Position numbers and translations under genes: made by a program
Assembly (NCBI GenBank): GCA_963662715.1
Contig: OY759724.1
Coordinates: forward strand, 3,044,982-3,108,981
Direction: 5' to 3'
From: Candidatus Omnitrophota bacterium
GTDB lineage: Bacteria; Omnitrophota; Gorgyraeia; Zapsychrales; JANLHA01
Length of the DNA: 64,000 nucleotides
Notes under the pieces: model-generated
Told to the model about the DNA's origin: nothing
What the model saw: the letters and a program-made list of their open reading frames with translations, nothing else
Databases searched by the model: none
In this document: piece by piece, positions 1 through 64,000 of the stretch
Position numbering within the stretch: the stretch's first letter is position 1
Layout of the letters: each line of letters opens with the position of its first letter

Positions 1-1
1 T

Positions 2-163
2 ATAGAACTTAATGTTGAGAAGACAAAAAAGTTTATGGATCTTTGTGCCAAACATTTAGGTTCGGAAGATGAGGGGAAAAAATGTTTGGAAAGGATGAAA
101 AAAATTTTTAACAAAGAAAAGCTTATTATAGAAAAAACATTAGAAGAGCTTGATAAATTATAG
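2..163 (+). CDS. 3' end of a gene that begins upstream of the window (C-terminal fragment, no recognisable domain)
   Basis: Open frame with no stop from position 2 to TAG at 161-163 (..FMDLCAKHLGSEDEGKKCLERMKKIFNKEKLIIEKTLEELDKL*); not in the ORF track because it is under 60 aa within the window. Confidence 0.3.
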   Translation: MELNVEKTKKFMDLCAKHLGSEDEGKKCLERMKKIFNKEKLIIEKTLEELDKL

Positions 164-213
164 TATCGGGCATCAAATGAAAAAGGCGTTTAACATAAGG
201 CAGGAAAAGGAAA

Positions 214-927
214 ATGAGAGAAGCGGGAAAAATTGCATCTAAAATTTTATCTGAACTGAGTGGCGTAATAAAGGAAGGAATTACGGGTATCTACCTTAAT
301 AATTTTGCTGAAAATTTTATTAAGCAGTATTATCCGGATTTTAATCTATCATCAAAAGGGTACCAAGGATTCCCTGCATCTTTATGTGTTTCTGTCAATG
401 AAGAAATAATTCATGGTATTCCTTCAAAAAGGATTATTAAAAACGGAGATTTGGTAAAGGTGGATATTGTGGTAGATCATCAAGGCTGGTTTGCAGACAC
501 AGCTATGACATATATGGTGGGAAATGTAAGCCCGCAATCGAAAAAGCTGGTAAAGACCACCCAAAACGCTTTATTTGAAGCCGTAAATGCGGCAAAGGTC
601 GGCAATACTATAGGAGATTTAGGATATCTTATTCATGACTGTGCTGCAAGGGAAGGTTTTTCGATCATAAAAGAGTTTGGAGGGCATGGTATAGGCAGAG
701 AAATGCATATGGAGCCGTCTATTCCAAATTTTGGGAGAAGGGGAGAAGGTTTAAAATTAGAAGAAGGAATGACTCTTGCGATAGAGGCCATGGTTTTTGC
801 GGGAAAATCAGATATTAAAATTGCTGATGACGGCTGGACTGTTAAGTCAAAAGATAATTCTATGACAGCGCATTTTGAGCATACTGTTTTAATTACAAAA
901 AATAATCCGGTGATTATTACAAAGTGA
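214..927 (+). CDS. map: Methionine aminopeptidase, type I
   Basis: 237 aa; metal-ligand/pita-bread fold stretches (..DIVVDHQGWFADTAMTY.., ..FGGHGIGREMHMEP.., ..EEGMTLAIEAM..) typical of Map. ATG at 214 follows an in-frame stop. Confidence 0.9.
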   Translation: MREAGKIASKILSELSGVIKEGITGIYLNNFAENFIKQYYPDFNLSSKGYQGFPASLCVSVNEEIIHGIPSKRIIKNGDLVKVDIVVDHQGWFADTAMTYMVGNVSPQSKKLVKTTQNALFEAVNAAKVGNTIGDLGYLIHDCAAREGFSIIKEFGGHGIGREMHMEPSIPNFGRRGEGLKLEEGMTLAIEAMVFAGKSDIKIADDGWTVKSKDNSMTAHFEHTVLITKNNPVIITK

Positions 928-966
928 TGAATTTGGCAGAAATATTAAAAAAGATGGATTTCAAAT

Positions 967-1512
967 ATGAATAGAGATGAAGGCCTAAATTTAATTAAAT
1001 CAAAATTAAAAAATAAAAATCTTATAAAACATAGTTTGGCCGTTGAAGCCTGCATGATGAGATTGGCTAAAAAATTCGGGCAAAATGAAGAAATGTGGGG
1101 GATAGCTGGGTTGCTTCATGATTTAGATTATGAAGAAACTAAGGACGATTTTGCAAAGCATGGGTACGTTACCGCTGAGATTTTAGAAAAGGAAGGGATG
1201 GATAATCGAATAATAGAGGCCATTAAAGCTCATCCGGGTCACATTGAAAGAAATACTTTAATAGCAAAAGCCTTGTATAGTGTTGATCCTTTAACTGGGT
1301 TGATTGTTGCTGCCGGGTTAATGCATCCGGATAAAAAATTGGAATCTTTAAACACTGAATTTATTTTTAACAGGTTTAAAGAAAAAAGTTTTTCGCGGGG
1401 AGCAAATCGGGAGCAAATAAAATCCTGTCAGGAATTTGGACTGTCGATTGAAGATTTTGTCGGGATATGTTTAAAAGCAATGCAAGAAATTAGCAGTGTT
1501 TTAGGCCTGTAG
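967..1512 (+). CDS. HD-domain phosphohydrolase
   Basis: 181 aa with H..HSL..../LLHDLD metal-binding motif of the HD superfamily. Confidence 0.7.
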   Translation: MNRDEGLNLIKSKLKNKNLIKHSLAVEACMMRLAKKFGQNEEMWGIAGLLHDLDYEETKDDFAKHGYVTAEILEKEGMDNRIIEAIKAHPGHIERNTLIAKALYSVDPLTGLIVAAGLMHPDKKLESLNTEFIFNRFKEKSFSRGANREQIKSCQEFGLSIEDFVGICLKAMQEISSVLGL

Positions 1513-1532
1513 CATAAGGAAGATTAAAAAAA

Positions 1533-2072
1533 ATGAGACACGTATTTAAATTCTGTCCTTTATGTAAATGTAAGTTATATCAAAAGACCGTTGAAGACAG
1601 GATAAGATTAGTCTGTCAAAAATGCGGGTGGATAGACTACCAAAATCCTCTGCCAGTGGCTGTTTGTGCGGCAATAAACTCTGAAAGGAAAATACTTATT
1701 GTCAGGAGAAATCAGCAGCCAGGGAAAAATAAATGGGCTTTACCCGGAGGCTTTATTGAAGCGAACGAAAAACCGGAAAAAGCTTGCTTAAGGGAGTTAA
1801 AGGAAGAAACAGGTCTGGAAGGAACATTATTGGGATTAGCCGGCGTTTATTTACGCAGAACCAAAATTTATGGATCGTTAATTGTTGTTGGTTATGCTGT
1901 CAAAGTTTTAAAAGAAAATATTTTTCTAAACCATGAGCTGAGGGACGCAAGATTTTTTAGCCGAAAGGATTTGCCGCAGATTCCATTTTCAGCTCATAGG
2001 AGGATAATAAAAAAGGTTTATGAAGAGGGATTTAGAAATGGAAAAATTCAGTCAAATCTCAAAAGAACTTAA
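1533..2072 (+). CDS. NUDIX hydrolase with N-terminal zinc ribbon
   Basis: CPLCKC..CQKCG zinc ribbon, then Nudix box GGFIEANEKPEKACLRELKEETGL. Confidence 0.8.
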   Translation: MRHVFKFCPLCKCKLYQKTVEDRIRLVCQKCGWIDYQNPLPVAVCAAINSERKILIVRRNQQPGKNKWALPGGFIEANEKPEKACLRELKEETGLEGTLLGLAGVYLRRTKIYGSLIVVGYAVKVLKENIFLNHELRDARFFSRKDLPQIPFSAHRRIIKKVYEEGFRNGKIQSNLKRT

Positions 2073-2664
2073 AACACATGCTCCTTTTACGATTTTTGGA
2101 GCAATTACTGGTATTATTCTTATAGCGTTTTTTCAAAATCTTCCGGAACATATTTCATTTAATATTTTTTATGTGCTCCATCCTTTACATGTCGTTTTAA
2201 GTGCTCTTGTAACAGCTTCAATGTATGAATTCCATAAATGCGGCGGGCATAGTAAAAAATGTAATATTTGGACTCTCCTTGTTATTGGTTATATCGGCTC
2301 TGTAGGGATCGCGACGATAAGTGATTCTATTATTCCTTACATCGGAGAAATTATCCTCGGCATGCCAAACAGAGGTATTCATTTGGGTTTCATTGAAAAA
2401 TGGTGGTTAGTAAACCCTTTGGCCATAGCCGGAATAGCCATTGCTTATTTTAGACCTTCAACAAAGTTTCCGCATGCGGGGCATGTTTTATTAAGTACCT
2501 GGGCATCATTGTTTCATATGATTATGGCCATAGGACAGCCTTTAAATTGGGTAATGTATGTCGGTATTCTATTTTTTCTTTTTTTGGCTGTTTGGATTCC
2601 TTGTTGTGTGAGTGATATTGTATTTCCTCTTCTATTTATAAAAGAAAAACCAAAGGGGAGATAA
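2038..2664 (+). CDS. Polytopic integral membrane protein, function unknown
   Basis: Track ORF 2020..2664. The start is more likely the ATG at 2038, which has GAGGGA 7 nt upstream; about 6 predicted hydrophobic helices. Overlaps the end of the NUDIX gene. Confidence 0.5.
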   Translation: MEKFSQISKELKTHAPFTIFGAITGIILIAFFQNLPEHISFNIFYVLHPLHVVLSALVTASMYEFHKCGGHSKKCNIWTLLVIGYIGSVGIATISDSIIPYIGEIILGMPNRGIHLGFIEKWWLVNPLAIAGIAIAYFRPSTKFPHAGHVLLSTWASLFHMIMAIGQPLNWVMYVGILFFLFLAVWIPCCVSDIVFPLLFIKEKPKGR

Positions 2665-2666
2665 AA

Positions 2667-2975
2667 ATGCCAATTATGGAGATTAGCATTGTTCCAGTGG
2701 GAACTTCGACAGCTTCTGTTAGCCAATATGTGGCAAATACAGTAAAAGTATTAAAGAAACAAAAAGGCATCCGATATGAGTTGACATCGATGGGGACGAT
2801 AGTTGAATCAGATTCATTAGAGGTATTGTTGAATATCGCGAAAAAAATGCATGATAGCATTTTTAAGTCGAATATTAAAAGAGTGGTAACGACTATTAAG
2901 ATTGATGATAGAAAAGATAAAAAATTAACAATGAGCGGCAAAATAAATTCTGTGCAGAAAAAGGTTAAAGAATAA
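2667..2975 (+). CDS. MTH1187/YkoF-family small ligand (thiamine/HMP)-binding protein
   Basis: 102 aa; N-terminal EISIVPVGTSTASVSQYVA typical of the MTH1187/YkoF (DUF77) fold. Confidence 0.65.
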   Translation: MPIMEISIVPVGTSTASVSQYVANTVKVLKKQKGIRYELTSMGTIVESDSLEVLLNIAKKMHDSIFKSNIKRVVTTIKIDDRKDKKLTMSGKINSVQKKVKE

Positions 2976-2981
2976 AAATTC

Positions 2982-4556
2982 ATGGTCAATTTTACTGGAA
3001 AAAGATGCCGATTAAGAATTGTTGTTCCTGCATACCCTTCTTTGAATATCTATTCTCATATAGCGGATAAGACTACAGCTTTAGGCCCGGTATGTGTTGC
3101 CACTATGGTAAATAAATTGCCCCAATGGGATGTTGAAGTTATTGATGAAAATAATTTCCGCGGATACGGCCCCCGAAATCAACTCGGAGAAGTCGATCAC
3201 GAATCTTTACAAAAGACCAGGCCGGCGGACATTGTTGGTCTGTATGGCGGCTTGACCAGCACGATTCCCCGTCTGTATAACATAGCCCGCTTTTATAAAG
3301 ACAAGGGAGTTGTGACGATTGCAGGCGGGCAGCATTTTGTCGATGAGAATATTTTTGAAGCACTGTCAAACGGCATTGACTTTGTGGTTATCGGGGAGGG
3401 GGAAGAAACAATAAAAGAGCTTTTAATCGCTATACAAAATAAGAATGAAATTAATAACATTAAAGGCATCGCTTATCGGAACGGTAAAGATATTGTCAAA
3501 ACGACTCAGCGAAAACCATTGACTGATTTTGATAAATTACCTTTTCCGGATTTTTCTTTAGTGCGATATGCCAAAATCAAAATTTATCCTGTTGAACGGA
3601 TTCGCGGTTGCGGTATGAATTGCGAATTTTGCACTGTAAAAGGAAAACCTCGCTTTGCTTCTCCTGAACGGCTACTCGAACATATTAGTCATCTTGTTGA
3701 AACAAGTGATGCAAGGCATTTTTTTATCGTTGATGATCTTTTTGGCCAGCAAAGAAATGAAACAATAAGGTTTTGCAATATATTAAAGGATTATCAGGAA
3801 AAGATACATCGAAGGCTGGATATAAATGTTCAAATAAGATTAGATAAAGCCAAAGACCATGAATTGCTTTCGGCCATGCGCCAGGCAGGTATTAATATGG
3901 TGTCCATTGGGTTTGAATCGCCCATTAAAGAAGAATTAGAAGCAATGAATAAACATGTGACGCCGGAAGATATGATTCAATTTTCAAAGACATTTCATAA
4001 GTTTGGATTTTTAGTCCACGGCATGTTTATTTTTGGTTATCCATCGCGGGAAGGCGGAAACATTAATATATCGGCTGATGAAAGGGTGAAAATTTTTCGA
4101 AGGTTTATCAAAGAGGCAAAGATTGACACGATACAAATTTTACTTCCGGTACCTTTACCGGGGACGCAATTAAGAGAAAGGCTTAAAAAACAAGAAAGGA
4201 TTTATCCCCTTCAGGATGTCGGATGGGAATATTATGATGGTAATTTTCCATTATTTGAACCTGATAATCCAATGAGCGCTGAACAGATGCAGTCTTGTGT
4301 CAGAAAGATTATGGGAAAATTCTATCAATTTAAATATTTTTTTAAAATAGGTTTAAATATTTTTTCCTTCCCCGGCTTGATTTTCTTTCTGCACAATATT
4401 AAGAAGGGCTGGAGGAAATGGTATCGTCCTTGGCGTAACGACCTAATACGTTTTGGCGGGTGGATCATTGTGAAAGGATGGAATGCAAAATTTAAAAAAG
4501 ATCCTTTTTTAAGAAAATTACACAGCGCCAAATTGCATTTATTAAAAAGGCCTTAA
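2982..4556 (+). CDS. B12-binding-domain radical SAM enzyme (class B rSAM) with DUF4070-like C-terminal extension
   Basis: 524 aa; CxxxCxxC cluster motif GCGMNCEFC; N-terminal Rossmann-like region; long basic/aromatic C-terminal tail. Confidence 0.75.
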   Translation: MVNFTGKRCRLRIVVPAYPSLNIYSHIADKTTALGPVCVATMVNKLPQWDVEVIDENNFRGYGPRNQLGEVDHESLQKTRPADIVGLYGGLTSTIPRLYNIARFYKDKGVVTIAGGQHFVDENIFEALSNGIDFVVIGEGEETIKELLIAIQNKNEINNIKGIAYRNGKDIVKTTQRKPLTDFDKLPFPDFSLVRYAKIKIYPVERIRGCGMNCEFCTVKGKPRFASPERLLEHISHLVETSDARHFFIVDDLFGQQRNETIRFCNILKDYQEKIHRRLDINVQIRLDKAKDHELLSAMRQAGINMVSIGFESPIKEELEAMNKHVTPEDMIQFSKTFHKFGFLVHGMFIFGYPSREGGNINISADERVKIFRRFIKEAKIDTIQILLPVPLPGTQLRERLKKQERIYPLQDVGWEYYDGNFPLFEPDNPMSAEQMQSCVRKIMGKFYQFKYFFKIGLNIFSFPGLIFFLHNIKKGWRKWYRPWRNDLIRFGGWIIVKGWNAKFKKDPFLRKLHSAKLHLLKRP

Positions 4557-4604
4557 AAAGTAAACAAATGAATATTTTTCGAACAATCGAAAGGGGGCAT
4601 TTGA

Positions 4605-4922
4605 ATGGAAGTTATTTTGACTGATGAAAACTTCGAACAAGAAATAATTAAATCGGATTTGCCATGTTTGGTTGATTTTGGCGCCGATTGGTGTGCGCCT
4701 TGCCGCATGGTCGCACCAATAATGAAATCAATTGCAAAAGAGTATCAAGGAAAACTGAAGGTTGGCACAGTCAATGTGGATCAAGCACCTAAGACTGCTT
4801 CTAAATACGGTATTACAAGTATTCCCGCATTGTTTCTTTTTAAGAATGGCAAAATAGTCAACAAGGCCGTTGGTGCGGCTCCAAAAGAACAGGTGGTTTC
4901 TATGTTTAAAGAATACATATAA
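4605..4922 (+). CDS. trxA: Thioredoxin
   Basis: 105 aa, canonical WCAPC active site; GGAGG-like SD (aaggggg) upstream. Confidence 0.85.
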   Translation: MEVILTDENFEQEIIKSDLPCLVDFGADWCAPCRMVAPIMKSIAKEYQGKLKVGTVNVDQAPKTASKYGITSIPALFLFKNGKIVNKAVGAAPKEQVVSMFKEYI

Positions 4923-4950
4923 ATCAGGATTTAAAGAGGAGGTGTAATTT

Positions 4951-5154
4951 ATGCTTTTTTCATATGAATGCCAAAAGTGCGGACATACATTCGACCTTTT
5001 AATCGGTATGACCATGGAAAAACCGAAGATGGAATGTCCCAAGTGTCAGAGCAAAAATATCGTCAAGCTCATTTCGAAACCCAGCATAAAGATAAATAAA
5101 TCCGATTCGGGAGGCAGTTGTTCGACAGGGACTTGTCCGACCTGTATCCCTTAG
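4951..5154 (+). CDS. FmdB-family zinc-ribbon protein with extra Cys-rich tail
   Basis: 67 aa; CQKCG..x..CPKCQ paired CxxC typical of the FmdB family; C-terminal CSTGTCPTC. Confidence 0.6.
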   Translation: MLFSYECQKCGHTFDLLIGMTMEKPKMECPKCQSKNIVKLISKPSIKINKSDSGGSCSTGTCPTCIP

Positions 5155-5177
5155 TTTTATGAAGTGAGGAATATCTA

Positions 5178-5720
5178 GTGATTAACAGTATTGAATTATG
5201 CCTGAAACATAACGGAAGGGTGGACGGAAAAAAGAAGCTTTTATTTAAGCCGGGGCTTAATATTGTTATTGGCCCTAATGGCTCCGGGAAAAGTTCATTG
5301 TTAGAAGCTATCTATAACTGTCCGGATTGTATAAAACATAATAACGATAAAATGAGATATCATTATTTTAATAGTGAAACGATGAATCCGCATAGATCTG
5401 AAAAGCATTTTAAAGGAATCAGCGGATCGATTATTCGTGTGCGTGCCATGTTTTCATCTCACGGAGAAACAATGAGGGATGTTTTAAGATATATTAATTT
5501 TCACCCCGGCGATTGCCTGCTTCTTGATGAACCCGAATCAGGGCATGATTTAAAATGGATTTTAAAAATTCGCAAAGGGTTGGATGCAATTTGCAAGAAG
5601 GGAACACAGGTTATTATTGCAACACATCACCCGGTGTTTTGGAATGCGGACAATATTATTGAATTAAAAAAAAATTATCTTAAGAAAACATTAAACACAT
5701 TAAAGAAGAATCTTCCTTGA
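5178..5720 (+). CDS. Minimal ABC-type (AAA_21-like) ATPase
   Basis: 180 aa; Walker A GPNGSGKSS, Walker B LLLDEPESG, H-loop IIATHH; no transmembrane or substrate-binding partner domain. Confidence 0.6.
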   Translation: MINSIELCLKHNGRVDGKKKLLFKPGLNIVIGPNGSGKSSLLEAIYNCPDCIKHNNDKMRYHYFNSETMNPHRSEKHFKGISGSIIRVRAMFSSHGETMRDVLRYINFHPGDCLLLDEPESGHDLKWILKIRKGLDAICKKGTQVIIATHHPVFWNADNIIELKKNYLKKTLNTLKKNLP

Positions 5721-5738
5721 TTAAAAGAGTCAAATTTT

Positions 5739-6119
5739 ATGAAAAATAATGGGAACATAAATATTTCTCAAAATAAGGAAAAACAGAAGCATAATCATCG
5801 GCATTCAATAAAGGAAAGGCTTTTTTTGTTTTTTAAATGGTGGCTTGTTTTTACCGGCATTTATTCCGTCTCTTCTGTATGCCCTTTTTGCGGGAAGGTA
5901 GGCTGCCCCGTTGGTCTCGGAAGCGCTGGGGCCCTTGGAGCCTTTTTTGCTTTATTTATGCAAAATTGGAAACACCTGTTGCAAAAAATTCATTTTTTAA
6001 AAAAGGAAAAAACAGAGGTAACGAAAAAATTCGAAAAAGAAAAATTTTTCGCTAAGGGAGGAGGGGGATATGGAAAAGAAGGATTTGATAATAATCGGCG
6101 CGGGTCCGGCAGGTCTTAG
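5739..6119 (+). CDS. Hypothetical small membrane protein with CPxCG..GCP motif and Gly-zipper; Gly-rich tail
   Basis: 126-aa ORF; one hydrophobic helix, CPFCGKVGCPVGLGSAGALGAFFALF. The 3' 50 nt overlap the next gene in another frame, so the true end is uncertain. Confidence 0.35.
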   Translation: MKNNGNINISQNKEKQKHNHRHSIKERLFLFFKWWLVFTGIYSVSSVCPFCGKVGCPVGLGSAGALGAFFALFMQNWKHLLQKIHFLKKEKTEVTKKFEKEKFFAKGGGGYGKEGFDNNRRGSGRS

Positions 6120-6996
6120 TGCGGCAATTTGTGCGACGGATTTGGGCATTAAACCGCTAGTATTAGAAGAAAATATGCCCGGTGGTTTAGCCTCTGAGAT
6201 TCCTGTGTTGGAAAACTATCCGGGTTTTAGTGAAGGAATCAGCGGTAAAGATTTAATAGATAAATTGATTGAACAATGCAACAAAGCCTCGATAGAAATA
6301 CATCAATTTGAAAAAGTTTTTAATCTGAAATTTGAAGCAGACGTAAAAATTATTGAAACAGATAAAGCTCAATATAGAACCAATATTGTACTTATTGCTT
6401 CCGGAAGGCATCTCAGCATGCTTGGTGTTCCCGGTGAAAAAGAATTCAAGGGGAGAGGAGTAAGTTATTGCGCAGTATGCGACCGTGCTTTTTTTAAGGA
6501 TAGGAAAGTGTCCGTTATCGGAAAAGATGTTCATGCTGTTGAAGTTGCTTTATATTTAGCTGAATTGGCATCATTAGTGAATTTTATAAATTTAGGTAAT
6601 TGGCATAAGCCAAATGATATTTTCCTGAAAAAATTAGAAGGCCGAAATATAAATGTTCTTTCCGGGGTTGAAGTGAAGGAAATCAATGGAGACATTAAAG
6701 TAAAAACTGTGGTTTTATCGGATAAGGAAACAGGAGATATTCGCGAGATAGAAACAGACGGAGTGTTTTTACAGTTAGAAGAGGAGCCTAATAGTCAATT
6801 AGCAAAAAATGCCGGTATAAAGGTAAACGAAAAAGGGTATATCCTTGTTGATGAGAAAGGAAAAACTAATTTGGATGGTGTTTATGCCGCTGGTGACGTG
6901 ACGGATGGTTCGGTAAAAAAAGTAATAACATCTGCGGCCCAGGCATTTGTAGCTGTCAATGATATATTCGAGAAAAATCAAGGAAGGTTTCATTAA
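6070..6996 (+). CDS. Thioredoxin-reductase-like FAD/NAD(P)-dependent disulfide oxidoreductase
   Basis: 308 aa; GAGPAGLSAA FAD motif, redox CxxC (SYCAVCD), second Rossmann (VIGKDVHAVE), C-terminal GDV motif. Confidence 0.8.
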   Translation: MEKKDLIIIGAGPAGLSAAICATDLGIKPLVLEENMPGGLASEIPVLENYPGFSEGISGKDLIDKLIEQCNKASIEIHQFEKVFNLKFEADVKIIETDKAQYRTNIVLIASGRHLSMLGVPGEKEFKGRGVSYCAVCDRAFFKDRKVSVIGKDVHAVEVALYLAELASLVNFINLGNWHKPNDIFLKKLEGRNINVLSGVEVKEINGDIKVKTVVLSDKETGDIREIETDGVFLQLEEEPNSQLAKNAGIKVNEKGYILVDEKGKTNLDGVYAAGDVTDGSVKKVITSAAQAFVAVNDIFEKNQGRFH

Positions 6997-6998
6997 AT

Positions 6999-8771
6999 AT
7001 GCAGGAAAAGCGCATAGGTGTTTTTATTTGTCATTGCGGTAAGAATATTGCCGGAGGTGTGGATATAAAGGCTCTTGTCGAAAGCTCAAGAAGTCTTAAG
7101 GGAGTCGTCTTTGTTACAGAAAATAAATTTTCCTGTTCTGAAGAAGGTCAGGTTGCTGTTCAGGGTGCCATAAAGCACGAGCGTTTAGACAGAATTATTG
7201 TTGCTGCTTGTGATCCTGGGTTGCATCTACTGACTTTTCAAAGGTGCGGGCAGAAAGCGGGAATAGATTCTGCCTTCGTAGATTTAATTGATATTAGAAA
7301 ATGGACAATGCACAGTAGCCCTCATAAGGTTGATCCTCATCAAGCCTTAGAGAATTGCAAAAGACATATCGAACAAGCTGTAAAAAGGATGCGGTTAAAA
7401 CGCAAAATCCCCAGGGTTACTGTAAAAGTAAACTCTTCGGTTTTAGTTATCGGAGGAGGTGTCGCAGGATTAGAGGCCTCTTTAGATTTGGCGGATAAAG
7501 GATACAAAGTACATCTTGTTGAAAGGCTTGCGACCATCGGAGGCAAAATGGCCCTCCTTTATAAGGTCTTTCCTACAAATGATTGTGCGCCTTGTATATT
7601 AGCTCCCAAAACGGCGTACGCGAATGTGCATCCGAATATAAATTTGTTGACAAATGCGGAAGTTCAAAGCGTGGAAGGGTATATAGGAAATTACACCGTT
7701 ATCGTTAATCAAAAACCGCGTTACATTGACGAAAATAAATGTACTGGCTGTGGGTTATGTATAGAGAAGTGTCCCACAAAAATGGTTGATAACGAATTTT
7801 CCGCCGGAATTGGGGAACGCAAAGCCATCTATATTCCTTATGATCAGGCAATACCCAAAAAGGCAGTTATTGACAGTGCAAGTTGTCTGTATTTTAAAAA
7901 AGGGGCTTGCCGGTTATGCGAAAAAACCTGTCCGGCTCAGGCCGTAGATTTTGAACAACAGCCTAAGTCAATCAAGTTAAAAGTAGGCGCGATAATTGTT
8001 GCTACGGGTTTTGATGAATATAATCCTGTGTCGAAAACGGAGTATGGTTATGGACGTTACAAAAATGTTATCACCCAGTTTCAGCTAGCAAGATTTTTAG
8101 ATATAGACGGCCCTACGAAAGGAAAACTTTTAAGACCTTCAGACGGCAAAGAACCTAAAAATATTGTTATGATTCAATGTGTGGGCTCAAGGGATGAAAA
8201 TGCGAATAAATATTGTTCTGCTGTTTGTTGCATGTATGCCTTAAAGCACGCCCAGATAATAAAAGAGATGGTTTTGCCCAATACCGAAATTTATATTTGT
8301 TATATTGACATACGCACCGCAGGAAAAGATTTTGAGGAATATTATAAATATACAAGGGGATTGGGAATTAATTTTATTCGCGGAAGACCGGCTGAGATAG
8401 CAGAAAATGCCAAGACACGAAATCTTATTTTAAAAGTTGAAGATCCTGATATCAATGCCTTGATTAAAGTCGAAGCGGATTTAGTTGTGTTGTCCTGCGC
8501 GACTGTGCCTTCCAAAGGGACACAAAATCTTGCCGGGATACTAGGGATACATTTGGATGAAAATGGATTTTTTAAAGAAGTCCATCCTAAACTGCGTCCG
8601 GTAGAAACGAATGTCCGCGGCATTTATATTTGCGGTTCTGCACAGGGCCCCAAAGATATTCCGAATTCAATTGTCCAGGCAAAAGCGGTGGCTTCCTGCG
8701 CGGATGGCGAACTAAGAAAAGGAGAATTAGAACTTCCCGAAGCTATTGTAAAAGCAAATAAAGTCCCTTAA
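6999..8771 (+). CDS. HdrA-like flavin/FeS protein (heterodisulfide reductase subunit A family)
   Basis: 590 aa; MvhD-like Cys domain (GVFICHCGKNIAGG), FAD motif VIGGGVAGLEAS, two ferredoxin motifs (CTGCGLCIEKCP, CRLCEKTCP), and the HdrA-signature CxGxRDx6CSx2CC (CVGSRDENANKYCSAVCC). Confidence 0.85.
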   Translation: MQEKRIGVFICHCGKNIAGGVDIKALVESSRSLKGVVFVTENKFSCSEEGQVAVQGAIKHERLDRIIVAACDPGLHLLTFQRCGQKAGIDSAFVDLIDIRKWTMHSSPHKVDPHQALENCKRHIEQAVKRMRLKRKIPRVTVKVNSSVLVIGGGVAGLEASLDLADKGYKVHLVERLATIGGKMALLYKVFPTNDCAPCILAPKTAYANVHPNINLLTNAEVQSVEGYIGNYTVIVNQKPRYIDENKCTGCGLCIEKCPTKMVDNEFSAGIGERKAIYIPYDQAIPKKAVIDSASCLYFKKGACRLCEKTCPAQAVDFEQQPKSIKLKVGAIIVATGFDEYNPVSKTEYGYGRYKNVITQFQLARFLDIDGPTKGKLLRPSDGKEPKNIVMIQCVGSRDENANKYCSAVCCMYALKHAQIIKEMVLPNTEIYICYIDIRTAGKDFEEYYKYTRGLGINFIRGRPAEIAENAKTRNLILKVEDPDINALIKVEADLVVLSCATVPSKGTQNLAGILGIHLDENGFFKEVHPKLRPVETNVRGIYICGSAQGPKDIPNSIVQAKAVASCADGELRKGELELPEAIVKANKVP

Positions 8772-8805
8772 CTTTAATTATCGGTGATTTGAGAGGAGAT
8801 CCGAC

Positions 8806-9060
8806 ATGTTAAAACAAGAACAAGAAAAAATGGAAACAAAATGCAAGAAAATTATTGCGGAGCAGTTAGGAGTAAAATTCGAAGAATTAAAGCCAGATGC
8901 TTCTTTTGCTGATGATCTTGGTGCTGATTCTTTGGATTTGGTAGAACTTATTATGGCGTTAGAAGAAGAATTTAGTATTGAAATTCCTGATGAAGAAGCT
9001 GAAAAAATCAAAACAGTTGGCCAGGCAATAGAATATGTAAATAAAAGAATAGAGAAATAA
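8806..9060 (+). CDS. Acyl carrier protein (canonical AcpP-type, second copy in the window)
   Basis: 84 aa; DSLD phosphopantetheine-attachment motif ([18 protein letters not shown]); about 75% identical over the core to the fab-cluster AcpP at 40072; strong SD (GAGAGGAG) 7 nt upstream of the ATG at 8806. Confidence 0.85.
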
Positions 9061-9086
9061 ATATTTTAAAATCAGGAGGGACTGCC

Positions 9087-9356
9087 ATGGCAGAGGTTTA
9101 TGTGGAAGAATTTATGTCACCCGGATGTGTCGGTTGTCCGGTGGTAAAGGAAATGCTTAAAGTTTTATCAGAAGAAGTAACGGGCGAGGTAACGATAGAA
9201 GAAGTCGACATCACAGTTGATACGGCACGGGCATCTCAATACGGCGTCATGTCTGTTCCGGCTATAGCTATTAACGGTGAGCTTAAATTTATGGGCGTGC
9301 CTAAAAAAGAAGAATTAAAGCAGGCGCTCGTTGAAGGGCTTAAGGCAGATGAATAG
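9087..9356 (+). CDS. Small thioredoxin-fold (glutaredoxin-like) protein
   Basis: 89 aa; CVGCP active-site-like motif, thioredoxin-fold length; SD AGGAGG upstream. Confidence 0.7.
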   Translation: MAEVYVEEFMSPGCVGCPVVKEMLKVLSEEVTGEVTIEEVDITVDTARASQYGVMSVPAIAINGELKFMGVPKKEELKQALVEGLKADE

Positions 9357-9891
9357 TGAAGAAAAAAATAGTGATTTGGGAATAACGGTTTCCATATCGG
9401 AATGTGAGCCAAATTTTAAATTTGAGGTTTTATCTCATCCTGATGCCAGCGGATTAAATGCCTGCTTCAATTGCGGGACATGTACGGCAGGATGTCCTAT
9501 TCATGAAGTTTTTCCTGAATATAACCCCAGGAAACTGGCAAAGATGGTAAAGCTTGGTATGAAAAAACAGGTTTTAAGCAGCCCCTATATTTGGTATTGC
9601 GCTACCTGTCATAATTGCGAACAACGCTGCCCCCAAAATGTTAAATTTTTCAATATTTTGAATGTCTTGAAAAATTTGGCAGCCAGACAAGGTTATGCGC
9701 CGTCCTGCTGGATTCAACAGACCGAACAAATAGCAAAAACAGGCATAGTCTTTCCGACAGAAGATAGTTGGATCAAAAGAAGACAGGAAATGTCTCTCCC
9801 TTTTTTAAATCTAGATGGGGAAAAGGCAAAGAGAATAATTGAATCAAGCGGGATGAATGAAATTAAATCGAAGGTTAATTTGAATGAGTAA
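9349..9891 (+). CDS. HdrC-like 2x[4Fe-4S] ferredoxin subunit
   Basis: Track ORF starts at TTG 9331; ATG at 9349 overlaps the preceding stop (ATGAATAG). Motifs CFNCGTCTAGCP and CATCHNCEQRCP. Confidence 0.8.
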   Translation: MNSEEKNSDLGITVSISECEPNFKFEVLSHPDASGLNACFNCGTCTAGCPIHEVFPEYNPRKLAKMVKLGMKKQVLSSPYIWYCATCHNCEQRCPQNVKFFNILNVLKNLAARQGYAPSCWIQQTEQIAKTGIVFPTEDSWIKRRQEMSLPFLNLDGEKAKRIIESSGMNEIKSKVNLNE

Positions 9892-10759
9892 ATATGCTTT
9901 ATTTTTAGGTTGCACGACCCCAACTCAGGTACCGCAGTATGAGTTGTCCGCAAGATGGGTTTGTAAATATTTTGGCATTGAATTAATCGATATTAAAGAT
10001 TTTGTTTGCTGTGGTATTAATCAGGTTAATCTGGATATTGAGACAGGTTTTTCCTTGGCAGCTATGAATTTGGCTTTAGCGGAATCCGAAAAATTAGATG
10101 TTTTAACGCTTTGCGCCGCCTGCACCGGCGCCCTGGCTGAAACAATCGAAAAACTGAAGGACGAAGCAAGCAGAGATAAAGTAAACAAAAAATTAAAGAC
10201 GGTCGGATTAAAATATACAGGCCAATCTAAAGTAAAACATATATCGAGAGTTCTTTACGAAGATATCGGGTTAGAAACAATAAAAAAGGGAATAAAGAAA
10301 GATTTATCCGCACTGCATGTGGCACCTCATTACGGCTGCCATTATTTAAAACCAAAATCTGCTTTTGGTGATTTTGAAAAACCCGATAATCCCAAAAGGC
10401 TTCACCATCTCATTTCGGCTGCCGGGGCCCATCCTATTGAATATGAGACGCTTGGTTTATGCTGCGGGGGCAAAACTTTTCCTGTTACTAAAAATCTGGC
10501 TCATTCATTGGTACAAAAAAAGTTTGATAATTTGATGGATAAAGAAGCGGATGCGATGGTTCTTCAATGTCAGACTTGTTATCTTATGTATAGCGGCCAA
10601 CAAAAAGAGATAAATGAAAATTATGGCAAACGATATGATTTTCCGGTAATTCTGTATCCCCAGCTTCTCGGATTGGCTCTGGGCGCGGAGCCCAAGAAAG
10701 ATTTAGGCCTTGATTTAAACGAAATTTCAGTAAATCGAATTTTGGATAAGATATTATAA
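9884..10759 (+). CDS. HdrB-like protein with two CCG domains
   Basis: 291 aa; two cysteine-rich CCG signatures (FVCCGINQ and GLCCGGKTF .. QCQTCY); start overlaps the HdrC-like stop. Confidence 0.85.
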   Translation: MSKYALFLGCTTPTQVPQYELSARWVCKYFGIELIDIKDFVCCGINQVNLDIETGFSLAAMNLALAESEKLDVLTLCAACTGALAETIEKLKDEASRDKVNKKLKTVGLKYTGQSKVKHISRVLYEDIGLETIKKGIKKDLSALHVAPHYGCHYLKPKSAFGDFEKPDNPKRLHHLISAAGAHPIEYETLGLCCGGKTFPVTKNLAHSLVQKKFDNLMDKEADAMVLQCQTCYLMYSGQQKEINENYGKRYDFPVILYPQLLGLALGAEPKKDLGLDLNEISVNRILDKIL

Positions 10760-10788
10760 ATAAGCGGTAATTGTGACGGAGATAGTGC

Positions 10789-11475
10789 ATGAGCATAAAA
10801 GAAAATTATTTGAAAATTAGAAAAAAAATTCCGGATTATGTCCAGATAGTTTTAGCTGCCAAGATGAAGACTTCTGAAGAAATCAAAGAGGCTATTGATG
10901 CCGAAGCAACAATAATAGGTGAAAATTACGTACAGGAAGCTGAAAAAATATATGAGGCGTTAGGAGAAAAGGCTAAAAAAATTAAATGGCATATGATCGG
11001 TCCTTTGCAGAAAAATAAGATTAACAAGGCAGTAAAAATTTTTGATTGTATTCAGACGGTTGATTCTATTGAACTCGCTGATGCTATACATAAAAGAGCT
11101 GAGGTAATAAAAAAAGAAATGTCTGTTTTTATAGAGGTAAATATCGGCAACGAAATGACAAAGGCAGGCGTTAAACCGGAATACGGAGTGGTTGAAAAAT
11201 TAGCGCTACATATCGCAGGATTATTTTATTTAAAATTGGAAGGACTTATGACAATCGGCCCTAGAGTCGGCAACCCGGAAGACATCCGTCCATATTTCAA
11301 AGCAGTAAAAGAAATTTTTGATAAATTGCAGAGCGCGGGTATACCCAATACAGATTTAAAATATTTGTCCATGGGGATGTCCAATTCATACAAAATAGCC
11401 ATTGAGGAGGGAGCGAATATTATAAGGTTAGGAACTATTATTTTCGGAGCGCGCAAATGTGATTTAAGAAACTAA
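10789..11475 (+). CDS. yggS: YggS-family PLP homeostasis protein
   Basis: 228 aa; single alanine-racemase-N-like TIM barrel, typical YggS length and conserved K region (VQIVLAAK); C-terminal IIRLGTIIFGAR. Confidence 0.85.
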   Translation: MSIKENYLKIRKKIPDYVQIVLAAKMKTSEEIKEAIDAEATIIGENYVQEAEKIYEALGEKAKKIKWHMIGPLQKNKINKAVKIFDCIQTVDSIELADAIHKRAEVIKKEMSVFIEVNIGNEMTKAGVKPEYGVVEKLALHIAGLFYLKLEGLMTIGPRVGNPEDIRPYFKAVKEIFDKLQSAGIPNTDLKYLSMGMSNSYKIAIEEGANIIRLGTIIFGARKCDLRN

Positions 11476-11513
11476 GGGCATGAGATAAACACGGGTAGTG
11501 ATGGGGCAAAATT

Positions 11514-12143
11514 ATGAAAATAAAACCATTTGAAGAACATGTGGATCAATATGAAGATTGGTTTGAGAAAAATTATTGGGTCTATCAGTCAGAACTTCAG
11601 GCAGTAAAAGAATTGTTGCCTAAGCAAGGAAACGGCATTGAAATTGGTGTAGGAAGCGGTCGTTTTGCAGATCCCTTGGGAATACGTTTAGGTGTTGAGC
11701 CTTCGCCTAAAATGAGAGCACTGGCAAAAGCTCGAGGGATAGAAGTTATTGATGGAGTAGCCGAAGATATCCTTTTTAAAAATCCTCGATTTGATTTCGT
11801 GCTGATGGTCACAACGATCTGTTTTCTGGATGATATAGAAAAAGCATTTAAAAAAATCCATAGGATTCTAAACCCAAGCGGGCATTTGGTCATAGGATTT
11901 ATCGATAAAAACAGCCCTGTTGGAAAGATTTACCAGAAACACAAAAACGAAAGCGAGTTCTATAAAGTTGCAACTTTCTATTCTGTAGATAAAGTTGTGT
12001 CTTATTTAAAAAATGCCGGATTTAGCAACTTTGTATTTAAGCAGACTATTTTCAAAAATTTAAAAGAAATTAAAGACATTGAACCTATTCAGGATGGTTT
12101 TGGTGCGGGTTCTTTTGTCGTCATTAGAGCTTTAAAGGAATGA
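11514..12143 (+). CDS. Class I SAM-dependent methyltransferase
   Basis: 209 aa; motif I GIEIGVGSGRFA and post-I acidic residue. Confidence 0.75.
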   Translation: MKIKPFEEHVDQYEDWFEKNYWVYQSELQAVKELLPKQGNGIEIGVGSGRFADPLGIRLGVEPSPKMRALAKARGIEVIDGVAEDILFKNPRFDFVLMVTTICFLDDIEKAFKKIHRILNPSGHLVIGFIDKNSPVGKIYQKHKNESEFYKVATFYSVDKVVSYLKNAGFSNFVFKQTIFKNLKEIKDIEPIQDGFGAGSFVVIRALKE

Positions 12144-12147
12144 AGGT

Positions 12148-12507
12148 ATGAAAGTCGCAGTCATTGGAGCATCAAATAAACCGCATCGGTATTCTTATCA
12201 GGCTGTGGTTCTTTTAAAAGAAACAGGACACAAAGTTTATCCCATTCATCGAAAAATAAAAGAGATTGACGGGATTCCAGTTGTTCCAACCATTGAAGAG
12301 GTTAATGACTTAATTGATACGGTTACATTGTATATAAATGCTGTTTTTTCTAATGCTATCGGCAAAGATATTATTGCTAAAAAGCCCAAAAGAATAATTT
12401 TTAATCCCGGAGCTGAGAATCTGGAATTAGCAAATGAGGCGAGAGAGCAGGGTATAGATACAATTAATGCCTGCACATTAGTTATGCTAAAAACAGGTCA
12501 GTTTTAA
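12148..12507 (+). CDS. CoA-binding domain protein
   Basis: 119 aa; KVAVIGASNKPHRYSY N-terminus typical of the CoA_binding_2 family. Confidence 0.75.
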   Translation: MKVAVIGASNKPHRYSYQAVVLLKETGHKVYPIHRKIKEIDGIPVVPTIEEVNDLIDTVTLYINAVFSNAIGKDIIAKKPKRIIFNPGAENLELANEAREQGIDTINACTLVMLKTGQF

Positions 12508-12519
12508 GGAGGGAGTAAA

Positions 12520-12684
12520 ATGTCCATAATGAAAATTATTATAGGAATTTTAATCGGAGCATTGCTGGGGAGTGTGATGGGATATTTCGGTAAATGCTCA
12601 AGCGGTGTTTGCCCTTTGACAAGTACACCGCTAAGAGGGGCTCTTTGGGGAGCTTTCTTGGGATTAATGTTTGGATTAACTTAA
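12520..12684 (+). CDS. Small (54 aa) membrane protein with CxxxxC motif and glycine zipper
   Basis: Not in the ORF track (under 60 aa). ATG at 12520 preceded by AGGAGGGAG; MSIMKIIIGILIGALLGSVMGYFGKCSSGVCPL..GALWGAFLGLMFGLT*. Resembles the Cys/Gly segment of the 5739 ORF. Confidence 0.45.
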   Translation: MSIMKIIIGILIGALLGSVMGYFGKCSSGVCPLTSTPLRGALWGAFLGLMFGLT

Positions 12685-12704
12685 TGTAAAACGAGGAGGA
12701 GAGG

Positions 12705-13043
12705 ATGCTGGAAACAAATTTGAAACATTTAGAAACAAAAGATGAGGTAGAAGAATTATTAAAAAATAATGAAAAAGTCATGATTTGCTGTGGCCGAATG
12801 GGGCCGATGTGTATTCCTGTTTATGGGATTATGGAAAAATTAGAATCGCAATATTCACAGATTCAGTTCAGGGATATGGATTTTGATATCCCTGTTGCCT
12901 CTTTTATTAAAGATTTGCCCGAATGTGCTTCGTTTACGGGATTGCCTTTTACGGTCTATTTTAAGAACGGATCGATCGTTAAGGCGACAACCAGCATTCA
13001 GAATGAAAAGCAAATAGTTGATATTTTAGAAAAAATTTTTTAG
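12705..13043 (+). CDS. Thioredoxin-like protein with atypical active site
   Basis: 112 aa; thioredoxin-fold length, Cys pair in CCGRMGPMC at the usual CxxC position; SD GAGGAGGAGAGG upstream. Confidence 0.6.
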   Translation: MLETNLKHLETKDEVEELLKNNEKVMICCGRMGPMCIPVYGIMEKLESQYSQIQFRDMDFDIPVASFIKDLPECASFTGLPFTVYFKNGSIVKATTSIQNEKQIVDILEKIF

Positions 13044-13045
13044 AA

Positions 13046-13543
13046 ATGAGCATGAATGAATCCTTTCATAAATGTTCAAAGTGTGGGAATAATTTGCCGG
13101 AAATAAATATTTTCGTTATTGACGACGAATATATTTGTATTCATTGTTTATATGGTAAGGCCGAACCTTTCCCGATTTATCCTATAGGTATCGTGCAAAA
13201 TGATCTAAGGCGTAACAGAAAAAATTTTGGTACGGTTGGCAAAGGCGGCCTATCATGTATTAAGCTGTTCCCATCACAAAAGCCATTTCTGTATAAAATT
13301 GAAGAAGAAAGGTTTTTGACGATTGTTTATTATCTTCATCAAGCAAAGCAGATTAAATCAGTCTTTAAAAGAGGATTGGACGGGAAGGAAGTCGGTGTTT
13401 TCTCTTCCCGTACGCCGGATAGGCTTTCACGCATTGCTATTCAAAATGTTAATCTGGTGAAAGTTGAAGGGACTAATCTTTACGTTGAGGGATTAGATGC
13501 TATCAATGGCAGTCCGGTTTTAGACATAAAACTTAAAATATAG
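13046..13543 (+). CDS. TsaA/YaeB-like (UPF0066) domain protein with N-terminal zinc ribbon
   Basis: 165 aa; CSKCG..CIHC ribbon, then GVFSSRTPDR..GLDAINGSPVLDIKLKI matching the TsaA-like beta-barrel signature. Confidence 0.7.
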   Translation: MSMNESFHKCSKCGNNLPEINIFVIDDEYICIHCLYGKAEPFPIYPIGIVQNDLRRNRKNFGTVGKGGLSCIKLFPSQKPFLYKIEEERFLTIVYYLHQAKQIKSVFKRGLDGKEVGVFSSRTPDRLSRIAIQNVNLVKVEGTNLYVEGLDAINGSPVLDIKLKI

Positions 13544-13562
13544 TGATCAAAAAGGGTGAATT

Positions 13563-14135
13563 ATGAAAATATCTATAATTTTTCACAGTGTATGCGCAAA
13601 TAATTATTTGATGGCTAAGGCTTTTTATGAAAATTTAAAAATCAAAAAACAAGATGTTTCATTGTTTAGAGTTGCTGATCCCGATTGGGCAGAACAAGAA
13701 AGTGTTCCTCTCGTGGCAAAAAAAAATTTGAGAAATATGATGGCTCTTCCCATGGCTACTCCAGAAGCCATGTTTGAAAGCGATCTTATTATAATGGGTT
13801 CGCCGACGTATTTTGGAAATGTATCGGCCGAAATGAAAATTTACATGGACTCCATTGCTAAATATTGGATAAAAGCAGAATTAGCAGGGAAAAGGCTTGC
13901 TGCTTTTACCTCAACAGGCAATCCCCAAGGCGGCGGAGACTTGTGTCTTCAGGTTATTCACACATTTGGAATGTATATGGGAATGCTTTGCGTACCTGTT
14001 CCAACGACTTTAATTTCAGGTGCAGATATCCATCCCTTTGGCATCATGCATTATTCCTATTCGAAGTACGGCGAAAAATTAGATAAAAAAACACAAACAG
14101 TAATAGAAAATTTTTCTGAGTATTTAATACAATAA
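13563..14135 (+). CDS. Flavodoxin-like fold NAD(P)H-dependent FMN reductase family protein
   Basis: 190 aa; MKISIIFHS.. N-terminus, MGSPTYFGNVSAEMK flavin-binding loop. Confidence 0.75.
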   Translation: MKISIIFHSVCANNYLMAKAFYENLKIKKQDVSLFRVADPDWAEQESVPLVAKKNLRNMMALPMATPEAMFESDLIIMGSPTYFGNVSAEMKIYMDSIAKYWIKAELAGKRLAAFTSTGNPQGGGDLCLQVIHTFGMYMGMLCVPVPTTLISGADIHPFGIMHYSYSKYGEKLDKKTQTVIENFSEYLIQ

Positions 14136-14270
14136 ATCAAAGGTTGATGATATTATTATTTTAAAATTTTTTGATTATAAAAAATGGGGGGTTGAGGGTA
14201 ATCTCACCATTTCGCTTAAGAAAAATAATAAATAAAAAAATTAGCCTGCGGCGCTTATAGCAAGATAAAA

Positions 14271-14355
14271 GGTGTTTAACATGGCGCCGTTTTATGTGTG
14301 ATTTTGGGGTGATTTGTTAAACATCTAGGAGGTGGTGTTTAACACGTGTTAAACA
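14271..14355. repeat. Iteron-like set of four TGTTTAACA / TGTTAAACA 9-mers, including a perfect 20-bp palindrome TGTTTAACACGTGTTAAACA
   Basis: 9-mers at 14273-14281, 14315-14323, 14336-14344 and 14347-14355; the last two form a perfect palindrome around a central CG (14336-14355). The first copy is bracketed by the inverted GC hexamers CGGCGC (14249-14254) and GCGCCG (14284-14289). Confidence 0.6.
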
Positions 14356-14544
14356 TTAAGAGAAGCAAGAAATTTTAAAAAACTCGTCGTTGTGCTCTTG
14401 ACATCTGATGGGCTATATGGCACACTTGCACTCTATCCGCATTAATAATTACTCTTCGTTGAATCTCAATCCAAAGATGTGGTTTTACTAGAAAATAATC
14501 AAGCATCTAGGTTGTAACATATATAAAATTTAAAGGATTTAAAA

Positions 14545-14586
14545 GGCCATCCCAGATATCTGGCTTATAGGGGTGGTCTTTTTTCT
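14545..14586 (+). terminator. Bidirectional terminator-like hairpin containing a perfect 12-bp palindrome CCAGATATCTGG
   Basis: GGCCATCCC..GGGGTGGTC outer stem (two G-U pairs) around the inner palindrome 14552-14563, followed by CTTTTTTCTT; the opposite strand also has a T-rich tail. Confidence 0.4.
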
Positions 14587-14728
14587 TGGCCACTTGCTTT
14601 AAATTACGCAAAATGCCAGCCAAGAAAAATTTTTTTAAAAAAGTATGGCATATTTTTGCAAACAAATGACATATATATGTAGGAGCAAGTTGTACGATAG
14701 ATCTTTATTTACTTGAAAAGAGGTTGTT

Positions 14729-14926
14729 ATGCATAGCAACGAAATGAACGCATTATTTGAAATATACAATGAAGCAAAGAACCGGATTTTGTTATATGTT
14801 GAAGCTTCTGTGCATCCCGAGCAATTTAAAGCGCTACGCAAGCTTATTCTTGATGAACTTGGCAGAAGCGGGGCTGAAGGTAAGGTGCGGAATTTATTGA
14901 GTGAAAAGGACAGGGCAGGCAAGTAA
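14729..14926 (+). CDS. Hypothetical protein (65 aa), first gene of the recombinase module
   Basis: AAGAGG SD 8 nt upstream of the ATG; no recognisable domain. Confidence 0.4.
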   Translation: MHSNEMNALFEIYNEAKNRILLYVEASVHPEQFKALRKLILDELGRSGAEGKVRNLLSEKDRAGK

Positions 14927-14957
14927 TGAATAAAGCGAAGGGGGTGGTGTAAAATGA

Positions 14958-15335
14958 ATGAAAAAGAATGAATTTTATAAAATTCAGGCGGAAGCGTTCT
15001 GGGATTATGAAAAGAGGTTTTCGTATAGGAATTTCAATAAACATAACATCAAAGACCCGGTGAAATTCCTACACGGTAACAAGTCCGAGCTAGAGCGAGG
15101 TAACTTTAAAGATTACGACAGAATAAAACTGTTCAATCAATGGGCAACATCAAAAGACATTACAGGCGCAGACCGTCAGGAAATATGGAAAATAGTGAGA
15201 ACTACAAAAAAGCAGGATTATGTTATCACGGAAGGAAGTGAAGAGTTTATCAGGCTTTCAGAAGTTATCAGCATTTTGCATAATGAGAACATGAAGCAGT
15301 TAGGTGATATGCTATCCAAGAAAAAATGTGGTTGA
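14958..15335 (+). CDS. Hypothetical protein (125 aa)
   Basis: ORF with AGGGGGTGGTG SD-like sequence upstream; no recognisable domain. Confidence 0.45.
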   Translation: MKKNEFYKIQAEAFWDYEKRFSYRNFNKHNIKDPVKFLHGNKSELERGNFKDYDRIKLFNQWATSKDITGADRQEIWKIVRTTKKQDYVITEGSEEFIRLSEVISILHNENMKQLGDMLSKKKCG

Positions 15336-15367
15336 CAATAACTGTAAAGCAACGTAAAGTATTTCTT

Positions 15368-15553
15368 ATGAAAATATACACGGTTACAAAAACTGCGGAA
15401 AAACTAGGAATATCACGCCAGTCGCTCCATCAATGGATTAAAAAAGGATGGGTAAAACCTAAATACGATTACAGGAATTATCCTGTATTTACTGCTGACG
15501 ATATTAAAAAAATTCAGCAATGGATGGGAACACTAAAAGAATCATGCGAGTAG
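15368..15553 (+). CDS. Small helix-turn-helix DNA-binding protein (excisionase/MerR-like; candidate recombination directionality factor)
   Basis: Track ORF 15326..15553; likely start ATG 15368 (MKIYTVTKTAEKLGISRQSLHQWIKKGWVKP..). HTH_17-like; sits immediately 5' of the recombinase, which overlaps its end. Confidence 0.6.
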   Translation: MKIYTVTKTAEKLGISRQSLHQWIKKGWVKPKYDYRNYPVFTADDIKKIQQWMGTLKESCE

Positions 15554-17193
15554 CCATTTACACAAGAGTATCAACAGAAGACCAAGCCCGTGAGGGGACT
15601 TCTTTGGAGGTTCAGCGGGAGTTTCTTGAGAATTACGCAAAGCATCAGGGGTGGTCTATATATTATCCGGAAAAAGGTCGGATTTACGAAGATGACGGTT
15701 ATTCTGGAAATCTAAGCAGACGACCTGCTTTGAATAAACTTCTTAGCCACGCAAACCAGAAAAAATTTGATATTGTACTTGTCTATAAAATCGACCGTTT
15801 CGCAAGAAACAACAGGCTTCTGCTTAATCTTGTCGAAGACCTCGACCAAAGGGGAATAGGTTTTAAATCAGCTACGGAGTCATTTGATACCGTTACTGCC
15901 GCCGGCAAAATGGCGCTGTCAATGCTTGGAACGGTAGCGCAGTTTGAGCGGGACAGGATTATTGAACGGGTATTTCCGGGGATGATAAAAGGCGTGGAGC
16001 GAGGGAACTGGCAGGGTGCAAGATATTCGCCCTATGGATATTTTTATAATAAACAAAAGAAGCTTCTTGAAGTGGTGCCGGAGGAAGCAAATGTTGTAAA
16101 AATGATTTATACAATGTATCTGTCAGGGCAAAGCACGCCGCAAATAGCAGGGTATCTTTACGATAAAAAATATAAAACCAGAAGCGGCGGGAAATTTCAT
16201 ACAAAACTGGTCGCAGATATTTTAAAAAATCAGTTATATATCGGCAATCTTGTATGGAACAAGCATCATTACGATAAGACGAAAAAGACCCTCAAAGGCA
16301 ATCGCTATGTTAAAAACGATCCGGAAAAAGTTGTAATCTCTAAAGGAAAACATATACCGATAATTGACCGGGAAGATTTTGAAGCCGTACAGCAAAAGCT
16401 TGAAAAAAGCAGAAAAGGCATGGGAAACAGAAAGGGATGTAAAGAATATCCTTTGACAGGTATCATCAAATGCGCTAAATGCGGGCATAATTTCCATGGC
16501 TCACTTCTGACAGCATCAAGGGAAAATAAAAAAACGAAACTGAAAAGAAGATATTACAGATGTTCCGGCAGAGCAACGCACAATGTTAGATGTGATAATG
16601 TTTTTGTGAAAGCAGTTGAGGTAGAGAAAGAAGTTTACAGAATCTTGGAAACAATACGGCTGGAAGATATAAATGAGGCGTTACGGACTTCAGCATCATC
16701 AAATAATATAACGGAAGCAAACGAAGAAGTGATCGACAAGATCCATGAATTGAAGATGGATTTAGCGAAGAATTTAAAAAAGCAAGAAAGGCTCGGGAAA
16801 ATCTTTACTGAAGGGCTGATTGCAATGGAAGCCTACAAGCCCCAGGTCATTCCCCTCAGAGATGAAGAGAAGGAAATAAAAGGTAAAATCAAAAAGCTTG
16901 AGCTGAACTTAATTGAAAGAGAACGTTCAGAAGAATACAAAAAATTAGTAACAGCCGTTATTGAACACATTGACGCAGTCAGGAATATGGACATCGCAGG
17001 CAAGAAAGGACTGCTGAAAATAGTGTTTAAAAACATAATAATTGAAAATGGAAAGATAACAGATTTCGAGCTGTATCAACCGTTTAAAAAGCTATACGAA
17101 GGAGCAGCGATAAAGTGCCAAATGCAGGAAATAAAAGAACTTATGACAATTCCGGAGTGCGTGTGTACATGCGTACTTACGGATGCCAGATGA
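15544..17193 (+). CDS. Large serine recombinase (resolvase/invertase catalytic domain + recombinase domain + zinc ribbon + coiled coil)
   Basis: N-terminus MRVAIYTRVSTEDQ with catalytic Ser, ..VYKIDRFARN.. motif, and a zinc ribbon CAKCGH..CSGRATHNVRC. About 550 aa; the track ORF begins 24 nt earlier at 15520. The last 79 nt overlap miaB. Confidence 0.9.
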   Translation: MRVAIYTRVSTEDQAREGTSLEVQREFLENYAKHQGWSIYYPEKGRIYEDDGYSGNLSRRPALNKLLSHANQKKFDIVLVYKIDRFARNNRLLLNLVEDLDQRGIGFKSATESFDTVTAAGKMALSMLGTVAQFERDRIIERVFPGMIKGVERGNWQGARYSPYGYFYNKQKKLLEVVPEEANVVKMIYTMYLSGQSTPQIAGYLYDKKYKTRSGGKFHTKLVADILKNQLYIGNLVWNKHHYDKTKKTLKGNRYVKNDPEKVVISKGKHIPIIDREDFEAVQQKLEKSRKGMGNRKGCKEYPLTGIIKCAKCGHNFHGSLLTASRENKKTKLKRRYYRCSGRATHNVRCDNVFVKAVEVEKEVYRILETIRLEDINEALRTSASSNNITEANEEVIDKIHELKMDLAKNLKKQERLGKIFTEGLIAMEAYKPQVIPLRDEEKEIKGKIKKLELNLIERERSEEYKKLVTAVIEHIDAVRNMDIAGKKGLLKIVFKNIIIENGKITDFELYQPFKKLYEGAAIKCQMQEIKELMTIPECVCTCVLTDAR

Positions 17194-18470
17194 ATGAATA
17201 TGACTCGGAACTGATCCGTTCTATTCTGATTCAGGAAGGCTATTCCTTTGTCGAATCCGCGGAAGACGCGGAGATCATTCTCTTAAATACCTGTTCTGTC
17301 CGGGAAAACGCCCACCGCAAAGTCATCGGGCACATCCACGCCCTGCAGCATTCTTTAAAAGAACGCCCTTTCTTGTTGGGCATATTGGGCTGCATGGCCG
17401 TTAACCTGAAGGACGATTTGCTGAACGACCCTTCATTAAACATCAACTTCGTTATCGGGCCGGACGGGTACCGCCGCCTGCCGGATATCATTTCCCGGAC
17501 ATCTTCCCGGCATAATAAAGCGGAAGACACATGCCTCTCGGGACTGGAAACCTATACGGGCATTTCTCCCAGCAGAATCAGCCAGGTGAATGCCTGGGTG
17601 GCTGTCATGCGCGGATGCAACAATTTCTGCACATTCTGCATTGTTCCTTACACCAGAGGGAGGGAAAGAAGCCGGCCCAAACAGGACATCCTCCAAGAAA
17701 TCCAGAATCTCGTTGCCCGGGGCTATAAACAGGTGACTTTGCTGGGACAGAATGTCAACTCGTATCAAGACTCCCGGACAGACTTTGCCGACCTGTTGGA
17801 AGCTGTCAGCGAAGTGCCGGGGCTTGAACGGATCCGGTTTATGTCGCCCCATCCCAAAGACTTTCTGGACCGGGTCATAGATGTTGTCGCACACAACCCA
17901 AAAGTATGTGAACATCTCCACTTGCCGCTTCAGGCAGGGAACTCCCGGGTGCTTCAGCTCATGAACCGGACATACGACCAGGAACAATTCTTGAAGTTAG
18001 TGGATAAGATCCGCAACGCCTGCCCTGATGTGGCTTTAACCACAGATGTTATCGTTGGATTTCCAACGGAAACCGCAGAAGAATTCGAAGATACGGTAAA
18101 AGTGATGCGGCAGGTGGAATTTGATGCGGCTTTCATTTTCAAATACTCTCCCCGCAAGGGGACCATAGCTCAAAAAAAGTATCCGGACGATGTGCCGGAG
18201 GAAGAAAAAACCCGGAGGATTGTTCATCTGAACGAACTGCAAAAAGACATATCATTACGCAAAAATCAACAGTTGGTCGGTACGGTACAGGATGTCCTTA
18301 TTGAAGATCTTCATTCCCAGCGTTCGCAAAACGATATCCAGGGCCGGACCCGGGGAAACAAACTGGTGATTGTTTCTGATTCCCGGTCGCTGATGGGAGA
18401 GACTTTGCGGGTAAAGATATCTGATGCCAGCCCGCATGTTTTGAAAGGTCAGCTTGAGGCCAGCCAATAA
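17115..18470 (+). CDS. miaB: tRNA-i6A37 methylthiotransferase MiaB
   Basis: 451 aa; N-terminal MTTase motif ..TYGCQMNEYDSE.., radical SAM CxxxCxxC (CNNFCTFC), C-terminal TRAM domain. Start uncertain: GTG 17115 (has GGAG SD), GTG 17157 or ATG 17169. Confidence 0.9.
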   Translation: MPNAGNKRTYDNSGVRVYMRTYGCQMNEYDSELIRSILIQEGYSFVESAEDAEIILLNTCSVRENAHRKVIGHIHALQHSLKERPFLLGILGCMAVNLKDDLLNDPSLNINFVIGPDGYRRLPDIISRTSSRHNKAEDTCLSGLETYTGISPSRISQVNAWVAVMRGCNNFCTFCIVPYTRGRERSRPKQDILQEIQNLVARGYKQVTLLGQNVNSYQDSRTDFADLLEAVSEVPGLERIRFMSPHPKDFLDRVIDVVAHNPKVCEHLHLPLQAGNSRVLQLMNRTYDQEQFLKLVDKIRNACPDVALTTDVIVGFPTETAEEFEDTVKVMRQVEFDAAFIFKYSPRKGTIAQKKYPDDVPEEEKTRRIVHLNELQKDISLRKNQQLVGTVQDVLIEDLHSQRSQNDIQGRTRGNKLVIVSDSRSLMGETLRVKISDASPHVLKGQLEASQ

Positions 18471-18517
18471 CCTGATATTTAGCACAGGATGTATTATTGC
18501 AGAAGGGGAAAAGGGAC

Positions 18518-19219
18518 CTACGTGTTTTGTCTTCTGAAGATCGTTCCAATAAGGCCAAAGCCAAATAATAATATGCTTGCTGGCTCAGGGACAACCGGAG
18601 ACTCGTATTCTAATTGCAAATACGGACTATAACCTTCGAGTCCGTCTTTTGTAATACCTCCTATTGTTGCGTTTGCGGTCATAGATTCTGCGATCGCTAA
18701 CATTAAACTTAATTGATCGTCTGAATCCAGAAGTTGGTCATTCGCTTCAGCAGGAATTCCGCCGGCAAATAAATCCCAATGCAGCCAGGAAGCCGTGCGG
18801 GGATACGTTTGGGTATCTAAAACTCCTGAATCCGGGCCGGGGGCATTCTGCCATGTTATGGTTGATTCCTGCCACGAGTCATCTGACACAAAAAAAACTG
18901 AAGATTGTATGTCTTGACCACCGCCGGCAGAATAGGTTTGTATGTATGCGTAAAAATCCGCGCCTATTAAATTAGCTCCATTGGGAATACTGCTTAAATC
19001 AAATTTAAAATACGCATACTCCAAAATGTGTGTCGTTGTCGTCGATTGATCCATAATTTCAAACCCGCCTGTACCTCCATGATTATCAGTCGGAAAAAAA
19101 CTGCTTGTGTACGAATCTTCTACAGCAACTAAATTGACAATCGTTGAAGCTGACACTGTAGAAGCCGGCACGCCCCAAAAGCTTAGAAAGAACAAAAATC
19201 CAGTAATTAATTTTTTCAT
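18518..19219 (-). CDS. Secreted PEP-CTERM-anchored protein
   Basis: Signal peptide MKKLITGFLFFLSFWGVPASTVSA; C-terminal VPEPAS + hydrophobic helix + RRQ (PEP-CTERM sorting signal). Confidence 0.75.
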   Translation of the reverse strand: MKKLITGFLFFLSFWGVPASTVSASTIVNLVAVEDSYTSSFFPTDNHGGTGGFEIMDQSTTTTHILEYAYFKFDLSSIPNGANLIGADFYAYIQTYSAGGGQDIQSSVFFVSDDSWQESTITWQNAPGPDSGVLDTQTYPRTASWLHWDLFAGGIPAEANDQLLDSDDQLSLMLAIAESMTANATIGGITKDGLEGYSPYLQLEYESPVVPEPASILLFGFGLIGTIFRRQNT

Positions 19220-19628
19220 GTCTTTTCCTTAAATGTTGAATATTGATTTCATTATTTAATTTAGTTCGAGTTTAATAATTATATATATTAATTTTTAAAG
19301 CGTCAACGTGACAGTACTGGTCAAACATGGACAACCCAAACAAATCAGAAAATGAATAACTTAAACACAAATATATGATTTCAGTAATTGAAAACGTCCT
19401 TTACTCCTTAAATACGAGAATATTTCGAAGTAACAGGGGCAGACATCTTGAATCAGGACTCAAACCAGATTTAAAAATAATAAAAAAATTAACTGACATC
19501 ATTGGCTAAATAAGAATTTGCTGTGCACTTCATATCCGGGCTTGATTTTCAACTCATTTTGAGCTATATTGCTCATTTAAACAGGACGTTGATATTTAAA
19601 AATCAGCCTTTGATACAAAAAGTTTTTT

Positions 19629-20660
19629 ATGACAGTCCCCAAACAATTAACTCCGGAAGAGCTTTATCATATTCTTAAAAATGTGAAGCTGGGCGCTTTT
19701 GTCTGCCAATACTCCCTCAAAAAATGCGAAGAGCTTACGCCTTTGATCAATGAAATCAACGCATTAAAAGTGCAGATGGACGCCGTCATTCTTGCGCACA
19801 CCTACGTTGTTCCCGAAATACTCTACGGGGTGGCCGACTTTGTGGGGGATTCCTATGCTTTGAGTAAAGATGCCATGCAGACGAAAGCTAAAAGAATCAT
19901 CTTTGCCGCTGTGAAATTCATGGGAGAAACAGCCCAAATTCTTAATCCCGACAAAGAGGTCCTTCTTCCTGCGAAGGACGGAGGGTGCACCCTGGCCGAC
20001 GCGATCAATGCCGAGCAGGTCCGTCAACTGCGCAAGGAGTTTCCCGGATACACTTTTGTCTGCTATATCAATACGACCGCGGATGTCAAAGCTGAATGCG
20101 ATGTCTGTGTGACCTCGGCCAATGTCTGTGATATTGTCCAAAGGATTCCCCAGGAGAAAATTTATTTTCTGCCAGATAAATATATGGGGCAGAATCTTAT
20201 CTATGAAATGGAACGAAGAGGGGTTAAGAAAGATATCCGTTTTTTTACCGGGACGTGCGATGTCCATAAAGAATATTCCTTAGAGCAGGTCGACAAAGTC
20301 CGCCTTGAGTATCCGGAGGCAAAAATTGTCAGCCACCCGGAATGCAAACCCGAAGTCTGCGAGGCCTCTGATTATGTCGGCAGCACATCCCAGATGCTGC
20401 AGTATATGCGTAAAACCGAATCAACGCAATTCTTAATGCTCACCGAATGCGGTTTATCCTCCAGGCTGGAAGTCGAATTTCCGCAGAAACAGTTTGTGGG
20501 ATCCTGCACCTTGTGCGATTTCATGAAATCCAATGATTTACACGATATCAAACGTGTCCTTACTGCGCCAACAGATAAGGACCGTATCTTTGTCCCTCCC
20601 GACATCCGGGAAAAAGCGAAAAGATGCATAGAAGCGATGTTTCTCTACGCGCAAAAATAA
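19629..20660 (+). CDS. nadA: Quinolinate synthase NadA
   Basis: 343 aa; conserved Cys ligands and NadA-like blocks (ILAHTY.., ..FMGET.., ..HPEC..). Confidence 0.9.
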   Translation: MTVPKQLTPEELYHILKNVKLGAFVCQYSLKKCEELTPLINEINALKVQMDAVILAHTYVVPEILYGVADFVGDSYALSKDAMQTKAKRIIFAAVKFMGETAQILNPDKEVLLPAKDGGCTLADAINAEQVRQLRKEFPGYTFVCYINTTADVKAECDVCVTSANVCDIVQRIPQEKIYFLPDKYMGQNLIYEMERRGVKKDIRFFTGTCDVHKEYSLEQVDKVRLEYPEAKIVSHPECKPEVCEASDYVGSTSQMLQYMRKTESTQFLMLTECGLSSRLEVEFPQKQFVGSCTLCDFMKSNDLHDIKRVLTAPTDKDRIFVPPDIREKAKRCIEAMFLYAQK

Positions 20661-20774
20661 TTCTTCCTTCCGCGTCTGATCACTGTCCCAGCCTGAAAAC
20701 CATTGAATAAATTGACATCAGTTCCCGCCTATGTTAAGATTTTCGATACTTGATAATATTAAAAAAATAAAGTC

Positions 20775-21914
20775 ATGAAAACAAACCAGTTAGGAATCGT
20801 CGAGACAAAATTCTATAAGCTCGGGGCCTGTCCGCATGAGTTGCAACTGAAAAGCGGGGCAACGCTGGGCCCGGTCACCTTGGCCTATGAAACATACGGG
20901 ACATTGAACGAAGAGAAAACAAACGCGATCCTCATCTGCCACGCGCTCACCGGGGATGCTCATGCCGCGGGTTTTCACGCAGATGATAAGAAACCCGGGT
21001 GGTGGGACAAGATGATCGGTCCGGGGAAATCCTTTGATACGAATAAATACTTCGTGGTGTGCTCCAACGTTATCGGCTCTTGCAAGGGCAGTACCGGCCC
21101 CAGTTCTATCAACCCGCAAACCGGCAACCCCTACGGGCTGAGCTTTCCGGTCATCACCATCGAAGATATGGTGCACGCCCAGAAATACCTTGTAGAAAAT
21201 CTGGGGATAAAGAAACTATTAGCCGTCGCCGGCGGTTCGATGGGGGGGATGCAATGTTTGACCTGGGCGGTCCTTTACCCGGAGATGGTTCATTCCGTTA
21301 TTCCCATTGCGACAAACTACCGGCATTCAGCCCAGCAGATTGCTTTTCACGAGGTAGGGCGGCAGGCGATCATGTCTGACCCGGACTGGCAGGACGGGGA
21401 TTATTACGGAAAGACGATTCCCTCCCGAGGACTGGCCCTTTCGCGTATGGTCGGGCATATCACGTATATGAGCGAAAAGTCCATGGAGGAAAAGTTCGGG
21501 CGTAAATTATTCAGCAGGGAACGCGTCGGTTATGATTTCTCGGTCGATTTCGAGGTCGGCAACTATTTGAGGTACCGGGGAGACAGTTTTGTCCAGCGGT
21601 TTGACGCGAATTCCTACCTGTATATCACCAAAGCCCTGGATTATTTTGACTTGACCGAGGAAAAAAGTCTTGTTGAGATATTTAAAGATATTCAATCGAA
21701 ATTCCTGGTGATCTCTTTCACGTCTGACTGGCTTTACCCTCCGCACCAGTCGGAAGAAATTGTACGGGCCCTAAAGATCAACGACGTCGACGTGTCCTAT
21801 ATCGCCATCAATTCCTCTTACGGACACGACGCTTTTCTGGTGGAGAATACCGGACAGGCCCATATGATCGTGCATTTTCTGGCCCGGATGCTTAACGAAG
21901 TGAGTAACCCTTAA
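20775..21914 (+). CDS. metX: Homoserine O-acetyltransferase MetX
   Basis: 379 aa alpha/beta hydrolase with nucleophile elbow GGSMGGMQ, followed by metW. Confidence 0.9.
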
Positions 21915-21929
21915 AAAAAGAGCGCTCCT

Positions 21930-22529
21930 ATGACACCACCGCAATCTGAAATAAGACTGGATTACAAAGTCATCCTGCAGCTCGTTGAACCGCAGGCCCG
22001 CGTCCTCGACCTGGGATGCGGGGACGGGGAACTGCTTTACCATCTGATTCACCAGAAACAATGCTCCGGAACAGGCATTGAGATAGATGAAAAAGCCATT
22101 TATCAATGTATTGAAAAAGGCCTTACGGTTTCTCACAGCGATATCAAGACAGGGCTGAAGGATTTTTCGGACAAACGCTTCGATTATGTTATCCTGAACG
22201 AAAGTCTACAGCAGGTGCTGGACCTGCAGACCACGATTCTCGCGGCCTTGCGTGTGGGGAAAAACGTTATTGTGGGTATCCCTAATTTCTGTCATATTTC
22301 TGCCAGGATACAGATCTTTTTCCGGGGGAAAGTGCCGGTCACGCCCGAACTTCCGTATGAATGGTATAATACGCCTAACCTGCGTTTTTTCAGTTTAAAG
22401 GACTTCCGGATTTTCTGTAAGAAGAATAATATCCAAATTGTGAAAGAACGGGGGATAGGACGGGAAAAAGAAGTCAATTTTCTGCCCAACCTGTTCGCCC
22501 ATATCGGAATTTTTCTGCTAAAACAATAA
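21930..22529 (+). CDS. metW: Methionine biosynthesis protein MetW
   Basis: 199 aa; methyltransferase-like LDLGCGDGELL; immediately downstream of metX, as in metXW operons. Confidence 0.85.
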   Translation: MTPPQSEIRLDYKVILQLVEPQARVLDLGCGDGELLYHLIHQKQCSGTGIEIDEKAIYQCIEKGLTVSHSDIKTGLKDFSDKRFDYVILNESLQQVLDLQTTILAALRVGKNVIVGIPNFCHISARIQIFFRGKVPVTPELPYEWYNTPNLRFFSLKDFRIFCKKNNIQIVKERGIGREKEVNFLPNLFAHIGIFLLKQ

Positions 22530-22552
22530 CATCGCCCCAAGAGAGGAATATC

Positions 22553-22732
22553 ATGCCCTACATCAATCTAAAACTCGTCGGGACTTTAACAAAAGAGCAA
22601 AAGGAAAAAATCGCCAAAGAGTTTTCCGAAACCCTCGAGAAAGTCGCGAACAAACCCAAAGAGCACACCTATCTTGTTATTGATGAAGTCCCCGGGCAGA
22701 ATTGGGCCAAAGGAGACAAATTTTTCGTCTGA
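22553..22732 (+). CDS. 4-oxalocrotonate tautomerase family protein (59 aa)
   Basis: Not in the track; MPYINLKLVG.. N-terminal Pro1 signature; AGAGAGG SD upstream. Confidence 0.6.
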   Translation: MPYINLKLVGTLTKEQKEKIAKEFSETLEKVANKPKEHTYLVIDEVPGQNWAKGDKFFV

Positions 22733-22744
22733 GGGAGAACGAGC

Positions 22745-23941
22745 ATGGACAAAGATTATGACTATATCATCATCGGGGCGGGTATCATGGGCCTGGCCAT
22801 GGCGTATGCTTTAAAAAAGGCGCAGCCCGGCTGCCGTATTCTGGTGATAGAAAAAGATCATGACGTTGCCGCTCACGCCTCCGGCCGCAACAGCGGGGTG
22901 CTGCATGCCGGATTTTATTATTCGGCGGACAGCTTTAAAGCCCGCTTTACCGTTGAAGGCAACCTGGCGATGAAGGAATTTTGCCGTATCCATAACGTCC
23001 CGGTGAATGCCTGCGGAAAACTTGTTGTCGCGCAGAACGAGACTGAGCTGGCGGCCCTTGCGGAACTGTTGAAAAGGGGACAAAAAAACGGGTCCAATGT
23101 TTCCCTGATCGATGCCAAAGAGGCGGAGGAGATCGAACCAAACGTCTCGACATATCAGCGGGCCCTGTTTTCGCCGGACACGGCCAGCATAGACCCGGCG
23201 GAAGTCTGCCGCAAACTCAAAGACGTGCTGCTCTCCCAGGATGTGGAATTTTCGTTTGAGACGCGTTATTTAAAACATGCCGGATCCGTCATTGAAACCA
23301 CCCGGGGGCATTTTTCCGCCGGAAAAATCATCAATGCCGCCGGACTCTATGCCGACAAAATCGCTCAGGACTTCGGATTTGGCTTCCGCTACACCATGAT
23401 TCCGTTTAAAGGGTTATACCTGAAATACACGAAAAACAAAACAGACGTGAAAATTAATATTTATCCTGTTCCTAATCTAAAAAATCCTTTTTTAGGCGTC
23501 CATTATACAAAAGCCGTTGACGAGACGATCAAAATCGGGCCGACAGCCATTCCGGCGTTCTGGAGAGAAAATTACAGTCTTAAAGAAAACTTCCGGGCAG
23601 CAGAATTCCTGGAAATTCTTAAATATGAAACTTTGCTGTTTTTATCGAACAGCTTTAATTTCCGCGACCTGGCCTTCGAAGAGATGAAAAAATATTACCG
23701 GAAATACTTCATCAGCCTGGCCACGCGGATGGTTAAAAGCATTGACCCGGATGGATTCACCCAATATACCGCCCCCGGCATCCGGGCCCAGCTGCTTGAT
23801 AAAAAGACCTTGACCCTTGTCCAGGATTTTGTCGTTGAAGCGGACAAATCAACGGTTCATATCCTGAATGCCGTTTCTCCGGCCTTCACCTGTGCTTTTC
23901 CCTTTGCCGATTATATCGTCCGGCAATATATCCGGAAATAA
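22745..23941 (+). CDS. FAD-dependent oxidoreductase, L-2-hydroxyglutarate oxidase (LhgO)-like
   Basis: 398 aa; DYIIIGAGIMGLA dinucleotide-binding motif; LhgO/DAO family length. Confidence 0.7.
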   Translation: MDKDYDYIIIGAGIMGLAMAYALKKAQPGCRILVIEKDHDVAAHASGRNSGVLHAGFYYSADSFKARFTVEGNLAMKEFCRIHNVPVNACGKLVVAQNETELAALAELLKRGQKNGSNVSLIDAKEAEEIEPNVSTYQRALFSPDTASIDPAEVCRKLKDVLLSQDVEFSFETRYLKHAGSVIETTRGHFSAGKIINAAGLYADKIAQDFGFGFRYTMIPFKGLYLKYTKNKTDVKINIYPVPNLKNPFLGVHYTKAVDETIKIGPTAIPAFWRENYSLKENFRAAEFLEILKYETLLFLSNSFNFRDLAFEEMKKYYRKYFISLATRMVKSIDPDGFTQYTAPGIRAQLLDKKTLTLVQDFVVEADKSTVHILNAVSPAFTCAFPFADYIVRQYIRK

Positions 23942-23973
23942 TTCTTTAAATAAGTCATTTAATGAAGTATTTC

Positions 23974-24001
23974 TTGACAATTTATGATGAATGCTTATGA
24001 T
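23974..24001 (+). promoter_or_regulatory. Sigma70-like promoter upstream of nfu (TTGACA-16-TATGAT)
   Basis: TTGACA 23974-23979, 16-nt spacer, TATGAT 23996-24001. Confidence 0.35.
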
Positions 24002-24127
24002 ATTATAAGCAGTTAGGGGATTCGTTTATAAGGAGCTGGTGTTTTTCTTGAAAATTGCGTCTTTGAGAAATAGGTATAATTTAAACCCAATTTTATGGAT
24101 TATCCAGCAGAACAGAAAGGAGAATAC

Positions 24128-24682
24128 ATGTCTTATACCATCCATATTCAGCCGACACCCAACCCCAATGCCCTGAAATTTATTCTTAACGAACCGGTGA
24201 TTAACCAGGGGAATATAACATTCAAAAATTCCGAAGAAGCCAAAAATACGCCTTTAGCGGAAAGGCTTTTTGCCCTGCCCAACGTGGCCGAAGTCTTTTT
24301 CAATGAAAACTACATTACCGTCACCCAAAACGGCCAGGCCGACTGGGATGAACTGGAAAAGAATATTCAGACGGTCATTCTCGAAAATATGCCGGCACAT
24401 AATCCGGATATTCAAATTTCCTCATCCGGGACGGCATCCGCGGACACATCCGCCGATCCCCAACGCCAGAAAATTGAAGAGCTGTTAAACCAGAACATCC
24501 GGCCTTATCTGCAAATGGACGGCGGGGATGTTCAGGTCGTGGACTTCAAAGACAATGTCCTGAGCATTGCCTATCAAGGGGCCTGCGGGGGCTGCCCGGG
24601 GGCAACGATGGGGACATTACGGGCCATCGAAAATGTTCTGAAAGATAAGTATGATCCGGATATTGTCGTTCAAATGGCTTAA
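24128..24682 (+). CDS. Nfu-type Fe-S cluster carrier (Nfu_N + NifU C-terminal domain)
   Basis: MSYTIHIQPTPNPNALKF (Nfu_N) and C-terminal ..GACGGCPGATMGTL.. CxxC motif; AAGGAG SD. Confidence 0.8.
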   Translation: MSYTIHIQPTPNPNALKFILNEPVINQGNITFKNSEEAKNTPLAERLFALPNVAEVFFNENYITVTQNGQADWDELEKNIQTVILENMPAHNPDIQISSSGTASADTSADPQRQKIEELLNQNIRPYLQMDGGDVQVVDFKDNVLSIAYQGACGGCPGATMGTLRAIENVLKDKYDPDIVVQMA

Positions 24683-24716
24683 TATGACAACCGCATAGAG
24701 GATGGGCTGATTTTTC

Positions 24717-25154
24717 ATGTTTAAAATGAATAAAAAAATGGAGTACGCTCTTATTTCCCTGAAATATATGAGCCAAAAATCGCCGGGACAGCTGACTTCG
24801 GCCAAAGAAATCAGCTCCAGTTTTAATATCCCGTTTGATCCGACCGCAAGAGTGCTGCAGATCATGACCCAGCATGAATTACTGAGGGCCGTGCAAGGAG
24901 TACACGGAGGATACCAGATCCTCAAAGACCTTTCAAAAATTTCTCTGGGGGACCTGAATAATATCATCATAGGGCCGATCAGGATCACGACCTGCTCCTG
25001 CGGGGAAAACAAATGCAAAATAAACGGACACTGCGACATGGTTAAGTCGATGAATAAACTGAACCTGCGGCTGCAGGAACTCTTTGACACCATAAAATTG
25101 CAGGATTTCTTTGAACTCGAAAAACCGAAAAAGCATCAGCTGGCGAAAAAATAA
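24717..25154 (+). CDS. Rrf2-family transcriptional regulator (IscR/SufR-like) preceding the suf operon
   Basis: ..MEYALISLKYM.. wHTH N-terminus and C-terminal 3-Cys cluster (CSCGENKCKINGHC); start may be the internal ATG 24726/24738. Confidence 0.8.
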   Translation: MFKMNKKMEYALISLKYMSQKSPGQLTSAKEISSSFNIPFDPTARVLQIMTQHELLRAVQGVHGGYQILKDLSKISLGDLNNIIIGPIRITTCSCGENKCKINGHCDMVKSMNKLNLRLQELFDTIKLQDFFELEKPKKHQLAKK

Positions 25155-25175
25155 TCTTTTAAAGGCGGCCAAGAG

Positions 25176-26657
25176 ATGTGCAAAGATCCGCAGCCCAAGG
25201 ATAAAAATTTGAACGAAAAAACACTGGGAGAGAATGCTCTGTCCGGCCGTGAATATAAATACGGATTCTACACAGACGTTGATGCGGACACGGCCCCAAA
25301 AGGTTTAAATGAGGATATTATCCGTCTCATATCGGAAAAGAAGGCAGAGCCGGCATGGATGCTGCAGTGGCGGTTAAAGGCTTTTGCCCATTGGAAAACC
25401 ATGACCGAACCCCATTGGGCGAATTTCGAATACGCGCCTATTGATTATCAGGAAAGCCATTACTACAGCGCACCGAAAAAAAAGCCGCGGGGGCCGGGGA
25501 CTCTGGAAGAAGTGGATCCGGAGGTCATTCAGACATTCGACCGCCTGGGGATCCCTGTTTCGGAACAGAAACGCCTGACGGGAGTTGCGGTCGACGCTGT
25601 TTTTGACAGTATTTCCGTGGGGACCACCCATCAGAATGATTTAAGTCAGCTAGGCATCATTTTCTGTCCGATCAGCGAGGCGATAAAAACATATCCCGAT
25701 CTGGTGCGGAAATATCTTGGATCGGTCGTCCCGTATACCGACAATTTTTTCGCGGCCTTGAATTCCGCGGTTTTCACGGACGGATCATTCTGTTTTATCC
25801 CCAAGGGCGTGCGCTGCCCGATCGAACTGTCGACATATTTCCGCATCAACGCCGCGCAAACAGGACAATTTGAACGCACGTTAATTGTGGCCGAAGATGA
25901 CGCTTACGTGAGTTACCTGGAAGGCTGTACCGCTCCCATGAGGGACGAAAATCAGCTGCACGCCGCTGTCGTGGAATTAGTGGCTATGAACCGTTCTGAA
26001 ATCAAATATTCTACGGTGCAGAACTGGTATGCCGGAGACGGGGAAGGGAAGGGCGGGATATACAACTTTGTGACCAAAAGAGGAAAATGCCTGGGAAGAA
26101 ATTCCAAGATTTCCTGGACTCAGGTCGAAGCCGGATCGGCGATTACCTGGAAGTATCCCAGTGTTATTCTGCAGGGAGACCATTCTGCCGGAGAATTTTA
26201 TTCTGTGGCCCTGACCAATCACCGTATGCAGGCTGATACAGGGACGAAGATGATCCATATCGGGAAAAACACAAAAAGCACGATCGTTTCCAAAGGCATT
26301 TCCACCGATGAATCGAACAATAGTTACCGGGGGCTTGTTAAAATCATGCCTTCTGCCGACCATGCCCGAAATTTCTCGCAATGTGATTCCATGCTGGTCG
26401 GTAACAGATGCAGCGCTAATACATTTCCCTACATTGAAGTTCATAATCCTTCGGCCACCATGGAACATGAAGCGTCAACCTCTAAAATCAATGCCGAACA
26501 AATTTTTTACCTGCAGTCACGGGGACTGGATACGGAAGGCGCCATCTCTCTGATCATAAACGGATTCTGCAAGGACGTTTTCCAGGAACTGCCCCTGGAA
26601 TTCGCGGTAGAGGCCGTAAAACTGCTGGAAATGAAACTCGAAGGCAGCGTGGGTTAA
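25176..26657 (+). CDS. sufB: Fe-S cluster assembly protein SufB
   Basis: 493 aa, SufB/SufD beta-helix family with SufB N-terminal extension; operon context with sufC and sufD. Confidence 0.95.
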
Positions 26658-26683
26658 AAATATCAACATTGAGGGAAACCATT

Positions 26684-27433
26684 ATGCTGGAAATAAAAAA
26701 TCTTACCATTGAAGTCGAAGGGACGGAGATATTAAAAGGCATCAACTTAACCATGCAGGAAGGGAAAGTGCATGCGATCATGGGGCCGAACGGATCGGGG
26801 AAAAGCACTCTGGCCAAAATCATTGCCGGGCATCCCGACTATTCAGCCACCAAAGGGGAGATCCTTTTTAAGATTAATAACAAAATGGTGAACCTTCTCG
26901 AGTTGGCGCCTGAAGAACGTGCCAAAGAAGGCGTGTTTTTGGCTTTCCAGTACCCGGTTGAAATCCCCGGCGTATCGAATACGGTTTTTCTGCGGGCGGC
27001 GTTTAACGAGATATGCAAACACCAGGGTGTTGAAGAAATGGACCCCATGGACTTTGACGCGTATTTACGGGAAAAAATGCAACGGCTTCACATGGATGAA
27101 AAGTATATCCACCGGCCCGTTAATGTGGACTTTTCCGGAGGAGAGAAAAAACGGAATGAAATCCTACAAATGGCGATCCTGAATCCCCGTCTGGCCATTC
27201 TGGACGAAACAGACTCCGGGCTGGATGTTGATTCGATGCGTATCGTGGCTGATGGGGTGAACCGGTTAAAATCGTCACACAACGCTTTTCTTGTGATCAC
27301 TCATTATCAAAGATTATTAAATTATATTGTCCCGGATGTGGTGCATATCCTGCAGAACGGGCAAATCGTACGAACAGCCGGGAAGGAGCTGGCGCTGGAA
27401 GTCGAAGACAAAGGCTACGACTGGCTGACATAA
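26684..27433 (+). CDS. sufC: Fe-S cluster assembly ATPase SufC
   Basis: Walker A GPNGSGKST, signature FSGGEKKR, Walker B ILDETDSGLD. The track start 26669 is a TTG; the ATG at 26684 has a GAGGGA SD. Confidence 0.95.
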   Translation: MLEIKNLTIEVEGTEILKGINLTMQEGKVHAIMGPNGSGKSTLAKIIAGHPDYSATKGEILFKINNKMVNLLELAPEERAKEGVFLAFQYPVEIPGVSNTVFLRAAFNEICKHQGVEEMDPMDFDAYLREKMQRLHMDEKYIHRPVNVDFSGGEKKRNEILQMAILNPRLAILDETDSGLDVDSMRIVADGVNRLKSSHNAFLVITHYQRLLNYIVPDVVHILQNGQIVRTAGKELALEVEDKGYDWLT

Positions 27434-27440
27434 TAAAAAA

Positions 27441-28775
27441 ATGATGACGACACAGGATCAAAAACAAAAAAATACATGGCAGGGCCTTATAGCGGCCTGC
27501 GAGTCCATTTATCAGTATCACCGGGATCAGGGACCGGACTGGTACGCCCAGGACCGGCAACGGGCCTGGAACGATGTTCTATCAACAGAGGCGCCGTCTC
27601 CCAAAAACGAACGCTGGAAATACACGAACATTTCCCCGCTCTTTGAACTGCCCTTTGTCCGGGCTGAAAAAACCGGTCTTCCGGCCGGCCATGACTTACG
27701 AACCGGTGGCACGGACGGGACGGATATTTCTGTTTTTCTCGTAAACGGCGTCATTGTCAATATCCCCCCGGCGACAAACGGACTGTCTATCAGACGCTTT
27801 TCGGAACTCTCTGAAGAAGATTATACCCGGAATATAGCTCCTGTTTTGCGTCCGTCAACGGCTTTTTTTGAAAATCTAAACACGGCTTTGTCCGCAGACG
27901 GGCTGTGGATTCATATCCCGCAAAAAACTCAAATCAAACCCTGCATCCATATTTGCCACATAGCCCTGCCGGAAGAACACCCGGTCATCGTGTCTCCCCG
28001 TATCCTGCTAACCGCCGGGCCTTTTGCCGAAGCGGATATTCTCATGTCTTTTTTGTCTTGGGAGATCACAACAGCTTCTTTTACAAATGCCTTAACCGAA
28101 GTCGTTCTGGACCGGAATGCCCGTATTTCGCTGACGGTAAATCAAAATGAAGATCAGAACCGCTACCATGTCAATTCCCTGAATGTCCTGCAGAACCGGG
28201 ACTCTTCATTCCGTCATTTCTCTTCCGTAACCGGCGCACGCTTAACGAGAAACGAATTGACCACCACATTAAAGGAACCCGGCGCTTCTGCCGATCTCAA
28301 AGGCATTTACCTTGTACAGGGAGAGCAGCATGTCGATAATCATACAGAAATCCGGCATATCGCTTGCCGCGGCACCAGCAATCAATTATATAAAGGGATT
28401 TTAAACGACAGAGGAAGGGCGGTCTTTAACGGGCGGGTGTATGTCCATCCGGAGGCCCAGCAGACAAACTCTTACCAGCTGAACAAAAATTTACTGATGG
28501 GCGAACAATGCCGGGTCGACACCAAACCGCAACTCGAGATTTTTGCAGATGACGTGAAATGCAGCCACGGCGCCACAATCGGACAGCTGAATCAGGAAGA
28601 AATATTTTATCTGCAGGCCCGGGCGATCCCCAAAAAACAAGCCGTCCGCATGCTGGCCAGAGGGTTTGTCGAGGATATTGTCAACCAGATTCCTTGTCTT
28701 TCCTCCGGGAGAAAAATTTCGGAAACGATAGGACCCGTTCTGTCGTCCATGACTTACGAAAAGACGCCATCATGA
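27441..28775 (+). CDS. sufD: Fe-S cluster assembly protein SufD
   Basis: 444 aa SufB/D-family paralog lacking the SufB N-terminal extension; its stop overlaps the sufS start (ATGA). Confidence 0.9.
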   Translation: MMTTQDQKQKNTWQGLIAACESIYQYHRDQGPDWYAQDRQRAWNDVLSTEAPSPKNERWKYTNISPLFELPFVRAEKTGLPAGHDLRTGGTDGTDISVFLVNGVIVNIPPATNGLSIRRFSELSEEDYTRNIAPVLRPSTAFFENLNTALSADGLWIHIPQKTQIKPCIHICHIALPEEHPVIVSPRILLTAGPFAEADILMSFLSWEITTASFTNALTEVVLDRNARISLTVNQNEDQNRYHVNSLNVLQNRDSSFRHFSSVTGARLTRNELTTTLKEPGASADLKGIYLVQGEQHVDNHTEIRHIACRGTSNQLYKGILNDRGRAVFNGRVYVHPEAQQTNSYQLNKNLLMGEQCRVDTKPQLEIFADDVKCSHGATIGQLNQEEIFYLQARAIPKKQAVRMLARGFVEDIVNQIPCLSSGRKISETIGPVLSSMTYEKTPS

Positions 28776-29997
28776 CAACCTTCGATATTCAGAAAATCCG
28801 TTCCTGTTTCCCGAACCTTAATATAAGCGTTCACGGGCAGCCTCTCGTCTACCTGGATAATGCTGCGACAACACTCAAACCGCAAAGCGTCATAGATCAG
28901 GTCGCGAAATATTACACCACCGGGACCTCCAATGTCCACCGGGGCGTTCATTATCTCAGCGAACAGGCCACGGCCGAATATGAACGGACCAGGGAGAAAA
29001 TCAAAAAATTTATCAATGCGGGAAAAACATCCGAGATCATCTTTACCAGCGGGACAACGGAAGCGATCAATTTAGTTGTTCAGAGTTACGGGCAGTCCTT
29101 CCTGCAGGAGGGGGACGAAATTATTATTTCGGAAATGGAACATCATTCCAACATCGTGCCCTGGCAGCTTTTCTGCCAGAATAAAGGTTGCATCCTAAAA
29201 GTCGTCCCGATCGACGATCACGGGCAGTTATGTCTTGACGAATACAGAAAAATGATAACCCCCCGGACAAAGTTTGTTTCCATGGTCTACATTTCCAATT
29301 CTCTGGGCACGGTCAATCCCATCCGGGAGATTATTGGAGAAGCCCATAACCAGGGGATTCCCGTTCTCGTGGATGCCGCCCAGGCTGTCGGGCACAAAGC
29401 CATTGACGTCCGGGAACTTGACTGTGATTTCCTGGCCTTTTCCGGCCATAAACTTTTCGGCCCGACCGGGACAGGCGTTCTATACGGGAAAGCCTCTCTG
29501 CTCAACCAAATGCAGCCGTATCAATCCGGCGGGGACATGATCTCGTCAGTCACTTTTGAAAAAACGACCTTTAATGTTCTTCCCTATAAATTTGAAGCCG
29601 GAACACCTCATATCGCGGGGTCATCGGATTAGGAGCGGCGGTTGATTTTGTTCAGGAAATCGGGCTTCAAAACGTTGCGGAATACGAACAAGACCTGTTA
29701 AGATACGGGACCCGGCAGTTGCAGACTGTTCCCAATCTGCGTATTATCGGAACGGCTCAACACAAAACAGCGATCATTTCATTCGTGCTGCCCAATATCC
29801 ACGCGCATGACCTGGGAACTTTGGTGGATGAAGAAGGGGTGGCTTTACGGACAGGACACCACTGCACACAGCCTGTCATGAAACATTTCGGGGTGCCGGC
29901 AACCTCCCGGGCCTCAATGAGCTTTTATAATACCCGGGAAGATATCGACCGTTTAGTCAAGGCGATTCTGCAGGCGCAGACACTGTTCCCCGACTAA
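28772..29997 (+). pseudogene. sufS: Cysteine desulfurase SufS, interrupted by a single-nucleotide frameshift (possible sequencing error)
   Basis: N-terminal part is in the 28559..29632 frame from ATG 28772 (MTTFDIQKIRS..HIAG), and the C-terminal part in the 29719..29997 frame (..GHHCTQPVM..). Inserting one G into the GGGG run at 29617-29620 restores ..GTPHIAGVIGLGAAVDFVQEIGL.. and a 408-aa protein. Confidence 0.6.
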
Positions 29998-30006
29998 GGA
30001 GATTTT

Positions 30007-30465
30007 ATGACCCTGAACCATCAAAAAGAACTTTATCAGCAAGTTATTCTTGAGCACAACAAAAAACCGCGTAATTTCGGAAAATTATCTCCCAGCACTC
30101 ATTTTGCGGAAGGATACAATCCGCTTTGCGGAGACCATTTGATGATCTATCTCGATATTAACAAAGATAATGTTGTGGAAAGGATATCGTTTGAGGGGGA
30201 CGGATGTGCGATTTCCCGGGCATCCGCCTCCATGATGACTTCTGCGGTTAAAGGGAAATCTGTCCCTGAGGTTCTGTCCCTCTTCCAGGAATTTCACGAT
30301 CTCGTGACAGGCACCCTCAACCCGGAAGAACAGGCCCATCATTTGGGCAAGTTAACGATTTTCTCCGGTATTTGGCAGTATCCTTCCCGAGTTAAATGCG
30401 CGATTCTGGCCTGGCATACTTTGAAAGGGGCTCTTGAACAGAAAAACTCGGTCAGCACCGAATAG
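30007..30465 (+). CDS. sufU: SufU/IscU-like Fe-S scaffold / sulfur-transfer protein
   Basis: 152 aa; NifU-N-like fold with conserved Cys (NPLCGD, GCAIS, ..C..). Confidence 0.8.
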   Translation: MTLNHQKELYQQVILEHNKKPRNFGKLSPSTHFAEGYNPLCGDHLMIYLDINKDNVVERISFEGDGCAISRASASMMTSAVKGKSVPEVLSLFQEFHDLVTGTLNPEEQAHHLGKLTIFSGIWQYPSRVKCAILAWHTLKGALEQKNSVSTE

Positions 30466-30479
30466 CAAGCACGACCTGC

Positions 30480-31436
30480 CTACCAGAAATACTTGTTCCC
30501 GGACTTCTCCCCAATGCCCCCCAGGAACCGGACTTCACGCTGCAGCTGAATATCAAACCGATCTTTGACCGCTCGCGCCATTCTTTCTGCCAATTCAAAG
30601 ACGTCCTGCGCCGTGCACCGGGAACCGATCTTTATAATGATATTCGCATGCTTTTCAAAGACACCCGCCCCTCCGACATGCAAAGTCTTGGCTCCGGCTT
30701 GCTCCAAAAACCATCCCGCAGCGGTACGTTTTTCTCCAGGGACACCTGATTCCAGGTTCTTAAAGAAACTCCCGGCACAAGGGACTTGTTTATAGTCGGG
30801 ATGTTTGGAGCGGCGGAGGGCAAGGATCTCGTCCCGTTCTGTCAGCAAGACCTTTTGATCGTCCGGAATTAACCGGAATGTCACCGAGGTTAAAACATGA
30901 GAGGAAGTCTTGAAATTTGAATGCCGGTAGCCGAACCCGCATTCCTCTTTTGTGGCGATCATTTCAGTACCATTCTCATTCAGGTAAAAAACATTTAAAA
31001 CGGCATCCCCGATCTGTTGTCCGAAAGCGCCGGCATTCCCGATCACCGCACCGCCAACGGTGCCGGGGATACCTCCGGCAAAATTGATCCCGGCCAGACC
31101 TTCCCGGGCCGCGTACGCCGCCAGATCATCCAGAAGCGTGCTGGCACTGACTTGCAGGTCATGCCCATTCCGTTCGATAATAGGGGAAGGGGAGACATAA
31201 CGAATGACGGAGCAATCCACACCCTGATCAGAGACAACGACATTAGACCCGCCTCCCAGCAGGACAAACTCCTGCTGCATTTCCTGACAAAGGGAAACAG
31301 CCTGTCGGAGCTGCTGCGGAGTCCGGCATTCAATAAAAAAAGGACATGCCCCGCCTAACTGAAAGGTCGTAAAACGCGCAAGCGGGATGTGGCGGGAACA
31401 CGGGATATTGAGAAACTTCAATTTTTCTTCGATCAT
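30480..31436 (-). CDS. murB: UDP-N-acetylenolpyruvoylglucosamine reductase MurB
   Basis: 318 aa; FAD-binding LLGGGSNVV and MurB C-terminal domain. Confidence 0.9.
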   Translation of the reverse strand: MIEEKLKFLNIPCSRHIPLARFTTFQLGGACPFFIECRTPQQLRQAVSLCQEMQQEFVLLGGGSNVVVSDQGVDCSVIRYVSPSPIIERNGHDLQVSASTLLDDLAAYAAREGLAGINFAGGIPGTVGGAVIGNAGAFGQQIGDAVLNVFYLNENGTEMIATKEECGFGYRHSNFKTSSHVLTSVTFRLIPDDQKVLLTERDEILALRRSKHPDYKQVPCAGSFFKNLESGVPGEKRTAAGWFLEQAGAKTLHVGGAGVFEKHANIIIKIGSRCTAQDVFELAERMARAVKDRFDIQLQREVRFLGGIGEKSGNKYFW

Positions 31437-31483
31437 TTTTCAGGGATCCTCTGAATATCGGTATTCAGGATAAAAAGAAGCCT

Positions 31484-31738
31484 CTAAAACTCTATCTTCA
31501 CTTCTCCTGCCCGGATATAACACTGGCATGCCAGACGCCTGTGCGGATCAAGTCCGAGTTCAATTTCCTCGTCCGTAAGATCATTCAAATTCTCCTGTCC
31601 CGCAACAATCCGGACAATACATGACCCGCAGACTCCGGTGTTGCAGTTAAACGGGACCCCCTGCGATTGACATAAAGAGCCGATTGGAGAGCCGTCCGGA
31701 AGATCAAAACTTTTTTGATTGATTGTCAGTTGCGCCAT
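31484..31738 (-). CDS. 2Fe-2S ferredoxin
   Basis: 84 aa; plant-type ferredoxin Cys pattern (CNTGVCGSC ... ACQC). Confidence 0.75.
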   Translation of the reverse strand: MAQLTINQKSFDLPDGSPIGSLCQSQGVPFNCNTGVCGSCIVRIVAGQENLNDLTDEEIELGLDPHRRLACQCYIRAGEVKIEF

Positions 31739-31752
31739 AATATTCTCCGAAA

Positions 31753-32673
31753 CTAAAATGCGGGCAAAGGAAAGACAATGTGTCTTTCCGGATTATCAAA
31801 ATGATGGACCTTTGAGCCGGGGAAAAGCGCCTGTATCCGATAGACCAGGTCACGGACGATAAACTTCGGGACAGAAGCCCCGGAACTGATTCCCACTTTA
31901 CTTTTATTATCAAACCATGACATATCAAGATCATCAGCGCTGTCAATAATATGGCTTTCCACCCCTGCCATTTCACCGGTTTCCCTCAGCCTGTTACTGT
32001 TCGAACTGTTGGTTGAGCCGCAAATAATAATCAAATCACATATCCGGGCCAGTTCTTTCACAGCATCCTGCCGGTGCTGGGTGGCATAACAAATATCGTC
32101 CCTGGCCGGCTCAATCAGGTTTGGAAAACGGCGGTGCAGATCATCAATCATCTCTTTTGACTCATCAACGGAAAGTGTCGTTTGAGTCACATAAGCGACA
32201 GGCTCTTGGGGATCAATGGTTAAATTTTTTATCTCTTCTTTTGATTCTATAATATACAGATTATCCGGATTAACGTATCCTGCGGTCCCGACCATTTCCT
32301 GATGGCCCTTATGACCGATCAAGATGATCTTATGACCTTTTTCCGAAAATCTTGTCGCCTGGCGGTGGACTTTCTTCACCAGGGGGCAGGTGGCATCAAT
32401 GACCTGTAACCGCCGGTCTTTGGCTTCCTGAACGATAGACGGAGGGACGCCGTGGGCGCTGAAGATAATACGCGCGCCTGCCGGAACCTCCTTTAATGTT
32501 TCTACAAACACAACGCCTCGTTTCTTAAAATCGTCCACGACGAAAGTGTTGTGAACGATTTCATGATAAACATAGATCGGCAGACCGTATTTTTCTATGG
32601 CTTTTTCCACAATATCTATGGCAAAAGAAACACCGGCACAAAAGCCTTGCGTTCTCGCTAAATAAATATCCAT
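31753..32673 (-). CDS. ispH: 4-hydroxy-3-methylbut-2-enyl diphosphate reductase IspH
   Basis: 306 aa; conserved IspH blocks (..GFCAGV.., ..HNxxV.., ..SSNSNRL..). Confidence 0.9.
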   Translation of the reverse strand: MDIYLARTQGFCAGVSFAIDIVEKAIEKYGLPIYVYHEIVHNTFVVDDFKKRGVVFVETLKEVPAGARIIFSAHGVPPSIVQEAKDRRLQVIDATCPLVKKVHRQATRFSEKGHKIILIGHKGHQEMVGTAGYVNPDNLYIIESKEEIKNLTIDPQEPVAYVTQTTLSVDESKEMIDDLHRRFPNLIEPARDDICYATQHRQDAVKELARICDLIIICGSTNSSNSNRLRETGEMAGVESHIIDSADDLDMSWFDNKSKVGISSGASVPKFIVRDLVYRIQALFPGSKVHHFDNPERHIVFPLPAF

Positions 32674-32895
32674 AAATTCCCTTTCGAAAGGCGGTCTTCA
32701 AATTCGTTTGCATTGATAAAAAATATTCCGTATAATTAAAGCTTAAAGTCACCGACAATACTTTCAAAATTATATCATTATCCACTAAGAAGTAAACCCT
32801 ATTAGCAACAATGTTCCTCTTAAAACGCAACTGATCGTTATGACTTAAAAGGATACGGGGGCAGGGCGGTCATTAACAAAAACCGCAAGCACGCC

Positions 32896-34134
32896 ATGAT
32901 GCCAAAAATTAAAAGACGAAAAAGTTGTTCAGTCGCCGTTGGGCCCGTGACCATGGGCGGGGGGAATCCGGTTGTAATCCAGTCCATGACAGACACTCCC
33001 ACGGCCAACATCCCGGCGACATTGCGGCAGACAAAATCTCTTATAACGGCAGGGGCCGAGATCGTCCGCTGGACCATAAACGACGAAGCAGCGGCCGAAG
33101 CCGCTCCGGCGATCATTCAAAAACTGAGGGAGACCGGATACCACACCCCGATTATCGGGGATTTTCACTTCAACGGACACATTCTGTTATCCCGATACCC
33201 CGGACTTGCAAAATCCCTAGACAAATACCGCATCAACCCCGGCAATATCGGGACGGGCCGAAGACACGATGAAAATTTCAGGACGTGTATCAAGATCGCC
33301 GCGGATCATAATAAACCGGTTCGTATCGGTGTTAACAGCGGCTCCCTGGATAAAGAACTCTTCACGGCCTTGATGGCCCGGAATGCCAAAAGAAAAAAAA
33401 CCAAAAATTCCAGGGATATCACAGGGCAGGCCATGATCGACAGCGCTCTTAAGAGTGCGTCTTTGGCGGAAAAATTCGGCCTGAGTAAAAATAAGATCGT
33501 CTTAAGCGTCAAGATGTCGGAACTCCAAGACATGGTCAAGGTATACCAGGATATCGCCCGGCAAAGTTCCTATGCCTTGCATCTGGGCCTGACAGAGGCC
33601 GGCTCTGATTTGGAGGGCATCATTGCAAGCACCGCCAGTCTGGCCATTCTTCTCCAGCAGGGCATCGGGGACACAATCCGGGTTTCACTCACCCCGCAGA
33701 ACAACAGACCCAGGACAGAAGAGGTCCGCGTTTGCCGATTGATTCTGCAGGCGCTGGGGCTGCGCTATTTCGTTCCCAAAGTCGTTTCCTGCCCCGGATG
33801 CGGCCGGACCAACAGTACAGACTACCAAACCCTAGCCGGAGAGGTAAAAACATACGTCAACAAACAGATGCCGCTGTGGAAAAATTCTTTTCCCGGGGTT
33901 GAGAAGCTGACGATAGCTGTCATGGGATGCATCGTCAACGGACCGGGGGAAAGCCGGCATGCCGATATAGGGATAAGCCTTCCGGGGATAACAGAGAAAC
34001 GCGTGGCGCCGGTTTATCTCAACGGACAGCAATACAAAATTTTAAAAGGGCCCCACATTGCAAAACAGTTTTTAGAGCTTTTATCAGATTATATTGCCGA
34101 CACGTATACTCCCAAACCAGCGCGGCAAAGGTAA
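32896..34134 (+). CDS. ispG: 4-hydroxy-3-methylbut-2-enyl diphosphate synthase IspG
   Basis: 412 aa; ..QSMTDT.. TIM-barrel domain and C-terminal Cys-ligand block (SCPGCGR .. MGCIVNGPGE); divergent to ispH. Confidence 0.9.
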   Translation: MMPKIKRRKSCSVAVGPVTMGGGNPVVIQSMTDTPTANIPATLRQTKSLITAGAEIVRWTINDEAAAEAAPAIIQKLRETGYHTPIIGDFHFNGHILLSRYPGLAKSLDKYRINPGNIGTGRRHDENFRTCIKIAADHNKPVRIGVNSGSLDKELFTALMARNAKRKKTKNSRDITGQAMIDSALKSASLAEKFGLSKNKIVLSVKMSELQDMVKVYQDIARQSSYALHLGLTEAGSDLEGIIASTASLAILLQQGIGDTIRVSLTPQNNRPRTEEVRVCRLILQALGLRYFVPKVVSCPGCGRTNSTDYQTLAGEVKTYVNKQMPLWKNSFPGVEKLTIAVMGCIVNGPGESRHADIGISLPGITEKRVAPVYLNGQQYKILKGPHIAKQFLELLSDYIADTYTPKPARQR

Positions 34135-34180
34135 AGCCCCTCAGGGCAAAGACTGTACGCCGGCCCGATGGATTCCAGAA

Positions 34181-34603
34181 ATGAAAAAATTAACCCCGCA
34201 ACTTATTGTCGATGACGTTTTGAAATCCGTTGCTTTTTACAGTGATGTCTTCGGTTTTAAATTCATTATGGGGGTTGAGACCGGTTCACGGGAAGTCGTT
34301 GTCTCCTGGATGGACGAACAGCCTTTGGACTGGGCGGTCATGAACTGCGGGGAGGTGGAACTGATCTTTGAATCCCGAAACTACGCGAAGGAACATTTCC
34401 CGCAAAGGGTTCTGGCCCCGCACTCGGATGTTATATCATTATATATCGAGATGGAGGATATTCAGGAATTTTATGCCATTCTGAAAGGGAAAGTCTCTGT
34501 GCTTAAAAAACTCTCAACGACTTTCTACGGCATGCAGGAATTTTATGTGCGGGATTGCAACGGTTATGTCATAGGGTTTGCGGAGAAAGCCGGGGCCGCT
34601 TAA
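34181..34603 (+). CDS. VOC/glyoxalase-family protein
   Basis: Track ORF 34094 uses a non-ATG start; ATG 34181 (MKKLTPQLIVDDV..) gives a 140-aa glyoxalase-fold protein. Confidence 0.65.
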   Translation: MKKLTPQLIVDDVLKSVAFYSDVFGFKFIMGVETGSREVVVSWMDEQPLDWAVMNCGEVELIFESRNYAKEHFPQRVLAPHSDVISLYIEMEDIQEFYAILKGKVSVLKKLSTTFYGMQEFYVRDCNGYVIGFAEKAGAA

Positions 34604-34609
34604 TGCCCA

Positions 34610-35092
34610 TTATCTGCCGTTTTTCAGCATTTGTTTCAAAAAGGCCTCAACGTCCTGCTCATGTCCCTGCGGTTTGACTTTCTCAAATATATGCTCAATC
34701 CGTCCATCCCGGCCGATGATAAATGTTGTCCGCGCGACTCCCATATATGAACGGCCGTACATACTCTTCCTGACCCATACCCCGTAGGCCCGGCAGACAT
34801 CTTTGTTTTCATCACTTAATAATATAAAGGGGAGCTGATATTTTCCGGCAAATTTTTCATGTTTTTCCACAGTGTCAGGGCTGACACCCAGAACAACAGC
34901 TTTCCTTTTTTTAAACGTGTCAAAGGCATCCCGAAAACCGCAGGCTTCTTTCGTGCAGCCCGGAGTATCGTCCTTAGGATAAAAATACAGAACAATAATT
35001 TTGTCTCTGAAATCCGTAATGGAAACCAAGCCCCTGTGATGGCCGGGCAGGGAAAAGTCCGGCGCCGGATCCCCGGGTTTAAGTTTATTCAT
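34610..35092 (-). CDS. bcp: Thiol peroxidase Bcp (peroxiredoxin)
   Basis: 160 aa; peroxidatic Cys motif FTPGCTKE. Confidence 0.85.
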   Translation of the reverse strand: MNKLKPGDPAPDFSLPGHHRGLVSITDFRDKIIVLYFYPKDDTPGCTKEACGFRDAFDTFKKRKAVVLGVSPDTVEKHEKFAGKYQLPFILLSDENKDVCRAYGVWVRKSMYGRSYMGVARTTFIIGRDGRIEHIFEKVKPQGHEQDVEAFLKQMLKNGR

Positions 35093-35915
35093 GATCGCCG
35101 TCCTTTCTTAACGGGACAAGCTTTTCAATCCGTCTTTGTCTGAAAACGACATATTCCGAATACCCGGCTTCCCGAGCCCAGGCAGCGGCCTGCAGAAAAT
35201 CCATGCCGACCTCGGAAGGCTGGTGGGCGTCTGACCCGAACGTGATCGGGACCCCGGCCTGAGAGTAAATTTTAAGGGCAGGGAGAGACGGATAGATTTC
35301 CTTAACGGGTTTCCGCAAGCCCGCGGTGTTGATTTCAATGACCACGCCGCTCTCTTTAAAGACCCGGGCTGTCTCAACAATTTCATCCTGGATATCGGCA
35401 GAGGGAAGATGCCCAAATTTTTTTACGAGGTCAACGTGTCCCATAATATCAAAAAGGCCGGATGACGCTGATTGGCGTAAAAGCGCATAGTAAGCTTTAT
35501 AGACTTCCGTCACATCAGCGTGATACCATCCCTGAATTTCGTCCGGATTGTCAAATCCCCACTGGTCAATAAAATGGACCGAACCGATCACATAATCATA
35601 AGGAAAAGCCGCCAGCATTTCACGGGTCTGGTCTTCAAATCCAGGGTCAAAATCAGCCTCAATCCCTAATTTGACATCCATCCGGCCTTTGAATCTTTCC
35701 TGAACGGAACGTATCATATCATGATAAAGAGGAAGTTCCTCTTTTGTCATGCTGATATTGTCCCGCTGGTGGGCGATCAGCGGAGCATGATCGGAGAACC
35801 CCATCTCTGGAAGTCCGAGAGCAATGGCCTGACGGACATATTCCTCCGGCTGTCCCGCGGCATGACCGCATAAGGGGGTGTGCATATGATAATCGACAAG
35901 ATTTGTTTTTTTCAT
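35085..35915 (-). CDS. PHP-family histidinol-phosphatase-like hydrolase
   Basis: Likely start is the Met of MKKTNLVDYHMHTPLCGHA (ATG at 35915-35913 on the - strand); PHP metal ligands HMH .. H .. DHA. The track ORF extends to a TTG at 35972. Confidence 0.8.
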   Translation of the reverse strand: MKKTNLVDYHMHTPLCGHAAGQPEEYVRQAIALGLPEMGFSDHAPLIAHQRDNISMTKEELPLYHDMIRSVQERFKGRMDVKLGIEADFDPGFEDQTREMLAAFPYDYVIGSVHFIDQWGFDNPDEIQGWYHADVTEVYKAYYALLRQSASSGLFDIMGHVDLVKKFGHLPSADIQDEIVETARVFKESGVVIEINTAGLRKPVKEIYPSLPALKIYSQAGVPITFGSDAHQPSEVGMDFLQAAAWAREAGYSEYVVFRQRRIEKLVPLRKDGDHE

Positions 35916-36003
35916 GAGCGACAAGTGTTTCAGGTTAATGGGCCCATTATAACATATCATAATGTTTGTCAAAACTTTTACTAAAACCTTACAGGAAGCC
36001 GGT

Positions 36004-36032
36004 TTGACATTATTTTAGGCATATGTTATTAT
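36004..36032 (+). promoter_or_regulatory. Sigma70-like promoter of the pterin cluster (TTGACA-17-TATTAT)
   Basis: TTGACA 36004-36009, 17-nt spacer, TATTAT 36027-36032; GAGGA SD at 36051-36055 and ATG at 36063. Confidence 0.5.
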
Positions 36033-36062
36033 CCCTTGTCAAACGTATCCGAGGAAATACTC

Positions 36063-36602
36063 ATGGACCAGTTTTTTAAAGAATTCTTACTTAAAATAGG
36101 CGAAGATATTGACCGGGAAGGATTACGCGCCACGCCGGCGCGGGCGGCAAAAGCTTTTCAATACCTGACGAAAGGCTACCAGCAGAATGTCTCTGACATA
36201 TTAAACGGGGCCCTATTCGAGACCGATAACGATGAAATGATTATTGTCAAGGATATTGAATTGTACTCCTTATGTGAACACCATCTTTTGCCCTTTTTCG
36301 GGAAATGCCATGTCGGTTATCTGCCTAACGGAAAAATCATCGGCCTTTCCAAGGTCGCCCGAATCGTTGATGTCTTTGCCCGGAGGCTGCAGATCCAGGA
36401 AAACCTAACAAAACAGATAGCGGAAGCCATACTGGAAACCACAAACGCCAAAGGAGTGGGGGTCGTCATTGAAGCCAAACATCTCTGCATGATGATGAGA
36501 GGCGTCGAGAAACAGAATTCCAGCATGAACACGTCCTGCATGTTAGGGCTGTTCCGGTCAAGCAGTTCTACCCGTTTTGAATTCCTGAGCCTTATCAAGT
36601 GA
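36063..36602 (+). CDS. folE: GTP cyclohydrolase I FolE
   Basis: 179 aa from ATG 36063 (the track start 36036 is a TTG inside the promoter); conserved CEHH and zinc-ligand block. Confidence 0.9.
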
Positions 36603-36611
36603 GATCTTTTC

Positions 36612-37340
36612 ATGCCACAGGACAAAAAACGCAAAGCGGCCCTCATCACAGGCGCGGCCAAGAGAATCGGCGCAGCCATAGCTCTGGACCTGGCCCGGCA
36701 GGGTTATGACATCGCCTTGCACTATCACACATCCGTACAAGCGGCGCAGCGGACACAAAAAAAGATTCAAAGAGAGGGAGGAACGTGCCGGGTCTTTACC
36801 GCGGACCTTTCCGATAACAGGCAGATGACACAATTAATCCCTCAAGTTAAAAAATATTTCCCCCGGTTATGTCTGCTTGTCAATAATGCGTCTATTTATA
36901 AATCCAACCGGATATCGGATATTGACACAGATCTGTATGATCTTGTCATGGATACGAATCTTAAAGCCCCCTGTATCCTGACAAGCCTATTTGGCCGCCA
37001 TTGCCGAAAAGGCCAGGTGATCAACATGCTGGACACCCATATCACAAGGAACAAAACAGGATATTTTTATTATCTGCTTTCCAAAAAAGCGCTGAAAGAA
37101 TTCACGCAAATGGCCGCTCTGGCGCTGGCGCCGGGAATATGCGTCAATGCCGTCGCTCCGGGCGCGATCATTCCTCCGGCATCCAAGAACCAGAATGACC
37201 TTAAAAAGTTAGTGCCGTCAATCCCGCTTAAAAAGACCGGAAAAACAGATGACATTTTAAAAGCTGTCCGTTACCTGACGAAAAACACGTTTTATAGCGG
37301 GCAAATTCTTTATATCGATGGGGGCGTGCACCTGACCTGA
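36612..37340 (+). CDS. Short-chain dehydrogenase/reductase, pteridine-reductase (FolM/PTR1)-like
   Basis: 242 aa; AALITGAAKRIG cofactor motif, YxxxK catalytic pair; sits between folE and folB. Confidence 0.75.
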   Translation: MPQDKKRKAALITGAAKRIGAAIALDLARQGYDIALHYHTSVQAAQRTQKKIQREGGTCRVFTADLSDNRQMTQLIPQVKKYFPRLCLLVNNASIYKSNRISDIDTDLYDLVMDTNLKAPCILTSLFGRHCRKGQVINMLDTHITRNKTGYFYYLLSKKALKEFTQMAALALAPGICVNAVAPGAIIPPASKNQNDLKKLVPSIPLKKTGKTDDILKAVRYLTKNTFYSGQILYIDGGVHLT

Positions 37341-37357
37341 ATATAAAAAAAGGACGT

Positions 37358-37714
37358 ATGACAGAAGCGACCGTATATATCGAAAATTTGCAGTTACGTG
37401 CGATAATCGGCACTAATGATTGGGAAAGGGAAACAGCGCAGGATATTATTTTAAATATTCAGTTCCGCTACGATGCCGAACGGGCCGCGCAGACAGATTC
37501 TATTGAGGAAGCTGTTGATTATAAAGCCCTCAAACAGGAGATCATCTCCTTTGTCGAAAGCTCTAAATTCTTTCTGCTTGAGAAATTGTGCCGCGATGTT
37601 TTGAACCTGATTATGCGAAAAGAAAAAGTTCTCTCGGCTAAAGTGAGAATAGATAAACCCAATGCTCTGCGTTACGCCAAATCGGTCGCGATTGAAATGC
37701 AGGCAGTCCAATAA
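37358..37714 (+). CDS. folB: Dihydroneopterin aldolase family (FolB/FolX)
   Basis: 118 aa; ..IENLQLRAIIGTNDWER.. FolB N-terminal signature. Confidence 0.85.
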   Translation: MTEATVYIENLQLRAIIGTNDWERETAQDIILNIQFRYDAERAAQTDSIEEAVDYKALKQEIISFVESSKFFLLEKLCRDVLNLIMRKEKVLSAKVRIDKPNALRYAKSVAIEMQAVQ

Positions 37715-37728
37715 ACAGGGATGGCTTT

Positions 37729-38118
37729 ATGTCCATGAACGTGGCCATAATCGGGGTCGGATCAAACATCCAGCCGGAAAAGAATATTGCCCAAGCCATC
37801 AACTTATTAGAGGAACGGGTTCATATATTAAAAAAAAGCCGTTTCGTGCAAACCCAGCCTATCGGCTGCAGGCAGCAGGACGATTTCATGAATGGATGCC
37901 TTCTTGTTGAAACGGACAAAGAAAGAGAGCTTTTCACGGCTGAGTTGAAACTTATCGAAAAGACGCTCGGACGGGTTAAACAGACGGACAGATACGGCCC
38001 CCGGACCATTGATTTGGACCTGCTTACCTGGAACGGGCAAATAAAAGACACGGATGTCTATCATAGAGACTTTATTCAAAAAGGGATTTTAGAACTTGTT
38101 CCCGACTTCCGTTTTTAA
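37729..38118 (+). CDS. HPPK-like pterin pyrophosphokinase (divergent folK paralog)
   Basis: 129 aa; IGVGSNI and GPRTIDLDLL blocks of HPPK, but lacks the PHPR block present in the second copy at 58741. Confidence 0.7.
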   Translation: MSMNVAIIGVGSNIQPEKNIAQAINLLEERVHILKKSRFVQTQPIGCRQQDDFMNGCLLVETDKERELFTAELKLIEKTLGRVKQTDRYGPRTIDLDLLTWNGQIKDTDVYHRDFIQKGILELVPDFRF

Positions 38119-38130
38119 CCTGGAGAAATT

Positions 38131-38571
38131 ATGTTTTTTTACCTTATATTATTGTTTACCATCGTCCCGGCCCTTGAACTTATGGTTTTAATTGAAGTCG
38201 GCAGTGTGATCGGGTCATTTAACACGATCTTGATCATCATTCTGACCGGGGGCCTGGGGGCGGCTTTAGCGCGCCTGCAAGGTTTTGCGGTTTTACGCAA
38301 CATCCAAAAAAACCTCAACGAAGGACGTATGCCCACAGACGATATGGTTAACGGGGTCATGATCTTTGCCGGGGGGCTTCTGCTGCTGACTCCGGGTTTT
38401 TTAACGGACACCTTAGGCTTTCTGTTGTTGATTCCCTGGACGCGAGAGATTATTAAAATTATCGTCAAACAAAACATGGGGAAGATAATCGTCCAGCACA
38501 ATTATCCGGAGGAGACCCCTCGCACCGGCCGTCCCCGGACGGATTTTGAAGACGCGGAGTTCCATGATTAA
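38131..38571 (+). CDS. fxsA: FxsA-family inner-membrane protein
   Basis: 146 aa; ..PALELMVLIEVGSVIG.. and GFLTDTLGFLLLIP motifs of FxsA. Confidence 0.8.
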   Translation: MFFYLILLFTIVPALELMVLIEVGSVIGSFNTILIIILTGGLGAALARLQGFAVLRNIQKNLNEGRMPTDDMVNGVMIFAGGLLLLTPGFLTDTLGFLLLIPWTREIIKIIVKQNMGKIIVQHNYPEETPRTGRPRTDFEDAEFHD

Positions 38572-38752
38572 CCGCCCCTGTCAAGGCTCCATCCTGTATT
38601 TTCCTGCTGTATTTTTCTAAAAAAAGCAAATATTTTTTTACCCATTTTATAAACACATTATTTTCAACCTATTAGATTTTTCCCTGTCATAGGTTGTCCT
38701 ATTGCCATTTTCCTGATGCATGTGTTATCTTTATTGGAATTTGGTGATTCCC

Positions 38753-39163
38753 ATGAAACAAATCATTCGAACAATATCTATCATTTTCATGATGGTCATG
38801 ACTGTCACGTTGGCTGATGCGAAGGTTGACGAGGCTTTTCATACGCCGCCGAAAAGAAAATATGTGATTGGTCAGGCATCCTGGTATTCCAAAAAATCTC
38901 CCGGGATAAACAAGCACACGGCCAATAACGAAATTTTTGATGACCGACAATATACCTGCGCAATATGGGGTGTCCCTTTCAATCAGAGAATTAAGGTGAC
39001 CAATTTGGCTAACGGGAAATCCATTATTGTACGCGTTAATGACCGCGGGCCGCACAAACGATTTGTCCGCAACGGCCGGGTCATAGATCTCACTCAAGCC
39101 GCCTTTGCTCAACTAGACGACCTGAAGCTTGGGTTGATCGAAGTGGCTTTAGAATTCATTTAA
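38753..39163 (+). CDS. rlpA: RlpA-like septal ring lytic transglycosylase (double-psi beta-barrel)
   Basis: Signal peptide, then GQASWYS ... VRVNDRGP DPBB signature. Confidence 0.8.
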   Translation: MKQIIRTISIIFMMVMTVTLADAKVDEAFHTPPKRKYVIGQASWYSKKSPGINKHTANNEIFDDRQYTCAIWGVPFNQRIKVTNLANGKSIIVRVNDRGPHKRFVRNGRVIDLTQAAFAQLDDLKLGLIEVALEFI

Positions 39164-39230
39164 ATCTCCTTCCCTTAACCTTTATTCCTCAATCTACGAG
39201 CACAAAACAGAAATATTTTTATTTTTTTAC

Positions 39231-39258
39231 TTGCATTCATGATGAATATTGATATGAT
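39231..39258 (+). promoter_or_regulatory. Sigma70-like promoter upstream of fabG-acpP-fabF (TTGCAT-16-TATGAT)
   Basis: TTGCAT 39231-39236, 16-nt spacer, TATGAT 39253-39258. Confidence 0.4.
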
Positions 39259-39300
39259 GAAGTCGATTATTTCAAATTCATACGTGAGATATTTTTTATT

Positions 39301-40041
39301 ATGAAATTAAAAGATCAAGTAGCCTTAATTACAGGGTCGGCCCGGGGCATCGGGAAAGAGATCGCCAAGTCCTTTGCCCAGGAAGGGGCCCGGGTCATCA
39401 TCTCCGATATCAATAAAGCCGCCGCCGATGAAACCGCATCGGAATTCCGTTCTTCAGGGTTTGAGTCTCTGAGTGTGGCCTGTGACGTCACAAATTCCCA
39501 AAATGTTGAAGAGATGGTCAACAAAATTCTTGACAAATATAGTCGCATTGATATATTAATTAACAATGCCGGCATCACAAAAGATAATCTGCTTCTTCGT
39601 ATGAGCGACGCAGACTGGGATGCCGTGATCAACACCAACCTTAAAGGGGCTTTCATCTGCACAAAGGTTGTCAGCAAGTTTATGCTGAAAGCCAAAAAAG
39701 GGAAAATCATCAGTATATCTTCGATCATTGGCATTATGGGAAATGCTGGTCAAGCCAATTATGCCGCGAGCAAAGCCGGCGTGATCGGCCTTACCAAATC
39801 TGTTGCAAGGGAACTGGCGTCCCGTGGCATAACAGCCAATGCTGTCGCTCCCGGGTATATTCAGACTGAAATGACCGAAAAGTTAAACGAAAAAGCCCGC
39901 GAAGCTATCTACAAACAAATTCCCGTAGGAAAATTAGGAACACCTAAAGATGTAGCAAATGTCTGTTTATTTTTGGCATCCAGTGATGCAGACTACATTA
40001 CTGGACAAACCATCGTGGTCGATGGGGGGATGGCCATATAG
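39301..40041 (+). CDS. fabG: 3-oxoacyl-ACP reductase FabG
   Basis: 246 aa; TGSARGIG, NNAG, YxxxK; upstream of acpP and fabF. Confidence 0.9.
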   Translation: MKLKDQVALITGSARGIGKEIAKSFAQEGARVIISDINKAAADETASEFRSSGFESLSVACDVTNSQNVEEMVNKILDKYSRIDILINNAGITKDNLLLRMSDADWDAVINTNLKGAFICTKVVSKFMLKAKKGKIISISSIIGIMGNAGQANYAASKAGVIGLTKSVARELASRGITANAVAPGYIQTEMTEKLNEKAREAIYKQIPVGKLGTPKDVANVCLFLASSDADYITGQTIVVDGGMAI

Positions 40042-40071
40042 CTTTAAGTCAGGATAAAAAGGAGGTTATAC

Positions 40072-40311
40072 ATGGCTGTTGAAGAGAAAATAAAGTCGAT
40101 TATTGCGGAACAGTTAGGCGTTAAGGTTGACGAAGTCACTCCACAAGCTTCATTTATTGACGATTTAGGGGCTGATTCTCTAGACACGGTTGAATTGATT
40201 ATGGCGCTGGAAGAAGAGTTTAGCGTCGAAATCCCGGATGAAGACGCAGAAAAGATGACAACTGTGGGAGATGCTGTTAAATATATAGAGGAAAAAGCCG
40301 CCAAGAAGTAG
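40072..40311 (+). CDS. acpP: Acyl carrier protein
   Basis: 79 aa; [28 protein letters not shown]; fab operon context. Confidence 0.95.
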
Positions 40312-40342
40312 CTTCTTTCATTTCAAGAATTCCATATTGAAC

Positions 40343-40364
40343 TGCCCCGGTGCCTATCGGGGCA
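40343..40364 (+). terminator. GC-rich hairpin between acpP and fabF (partial terminator/attenuator)
   Basis: TGCCCCG(40343-49)-GTGCCTAT-CGGGGCA(40358-64), followed by a U-rich stretch. Confidence 0.35.
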
Positions 40365-40412
40365 ATTCAGTATATTGTCTATTTTAATCCATTTAATATC
40401 TCGGGTAATGCT

Positions 40413-41657
40413 ATGAACAAACATAGAGTCGTCATAACAGGGTTAGGTGTTGTTTCTCCTGTCGGCACAGGGGTTGAAAAATTCTGGAAAGCGCTTCTCG
40501 CGGGGCAAAGCGGGATATCCCCCATAACACAATTTGATGCCAGTGAATTTGACTGCAAAATATCCGGCAATGTCACAGACTATGATCCGCTGGATTATTT
40601 TTCTTCAAAACAGTCCCGTCATTTAGCCAGTTTTACGCAATACGCTGTTGTGAGTTCCCGCGAGGCCGTAAAAAATGCCCAACTGGATCTAAGCAAAGTG
40701 GATCTGGAGCGCATGGGCATCCTCATCGGATCGGGTATCGGAAGCATGCGGACCATGGAAGTCGAATACCAGAAACTTATCGACCGGGGACCGGGGAAAA
40801 TATCTCCTTTTTTCATTCCGCGCATCATCATTAATGAAGCTGCCGGGCAGGTTGCGATCGACACCGGGGCCAAAGGCCTGGCGACATGCGTGGTCACGGC
40901 ATGCGCCACGGGCACCAATGCCATCGGAGACGCTTTTCGCATGATGCAGTACGGAGAGGCCGATCTGGTCATTGCCGGGGGGACGGAAAGCGCTACAACC
41001 CTCTTGGGGGTGGGAGGCTTCTGCGCCCTGAAAGCCCTGTCGAAAAACAACGAAAACCCGGCGGAAGCCAGCCGTCCGTTTGATCTGAACCGGGACGGGT
41101 TCATTATGGCCGAGGGGGCCGGGGTTGCCGTTCTGGAAACATTAGAGCACGCCAAGGCCAGAGGCGCCCGGATTCTGGCCGAACTCGTGGGTTACGGACG
41201 CACCTCTGATGCTTATCACGTTACAGCGCCTGAGCCGACAGGACACGGAGCCGCCAAGGCCATGTCCCTGGCCATGCAAGACGGAGGACTAAAACCTCGG
41301 GATATTTCTTATATCAACGCTCACGGCACGTCGACAAAGTTAAATGACAAAGTGGAAACACTAGCGATTAAGACAGCGATGGGTGAAACGGCATACAAAA
41401 TTCCGGTTTCTTCAACAAAATCCATGACCGGACATTTACTGGGCGCGGCCGGTGGCATAGAATTCGCCGCCTCGGTCCTGGCCATACGAGACAATATGAT
41501 CCCGCCAACGATCAACTATAAAACTCCGGATCCTGATTGCGACCTTGATTATGTTCCTAATGAAGCCCGCAGCATCCCGGTCGACGTGGTGATGTCAAAC
41601 TCTTTGGGGTTCGGGGGGCATAATGCTTCGCTGATCATCAGAAGATATCAGGAATAA
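40413..41657 (+). CDS. fabF: 3-oxoacyl-ACP synthase II FabF
   Basis: ATG 40413 (MNKHRVVITGLG); the active-site Cys region and His-His pair of KAS II are conserved; 414 aa. Confidence 0.95.
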   Translation: MNKHRVVITGLGVVSPVGTGVEKFWKALLAGQSGISPITQFDASEFDCKISGNVTDYDPLDYFSSKQSRHLASFTQYAVVSSREAVKNAQLDLSKVDLERMGILIGSGIGSMRTMEVEYQKLIDRGPGKISPFFIPRIIINEAAGQVAIDTGAKGLATCVVTACATGTNAIGDAFRMMQYGEADLVIAGGTESATTLLGVGGFCALKALSKNNENPAEASRPFDLNRDGFIMAEGAGVAVLETLEHAKARGARILAELVGYGRTSDAYHVTAPEPTGHGAAKAMSLAMQDGGLKPRDISYINAHGTSTKLNDKVETLAIKTAMGETAYKIPVSSTKSMTGHLLGAAGGIEFAASVLAIRDNMIPPTINYKTPDPDCDLDYVPNEARSIPVDVVMSNSLGFGGHNASLIIRRYQE

Positions 41658-41747
41658 TCCACACAAGATTTCTATAGTAGAATACGGAATATATGATATA
41701 ATGTCACTTCGTTTAATTTCGATATCGATAAAAGGAAGGATGAGGAG

Positions 41748-42803
41748 ATGAAGAGTTATAAGATTGCTGTGATACCGGGAGACGGAACAGGACCGGAAGT
41801 GGTCAATGAAGGATTAAAAGTCCTGGAAGCGGTTTCTCAAACATGCCAATTCAAATACGAAACGACCCATTATGATTTTGGAGGGGAAAGATATCTGCGG
41901 ACGAATGAAGTGCTCCCTGATTCCGCGGTTGACGAGCTGCAATCATTCGACGCCATTTATCTCGGGGCCATAGGACATCCTGACGTCAAACCGGGGATAC
42001 TGGAAAAAGGGATATTATTGCGCTTGCGCTTTGATTTGGACCAGTACATCAATCTTCGTCCTGTGCAGCTGTACGATGAACGTTTCTGCCCGGTGAAGGA
42101 CAAAAAACCGGAAGATGTGGATTTCGTTGTTGTTCGGGAGAATTCCGAAGGCCTCTATAAAGGTCTGGGATCCTTCGAGAACAAAAACACCCCGGAAGAA
42201 GTCGCCATTCAAACATCATATAACACCCGCAAAGGGGTGGAACGGTGCATCCGTTATGCTTTTGAATATGCCCGTCAATACGGGAAGAAGAAACAGCTGA
42301 CTCTCTGCGGGAAGACCAATGTTTTAACCTATGCCTTTGATCTCTGGGAAAGAACGTTTAACGAAGTCGCGAAAGAATACCCGGACATTAAAACAGATTA
42401 TGCCCATGTGGATGCTACGACCATGTGGTTTGTTAAAAATCCCGAATGGTTCGATGTTATTGTCACAGACAACATGTTCGGGGACATCATTACAGACCTG
42501 GGGGCCATGATTCAGGGAGGTATGGGCATCGCTGCCGGCGGGAACATCAATCCGGAAGGCGTTTCCATGTTTGAACCGATCGGGGGTTCCGCCCCCAAAT
42601 ATACCGGTAAAAATGTTATCAATCCTCTGGCGGCGATCTGCGCTCTGTCCATGCTGTTGCGGCAGATCAAAGAAGAAGAAGCCGCAAAAATGATTGAAAC
42701 ATCGGTGATTACAGTCGTAAAAACGAAATTGAAAGATTTAGCTGCGGGAAAAATGGGGTATTCGACATCAGAAGTCGGGGACCTTGTCGTTAAGCATCTT
42801 TAA
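41748..42803 (+). CDS. leuB: 3-isopropylmalate dehydrogenase family (LeuB / tartrate DH-like)
   Basis: 351 aa; [14 protein letters not shown]-terminus, [13 protein letters not shown] and GGSAP blocks; followed by asd as in leuB-asd arrangements. Confidence 0.7.
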
Positions 42804-42829
42804 TAAGGTATGATTAAAGAGGATTTGAG

Positions 42830-43822
42830 ATGAGAAAATATCGTGTGGCCATCGTGGGAATAAGGGGAGCTGTCGGGCAGGAAATGCTGAAAATTCTGGA
42901 AGAACGCCGGTTTCCGGCTGAGGAGTTGCGTGTCATGTCATTCCACCCGGAAGACTGCCCGGTCTACCGTTTTCACGACCGGGACATTCGAGCAACGAAA
43001 TTGACGCACGATGCTTTTAAAGGGATTGAAATCGGGCTGTTTTCCCCCGGGGCGGCTGTCAGCAAGGAATATGCGCCTTCTGCCGTTAAAGCCGGCGCCG
43101 TCGTTATCGACAATACGAGTCAATTCCGCATGGATCCTGAGGTTCCCCTGGTCGTTCCGGAAGTGAACCCGCAGGATATTTTCCGCCACAAAGGTATTAT
43201 CGCCAACCCGAATTGTTCGACGATTCAGATGGTCGTGGCCTTGAAACCGCTGCATGATTATGCCCGCATTAAACGGATCGTTGTTTCAACTTATCAATCG
43301 GTTTCCGGAGCGGGATCAGAAGCCATCTCAGAACTGGCAAAACAGGAGGACGGGGACCTGTCTGTGAAAAAATTCCCTTACCAGATTTTTCATAACCTTA
43401 TTCCGCATATTGATATCCCTCAGCCGGATCTCTATACCAAGGAAGAAGTCAAGATGCTCAATGAAACCCAAAAAATTATGGGGGATGATACGATAAAGGT
43501 CACCGCAACCTGCGTGCGGGTTCCCGTGGTCCGGGCTCATTCGGAGGCTGTGAATATCGAGACAGAGAAGAAAATCACCCGGGAGAAGGCCATAGAACTT
43601 CTGAGCAAGGCCCCCGGCGTATGCGTTTTAGATGATATTGAAAATAATGTTTATCCCGTACCTTTGGAGGCGGAAGGAAAAGACGAGACATTTGTCGGAC
43701 GGATCAGGGAAGATGACACAGTTGATTTTGGCCTGAATATGTGGATTGTTTCCGACAATTTAAGAAAAGGTGCGGCTCTCAACGCCATTCAAATTGCCGA
43801 AGAATTGATCAAAGCCCAGTAA
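42830..43822 (+). CDS. asd: Aspartate-semialdehyde dehydrogenase
   Basis: 330 aa; VAIVGIRGAVGQE NAD motif, NPNCSTIQ active-site Cys. Confidence 0.9.
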   Translation: MRKYRVAIVGIRGAVGQEMLKILEERRFPAEELRVMSFHPEDCPVYRFHDRDIRATKLTHDAFKGIEIGLFSPGAAVSKEYAPSAVKAGAVVIDNTSQFRMDPEVPLVVPEVNPQDIFRHKGIIANPNCSTIQMVVALKPLHDYARIKRIVVSTYQSVSGAGSEAISELAKQEDGDLSVKKFPYQIFHNLIPHIDIPQPDLYTKEEVKMLNETQKIMGDDTIKVTATCVRVPVVRAHSEAVNIETEKKITREKAIELLSKAPGVCVLDDIENNVYPVPLEAEGKDETFVGRIREDDTVDFGLNMWIVSDNLRKGAALNAIQIAEELIKAQ

Positions 43823-43887
43823 GTTTCATCAATAACCTCACGTCAAAAAACGGGCGTCATATTTCTCCTTCTTAAAATCATAAAATT

Positions 43888-44646
43888 ATGCGGACGGTTA
43901 AACTGACTATTGAATATGACGGGACAGATTTTAACGGCTGGCAGATCCAGAAAGGGAAAAACTGCCGGACCGTACAGGGAGAGATAGAGGCAGCTTTAAA
44001 AACAATATTCAAAAAGCCAACACCTATCCGGGGCTCCGGCCGCACGGATGCCGGCGTTCATGCCCTGGGACAGGTGGCCCATTTTAAAACAACACGGTCC
44101 ATGGACTGTGAAGAAATCGTAAGGGCCCTGAACGGCAATCTCCCCAAAGATATCGCGGTCTTAACGGCCGCAGAGGCGCCGGCCGATTTTCATGCTCAAT
44201 ACAGCGCCAAAAGCAAAACTTACCGTTACAGCATCTATAACAGCCCGGTCCGCAGCGCTGTGTGCCGGAGAGATGTCTGGCATTATCCTCATAAATTGAA
44301 TTTGAGCGCCATGAAAAGGGAGGCCAAGGCTTTCATCGGTACGCATGATTTCAGATCTTTCATGGCGGCAGACAGTTCGGGAACAAGCCAAAAGGGCGGC
44401 AAAAACACAAAAAGAAAAATTTTTCACTTACATATTAAAAAATACGGGAAAATCATCACGTTTGAGATTACCGCCAACGGCTTTTTATATAAAATGGTGC
44501 GGAATATTGTCGGTACGCTGGTGGCGGTCGGGACAGGCCAGTTCCCTCCAGGAAGCGTCGGGCCCATTCTTAAAGAAAAAAACCGGGATTGTGCCGGGCA
44601 GACAGCGCCCCCCCAGGGATTGTGCCTTGTTGAAGTAAAATATTAA
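43888..44646 (+). CDS. truA: tRNA pseudouridine38-40 synthase TruA
   Basis: 252 aa; ..IEYDGTDFNGWQ.. and catalytic RTDAGVHA. Confidence 0.9.
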   Translation: MRTVKLTIEYDGTDFNGWQIQKGKNCRTVQGEIEAALKTIFKKPTPIRGSGRTDAGVHALGQVAHFKTTRSMDCEEIVRALNGNLPKDIAVLTAAEAPADFHAQYSAKSKTYRYSIYNSPVRSAVCRRDVWHYPHKLNLSAMKREAKAFIGTHDFRSFMAADSSGTSQKGGKNTKRKIFHLHIKKYGKIITFEITANGFLYKMVRNIVGTLVAVGTGQFPPGSVGPILKEKNRDCAGQTAPPQGLCLVEVKY

Positions 44647-44660
44647 TTATTAACAAATTG

Positions 44661-44688
44661 TTGACAATATAATAGAAAGTGATATACT
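44661..44688 (+). promoter_or_regulatory. Sigma70-like promoter of rplM-rpsI (TTGACA-16-TATACT)
   Basis: TTGACA 44661-44666, 16-nt spacer, TATACT 44683-44688; rplM ATG at 44728. Confidence 0.5.
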
Positions 44689-44727
44689 TAAGTTTCTAAA
44701 ATATCAATTGCATTAAAGGACAGGATT

Positions 44728-45159
44728 ATGAGTAAGACGTTTATTCCGAAAAAAGAGCAGATAGAAAAGAAATGTTATCTTATTGATGCCAAGGATAAGG
44801 TTTTAGGGCGGGTCGCGACCAAAGCCGCTGTCCTGCTTAGGGGCAAGCACAAGCCGATATTTACCCCGCATCTCGATACGGGAGACACTGTCGTCATTAT
44901 TAATGCAGACAAGATCAAGGTAACAGGCAAGAAACTGACTCAAAAAGAATATCAGCGGTACTCAGGCTACCCTTCGGGCCAAAAATCGGTTTCCCTGGAA
45001 GACATGCTCAAGAAGAAACCGACTCAGGTCCTAAGGCTGGCTATCAACCGGATGATTCCTTCCGGGAAGTTAGGCAATAAAGTCCGCACACATTTGCGCA
45101 TTTATGCTGGAGATAAACATAATCATCAGGCACAAAAACCGATTCCAATTGAGATATAA
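44728..45159 (+). CDS. rplM: 50S ribosomal protein L13
   Basis: 143 aa; ..KCYLIDAKDKVLGRVATK.. uL13 N-terminus. Confidence 0.95.
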   Translation: MSKTFIPKKEQIEKKCYLIDAKDKVLGRVATKAAVLLRGKHKPIFTPHLDTGDTVVIINADKIKVTGKKLTQKEYQRYSGYPSGQKSVSLEDMLKKKPTQVLRLAINRMIPSGKLGNKVRTHLRIYAGDKHNHQAQKPIPIEI

Positions 45160-45177
45160 TAAGCGGAGGTAATTTCG

Positions 45178-45573
45178 ATGGTCGAACTAGTGAAATACGG
45201 AGCAACCGGCAGACGAAAAAGTTCTGTTGCCCGTGTTGAACTTATTCCCGGACAAGGGAAAATTCAGGTTAATAAAAAGGATTTTGTTGAATATTTTCAA
45301 CGGGAAACAGACCGTTTGACAATTATCGAACCCCTGAAACTTACGAATACCTTGAAAAAATTCGACGTATTGGCAAAGATTGTCGGTGGGGGGACAACAG
45401 GACAGGCTGGAGCCTTCCGTTTAGGGCTGTCCCGGGCCTTGGTGAAATTTGATCAGGAAAATAAAGGTGTATTAAAAAAAGCGGACTGCTTGAGACGCGA
45501 CCCCAGGATGAAAGAAAGGAAGAAACCCGGACAAAAGGGAGCGAGGAAAAAATTCCAATGGGTTAAGCGTTAA
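45178..45573 (+). CDS. rpsI: 30S ribosomal protein S9
   Basis: 131 aa; C-terminal ..PRMKERKKPGQKGARKKFQWVKR uS9 signature. Confidence 0.95.
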   Translation: MVELVKYGATGRRKSSVARVELIPGQGKIQVNKKDFVEYFQRETDRLTIIEPLKLTNTLKKFDVLAKIVGGGTTGQAGAFRLGLSRALVKFDQENKGVLKKADCLRRDPRMKERKKPGQKGARKKFQWVKR

Positions 45574-45595
45574 TATTTTAAAGAATTTGTTAATA

Positions 45596-45646
45596 AAAAA
45601 CCTATCTCCCTCGAGAAAAGAGTTGACGAGATAGGTTTTTTATTTT
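45596..45646 (+). terminator. Rho-independent terminator after rpsI
   Basis: AAAAACCTATCTC ... GAGATAGGTTTTTT; 8-bp core stem CCTATCTC (45601-45608) / GAGATAGG (45628-45635) followed by TTTTTTATTTT. Confidence 0.7.
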
Positions 45647-45699
45647 AATATAAACCATTATTCTTCAACAAATTAACATTTTTTTGGAGGTCTCGAACC

Positions 45700-46731
45700 G
45701 TGGAACCTCATATTATACGGGTCGGAATTATCGGTGTCAGCGGGTACTCCGGCGGAACGGTTTTAGAATATTTACTTCATCATCCTTATGTCCGCGTCAC
45801 ATATGTTTCTGCCAATAACACGGAAGGGCGCATCACGGATATATGGCCCAGGCTGCAGGGACAGACAAAACTTGTCTGCCGCCCATATTGTTATGAAGAA
45901 GCTGTCGAAAAATGCGACGTGGTTTTTCTCGCGGTTCCGCACACCGTTGCCTTTACCGTTGCCCCCCCATTACTCAGAGCCGGCATTAAAGTCATTGATT
46001 TGAGCGGTGATTACCGGCTGAATTCTCCGCTAACTTATAAAAAATGGTACGGGAAAGCCCATAAAGATAAAAATAACCTTAAAAAAGCGATTTACGGATT
46101 GCCGGAACTATTCCGGGTCGCCATCCGGGATGCGGATCTGATTTCTAACCCGGGGTGTTATCCCACAGCCGCTCTGCTCGCCTTAGCTCCTATGGCTGCC
46201 ATCTATTCTGACAATATTGCCGGCATCATTATTGATGCGAAATCAGGAGTCAGCGGAGCCGGGAAAAAAGTGCATTCCGCTTTCATGTTCGGTCATGTTC
46301 ATGAAAACTTTAAAGCTTATAAAGTATTGAATCATCAGCATGCTCCGGAAATAGAACAATTTTTGAACAGGATCGCGCGCCATACGCTCCCCATGACCTT
46401 TGTCCCGCATCTCTTGCCTGTTTTTCGCGGTATTTTAGAGACGATTTATATTCAACTGGACGGCACAATATCCCTATCCGATATTTACACACTATATAGC
46501 CGCTTCTATAAAACAGAATCTTTTGTCCGGGTTCTCCCTTTAGGCTCACAGGTGGAAACACGGCATGTCTGGGGAACCAATTATTGCGATCTGAGTCTGG
46601 CCCTGAATGAATCAAAAGATATGCTTGTTATCACGAGTGTCATTGATAACCTTGTGAAAGGGGCTGCCGGACAGGCGATTCAGAATATGAACATTATGTG
46701 TAACTTTGCTGAAGAAACATCTTTATTGTAG
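45700..46731 (+). CDS. argC: N-acetyl-gamma-glutamyl-phosphate reductase ArgC
   Basis: 343 aa; GVSGYSGG NAD motif and active-site NPGCYPTA. Confidence 0.9.
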   Translation: MEPHIIRVGIIGVSGYSGGTVLEYLLHHPYVRVTYVSANNTEGRITDIWPRLQGQTKLVCRPYCYEEAVEKCDVVFLAVPHTVAFTVAPPLLRAGIKVIDLSGDYRLNSPLTYKKWYGKAHKDKNNLKKAIYGLPELFRVAIRDADLISNPGCYPTAALLALAPMAAIYSDNIAGIIIDAKSGVSGAGKKVHSAFMFGHVHENFKAYKVLNHQHAPEIEQFLNRIARHTLPMTFVPHLLPVFRGILETIYIQLDGTISLSDIYTLYSRFYKTESFVRVLPLGSQVETRHVWGTNYCDLSLALNESKDMLVITSVIDNLVKGAAGQAIQNMNIMCNFAEETSLL

Positions 46732-46748
46732 ATGCATGGTGTAATGTT

Positions 46749-47891
46749 ATGAAAAAAATTTCCAAAGGTGGAGTGACATCAGCCCGGGGCTTCAAGGCCA
46801 ACGGCTTAAACTGCGGTATCAAGCGTTCGGGCAAACCGGACCTGGCCCTGATCGCGAGCGAAGTCCCCTGCAGCGCTGCCGGGATATACACAAAGAATTC
46901 CATTATCGCAGCGCCATTGCTTGTGACGAAAAAACATCTGAAAAATTCCAAAGCGCAGGCCATTATCATAAACAGCGGAAATGCGAATTGTTTTACCGGC
47001 CACTTCGGACATGTTTATGCCCAAAAGATGGCGGAGCACACGGCCAAAGGTCTGGATATTCCGACATCCGATGTCCTTGTGGCTTCAACCGGCATTATCG
47101 GCAAACCTTTACCGGTCAAAAAAATAACAACGGCTGTCCCCCAATTGATTAAGGGATTAAGCCGCCGCAAAGCCACTTTAGCGGCCAGGGGGATACTGAC
47201 AACAGATACCTTTGTCAAGGAGATCGCCGTCACAGTTCCGATTGCCGGGAAACCGGTGACTTTAGGCGCCTGCGCCAAAGGTTCCGGGATGATCGAGCCA
47301 CATATGGCGACGATGCTCGCCTTCATTACCTCTGACATCGCAATTCAGCCTTCCTGTCTGAGACACGCATTAAAGGAAGCAGCTCATTCGACTTTTAACA
47401 GCATTACGGTCGACGGCTGTATGAGCACAAATGATATGGTCGTGATCATGGCCAATGGATTGGCCGGGAACCGGCCTTTGACACGCGGCAGCAGGGACTT
47501 TAAGATATTTTTCAATGCCCTGCGGCATGTCTGCCTTGGACTTGCCAAAATGATCGTCCGGGACGGGGAAGGGGCGACAAAATTCATCGAAGTCACTGTT
47601 AACGGGGGCAAGGATGAACGCACGGCTAAAATCATAGCGAAGAAAATCGCGAATTCAAACCTGGTTAAAACAGCGGCTTTCGGCAGTAATCCGAACTGGG
47701 GGCGGGTAGCGGCGGCGGTGGGATCTTTGAGTCTCCCTGTCCGGGAACAGGATTTGAAAATCAAATTCAGCTCATTTAAAAAGAAAGATATCCGAATAAC
47801 CGTTGACTGCCATTTGGGACAGGCGGCCGCAACTGTTTACACATCGGATTTATCTTATGAATATGTCCGCATAAACGGAGAATACAATTAA
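46749..47891 (+). CDS. argJ: Bifunctional ornithine acetyltransferase / N-acetylglutamate synthase ArgJ
   Basis: 380 aa; autoprocessing site region ..EPHMATMLAFITSD.. (ATML). Confidence 0.9.
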   Translation: MKKISKGGVTSARGFKANGLNCGIKRSGKPDLALIASEVPCSAAGIYTKNSIIAAPLLVTKKHLKNSKAQAIIINSGNANCFTGHFGHVYAQKMAEHTAKGLDIPTSDVLVASTGIIGKPLPVKKITTAVPQLIKGLSRRKATLAARGILTTDTFVKEIAVTVPIAGKPVTLGACAKGSGMIEPHMATMLAFITSDIAIQPSCLRHALKEAAHSTFNSITVDGCMSTNDMVVIMANGLAGNRPLTRGSRDFKIFFNALRHVCLGLAKMIVRDGEGATKFIEVTVNGGKDERTAKIIAKKIANSNLVKTAAFGSNPNWGRVAAAVGSLSLPVREQDLKIKFSSFKKKDIRITVDCHLGQAAATVYTSDLSYEYVRINGEYN

Positions 47892-47909
47892 ATTCATTGG
47901 AACTTAAAT

Positions 47910-48764
47910 ATGGAATCCATTATCCGAAAAGCAGGTGTTTTAGTTGAAGCTATCCCGTATATTCACGCGTTCAGGAAAAAAATTTTTGTCATCAAATACG
48001 GGGGAAGCATTCTCGAGAACAAGGCCATTCGCAAATATGTCCTGGAAGATATCGTCTTTCTAAGTTATGTCGGAATACGCATTATCCTGGTCCATGGCGG
48101 AGGCCCTTTCATCAGCTCCCGCCTGAAAGAGAAAGGCATTAAACCCGTCTTTCATGACGGAATCCGGGTAACGGACAAGCATACCCTGCAAATCGTTTCG
48201 GAAGAGCTTGATAAATTAAATAAAAATATCGTGACGGAAATACAGGAGCTCAAAGGCGATGTGACAGGATTGAAGGGAGAAGAGAATATCATCCACGTTG
48301 AAAAGAAGAAAGCGCGCGAGGAACTCGGATTTGTGGGAACCATCAAAAATATCGAACGAAAGGCCATTCGGGAACACTTAAGACGCGGACACATCACCGT
48401 TATTTCCCCTATGGGCATCAGCGGTGAGCAACAGCCGCATAATGTCAATGCTGACGAGGTTGCCAGCGCCATTGCATCATCGATGAAAGCGGAAAAACTT
48501 GTGCTTTTAACAAACGTCACCGGGGTTATGCGAAAGGCGGCTGATCCGGACTCCCTGATCTCCACATTACATGCCAAGAAGATCGAAACCCTTATTAAAG
48601 AAAAAATTATCCAAGGCGGCATGATTCCCAAAGTCGATGCTTGCATCAAAGCGCTTTACGGAGGCGTTAATAAAACTCATATCATTGACGCCCGTCTGCG
48701 CCATGCCTTATTGCTTGAAATCTTTACCGACCGAGGTATCGGGACACAAATCATAAAAAAATAG
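47910..48764 (+). CDS. argB: Acetylglutamate kinase ArgB
   Basis: 284 aa; amino-acid kinase fold with VIKYGGS and ..VHGGGP.. blocks. Confidence 0.9.
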   Translation: MESIIRKAGVLVEAIPYIHAFRKKIFVIKYGGSILENKAIRKYVLEDIVFLSYVGIRIILVHGGGPFISSRLKEKGIKPVFHDGIRVTDKHTLQIVSEELDKLNKNIVTEIQELKGDVTGLKGEENIIHVEKKKAREELGFVGTIKNIERKAIREHLRRGHITVISPMGISGEQQPHNVNADEVASAIASSMKAEKLVLLTNVTGVMRKAADPDSLISTLHAKKIETLIKEKIIQGGMIPKVDACIKALYGGVNKTHIIDARLRHALLLEIFTDRGIGTQIIKK

Positions 48765-48774
48765 GATCATTCCA

Positions 48775-49962
48775 ATGAAAAAACAGGATATTTATAAGGC
48801 CTATGATGAATATATTCTGAATACATATACACGTGTGCCTGCGATTTTTGTCAAAGGCAAAGGGATGACTTTAATTGACATTTCCGGGAAAAAATATCTG
48901 GATTTCTTTCCGGGCTGGGGCGTCAACAGCGTAGGACACTGTCACCCCAAGGTCCTGTCGGCTGTCCGGGACCAAATCGGCCGACTTATCCACGTCCCTA
49001 ATAATCTGTATCATCCGGGTCAGGCAAAACTGGCAAAGGAAATCATCCGGACATCCTTCCCGGGAAAAGTTTTTTTCTGCAATTCGGGCGCCGAAGCCTG
49101 TGAAGCCGCGATCAAATTTGCCCGGGCTTACGGGCAGAAGAAGCGTTATGAGATTATTACGATGCAGAATTCTTTTCACGGGAGAACGCTCGGCGCCTTA
49201 TCGGCCACCGGACAGCCCAAATATCAAAACGGCTTTGCCCCCTTGCCGGACGGTTTCACGGCCGTGCCTTTCAATGATTTTAAGGCTGTAGAAGCAGCCC
49301 TTACGGATAAAACTGTCGCCATTATTCTGGAATTAGTGCAGGGCGAGGGCGGCATTCATATCGCTGACCAGCAATATATTAAAGCGTTAAGAGAACTTTG
49401 CGACAAGAGGGATATCCTGCTGTTCTTTGATGAAGTTCAGACGGGGCTGGGACGTACCGGTGAAATGTACGCGTTCAAGCATTACAACGTCCAGCCTGAC
49501 GGATTTATGCTTGCGAAAGCTTTGGGAGGCGGGTTGCCTATCGGAGCTTTTGTTGCCGGGAAGGCTGTGGCAGAAACCTTCAAACCGGGAATGCATGCTT
49601 CCACTTTTGGCGGAAGCCCATTGGTCTGCCGGGCTTCTTTAGGGGTTTTTAAGGCCATCCATTCACAAAAAATGCTGCAGAACACCAAGAAAATGGGACG
49701 GCTTATCATGCAGGAACTTCAGGCACTCAAACGGAAACATCCCTGTATAACAGATATCCGGGGCCTGGGGCTGATGATCGGCATCGAGTTATCCATGCCC
49801 GGGGACGCCATTGTTAAATATTGCTTTGAAAAGGGGCTCCTGATCAACTGCACCCAGCAGAAGATACTGCGGCTCATGCCCGCCTTAAACGTCACCCAGC
49901 GGCAGATAAAAAAGGCCCTGGGGATCCTTGAACAGGCCATTTCCGAAGCCGGACAAAATTGA
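48775..49962 (+). CDS. argD: Acetylornithine aminotransferase ArgD
   Basis: 395 aa class-III aminotransferase; ..DEVQTGLGRTG.. and PLP-Lys region (..AKALGGGLP..). Confidence 0.85.
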   Translation: MKKQDIYKAYDEYILNTYTRVPAIFVKGKGMTLIDISGKKYLDFFPGWGVNSVGHCHPKVLSAVRDQIGRLIHVPNNLYHPGQAKLAKEIIRTSFPGKVFFCNSGAEACEAAIKFARAYGQKKRYEIITMQNSFHGRTLGALSATGQPKYQNGFAPLPDGFTAVPFNDFKAVEAALTDKTVAIILELVQGEGGIHIADQQYIKALRELCDKRDILLFFDEVQTGLGRTGEMYAFKHYNVQPDGFMLAKALGGGLPIGAFVAGKAVAETFKPGMHASTFGGSPLVCRASLGVFKAIHSQKMLQNTKKMGRLIMQELQALKRKHPCITDIRGLGLMIGIELSMPGDAIVKYCFEKGLLINCTQQKILRLMPALNVTQRQIKKALGILEQAISEAGQN

Positions 49963-49971
49963 GGACGACCT

Positions 49972-50886
49972 ATGAAGAAAAATCTTACAAGTTTGGAAAA
50001 TTTAAACACACAGGATCTTTTATATATCATTAATGAGGGGTTGCGTCTAAAAGCGGACCGTTACAGCGAATCTTTTATTCTGAAAAACAAAACATTAGCT
50101 TTGATTTTTCAAAAGCCTTCCAACCGCACCCGGGTCTCTTTTGAAGTGGGCATCCATCAACTGGGCGGGAAGTGCCTTTACCTCGGTCCGGATGAGATCA
50201 ATTTGGGCAAAAGGGAATCAGCCTCTGATGTGGCGGCGACATTGTCCCGTTATTTAGACGGGATTATCGCCCGGACTTTTAAACATGAAGATATCGTGAA
50301 ATTAAGCCAGACGGCAACAATTCCGATCATTAACGGGCTGTCAGACCGGTTTCACCCCTGTCAAGCCCTGGCAGATCTTATGTCCATTAAAGAAAAATTC
50401 TCGCAATTTAAAGGGTTGAAGTTAGCTTATGTCGGGGACGGGAACAACGTTTGTCATTCGCTGCTCCTGGGTTGCGCAAAAGTCGGAGTACAAATGACTG
50501 TCGCCACTCCGGAAGGATATGAGCCTGATGAGGACATCCTGCAGCAGGCGGTCCATACCGCCAAAGAGCAGGGGACAACGGTTTCATGTACGCACGCCCC
50601 CCGGGAGGCCGTACAGGGCGCCCATGTTATTTATACGGATGTCTGGACCAGTATGGGACAGGAAGATGAGCACGATGCCCGGCTCAAACGTTTTCAGGAC
50701 TTCCAGATTAACGCTGAACTTGTATCGCAAGCGGATAAAAAGTTTATTTTCATGCACTGTCTTCCGGCTCACCGCGGAGAGGAAGTGACGTCAGAGGTCA
50801 TTGACGGACCACATTCCATTGTCTTCGATCAGGCCGAAAACAGGCTGCATATTCAAAAAGCTGTTTTACTCTTTTTATTTTCTTGA
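49972..50886 (+). CDS. argF: Ornithine carbamoyltransferase ArgF
   Basis: 304 aa; carbamoyl-phosphate motif SNRTR (..KPSNRTRVSFE..) and ornithine-binding HCLPA. Confidence 0.9.
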   Translation: MKKNLTSLENLNTQDLLYIINEGLRLKADRYSESFILKNKTLALIFQKPSNRTRVSFEVGIHQLGGKCLYLGPDEINLGKRESASDVAATLSRYLDGIIARTFKHEDIVKLSQTATIPIINGLSDRFHPCQALADLMSIKEKFSQFKGLKLAYVGDGNNVCHSLLLGCAKVGVQMTVATPEGYEPDEDILQQAVHTAKEQGTTVSCTHAPREAVQGAHVIYTDVWTSMGQEDEHDARLKRFQDFQINAELVSQADKKFIFMHCLPAHRGEEVTSEVIDGPHSIVFDQAENRLHIQKAVLLFLFS

Positions 50887-51005
50887 ATATATTGAGAGGA
50901 GCCCTTTCAATAAAGCCAGAACAGTCCTGACGGGACAAAAAGGGTTCCGAAGAAAATCCTGAAATTTTATCGATATCAATTTTTATCTTTTGGGAGAACA
51001 GAATT

Positions 51006-52184
51006 ATGAAAAAAAAAGTGGTGCTGGCTTACTCCGGGGGACTAGACACGTCCTGCGCGATAAAATGGCTTAATGACCGGGACTATCAGGTCATCGCTTT
51101 TATCGCCGATGTCGGACAAAATGAAAACTTTCAGCTCATAAAAAAACGCGCGGAAAAGACGGGGGCGGGTAAAGTCTATGTGCTGAATCTGCAAAAAGAA
51201 TTCGTGCAGGATTATGTGTTCCCGGCACTCAAGGCCGGGGCCGTTTATGAAAACAAGTATCTCTTGGCTACGGCCCTGTCACGCCCGCTGATTGCCAAAC
51301 ACCTTGTCCACATTGCACAAAAAGAAAAAGCTTCCGCAGTGGCGCACGGCTGCACCGGGAAAGGGAATGACCAGGTGCGTTTTGAAACGACCGTCTCTAT
51401 CCTCAATCCCAAACTCGAACAGATCGCTCCGCTGCGTATCTGGGAATTCAAAACCCGGGAAGAAGAAATTGAATACGCCCAACGGCATAAAATCCCCGTG
51501 GATGTCACCAAGAAGAGTCCCTATAGTATCGATAAAAATCTTTACGGGCGCAGTATTGAATGCGGGGTTCTGGAAGATCCCTGGACCGAGCCTCCGGAAG
51601 AAATCTACCAGATGACACAAAGTCCGCAATCGGCCCCGCAGAAACCGCTGAATATCGAAATCGCTTTTCAGAAAGGCCTGCCGGTCAAAATTGACGGAAA
51701 AAAGTATCCGCCTGTCCAGCTTATCCATCATCTTAACCTCTTGGGAGGCCGGCACGGGGTGGGGAGAGTGGACTCGGTTGAAAACCGCCTGGTGGGGATC
51801 AAATCCCGGGAAATATACGAAAACCCTGCCGGGACAATACTGCATTGCGCACACCAGGAACTCGAATATCTGAATCTTGACCGGGAAACTTTACACTTCA
51901 AACATATATTAGCCTACAAATATGCGGAGCTGATCTATTACGGCCTTTGGGAAACCCCGCTCAAGAAACAGCTGGATGCTTTCATGGACAAGACACAGGA
52001 AGAGATGACCGGAAGCGTGCGGGTAAAATTATATAAAGGGACCTGTACGGTCACAGGCCGCAAATCACCATTTTCCCGTTATCAGGAGGAATTGGCCACT
52101 TACGGCGATAAGGACGTATTCGACCAAAAGTTAGCCGAGGGCTTCAACCGGCTCTGGAGCTTGCCCTACAGGAGATCATTCTGA
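51006..52184 (+). CDS. argG: Argininosuccinate synthase ArgG
   Basis: 392 aa; PP-loop AYSGGLDTS. Confidence 0.95.
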   Translation: MKKKVVLAYSGGLDTSCAIKWLNDRDYQVIAFIADVGQNENFQLIKKRAEKTGAGKVYVLNLQKEFVQDYVFPALKAGAVYENKYLLATALSRPLIAKHLVHIAQKEKASAVAHGCTGKGNDQVRFETTVSILNPKLEQIAPLRIWEFKTREEEIEYAQRHKIPVDVTKKSPYSIDKNLYGRSIECGVLEDPWTEPPEEIYQMTQSPQSAPQKPLNIEIAFQKGLPVKIDGKKYPPVQLIHHLNLLGGRHGVGRVDSVENRLVGIKSREIYENPAGTILHCAHQELEYLNLDRETLHFKHILAYKYAELIYYGLWETPLKKQLDAFMDKTQEEMTGSVRVKLYKGTCTVTGRKSPFSRYQEELATYGDKDVFDQKLAEGFNRLWSLPYRRSF

Positions 52185-52228
52185 AAAAAAGACTCTAACC
52201 ATTCAATTCGTTCAAGTGAGAGGGTAAC

Positions 52229-53572
52229 ATGAATAAATTATGGGGTGGACGTTTCAGCCAATCAACGGATAAACAAGTGGAAAATTTCACGAGGTCCATT
52301 CACTATGACCAGCAGCTCGCGAAATTTGACTGCTGGGGGTCTCTGGCCCATATTAACGTGCTCAAGAAAGCGAACCTTCTGACCCCGCAGGAGTATAAAA
52401 AACTGAAGTCCGGGCTGAATAAAATTCTGACGTCTATCGCAAAGGGGACCTTTAAGCCTCATCCGTCTTTCGAAGATATTCATTCCTACATTCAGCATTT
52501 ACTGGAGAAGGATAATTATGCGGGGAAAGCCGCGCTCAAGCTGCATACCTGCCGGTCGCGGAATGACCAGGTTGTGCTCGACACCAAGCTTTTCTGTCTC
52601 GGGGAACTCTTAAAAACCGAAAAGGCTCTGCTGGGTTATATCCAAAGTCTGCAGGATTTGGCGCAACGGTACAAACATGTGGTCATGCCGGGATACACCC
52701 ATTTACAGCATGCGATCCCGGTGGCCTTTTTTCAATACTGCGAAGCCTACATTCATATGGCTCACCGGGATGAAGAACGTTTGCTGCGCATATACAACAG
52801 CATTGAACTGACCATGGGGTCCGGGGCTTTGGCCGGCACCTTTTTGCCGGCATCCTTTTATCAACAAAAACTTCATCCCGACCTTAACAAAGACATTTCG
52901 CCGGCAACGAATTCCCTGGATACCGTCAGTGACCGGGACTTTATTCTTGATATTTTGTCCTCTTTGTCCATCCTGGGAATGCATTTATCCCGTTTAGCTG
53001 AAGACCTGATTTTATGGGCGACAACGGAATTCAACTTCATTCATTTAGCTGATGCCTTCTGCACCGGCAGTTCGCTTATGCCCCAGAAAAAGAACCCGGA
53101 TGTCCTGGAGTTGGTCCGCGGATATACCGGCCGCCTTTACGGTCATCAGATGAGCGTGCTCGTTGTCATGAAAGGACTGCCGCTCACGTACAACCGGGAT
53201 ATGCAGCTTGATAAAGAACCGCTTTTCGATTCTTTCCGGATCGCCCAGGACAGTCTGCAGGTTCTGACAGAATTGTTGACCCATATGCAGCTGAATGAAG
53301 AAAGCATTAAAAAACAACTGGATGACGAATCACTTTACGCAACGGACTTGGCGGATTTTCTGGTACAGAAAAAGGTGCCGTTCAAAGAGGCCCACCATAT
53401 CATAGGGCAGCTTGTTCAGAACAAGATAAAAACCGGCATCCCTATCCTTGAGATGGATGATAAAACACTGCAAAGAATTCACCCCCTGTTAAGTCATAAA
53501 GTTGTCAGCCGTATCATGAAACCGGAAGAATCCGTTAAAAGCAAGAAATCCACAGCCAAGAAAAGGGTTTAA
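52229..53572 (+). CDS. argH: Argininosuccinate lyase ArgH
   Basis: 447 aa; fumarate-lyase signature region GSSLMPQKKNPD. Confidence 0.95.
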   Translation: MNKLWGGRFSQSTDKQVENFTRSIHYDQQLAKFDCWGSLAHINVLKKANLLTPQEYKKLKSGLNKILTSIAKGTFKPHPSFEDIHSYIQHLLEKDNYAGKAALKLHTCRSRNDQVVLDTKLFCLGELLKTEKALLGYIQSLQDLAQRYKHVVMPGYTHLQHAIPVAFFQYCEAYIHMAHRDEERLLRIYNSIELTMGSGALAGTFLPASFYQQKLHPDLNKDISPATNSLDTVSDRDFILDILSSLSILGMHLSRLAEDLILWATTEFNFIHLADAFCTGSSLMPQKKNPDVLELVRGYTGRLYGHQMSVLVVMKGLPLTYNRDMQLDKEPLFDSFRIAQDSLQVLTELLTHMQLNEESIKKQLDDESLYATDLADFLVQKKVPFKEAHHIIGQLVQNKIKTGIPILEMDDKTLQRIHPLLSHKVVSRIMKPEESVKSKKSTAKKRV

Positions 53573-53576
53573 AAAT

Positions 53577-54833
53577 ATGCACGACTTTCACTTTAAAGAC
53601 GGGGAACTTTTTTGCGAGGAGGTCCGCGTGAGCGATATCGCAAAAAAGGAAGGGACCCCTTTTTATCTTTACAGTTACAAAACATTAACAGAGCATTATC
53701 AGAAAATCCAAGAGGCCTTTGCCTCGCTCAACCCCTTGATCTGTTTCGCCATGAAAGCGAACGGCAATCTGGCCGTTATCAAAGCCCTGATCGGGCAAGG
53801 GGCAGGCTTAGACATTGTTTCCGGAGGAGAACTAAAGAAAGCTCTAAAGGCGGAGGCTGATCCGAAAAAAATCGTTTTTGCTTCTGTCGGAAAAACGGAC
53901 GAGGAGATCCGGCTTGCCTTGCAAACGGACATTTTATTTTTCAATGTGGAATCTATTGCGGAACTGGAACGGATCAACTCGATCGCCCGGGAACTCAATA
54001 AAAAAGCGCCCATCGCCATCCGTATCAACCCCGATGTTGAGGCGGCAACGCATGAGTTCATTACGACCGGGACATTAAAAAACAAATTCGGGATCGATCT
54101 GTCTTCCGCCCGGGAACTGCTGAAAAAATCCCATGAATTGCAGCATATCGACATCATCGGTCTGCACATTCACATCGGCTCTCAGATCATTTCCAGTGAA
54201 CCTTTTATTAAAGCCATTAAAAGAGTCAAAGAATTTATTGATGAACTGAAAGCGGACAACATTCAAATAAGTTATCTGGATATCGGCGGGGGGCTGGGGA
54301 TCATTTATAAAGATGAGAAACCGCAAACAGCCCAGCAGTTCGCGGAAGCCGTGATTCCCTGCCTGGAGAAGACCGGGCTTAAAATCGTCATGGAACCGGG
54401 ACGCTTCATTGCCGGTAATGCCGGCATTTTCGTGACAAAGGTTCTGTATTTTAAAGACAACGGCTTCAAGAAATTTCTCATCGTTGACGGGGGGATGAAT
54501 GATCTGATCCGGCCGTCTTTTTACGGGGCTTATCATGAAATTGTTCCGGTTAAGCCAACAGACGAGGAATGCGTCCAGGTTGATGTTGTCGGGCCGATCT
54601 GCGAAAGCGGCGATTATCTGGGAAAAGCCCGGCAGCTCCCCTTGCTGCCTTCCGGGGAATTATTGGCCGTGATGAGCACCGGGGCCTATGGATTTGTCAT
54701 GGCGAGCAACTACAATATGCGCTGCCGGGTTCCGGAAATCATGGTGAAAGGCCGTGACTTTGCTGTTATTCGTCAACGGGAAACATTCGAAGATCTGATC
54801 AGGCCGGAACGTATCCCGGATTTCCTTTCCTGA
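53577..54833 (+). CDS. lysA: Diaminopimelate decarboxylase LysA
   Basis: 418 aa fold-III PLP decarboxylase; ..CFAMKAN.. PLP-Lys and ..CESGD.. blocks. Confidence 0.9.
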   Translation: MHDFHFKDGELFCEEVRVSDIAKKEGTPFYLYSYKTLTEHYQKIQEAFASLNPLICFAMKANGNLAVIKALIGQGAGLDIVSGGELKKALKAEADPKKIVFASVGKTDEEIRLALQTDILFFNVESIAELERINSIARELNKKAPIAIRINPDVEAATHEFITTGTLKNKFGIDLSSARELLKKSHELQHIDIIGLHIHIGSQIISSEPFIKAIKRVKEFIDELKADNIQISYLDIGGGLGIIYKDEKPQTAQQFAEAVIPCLEKTGLKIVMEPGRFIAGNAGIFVTKVLYFKDNGFKKFLIVDGGMNDLIRPSFYGAYHEIVPVKPTDEECVQVDVVGPICESGDYLGKARQLPLLPSGELLAVMSTGAYGFVMASNYNMRCRVPEIMVKGRDFAVIRQRETFEDLIRPERIPDFLS

Positions 54834-54864
54834 GACGGCATTTTTCATTAAGGGAGCATATTTC

Positions 54865-55692
54865 ATGTCAAAGAAGAAAATTCATTTCGTCAAAATGGCC
54901 GGGGCCGGCAATGACTTTCTGGTCCTTGAAGATGCCGCTGGTCTACAGTTTAAGAAACTGGCGCGAATTATGTGCCACCGCACCAATGGCGTGGGCGCGG
55001 ACGGGTTGTTAATCTTAGCCAAATCCAAAAAAGCCGATTACCGCATGAGAATCATTAATGCCGACGGGTCCGAAGCAGAGATGTGCGGGAACGGAGCGCG
55101 TTGTTTGGCGGCTTATATTGCCCGGAATAAGAAGGGGACGGCGAAAAATTTTTCTGTCGAAACAAAAGCCGGAAACATTATCGCCCAGGCACGAGGAGAG
55201 GTGGCCGAAATCCGACTCAGCGATCCCCGGGGCTACCGGCCGGATATTCCTTTAAAAATACTCAGGAAACCTCTCTCGGTTCATTATATTGACACAGGAG
55301 TTCCTCATACTATCATATATGTTGACAATCTGAAAAATATTAACGTCAGGGAGATCGCTCCTTATGTGCGTTATCATAAAAAATTTTTCCCCCGCGGCAC
55401 CAATGTCAATTTCGTTGAGCAGATCAACACCAGGCTCATTGACGCCAGGACATACGAACGGGGCGTGGAAGCGGAAACCAAAGCGTGCGGGACAGGCAGC
55501 GTCGCGGCAGCCCTGGTGACGTTCCTGAAATCTCACCCGGAGAAAACAGAATATCCCGGGGCCCGCATGAATGTCAGGACTCAAAGCGGAGAAGTGCTTC
55601 ATATCACATTCGATATAATAAAAGGGAAGCCCCAAAACGTCCGGCTGAAAGGCAGCGCCTGTTTTATTGCGGAAGGGTATTTCTTCCTTTAA
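54865..55692 (+). CDS. dapF: Diaminopimelate epimerase DapF
   Basis: 275 aa; two catalytic Cys regions (..MCGNGARC.. and ..ACGTGS..), GNDF motif. Confidence 0.9.
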   Translation: MSKKKIHFVKMAGAGNDFLVLEDAAGLQFKKLARIMCHRTNGVGADGLLILAKSKKADYRMRIINADGSEAEMCGNGARCLAAYIARNKKGTAKNFSVETKAGNIIAQARGEVAEIRLSDPRGYRPDIPLKILRKPLSVHYIDTGVPHTIIYVDNLKNINVREIAPYVRYHKKFFPRGTNVNFVEQINTRLIDARTYERGVEAETKACGTGSVAAALVTFLKSHPEKTEYPGARMNVRTQSGEVLHITFDIIKGKPQNVRLKGSACFIAEGYFFL

Positions 55693-55745
55693 GTCAACAG
55701 GAAATCAACAAGCCTTAATCAATTATTTAAGAGGAGAAAATCAAA

Positions 55746-56624
55746 ATGTTGAGTGGTTCCATAGTGGCTATTGTAACTCCGTTTAAAAACGGGAACGTGG
55801 ATGAACAAAAACTGGCAGACCTGGTCAATTTCCAGATAGATAATGGGACAAACGGAATCCTCCCGTGCGGGACAACCGGCGAATCCCCGACATTATCTCA
55901 TCAAGAACATAACCGTGTTATCGAAATCTGCATTGAAGCAGCCAAGGGACGGGTTCCGGTTATGGCCGGGACAGGTTCAAATTCAACAGCCGAAGCTGTG
56001 GCGTTGACCAAACATGCGGCCGAAGCAGGGGCAAACGCAGCCTTGGTTGTGAGTCCCTATTACAATAAACCGACCCAAAAGGGTCTCTACTCTCATTTTA
56101 AGGCTATTGCTGATGCTGTGGATATCCCGATTATCCTTTATAACATCCCGGGAAGAACAGCCTGCAATATTGAGCCTGGCACAATGGCAGAATTAGCGAA
56201 GGATTGCAGAAATATTGTCGGGGTCAAGGAAGCTTCCGGCTCTCTGGCTCAAATGCAGAATATCAAAAGACTATGTCCCAAGGATTTTATTCTGCTTTCC
56301 GGGGACGATGCCTTATTATTGCCCATACTCAGTATCGGAGGGCAAGGCGTTATTTCCGTGGCCGCGAATATCGTTCCCGAGGACGTCACCCGCATTATAA
56401 CAGCTTATGCACAGGGGCAGACAAGCAAAGCTCAGGAATATCATTATCATTTACTGCCGTTGGTACAGTCTTTATTTTTAGAAACAAACCCTATTCCGAT
56501 CAAAACGGCCATGGGATTGATGGGATTATGCTCTGAAGAAGTCCGATTGCCGCTCTGTCCGATGTCTGACGCCAATCAGGAAAAACTGAAGAAAGCGCTC
56601 AGAGATTACAAATTAATCAAATAA
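55746..56624 (+). CDS. dapA: 4-hydroxy-tetrahydrodipicolinate synthase DapA
   Basis: 292 aa; ..CGTTGES.. and Schiff-base Lys region typical of DapA. Confidence 0.9.
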   Translation: MLSGSIVAIVTPFKNGNVDEQKLADLVNFQIDNGTNGILPCGTTGESPTLSHQEHNRVIEICIEAAKGRVPVMAGTGSNSTAEAVALTKHAAEAGANAALVVSPYYNKPTQKGLYSHFKAIADAVDIPIILYNIPGRTACNIEPGTMAELAKDCRNIVGVKEASGSLAQMQNIKRLCPKDFILLSGDDALLLPILSIGGQGVISVAANIVPEDVTRIITAYAQGQTSKAQEYHYHLLPLVQSLFLETNPIPIKTAMGLMGLCSEEVRLPLCPMSDANQEKLKKALRDYKLIK

Positions 56625-56642
56625 TCATTAAAATATAAAGGA

Positions 56643-57368
56643 ATGATTATGATACCTATATCTATCAACGGATGTCAGGGACGCATGGGACAACGCATCA
56701 CGCAACTGGCCTTGAAAGATAAGGAATTCCAAATTACCGCCCTTTTAGAGCATCCTGACCACCCTCTTATCAACAAACTTCACGAAGGCATCCTGATTTC
56801 AGCCGATCCGGAAGCGATCAAGGGAAGCAGAGTTTTTATTGATTTTACTTCTCCCGATTCAACGATAGGACATCTACAGTATTGCCGGGATTTCGGAATC
56901 CACTGCGTTATTGGGACAACAGGGCTCACCGAACGACATTTTCAATCCATTCAAAAAGCCGCTGATGATATTGCTATCGTCTTTTCTTCAAATATGTCGA
57001 TCGGGGTGAATATCCTTTTTAAACTGGCGCAAATTCTTTCGCAAGCGGCTCCCGATGATTATACCGTGAGAATAGAAGAGGCACATCATGTCCATAAAAA
57101 AGATGCCCCCTCCGGAACCGCCAAAACACTGGCCAGCATTATCGAAAGTGCTTCCGAGCATAAGGTTCAAAATACGGATTCTGTCCGTGAAGGCGAGATC
57201 ATCGGGGACCACAGCGTTATTTTTGAATCCCATGAGGACCGGATCGTGATTCAACATCATGCAAAGACCCGGGACATTTTTGCGAAAGGCGCCTTAGTCG
57301 CGGCAAAATTCCTGGCAACGAAAACTAAGGGATTATTCGATATGCAGGATGTCTTAAATATCCGGTAA
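56643..57368 (+). CDS. dapB: 4-hydroxy-tetrahydrodipicolinate reductase DapB
   Basis: 241 aa; ..INGCQGRMGQ.. NAD(P) motif and ..EAHHxxKxDAPSGTA.. active-site block. Confidence 0.85.
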   Translation: MIMIPISINGCQGRMGQRITQLALKDKEFQITALLEHPDHPLINKLHEGILISADPEAIKGSRVFIDFTSPDSTIGHLQYCRDFGIHCVIGTTGLTERHFQSIQKAADDIAIVFSSNMSIGVNILFKLAQILSQAAPDDYTVRIEEAHHVHKKDAPSGTAKTLASIIESASEHKVQNTDSVREGEIIGDHSVIFESHEDRIVIQHHAKTRDIFAKGALVAAKFLATKTKGLFDMQDVLNIR

Positions 57369-57443
57369 TCCCCGGAACTCCGGGACAGAATCTTCTCTGA
57401 AGATATTCAAATCATAAAAATTCATTTTTGTAAAGGAGCCGTA

Positions 57444-58610
57444 ATGACAAACACCATCGAATGGGCAGACCGCCTCAGAGAACTGCCGCCCTATCTTTTC
57501 GTTGACATTGATAAGGCCAAAAGACAGGCCGTGGCCGAAGGACGGGATGTCATCAATCTCGGCATCGGAGATCCTGACTTACCGACATTCCCGCATATTA
57601 TTGAAAGCATGAAGAAGGCCCTGGACAATCCTGCCAACCACCATTATGCCCTGGATGCCGGGTTACCGGAATTAAGGCAGGCTATCGCTAAGTGGTTTAA
57701 AAACCGTTTCCTGGTGTCTTTAGATGCCGATACGGAAATTTATCCGTTGATAGGTTCCAAGGAAGGGCTCGCCCATTTTCCCCTGGGCCTGATCAATCCC
57801 AATGACAAAGTCTTGCTGACCGATCCGGCTTATCCGGCTTATCAGGCAGCTATCCAGTTTGCCGGGGGAAGAATCTCCCGCGTCCCGCTCAAAGAAAGCC
57901 ATAACTTTCTGCCGGATTTAAACAAGCTTCCTTCTCTGAAAGGCGTCAAAGCCATGTTCATCAATTATCCGAACAACCCTACGGCCGCGACCGCCAGCAA
58001 GGATTTTTACCAAAAACTCGTCGAATTTGCTCAGGAAAACAATATCATTCTGATCTCAGACATGGCTTATTCGGAAATATATTATGAAGATATTCAACCG
58101 CCGAGCATTTTGGAGATTGAGGGAGCCAAGGATGTGGCTATTGAGTTTCATTCCCTTTCTAAAACTTATAATATGACGGGCTGGCGAATCGGATGGGCCT
58201 GTGGGAACCCGAAACTTGTCGCCGCTTTAGGCAAGGTCAAATCAAACTTTGATTCGGGAATCTTCCAGGCGATTCAAATAGCGGCCATAACAGCGCTTGA
58301 AACACCTCCGGAGGAATTAGGGGATTTGCGCCGGGTCTATGAAGAGCGCCGGGCCTGCCTGATTAACGGACTCCGGAGTATCGGGTGGAAAATCCCCGCC
58401 CCGTCCGCGGCTTTTTATATTTGGGCCAAAATTCCCAAAGGATTTTCAGATTCTATGGAGACAGCCAAAGCTTTTCTCGATAGAGCAGATATCGTGATCA
58501 CCCCCGGAGTCGGCTTCGGGCAGGCCGGGGAGGGATATGTCCGCCTGGCCTTGACTGTCCCCAAAGATCGCTTATCCATTGCCGTGCAAAGAATCGGCAA
58601 GATACTATAA
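57444..58610 (+). CDS. dapL: LL-diaminopimelate aminotransferase (DapL-type, class I/II aminotransferase)
   Basis: 388 aa; fold-type I aminotransferase with ..SLSKTYNMTGWRIGW.. PLP-Lys block; sits directly after dapF-dapA-dapB with no dapD/C/E present. Confidence 0.75.
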   Translation: MTNTIEWADRLRELPPYLFVDIDKAKRQAVAEGRDVINLGIGDPDLPTFPHIIESMKKALDNPANHHYALDAGLPELRQAIAKWFKNRFLVSLDADTEIYPLIGSKEGLAHFPLGLINPNDKVLLTDPAYPAYQAAIQFAGGRISRVPLKESHNFLPDLNKLPSLKGVKAMFINYPNNPTAATASKDFYQKLVEFAQENNIILISDMAYSEIYYEDIQPPSILEIEGAKDVAIEFHSLSKTYNMTGWRIGWACGNPKLVAALGKVKSNFDSGIFQAIQIAAITALETPPEELGDLRRVYEERRACLINGLRSIGWKIPAPSAAFYIWAKIPKGFSDSMETAKAFLDRADIVITPGVGFGQAGEGYVRLALTVPKDRLSIAVQRIGKIL

Positions 58611-58740
58611 ATGCGCCGTTCTTATAAAATCGCCTGGCTAATCAAAAAAGGATATTTGAAACTCAAGGGGAAAAACGGGTTATGGGACTGATATACATGG
58701 GTTTGGCCGTACCGATATCAAAAATCAACCTATTTTAAAG

Positions 58741-59145
58741 ATGTCTGATGTTTTTCTAGGATTAGGCTCCAATTTAGGAGACCGGCGCGGCAACATTGTT
58801 CAGGCTCTGAACAGGCTGAAACAATGCGGGATTTCTGTCGAACGCGTTTCGACGATTATTGAGACAGCGCCCCAGGGAGGCCCTCCTCAAAGCCCGTATC
58901 TTAATGCCGTTATAAAAGGGCAAACCGACCTCAGGCCGGAACTGCTTTTAAAAACGGTTAAAGATATCGAAAGGGAATTAGGACGAACGCCCTCGGTCCG
59001 CAACGGTCCGCGGATCATTGATATAGATATTTTATTGTATGACGACATCAAAATAAACACAGATGATCTGACGATCCCTCATCCTCGCATGAAAGAGCGT
59101 TCCTTTGTTATGATCCCCCTCAGTGAAATCATGGATACAACATAA
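58741..59145 (+). CDS. folK: 2-amino-4-hydroxy-6-hydroxymethyldihydropteridine pyrophosphokinase (HPPK)
   Basis: 134 aa; all HPPK blocks present (LGLGSNLGD, GPRIIDIDILL, TIPHPRM, FVMIPL). Confidence 0.9.
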   Translation: MSDVFLGLGSNLGDRRGNIVQALNRLKQCGISVERVSTIIETAPQGGPPQSPYLNAVIKGQTDLRPELLLKTVKDIERELGRTPSVRNGPRIIDIDILLYDDIKINTDDLTIPHPRMKERSFVMIPLSEIMDTT

Positions 59146-59339
59146 TGCAGAAAACCATGATTCCTTGGCACAGACAGATTTGTCAGTGACAAGCAATTTT
59201 AACGACCTCTAAATCCATCGAGGAAAGTTAAAATCCTTTTTATTAAATTCAGAAAAGCCAAGATTTCCTGGCAGAGACATGTCTGATATACTATGATAAT
59301 GTAAAGTTATCGTTCAAAATCGTCCGGAAAAATTCCGAC

Positions 59340-60191
59340 ATGAAAATCATATCGCACCCCAAAACACTTCAAAAAATCATCTCCCAATCCCGCAGGAGGG
59401 GCAAGTCGGTTGGGTTTGTGCCGACCATGGGATATCTTCACGAAGGGCATATATCCCTCATTAAAAAATGCCGTCGAGAAAATGACATTGCTGTCCTGAG
59501 TATTTTTATTAATCCCGCACAGTTCGGCCCGGGGGAAGATTTTCAGATTTATCCTCGAGACAAAAAAAACGATGTTTTATTGGCAAAAAAAGAAAATATT
59601 GATATAATATTTTATCCGTCGGTGGAAATGATGTATGCGGGTCGCTATTTGACATATATCGAGGTGGAAGACATCACAAAGATTCTTTGCGGCGCCTCCC
59701 GTCCAGGCCATTTCCGGGGAGTGACAACAATCGTCGGGAAATTATTAAATATCGTGCAGCCCCAACGCATGTATTTGGGCCAAAAGGACGCACAACAATG
59801 CGTTGTCATAAAACAAATGGTTAAAGACCTGCATTTTCCTGTTCAGGTGAAAGTCCTCCCGACAGTACGGGAAAGAGACGGCCTGGCCTTGAGTTCACGG
59901 AACTGTTATTTAAGTGCAACCGAAAGGGAAGAAGCGGCTGTTTTATACAAAACCTTAAAAAGTGCGAGACAAAAAATTCTGGACGGGGAGAAGGATGCCA
60001 AAAAGATATGTCGATATATGAGAGTAAAAATAGGACGCGAATGTCATGCCAACATCGACTATATTGCCTGTGTCGACGCTGAGACCTTGCAATCCGTATC
60101 TTCTATTGAAAAGACTGTTGTTTTAGCCTTGGCCGTAAAATTCCGGCATGCACGGCTTATTGATAACGTGACGGTTCATTTAAAGCATTAA
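59340..60191 (+). CDS. panC: Pantoate-beta-alanine ligase PanC
   Basis: 283 aa; ..VPTMGYLHEGH.. HIGH-class motif and downstream blocks. Confidence 0.9.
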   Translation: MKIISHPKTLQKIISQSRRRGKSVGFVPTMGYLHEGHISLIKKCRRENDIAVLSIFINPAQFGPGEDFQIYPRDKKNDVLLAKKENIDIIFYPSVEMMYAGRYLTYIEVEDITKILCGASRPGHFRGVTTIVGKLLNIVQPQRMYLGQKDAQQCVVIKQMVKDLHFPVQVKVLPTVRERDGLALSSRNCYLSATEREEAAVLYKTLKSARQKILDGEKDAKKICRYMRVKIGRECHANIDYIACVDAETLQSVSSIEKTVVLALAVKFRHARLIDNVTVHLKH

Positions 60192-60207
60192 TTCTTTCTG
60201 AAATTAT

Positions 60208-61056
60208 ATGAGAATGACTGTTGTGGAAGAAGAAACAACCACGCAACTAAAGAAAATAAGCATTCTGGGATGCGGGGCCATTGGCTCAGGAATAGCCAAA
60301 GCCGTTGAACAAGATTTAAAACACCTTTGTTGCCTGACAGGACTTTACGATATCAACAAGGAAAAAATAACAAGACTGGAAAAATCCTTAAACAGGGATA
60401 ATCTGGTCCGGGAATCTTTAGAAGAACTGCTTTTGGACTGCGACATCCTCGTTGAAGCCGTAAACTCATCAGATACTCATTCCCTGATTCGAAGATCCTT
60501 AGAAGCAAAAAAAGATGTATTAACTATGAGCGTCGGGAAACTTCTCAACGCTAAAGATTTATTTCATTTAGCCCGGGAAAATCGCTGTTCCCTGATTATC
60601 CCCTCGGGAGCCATCGCCGGAATTGATGCGATAAAGTCAGCTTGTCTCGTCCCTGTTGAAAAAATCACCCTCACGACTCGGAAACCCATATCAGGATTCT
60701 CAAACAATTCTTATATTAAAGACAAAGGAATCGATCTCGACGCCATTGAAGGAGAAAGACTTATTTTTGAAGGAAGCGTGGATGATGCCGTTCGATATTT
60801 CCCCCGGAACATCAATGTAGCAGCTACTTTGGCTTTAGCCTCTGAGGCAAAGAACAAAATTACGATTCGGATTATTACATCCCCGGAATACACCATCAAT
60901 TCCCATGAAATTGATATTAAGGGTGACTTTGGACATATGATCAGCCGCACGGAAAATGTCATCTCCCCTGATAATCCTAAAACAAGTTATTTAGCCGTTC
61001 TCTCAGCCATTCAGACCCTTAAGGAATTCTGCAGCGGGGTTCGTATTGGAACTTGA
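60208..61056 (+). CDS. nadX: L-aspartate dehydrogenase-like (NadX/DUF108 family)
   Basis: 282 aa; ILGCGAIGSGIA Rossmann motif and C-terminal Asp-DH domain blocks. Confidence 0.7.
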   Translation: MRMTVVEEETTTQLKKISILGCGAIGSGIAKAVEQDLKHLCCLTGLYDINKEKITRLEKSLNRDNLVRESLEELLLDCDILVEAVNSSDTHSLIRRSLEAKKDVLTMSVGKLLNAKDLFHLARENRCSLIIPSGAIAGIDAIKSACLVPVEKITLTTRKPISGFSNNSYIKDKGIDLDAIEGERLIFEGSVDDAVRYFPRNINVAATLALASEAKNKITIRIITSPEYTINSHEIDIKGDFGHMISRTENVISPDNPKTSYLAVLSAIQTLKEFCSGVRIGT

Positions 61057-61087
61057 TTTAAATATTTTTTAGAAAGGAGGTGAAAAC

Positions 61088-61471
61088 ATGGCCAAGAAGG
61101 TAGCTAAAGTTGGAGTCAAAAAAGAAAAGGGATACCTTTACTTTGTAGACAAAGACGGTGATGTTTCTTGCGCGATTATGGCTCGAGGCAATAAAAAAGG
61201 AGGCAAGCCGAAAAAAGTCGCTAAGGTCGGCATCAAGAAAGAAGTAGGTTACCTGTATTTTATTGATAAGAATGGTGATATCGCATGTGCAAAGATGGTC
61301 CGCGGTGGATCAAAGAAGAAAAAGACGACTAAAAAGGCTTCTGCCAAGAAAGCAGCCAAGAAGAAAGTAGCCAAGAAGAAAGTAGCTAAGAAGAAAGTGG
61401 CTAAAAAGAAGAAAAAAGTGGCATCCTCCAAGAAAAAGAAACCAGCCAAGAAAACCGCGAAAAGGAAATAA
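61088..61471 (+). CDS. Lysine-rich histone-H1/AlgP-like nucleoid-associated protein with duplicated N-terminal domain
   Basis: 127 aa; two about 35-aa repeats KKVAKVG(V/I)KKE(K/V)GYLYF(V/I)DK(D/N)GD(V/I)(S/A)CA(I/K)M(A/V)RG, then a KK(K)VA-repeat basic tail; AGGAGG SD upstream. Confidence 0.7.
   Translation: MAKKVAKVGVKKEKGYLYFVDKDGDVSCAIMARGNKKGGKPKKVAKVGIKKEVGYLYFIDKNGDIACAKMVRGGSKKKKTTKKASAKKAAKKKVAKKKVAKKKVAKKKKKVASSKKKKPAKKTAKRK
61355..61414 (+). repeat. Four tandem 15-bp repeats GCCAAGAAGAAAGTA (coding KKVAK units)
   Basis: Units at 61355-69, 61370-84, 61385-99 (1-2 mismatches) and a degenerate fourth at 61400-14. Confidence 0.7.
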
Positions 61472-61484
61472 GTCGTTGAAGCCC

Positions 61485-61520
61485 GAATAGCCCCTGTTAC
61501 TCATATAACAGGGGCTATTC
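61485..61520 (+). terminator. Perfect 15-bp inverted repeat hairpin downstream of the histone-like gene / upstream of uvrA
   Basis: GAATAGCCCCTGTTA-CTCATA-TAACAGGGGCTATTC; weak T tract after it. Could be a terminator or a protein-binding palindrome (contains CTGT-N10-ACAG). An extended -10 TGTATAAT follows at 61553-61560. Confidence 0.5.
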
Positions 61521-61602
61521 TTAGATTGTTCTTCCCCTTATTTCTAGTCGATTGTATAATAATTCCAATTATTAATATTAATTCAGGGTCAGATGATTAT
61601 CG

Positions 61603-64000
61603 ATGCTGCATGATTCAATCATAATAACAAATGCCAAAGAGCATAATCTCAAGAACCTTTCCCTTACGCTACCGCGCAATAAATTCATCGTTGTGACAGG
61701 CCTCAGCGGTTCGGGGAAATCGTCTCTGGCCTTTGATACGATTTATGCCGAAGGGCAAAGGCGATACGTTGAAAGTCTTTCGGCCTATGCCCGGCAATTC
61801 CTTGAACAGCTGCGAAAGCCGGATGTGGAATCCATTACAGGGTTGTCCCCGACCATTTCCATCGAACAGAAAACGATAAGCCACAACCCCCGGTCCACCG
61901 TAGCGACCCAGACGGAAATTTATGATTATTTGAGAGTCCTCTTCGCGAGGGTCGGAGTCCCATACTGCCATCAATGCGGCCGGCAAATTCAACAGCAATC
62001 GGTTGAAGAAATCGTTCAGCAGCTCATGAAACTGGAAGAAGGGACCCCCCTGATAATCCTGGCCCCGCTTATCCGCGGAAGAAAAGGAGAATACCGCGAC
62101 ATTCAAAAACAGGTCAGCAAAGCCGGTTTTGTCAGAATGCGTATTGACGGCCAGATGACCGATGTCCAGGATAAAATCAAGTTAGATAAATATAAAATTC
62201 ATCATATCGAAATCGTTGTCGACCGGTTAACCGTCAAATCCTCCGTAAAAAAGCGCTTAACTGATTCTTTGGAAACGGCGCTGAAAGTCGGCAAAGGCAT
62301 CGTCATGGCCGACTTCAATCAGAAATACCCTGAAAAAATTTTTAGCGAAAATTATTCCTGTGTTCACTGCGGGATTAATTTGACAGAAATTGAACCGCGG
62401 ATTTTTTCTTTCAACTCACCTTACGGAGCCTGTCCCGATTGCAACGGCCTGGGGATCAAAATGGAAATTGATCCGGAATTTCTTATTGATGACCCCGCAA
62501 AACCATGGATTAATGCCATCGCGCCATGGAGAAAAGGCCGGCGGAATTACCTCATGTACTACAGGGCCGTCATGAGGGAGATCGCCGCGATCTATGATGT
62601 CGATCCGGCGCTTCCTTATAAAAACACCACCAAAGCCTTCAAAAAAGTTATTCTTTGGGGGTCTGGCGATGAGGTGTGGGGAAAGCCTTTTGAAGGGATA
62701 TTAAAGTATATGAAAAGGCTTTTTGAAGAGACGGACAGCGACTGGCTCAAGGACGAGATATCCAGATACATGTCCGCATCCCCTTGTCCCACCTGCAAGG
62801 GAGACCGCTTGAGAAAAGAGTCCCTGGCTATTAAAATTCACGGGATAAACATCGCCCAGGTTTGTGCCATGTCCATAAAGGAGGCCCGGAACTATTTTCA
62901 CGATCTCAAATTAAACAAAACACAACAACACATCAGTGAACCGGTGGTCAAGGAAATCATCCGGCGTATCGATTTTTGCATGAACGTCGGGCTGGAATAC
63001 CTGACGCTGAACAGGAAAAGTTCGACCCTCTCGGGAGGAGAAGCGGAACGCATCCGCTTAGCCACTCAAGTGGGTTCCGGGCTCGTGGGGGTTGTTTATA
63101 TTTTAGATGAACCCAGCATCGGACTCCATCAAAAAGACAATGAACGCCTGCTGTCCACGCTGCAGTCCCTGAGGGATTTAGGAAACACTCTTATTGTTGT
63201 GGAACATGATGAAGCCACCATACGGGCCGCTGATTACATTGTAGACCTGGGGCCGGGAGCCGGGGAATTCGGAGGAGAGCTGACATATGCCGGTGATATA
63301 AAAGGCTTACTGACCTCGAAACGCTCCCTTACCGGAAAATATCTCCGCGGAGAATACCAGATCCCGATACCGATCAAGAGGCAAGTGACCAAAGAAACCC
63401 CGTATCTGGCCATCACCGGAGCCAGAGAGAACAATTTAAAAAATATCACGGTAAAATTTCCTCTGGGCAAGTTTGTGTGTATTACAGGCGTTTCCGGATC
63501 CGGGAAGTCCACACTCGTCGATGAAATCCTTTACAAAGCCCTGGCACAAAAATTATACAAATCACGCGATAAGCCGGGACGTTTCCGGCAAATCAAAGGG
63601 ATCGAACACATTGACAAAGTTATTGAGGTGGATCAGACACCTATCGGGCGCACGCCCCGGTCTAATCCCGCGACATACACCGGAGTCTTCAGCCATATCC
63701 GTGATCTGTTCAGCCGCCTTCCGGCATCCAAAATGAGAGGCTTCAAACCCGGACGTTTCAGCTTCAACGTTAAGGGGGGGCGCTGTGAGGCGTGCCGGGG
63801 AGACGGGATCAAGAAAATCGAAATGCATTTTTTGCCGGATGTTTATGTGGAATGTGAAGTCTGCCACGGGCAACGCTTTAACACCCAGACTCTTGACATC
63901 TTTTATCGTGATAAAAATATCTCCGATATCCTTAATATTTCCGTCGATGAAGCCCTCGACTTTTTTAATAATGTCCCGCGGATCAAGAATATTCTGCAGA
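61603..64000 (+). CDS. uvrA: Excinuclease ABC subunit UvrA (5' portion; continues beyond the window)
   Basis: [53 protein letters not shown]; zinc-finger Cys pairs; second ABC module begins near the window end. Confidence 0.95.

What the first reader, a model, noticed from the sequence alone, without database searches (positions are those of the whole stretch)
61088..61520. Repeat-containing, lysine-rich histone-H1-like protein with a novel duplicated N-terminal module, followed by a perfect 15-bp palindrome just upstream of uvrA
The 127-aa protein has two copies of an about 35-residue module (KKVAKVGxKKExGYLYFxDKxGDxxCAxMxRG) and then a KKKVA-repeat tail. The tail is encoded by 15-bp tandem DNA repeats at 61355-61414, which are prone to slippage and length variation. 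The duplicated GYLYF-DKDGD module is not a domain I can name, and it could be a new small nucleic-acid-binding fold. Immediately downstream is the perfect inverted repeat GAATAGCCCCTGTTA-N6-TAACAGGGGCTATTC (61485-61520), lying between this gene and the DNA-repair gene uvrA. It may act as a terminator or as a regulator operator. Its CTGT-N10-ACAG core resembles, but does not match, the gammaproteobacterial LexA box, which has 8-nt spacing.
Basis: seen in the sequence. Interest (0 to 1): 0.55.

Follow-up and report, generated by a model that had tools for sequence, protein, structure and literature searches.

The report
Uncharacterised conserved small basic protein plus terminator
This gene encodes a member of a large, unnamed family of tiny, very basic proteins that is almost unchanged between several bacterial phyla and DPANN archaea and has no recognisable fold. 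It probably coats DNA or RNA, and the palindrome after it is an ordinary transcription terminator, not a DNA-damage switch.

Summary
The 127-aa ORF runs 61088-61471. It has two 32-residue modules that are 75% identical, a lysine-rich tail with a 15-bp x 4.3 tandem repeat, and a perfect 15-bp inverted repeat at 61485-61520.

The module matches no Pfam or NCBIfam model and no solved structure. It does define a very large uncharacterised family: about 6,900 proteins, or 795 clusters at 50% identity. The usual form is about 80 aa, two modules and a short basic tail. The family occurs in Omnitrophota, Elusimicrobiota, a few other bacteria and genuine DPANN archaea, at 65-85% identity even between domains.

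Tails range from about 3 to about 75 residues. Every long tail examined carries its own DNA tandem repeat. The closest relatives (93-96% core identity) have 100-101 aa, so this window holds a lineage-specific expansion.

The palindrome is an intrinsic-terminator hairpin. Strong hairpins follow the gene in 47 of 53 Omnitrophota loci and in 0 of 19 archaeal loci. Stems covary and loop lengths vary. Adjacency to uvrA is lineage-specific synteny, and there is no support for an SOS operator.

Best reading, inferred and not shown: an abundant nucleic-acid-binding, probably nucleoid-associated, protein with a new beta-rich core.

The parts
61074..61083 (+). Shine-Dalgarno AAGGAGGTGA (GGAGG at 61076-61080), 7 nt before the ATG
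   Evidence: Read directly. Its duplex energy with a generic anti-SD is -13.2 kcal/mol, joint strongest of 82 ORFs in the window. The same GGAGGTGA motif precedes the orthologues in L001 and L004.
61088..61471 (+). Gene for a 127-aa, very basic protein (pI 10.6; 50 K+R against 7 D+E), a member of a large uncharacterised family
   Evidence: ORF. Homologues: 2363, 795 clusters at 50% identity, 6860 with a profile. Purifying selection: 20 codons with synonymous changes only against 3 that change the amino acid versus L010, and 40 against 9 versus L040. Charge and pI.
61094..61189 (+). Module 1 (K3-G34): KKVAKVGVKKEKGYLYFVDKDGDVSCAIMARG, predicted three-stranded beta meander
   Evidence: The AlphaFold2 core model has pLDDT 90 and pTM 0.73, with strands at residues 3-6, 16-20 and 26-30. 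Invariant K7, G9, K11, G15, L17, Y18, D21, K22, G24, M31, R33 across 50 diverse members.
61211..61306 (+). Module 2 (K42-G73): KKVAKVGIKKEVGYLYFIDKNGDIACAKMVRG, a second three-stranded beta meander
   Evidence: Strands at residues 42-45, 55-59 and 65-69. The offset from module 1 is 117 nt. Invariant K46, G54, L56, Y57, D60, K61, G63, D64, A68.
61307..61468 (+). Lysine/alanine/valine-rich C-terminal tail (54 residues from G74; 31 of the last 52 are K/R), unusually long for the family
   Evidence: Composition. Family lengths run from 73 to 149 aa with medians of 77-82. The closest relatives L010, L098, L100 (96% core identity, alignable with L010) and L102 (93%) have 100-101 aa. AlphaFold2 draws the tail as a long helix at medium confidence.
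61346..61410 (+). 15-bp tandem repeat (AAGAAAGTAGCTAAG x 4.3) encoding KKKVA units; a lineage-specific expansion
   Evidence: TRF. Absent from the 96%-identical orthologue L010. All 16 distinct genes of at least 95 aa from other loci examined have their own 12-, 15-, 30-, 36- or 45-nt repeat.
61485..61520 (+). Perfect 15-bp stem with a 6-nt loop, starting 14 nt after the stop codon: intrinsic-terminator hairpin (weak U-tract)
   Evidence: Strong hairpins (dG at most -15) lie within 110 nt of the stop in 47/53 Omnitrophota, 6/9 Elusimicrobiota and 0/19 archaeal loci. Across 13 orthologous hairpins, 10 of 15 stem pairs carry changes on both sides and 95.7% of cells are paired. No Rfam family matches. 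The simple terminator scan did not flag it because the T-run is weak.
60208..61056 (+). Upstream gene, aspartate-dehydrogenase-like (NAD_binding_3 / Asp_DH_C in orthologues): the conserved syntenic partner
   Evidence: Found immediately upstream in 50 of 53 Omnitrophota-type loci.
61603..64000 (+). uvrA (runs off the window): the frequent but not constant downstream neighbour
   Evidence: Translation. Adjacent in 39 of 53 Omnitrophota-type loci, separated or absent in the rest, and absent in Elusimicrobiota and archaeal loci.

Best explanation
The gene encodes a small, abundant, strongly basic protein that binds a polyanion. The most likely target is DNA, which would make it a nucleoid-associated (chromatin-like) protein.

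The core is two tandem copies of a roughly 32-residue, three-stranded beta module, joined by a GG/K-rich linker, and is under extreme purifying selection. The C-terminal K/A/V-rich tail behaves as an adjustable, non-specific electrostatic DNA or RNA clamp, analogous to the tails of histone H1, chlamydial Hc1 and mycobacterial HupB. Its length drifts through slippage or unequal recombination of short in-frame DNA repeats. In this genome a KKKVA (15-bp) unit has expanded and added about 26 residues.

The gene is translated from a near-perfect Shine-Dalgarno sequence. Its transcript ends at a strong stem-loop 14 nt after the stop codon. That stem-loop is the 'palindrome', and it insulates the gene from uvrA, which is simply the next gene.

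Shown here: the anatomy, family size, conservation, phyletic spread, tail variability, the hairpin's conservation as a structure, and the variable linkage to uvrA. Inferred, not shown: high abundance, nucleic-acid binding, and DNA rather than RNA as the target.
For: Family and constraint:
- 2363 close homologues, 795 clusters at 50% identity and 6860 profile hits.
- Group consensus sequences are almost identical. Mean identity between archaeal and Elusimicrobiota copies (73%) equals that within the archaeal group (73%).
- Synonymous changes far outnumber replacements.
- Eleven basic positions are invariant or nearly so. The core has a net charge of +12 and pI 9.9.

Expression signals:
- The SD is joint-strongest of 82 ORFs in the window. 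Others in the top eleven include thioredoxin, ACP and S9.
- The only other perfect long hairpin in the window follows rpsI.
- Nucleoid-associated proteins are typically small, highly expressed and encoded as single-gene units (PMC11390915).

Tail:
- Lengths of 73-149 aa, with independent DNA repeats in Omnitrophota, Endomicrobia and Woesearchaeota.
- The nearest relatives have 100-101 aa.

Context hints at nucleic acids:
- Fusions to zinc ribbons (P0277, P0280, P0135), to a HIT nucleotide hydrolase (P0195), and to a domain matching the defence candidates PDC-S18 and PDC-S11, in which I read a PD-(D/E)xK-like motif by eye (P0159).
- Archaeal neighbours include HerA, an Mre11-like phosphoesterase, a DHH (RecJ-like) protein and OapABC.

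Terminator:
- dG -33 kcal/mol, z -6.6.
- Present after bacterial copies and absent after archaeal ones.
- 10 of 15 pairs are compensatory, against at most 5 in any slid control. The interval between the arms varies from 6 to 16 nt.
- The only similar palindromes outside this locus (L099, L101) sit in an unrelated context; in L101, the one examined, between convergent genes.
Against: - No direct evidence of DNA or RNA binding, and none of abundance.
- The degree of conservation (about 70% between domains) is much higher than is usual for nucleoid proteins. It would fit a partner that is itself invariant, such as the ribosome.
- Neighbours in Elusimicrobiota (TsaB-like, KamA/EpmB-like radical SAM) and in one archaeon (Dph2, Dus) are translation-related.
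- Some relatives are cytoplasmic appendages of membrane proteins (P0121, P0136), which is unusual for a DNA-binding domain.
- The hairpin lacks a strong U-tract (5 T in the next 10 nt) and was missed by the consensus terminator scan.
- The hairpins used for the covariation count were picked as best local folds, so the pairing percentage is biased upward.
- MAG taxonomic labels could not all be checked.
Confidence: 0.5

Rival explanations
1. The protein is a ribosome- or RNA-associated factor, either a lineage-restricted ribosomal protein or an RNA chaperone. Its core docks on a universally conserved RNA surface and the basic tail follows rRNA.
For: It is small, basic and carries a strong SD. 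Conservation is extreme and independent of domain: identity between archaeal and Elusimicrobiota copies equals identity within the archaeal group, and purifying selection is strong. That pattern is more typical of components that bind invariant RNA than of chromatin proteins. Translation-related neighbours occur in some lineages: TsaB-like and lysine-aminomutase-like radical SAM proteins in Elusimicrobiota, Dph2 and Dus in a Nanoarchaeia contig, and an MMR_HSR1 GTPase in Woesearchaeota.
Against: The gene is never seen inside a ribosomal-protein operon in the loci examined. The phyletic distribution is patchy, which a core ribosomal component would not tolerate. The tail is hypervariable and repeat-driven (73-149 aa), which is unusual for a protein packed into a ribosome. 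Foldseek gave only insignificant matches to ribosomal chains (E above 1).
Confidence: 0.2
2. The modules are generic beta-hairpin repeat units, resembling propeller blades or choline-binding repeats. They would mediate oligomerisation or bind a non-nucleic-acid ligand such as a protein partner, polyphosphate or a membrane surface. The basic tail would be secondary.
Confidence: 0.15
3. The palindrome is a protein operator (SOS-like) that controls uvrA.
For: It lies between the gene and uvrA, about 85 nt before the uvrA start. It contains CTGT-N10-ACAG, reminiscent of the CTGT-N8-ACAG LexA box. uvrA is the downstream gene in 39 of 53 Omnitrophota-type loci.
Against: The spacing is wrong for the LexA box and differs in each of the four orthologues checked (10, 11, 13 and 14 nt); the interval between the 15-nt arms runs from 6 to 16 nt across the 13 aligned loci. 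The stem sequence changes through compensatory substitutions and is not conserved as an operator would be. There is no second copy in the 64-kb window. Equally strong but unrelated hairpins follow the gene where uvrA is not downstream (L009, L092). The only similar palindromes elsewhere (L099, L101) sit in an unrelated context; in L101, the one examined, between convergent genes, a terminator position. The palindrome starts 14 nt after a stop codon, and a perfect TATAAT at 61555-61560 (read by eye) lies downstream of it.
Confidence: 0.04

Closest known systems
Lysine/alanine-rich tails of nucleoid and chromatin proteins: histone H1 C-terminal domain, chlamydial Hc1/Hc2, Pseudomonas AlgP, mycobacterial HupB/MDP1 tail
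   Same: The tail is a low-complexity K/A(/V,T,P) tract built from short repeats (60% K/R here). It is encoded by in-frame DNA tandem repeats whose copy number differs between relatives. It sits at the C-terminus of a small folded domain. The comparison with the named proteins rests on my general knowledge, not on a test run here.
   Different: The resemblance is in composition only. No Pfam hit to linker-histone, Hc1 or HU domains. The folded part is a new all-beta two-module core, not a winged helix or an HU fold. In most family members the tail is only about 3-10 residues.
Small beta-rich archaeal chromatin proteins (Sul7d/Sso7d, Cren7)
   Same: They are similar in size (60-80 aa), basic and all-beta, with aromatic residues on beta-hairpins and tight D/G turns. 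They are monocistronic and presumed abundant. This family is also present in archaea. The comparison rests on my general knowledge.
Beta-propeller blade repeats (LDL-receptor YWTD / Ldl_recept_b, PQQ, BamB) and choline-binding repeats
   Different: All scores are below significance. Each unit has three strands instead of four. The protein is cytoplasmic and polycationic with only two units, and no closed propeller is predicted.
Rho-independent (intrinsic) transcription terminators
   Same: A GC-cored perfect stem (15 bp) with a short loop starts 14 nt after the stop codon. Across bacterial orthologues it is conserved as a structure and not as a sequence, and it is missing after archaeal orthologues.
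   Different: The U-tract is weak (TTAGATTGTTCTT), so the consensus scan did not call it. Many Omnitrophota orthologues likewise have long stems with poor T-runs. The hairpin may therefore also, or instead, act as a 3'-end stabiliser.

Membership tests
Linker histone H1/H5 or chlamydial histone-like Hc1 | Presence of the family's folded domain (winged-helix globular domain of H1/H5; Hc1 domain) detectable by its Pfam model | tested here: not met
   hmmscan against Pfam-A at E up to 10 gives only a spurious RR_TM4-6 hit. Twenty-five diverse members give no histone-related family.
Linker histone H1/H5 or chlamydial histone-like Hc1 | Lysine/alanine-rich repetitive C-terminal tail | tested here: met
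   In the last 52 residues, 31 are K/R and 10 are A, with KKKVA repeats. This is a compositional feature only.
LexA/SOS operator (gammaproteobacterial type) | CTGT-N8-ACAG with fixed spacing | tested here: not met
   The spacing here is N10. In the four orthologues checked, the CTGT..ACAG spacing is 10, 11, 13 and 14 nt, and the interval between the 15-nt arms runs from 6 to 16 nt across 13 loci.
LexA/SOS operator (gammaproteobacterial type) | Several copies in the genome, upstream of damage-inducible genes (recA, lexA, uvrB) | tested here: inconclusive
   No second copy within 3 mismatches beyond chance in the 64-kb window. Exact-arm matches in metagenomes are three orthologous loci and two unrelated contigs; in L101, the one examined, the palindrome lies between convergent genes. 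The rest of this genome was not available.
LexA/SOS operator (gammaproteobacterial type) | Sequence (not structure) conserved among orthologous promoters | tested here: not met
   Ten of 15 stem positions change on both sides while keeping the pairing.
Intrinsic (Rho-independent) terminator | Stable GC-rich stem-loop immediately downstream of a stop codon on the coding strand | tested here: met
   15-bp perfect stem, -33 kcal/mol, z -6.6, starting 14 nt after the TAA.
Intrinsic (Rho-independent) terminator | U-rich tract directly after the stem | tested here: inconclusive
   There are 5 T in the 10 nt after the stem. This is below the threshold of the consensus scan.
Intrinsic (Rho-independent) terminator | Structure conserved at the same position in bacterial orthologues, with covariation | tested here: met
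   Hairpins of dG at most -15 occur in 47/53 Omnitrophota, 6/9 Elusimicrobiota and 0/19 archaeal loci. 95.7% of cells are paired and 10 of 15 pairs are compensatory, with 0 of 500 shuffles as high. Caveat: the hairpins were chosen by folding.
Intrinsic (Rho-independent) terminator | RNA 3' end at the hairpin in vivo | not testable with these tools
   This needs Term-seq or 3'-RACE.
Sul7d/Cren7-type SH3-like chromatin proteins | SH3-like five-stranded barrel detectable by structure comparison | tested here: not met
Beta-propeller blade repeats (YWTD/PQQ/WD40) | Significant profile or structural match to a blade family; four-stranded blades closing a ring | tested here: not met
Nucleoid-associated proteins (functional class) | Small, basic and abundant, with sequence-non-specific DNA binding and nucleoid localisation | not testable with these tools
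   Size and charge fit, and the strong SD and own terminator suggest high expression. Binding and abundance need experiments.

The most novel reading that the evidence does not exclude
The two-module core is a previously undescribed nucleic-acid-binding fold. It would define a major chromatin protein (or ribosome-associated protein) shared by DPANN archaea and by small-genome bacterial phyla (Omnitrophota, Elusimicrobiota, some Dependentiae). It has been kept at about 70% identity across the two domains by extreme constraint, with occasional inter-domain transfer: L014 carries an Omnitrophota-type allele in a Woesearchaeota gene context. A more speculative extension is that the three-stranded, blade-like units assemble into a ring on DNA.
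Probability: 0.4. Interest if true: 0.8.

Novelty: new variant of a known kind. Interest (0 to 1): 0.6.

Why it matters
Prokaryotic chromatin is thought to rest on a short list of proteins: HU/IHF, histones, Alba, Sul7d/Cren7, MC1 and a few others. For the uncultivated phyla Omnitrophota and Elusimicrobiota and for DPANN archaea, almost nothing is known.

This protein has about 80 residues and no annotation, and sources that name it at all call it 'hypothetical protein'. It is present in thousands of metagenomic sequences and is more conserved than UvrA in the same loci. Its consensus is essentially the same in bacteria and archaea. It is therefore an obvious candidate for a missing, abundant structural component of these cells.

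It is easy to test, because the protein is tiny, soluble-looking and can be synthesised. If it binds DNA, it adds a new fold to the repertoire of chromatin proteins and gives a marker of gene exchange between ultra-small bacteria and archaea. If it binds ribosomes, it is a new cross-domain ribosomal accessory protein.

The repeat-driven tails give a natural series for studying how the length of a polycationic tail tunes binding. The palindrome and the uvrA adjacency, in contrast, are ordinary.

Tried and rejected
1. Known domain. Pfam and NCBIfam on the whole protein, Pfam on 25 diverse members at E up to 10, PADLOC and PHROGs (only a weak single-module hit to phrog_9154 of unknown function) gave no assignment.
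3. SOS operator. Rejected on spacing, covariation, lack of copies and variable synteny.
4. Known RNA element. The Rfam scan of 60900-61750 returned only sub-threshold noise.
5. Viral or mobile origin. Only 5 distant relatives (42-60% identity) were found in 2.9 million IMG/VR contigs. Synteny is stable in Omnitrophota. Not primarily viral.
6. Binning artefact for the archaeal copies. Rejected. The Nanoarchaeia contig carries CDP-archaeol synthase and diphthamide synthase next to the gene. Woesearchaeota contigs carry OapB/OapC, HerA and Mre11-like genes.
7. Recent inter-domain transfer as the reason for the similarity. Nucleotide identity to an archaeal copy is only about 66%, with many synonymous differences, so constraint is the main cause. 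L014 is a likely exception.
8. Strain-level copy-number variation of the 15-bp repeat. The exact protein is not on record, and an exact 30-mer from the gene found nothing in metagenomes. Only between-species variation could be shown.
9. A broad alignment (A3) was too divergent for the locus scan, so I used the closer A2.
10. Literature. Searches for Omnitrophota or DPANN nucleoid proteins and for PF27482 found no description of this family.
Full report
**1. The observation**

The region reads as the first-stage reader described it. An ORF at 61088-61471 (+) encodes 127 residues. It is preceded by AAGGAGGTGA, with GGAGG at 61076-61080, 7 nt before the ATG.

Residues K3-G34 and K42-G73 are two copies of one module, KKVAKVGxKKExGYLYFxDKxGDxxCAxMxRG. 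I counted 24 of 32 positions identical, and the copies are offset by 117 nt. From G74 onward the protein is a K/A/V-rich tail. Tandem Repeats Finder reports a 15-bp unit x 4.3 copies at 61346-61410 with 92% matches.

Fourteen nucleotides after the stop codon lies a perfect 15-bp inverted repeat with a 6-nt spacer, at 61485-61499 and 61506-61520. As RNA it folds at -33 kcal/mol, z = -6.6, and 0 of 200 shuffles fold as well. uvrA begins at 61603 and runs off the window.

**2. The protein belongs to a very large, unnamed family**

The protein matches no Pfam-A or NCBIfam model, even at E up to 10. A search with the two-module core nevertheless returned 2363 proteins, the best 120 at 78-92% identity. 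They are nearly all 79-102 aa and all are unannotated or 'hypothetical protein'.

An exhaustive HMMER search of 1.84 billion cluster representatives found 795 clusters at 50% identity with E at most 1e-3. A profile search found 6860 proteins.

The canonical member has about 80 aa: two modules plus a handful of K/R residues. The window's 54-residue tail (G74 onward) is therefore the exception. Rarer relatives have 3 to 6 or more modules. Others fuse the module pair to zinc ribbons, a HIT domain, a GAF plus RING region, a domain matching the defence candidates PDC-S18/S11, or membrane proteins.

**3. Distribution and conservation**

A scan of one genome per GTDB species found at least 550 confirmed loci, of which the best 80 were kept. 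By record title and gene context they fall into these groups:
- 52 loci of Omnitrophota type. Some are labelled Planctomycetales, Deltaproteobacteria or Halanaerobiales but share the Omnitrophota synteny.
- 9 Elusimicrobiota/Endomicrobia loci.
- 18 Woesearchaeota, Nanoarchaeota or other archaeal loci.
- 6 others (Babeliaceae, Ignavibacteria, Nitrospirae, Clostridia and two records labelled only 'bacterium').

The statistics cited below use 53 Omnitrophota-type sequences (46 of these scan loci, the window itself, and six loci fetched earlier) and 19 archaeal sequences (adding L090).

The archaeal copies are not binning artefacts. A Nanoarchaeia contig has CDP-archaeol synthase and diphthamide synthase beside the gene. 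Woesearchaeota contigs have OapB/OapC, HerA, an Mre11-like phosphoesterase and a DHH protein nearby.

The group consensus sequences are nearly identical. Mean core identity is 73% between archaeal and Elusimicrobiota copies and 67% between archaeal and Omnitrophota copies. Within groups it is 73% for archaea and 74% for Omnitrophota.

This reflects constraint and not recent transfer. Against the closest relative L010 there are 20 codons with synonymous changes only and 3 that change the amino acid. Against an archaeal copy, 76 of 225 nucleotides differ. Most archaeal sequences are nearest to other archaeal ones. L014 is an exception: it has Woesearchaeota neighbours but an Omnitrophota-type allele at 87% identity, which suggests at least one inter-domain transfer. 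In the same Omnitrophota loci UvrA is 58-81% identical and AspDH 35-70%, so this small protein is at least as conserved as UvrA.

**4. Structure**

**5. The tail**

Across the 87 non-redundant sequences (the window, scan loci and loci fetched earlier, duplicates removed), protein length runs from 73 to 149 aa with group medians of 77-82. Besides the window's own gene, all 16 distinct genes of at least 95 aa examined (17 TRF records, L090 and L091 being the same contig) contain a DNA tandem repeat in the tail. The units differ (12, 15, 24, 30, 36 or 45 nt; KKAV, KKKVA, KKTA, KRKAA and others) and the genes come from Omnitrophota, Endomicrobia and Woesearchaeota. Expansion has therefore happened many times independently.

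The nearest relatives of the window gene (L010, L098, L100, L102; 93-96% core identity, same synteny) encode 100-101 aa and lack the KKKVA array. The 15-bp array at 61346-61410 is thus a recent, lineage-specific insertion of about 26 residues. Within-population variation could not be tested.

**6. The palindrome**

Within 110 nt after the stop codon, a hairpin with dG at most -15 kcal/mol is present in 47 of 53 Omnitrophota-type loci, 6 of 9 Elusimicrobiota loci and 0 of 19 archaeal loci. That is what one expects of a bacterial intrinsic terminator.

The sequences differ between loci. In a subset of 13 orthologous loci that share a CCCC..GGGG core, 10 of the 15 stem pairs show changes on both sides and 95.7% of cells remain paired. 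No shuffle of 500 reaches this, and slid controls give at most 5 such pairs. One caveat applies: these hairpins were selected by folding, which inflates the pairing percentage.

The interval between the 15-nt arms varies from 6 to 16 nt, and the CTGT..ACAG spacing differs in each of the four orthologues checked (10, 11, 13 and 14 nt). That is incompatible with a dimeric operator of fixed geometry. The arm sequence has no second copy in the window beyond chance.

An exact-arm search of metagenomes returned three orthologous loci and two unrelated contigs; in L101, the one examined, a similar palindrome lies between convergent genes, which is again a terminator position. The only other perfect long hairpin in the window (45592-45644) follows rpsI. 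Rfam has no matching family. The T-run after the stem is weak, so the consensus scan did not call it.

I conclude that this is a terminator or 3'-end stabilising hairpin. A perfect TATAAT at 61555-61560, read by eye, could serve uvrA downstream of it. That last point is inference.

**7. Synteny**

In Omnitrophota-type loci the gene is the last member of a conserved co-directional block: dapF-dapA-dapB-aminotransferase-folK-panC-aspartate dehydrogenase. The dehydrogenase gene is immediately upstream in 50 of 53 loci. uvrA is immediately downstream in 39 of 53, displaced by other genes in some (for example L009), and replaced in others (for example L092). No such linkage exists in Elusimicrobiota or archaea. 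The link to uvrA therefore carries no functional weight.

**8. Mechanism**

The following are shown:
- a tiny polycationic protein with a core net charge of +12 and a whole-protein pI of 10.6;
- eleven invariant or nearly invariant basic positions;
- the joint-strongest Shine-Dalgarno sequence of 82 ORFs in the window, in the company of thioredoxin, ACP and S9;
- its own strong terminator;
- repeated acquisition of polycationic tails;
- occasional fusion to zinc ribbons and to nucleotide- or nuclease-type domains.

From these I infer an abundant, sequence-non-specific nucleic-acid-binding protein, most likely nucleoid-associated. The core would be the specific docking unit and the tail an adjustable electrostatic clamp. 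This matches the general description of nucleoid-associated proteins as small, highly expressed and encoded as single-gene units (PMC11390915).

The main rival is a ribosome- or RNA-associated role. The extraordinary cross-domain conservation and some translation-related neighbours favour it. A non-nucleic-acid repeat-scaffold role is less likely. The operator reading of the palindrome is essentially excluded.

**9. Novelty and verdict**

I found no description of this family in Pfam or NCBIfam (local copies), PADLOC, PHROGs, the PDB or the searchable literature. One three-module member (P0278) carries a precomputed PF27482.1 label that I could not resolve. All other members carry none.

The gene in this window is one ordinary member of the family with an unusually expanded tail. 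As a kind, a small basic protein with an H1-like tail is familiar. The folded core and its cross-domain distribution are not. I rate it a new variant of a known kind and of moderate-to-high interest (0.6) as a lead for prokaryotic chromatin or ribosome biology. The palindrome and the uvrA adjacency are ordinary.

Noticed in passing
window 45592-45644 (after 45178-45573): The only other perfect long hairpin in the window has 17-nt arms (AATAAAAAACCTATCTC / GAGATAGGTTTTTTATT) and a 19-nt loop. It sits directly after the ribosomal protein S9 gene (rpsI) and looks like a bidirectional terminator.
   Followed up: partly
window 4951-5154: A 67-aa Zn_ribbon_8 (FmdB-type) ORF shares the strongest Shine-Dalgarno in the window (-13.2 kcal/mol) with the focal gene. 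It lies just after a thioredoxin gene (4605-4922) and before a thioredoxin-reductase-like gene (6070-6996).
   Followed up: partly
L041, L045, L053, L057, L065, L014, L042 (Woesearchaeota loci): In 7 of 19 archaeal loci the family gene lies within about 3 kb of an OapA-type small GTPase plus OapB and OapC. In several it lies 100-300 nt from them. In haloarchaea this operon was renamed ArvABC and drives extracellular-vesicle formation (PMC10927574). HerA, Mre11-like and DHH genes also recur nearby.
   Followed up: partly
L014 5001-5417: A Woesearchaeota-context locus (OapABC neighbours) carries an Omnitrophota-type allele with SCAKM/ACAKM motifs, 87% identical to L066. Its tail has 10.7 copies of a 15-bp KKKAV repeat. 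This is likely an inter-domain transfer.
   Followed up: partly
L099 955-990 and L101 2181-2216: A near-identical palindrome (ATAGCCCCTGTTAAC...GTTAACAGGGGCTAT) occurs in an unrelated, AT-rich organism. In L101, the one examined, it lies between convergent MazG-like and Dus-like genes. With 26 bases specified, a chance match is unlikely, so this could be a shared terminator-type element or convergence.
   Followed up: partly
P0278: One three-module family member carries a precomputed Pfam label, PF27482.1. That accession is absent from the local Pfam copy and from the literature library. No other member has any Pfam label.
   Followed up: partly
family alignment, residues C28 and C67 of the window protein: The single cysteine in each module is characteristic of Omnitrophota (38 of 53 have Cys at both sites). 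It is arginine in most archaeal copies (13 of 19), most Elusimicrobiota copies (8 of 9) and most others. The cysteine is therefore not a metal ligand required for the fold.
   Followed up: yes
L093-L097 (IMG/VR contigs); phrog_9154: Five viral-labelled contigs, including ones of 103 kb and 430 kb, encode relatives at 42-60% identity. A phage protein family of unknown function (phrog_9154) weakly matches a single module (E about 1e-5 to 2e-4).
   Followed up: no
L001 5880-5950: In one orthologous locus the 140-nt AT-rich spacer upstream of the gene contains an inverted CACAGAT...ATCTGTG motif and a further ATCTGTG copy. This may be a promoter-region element. It is not present in the window, where the spacer is only 31 nt.
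   Followed up: no
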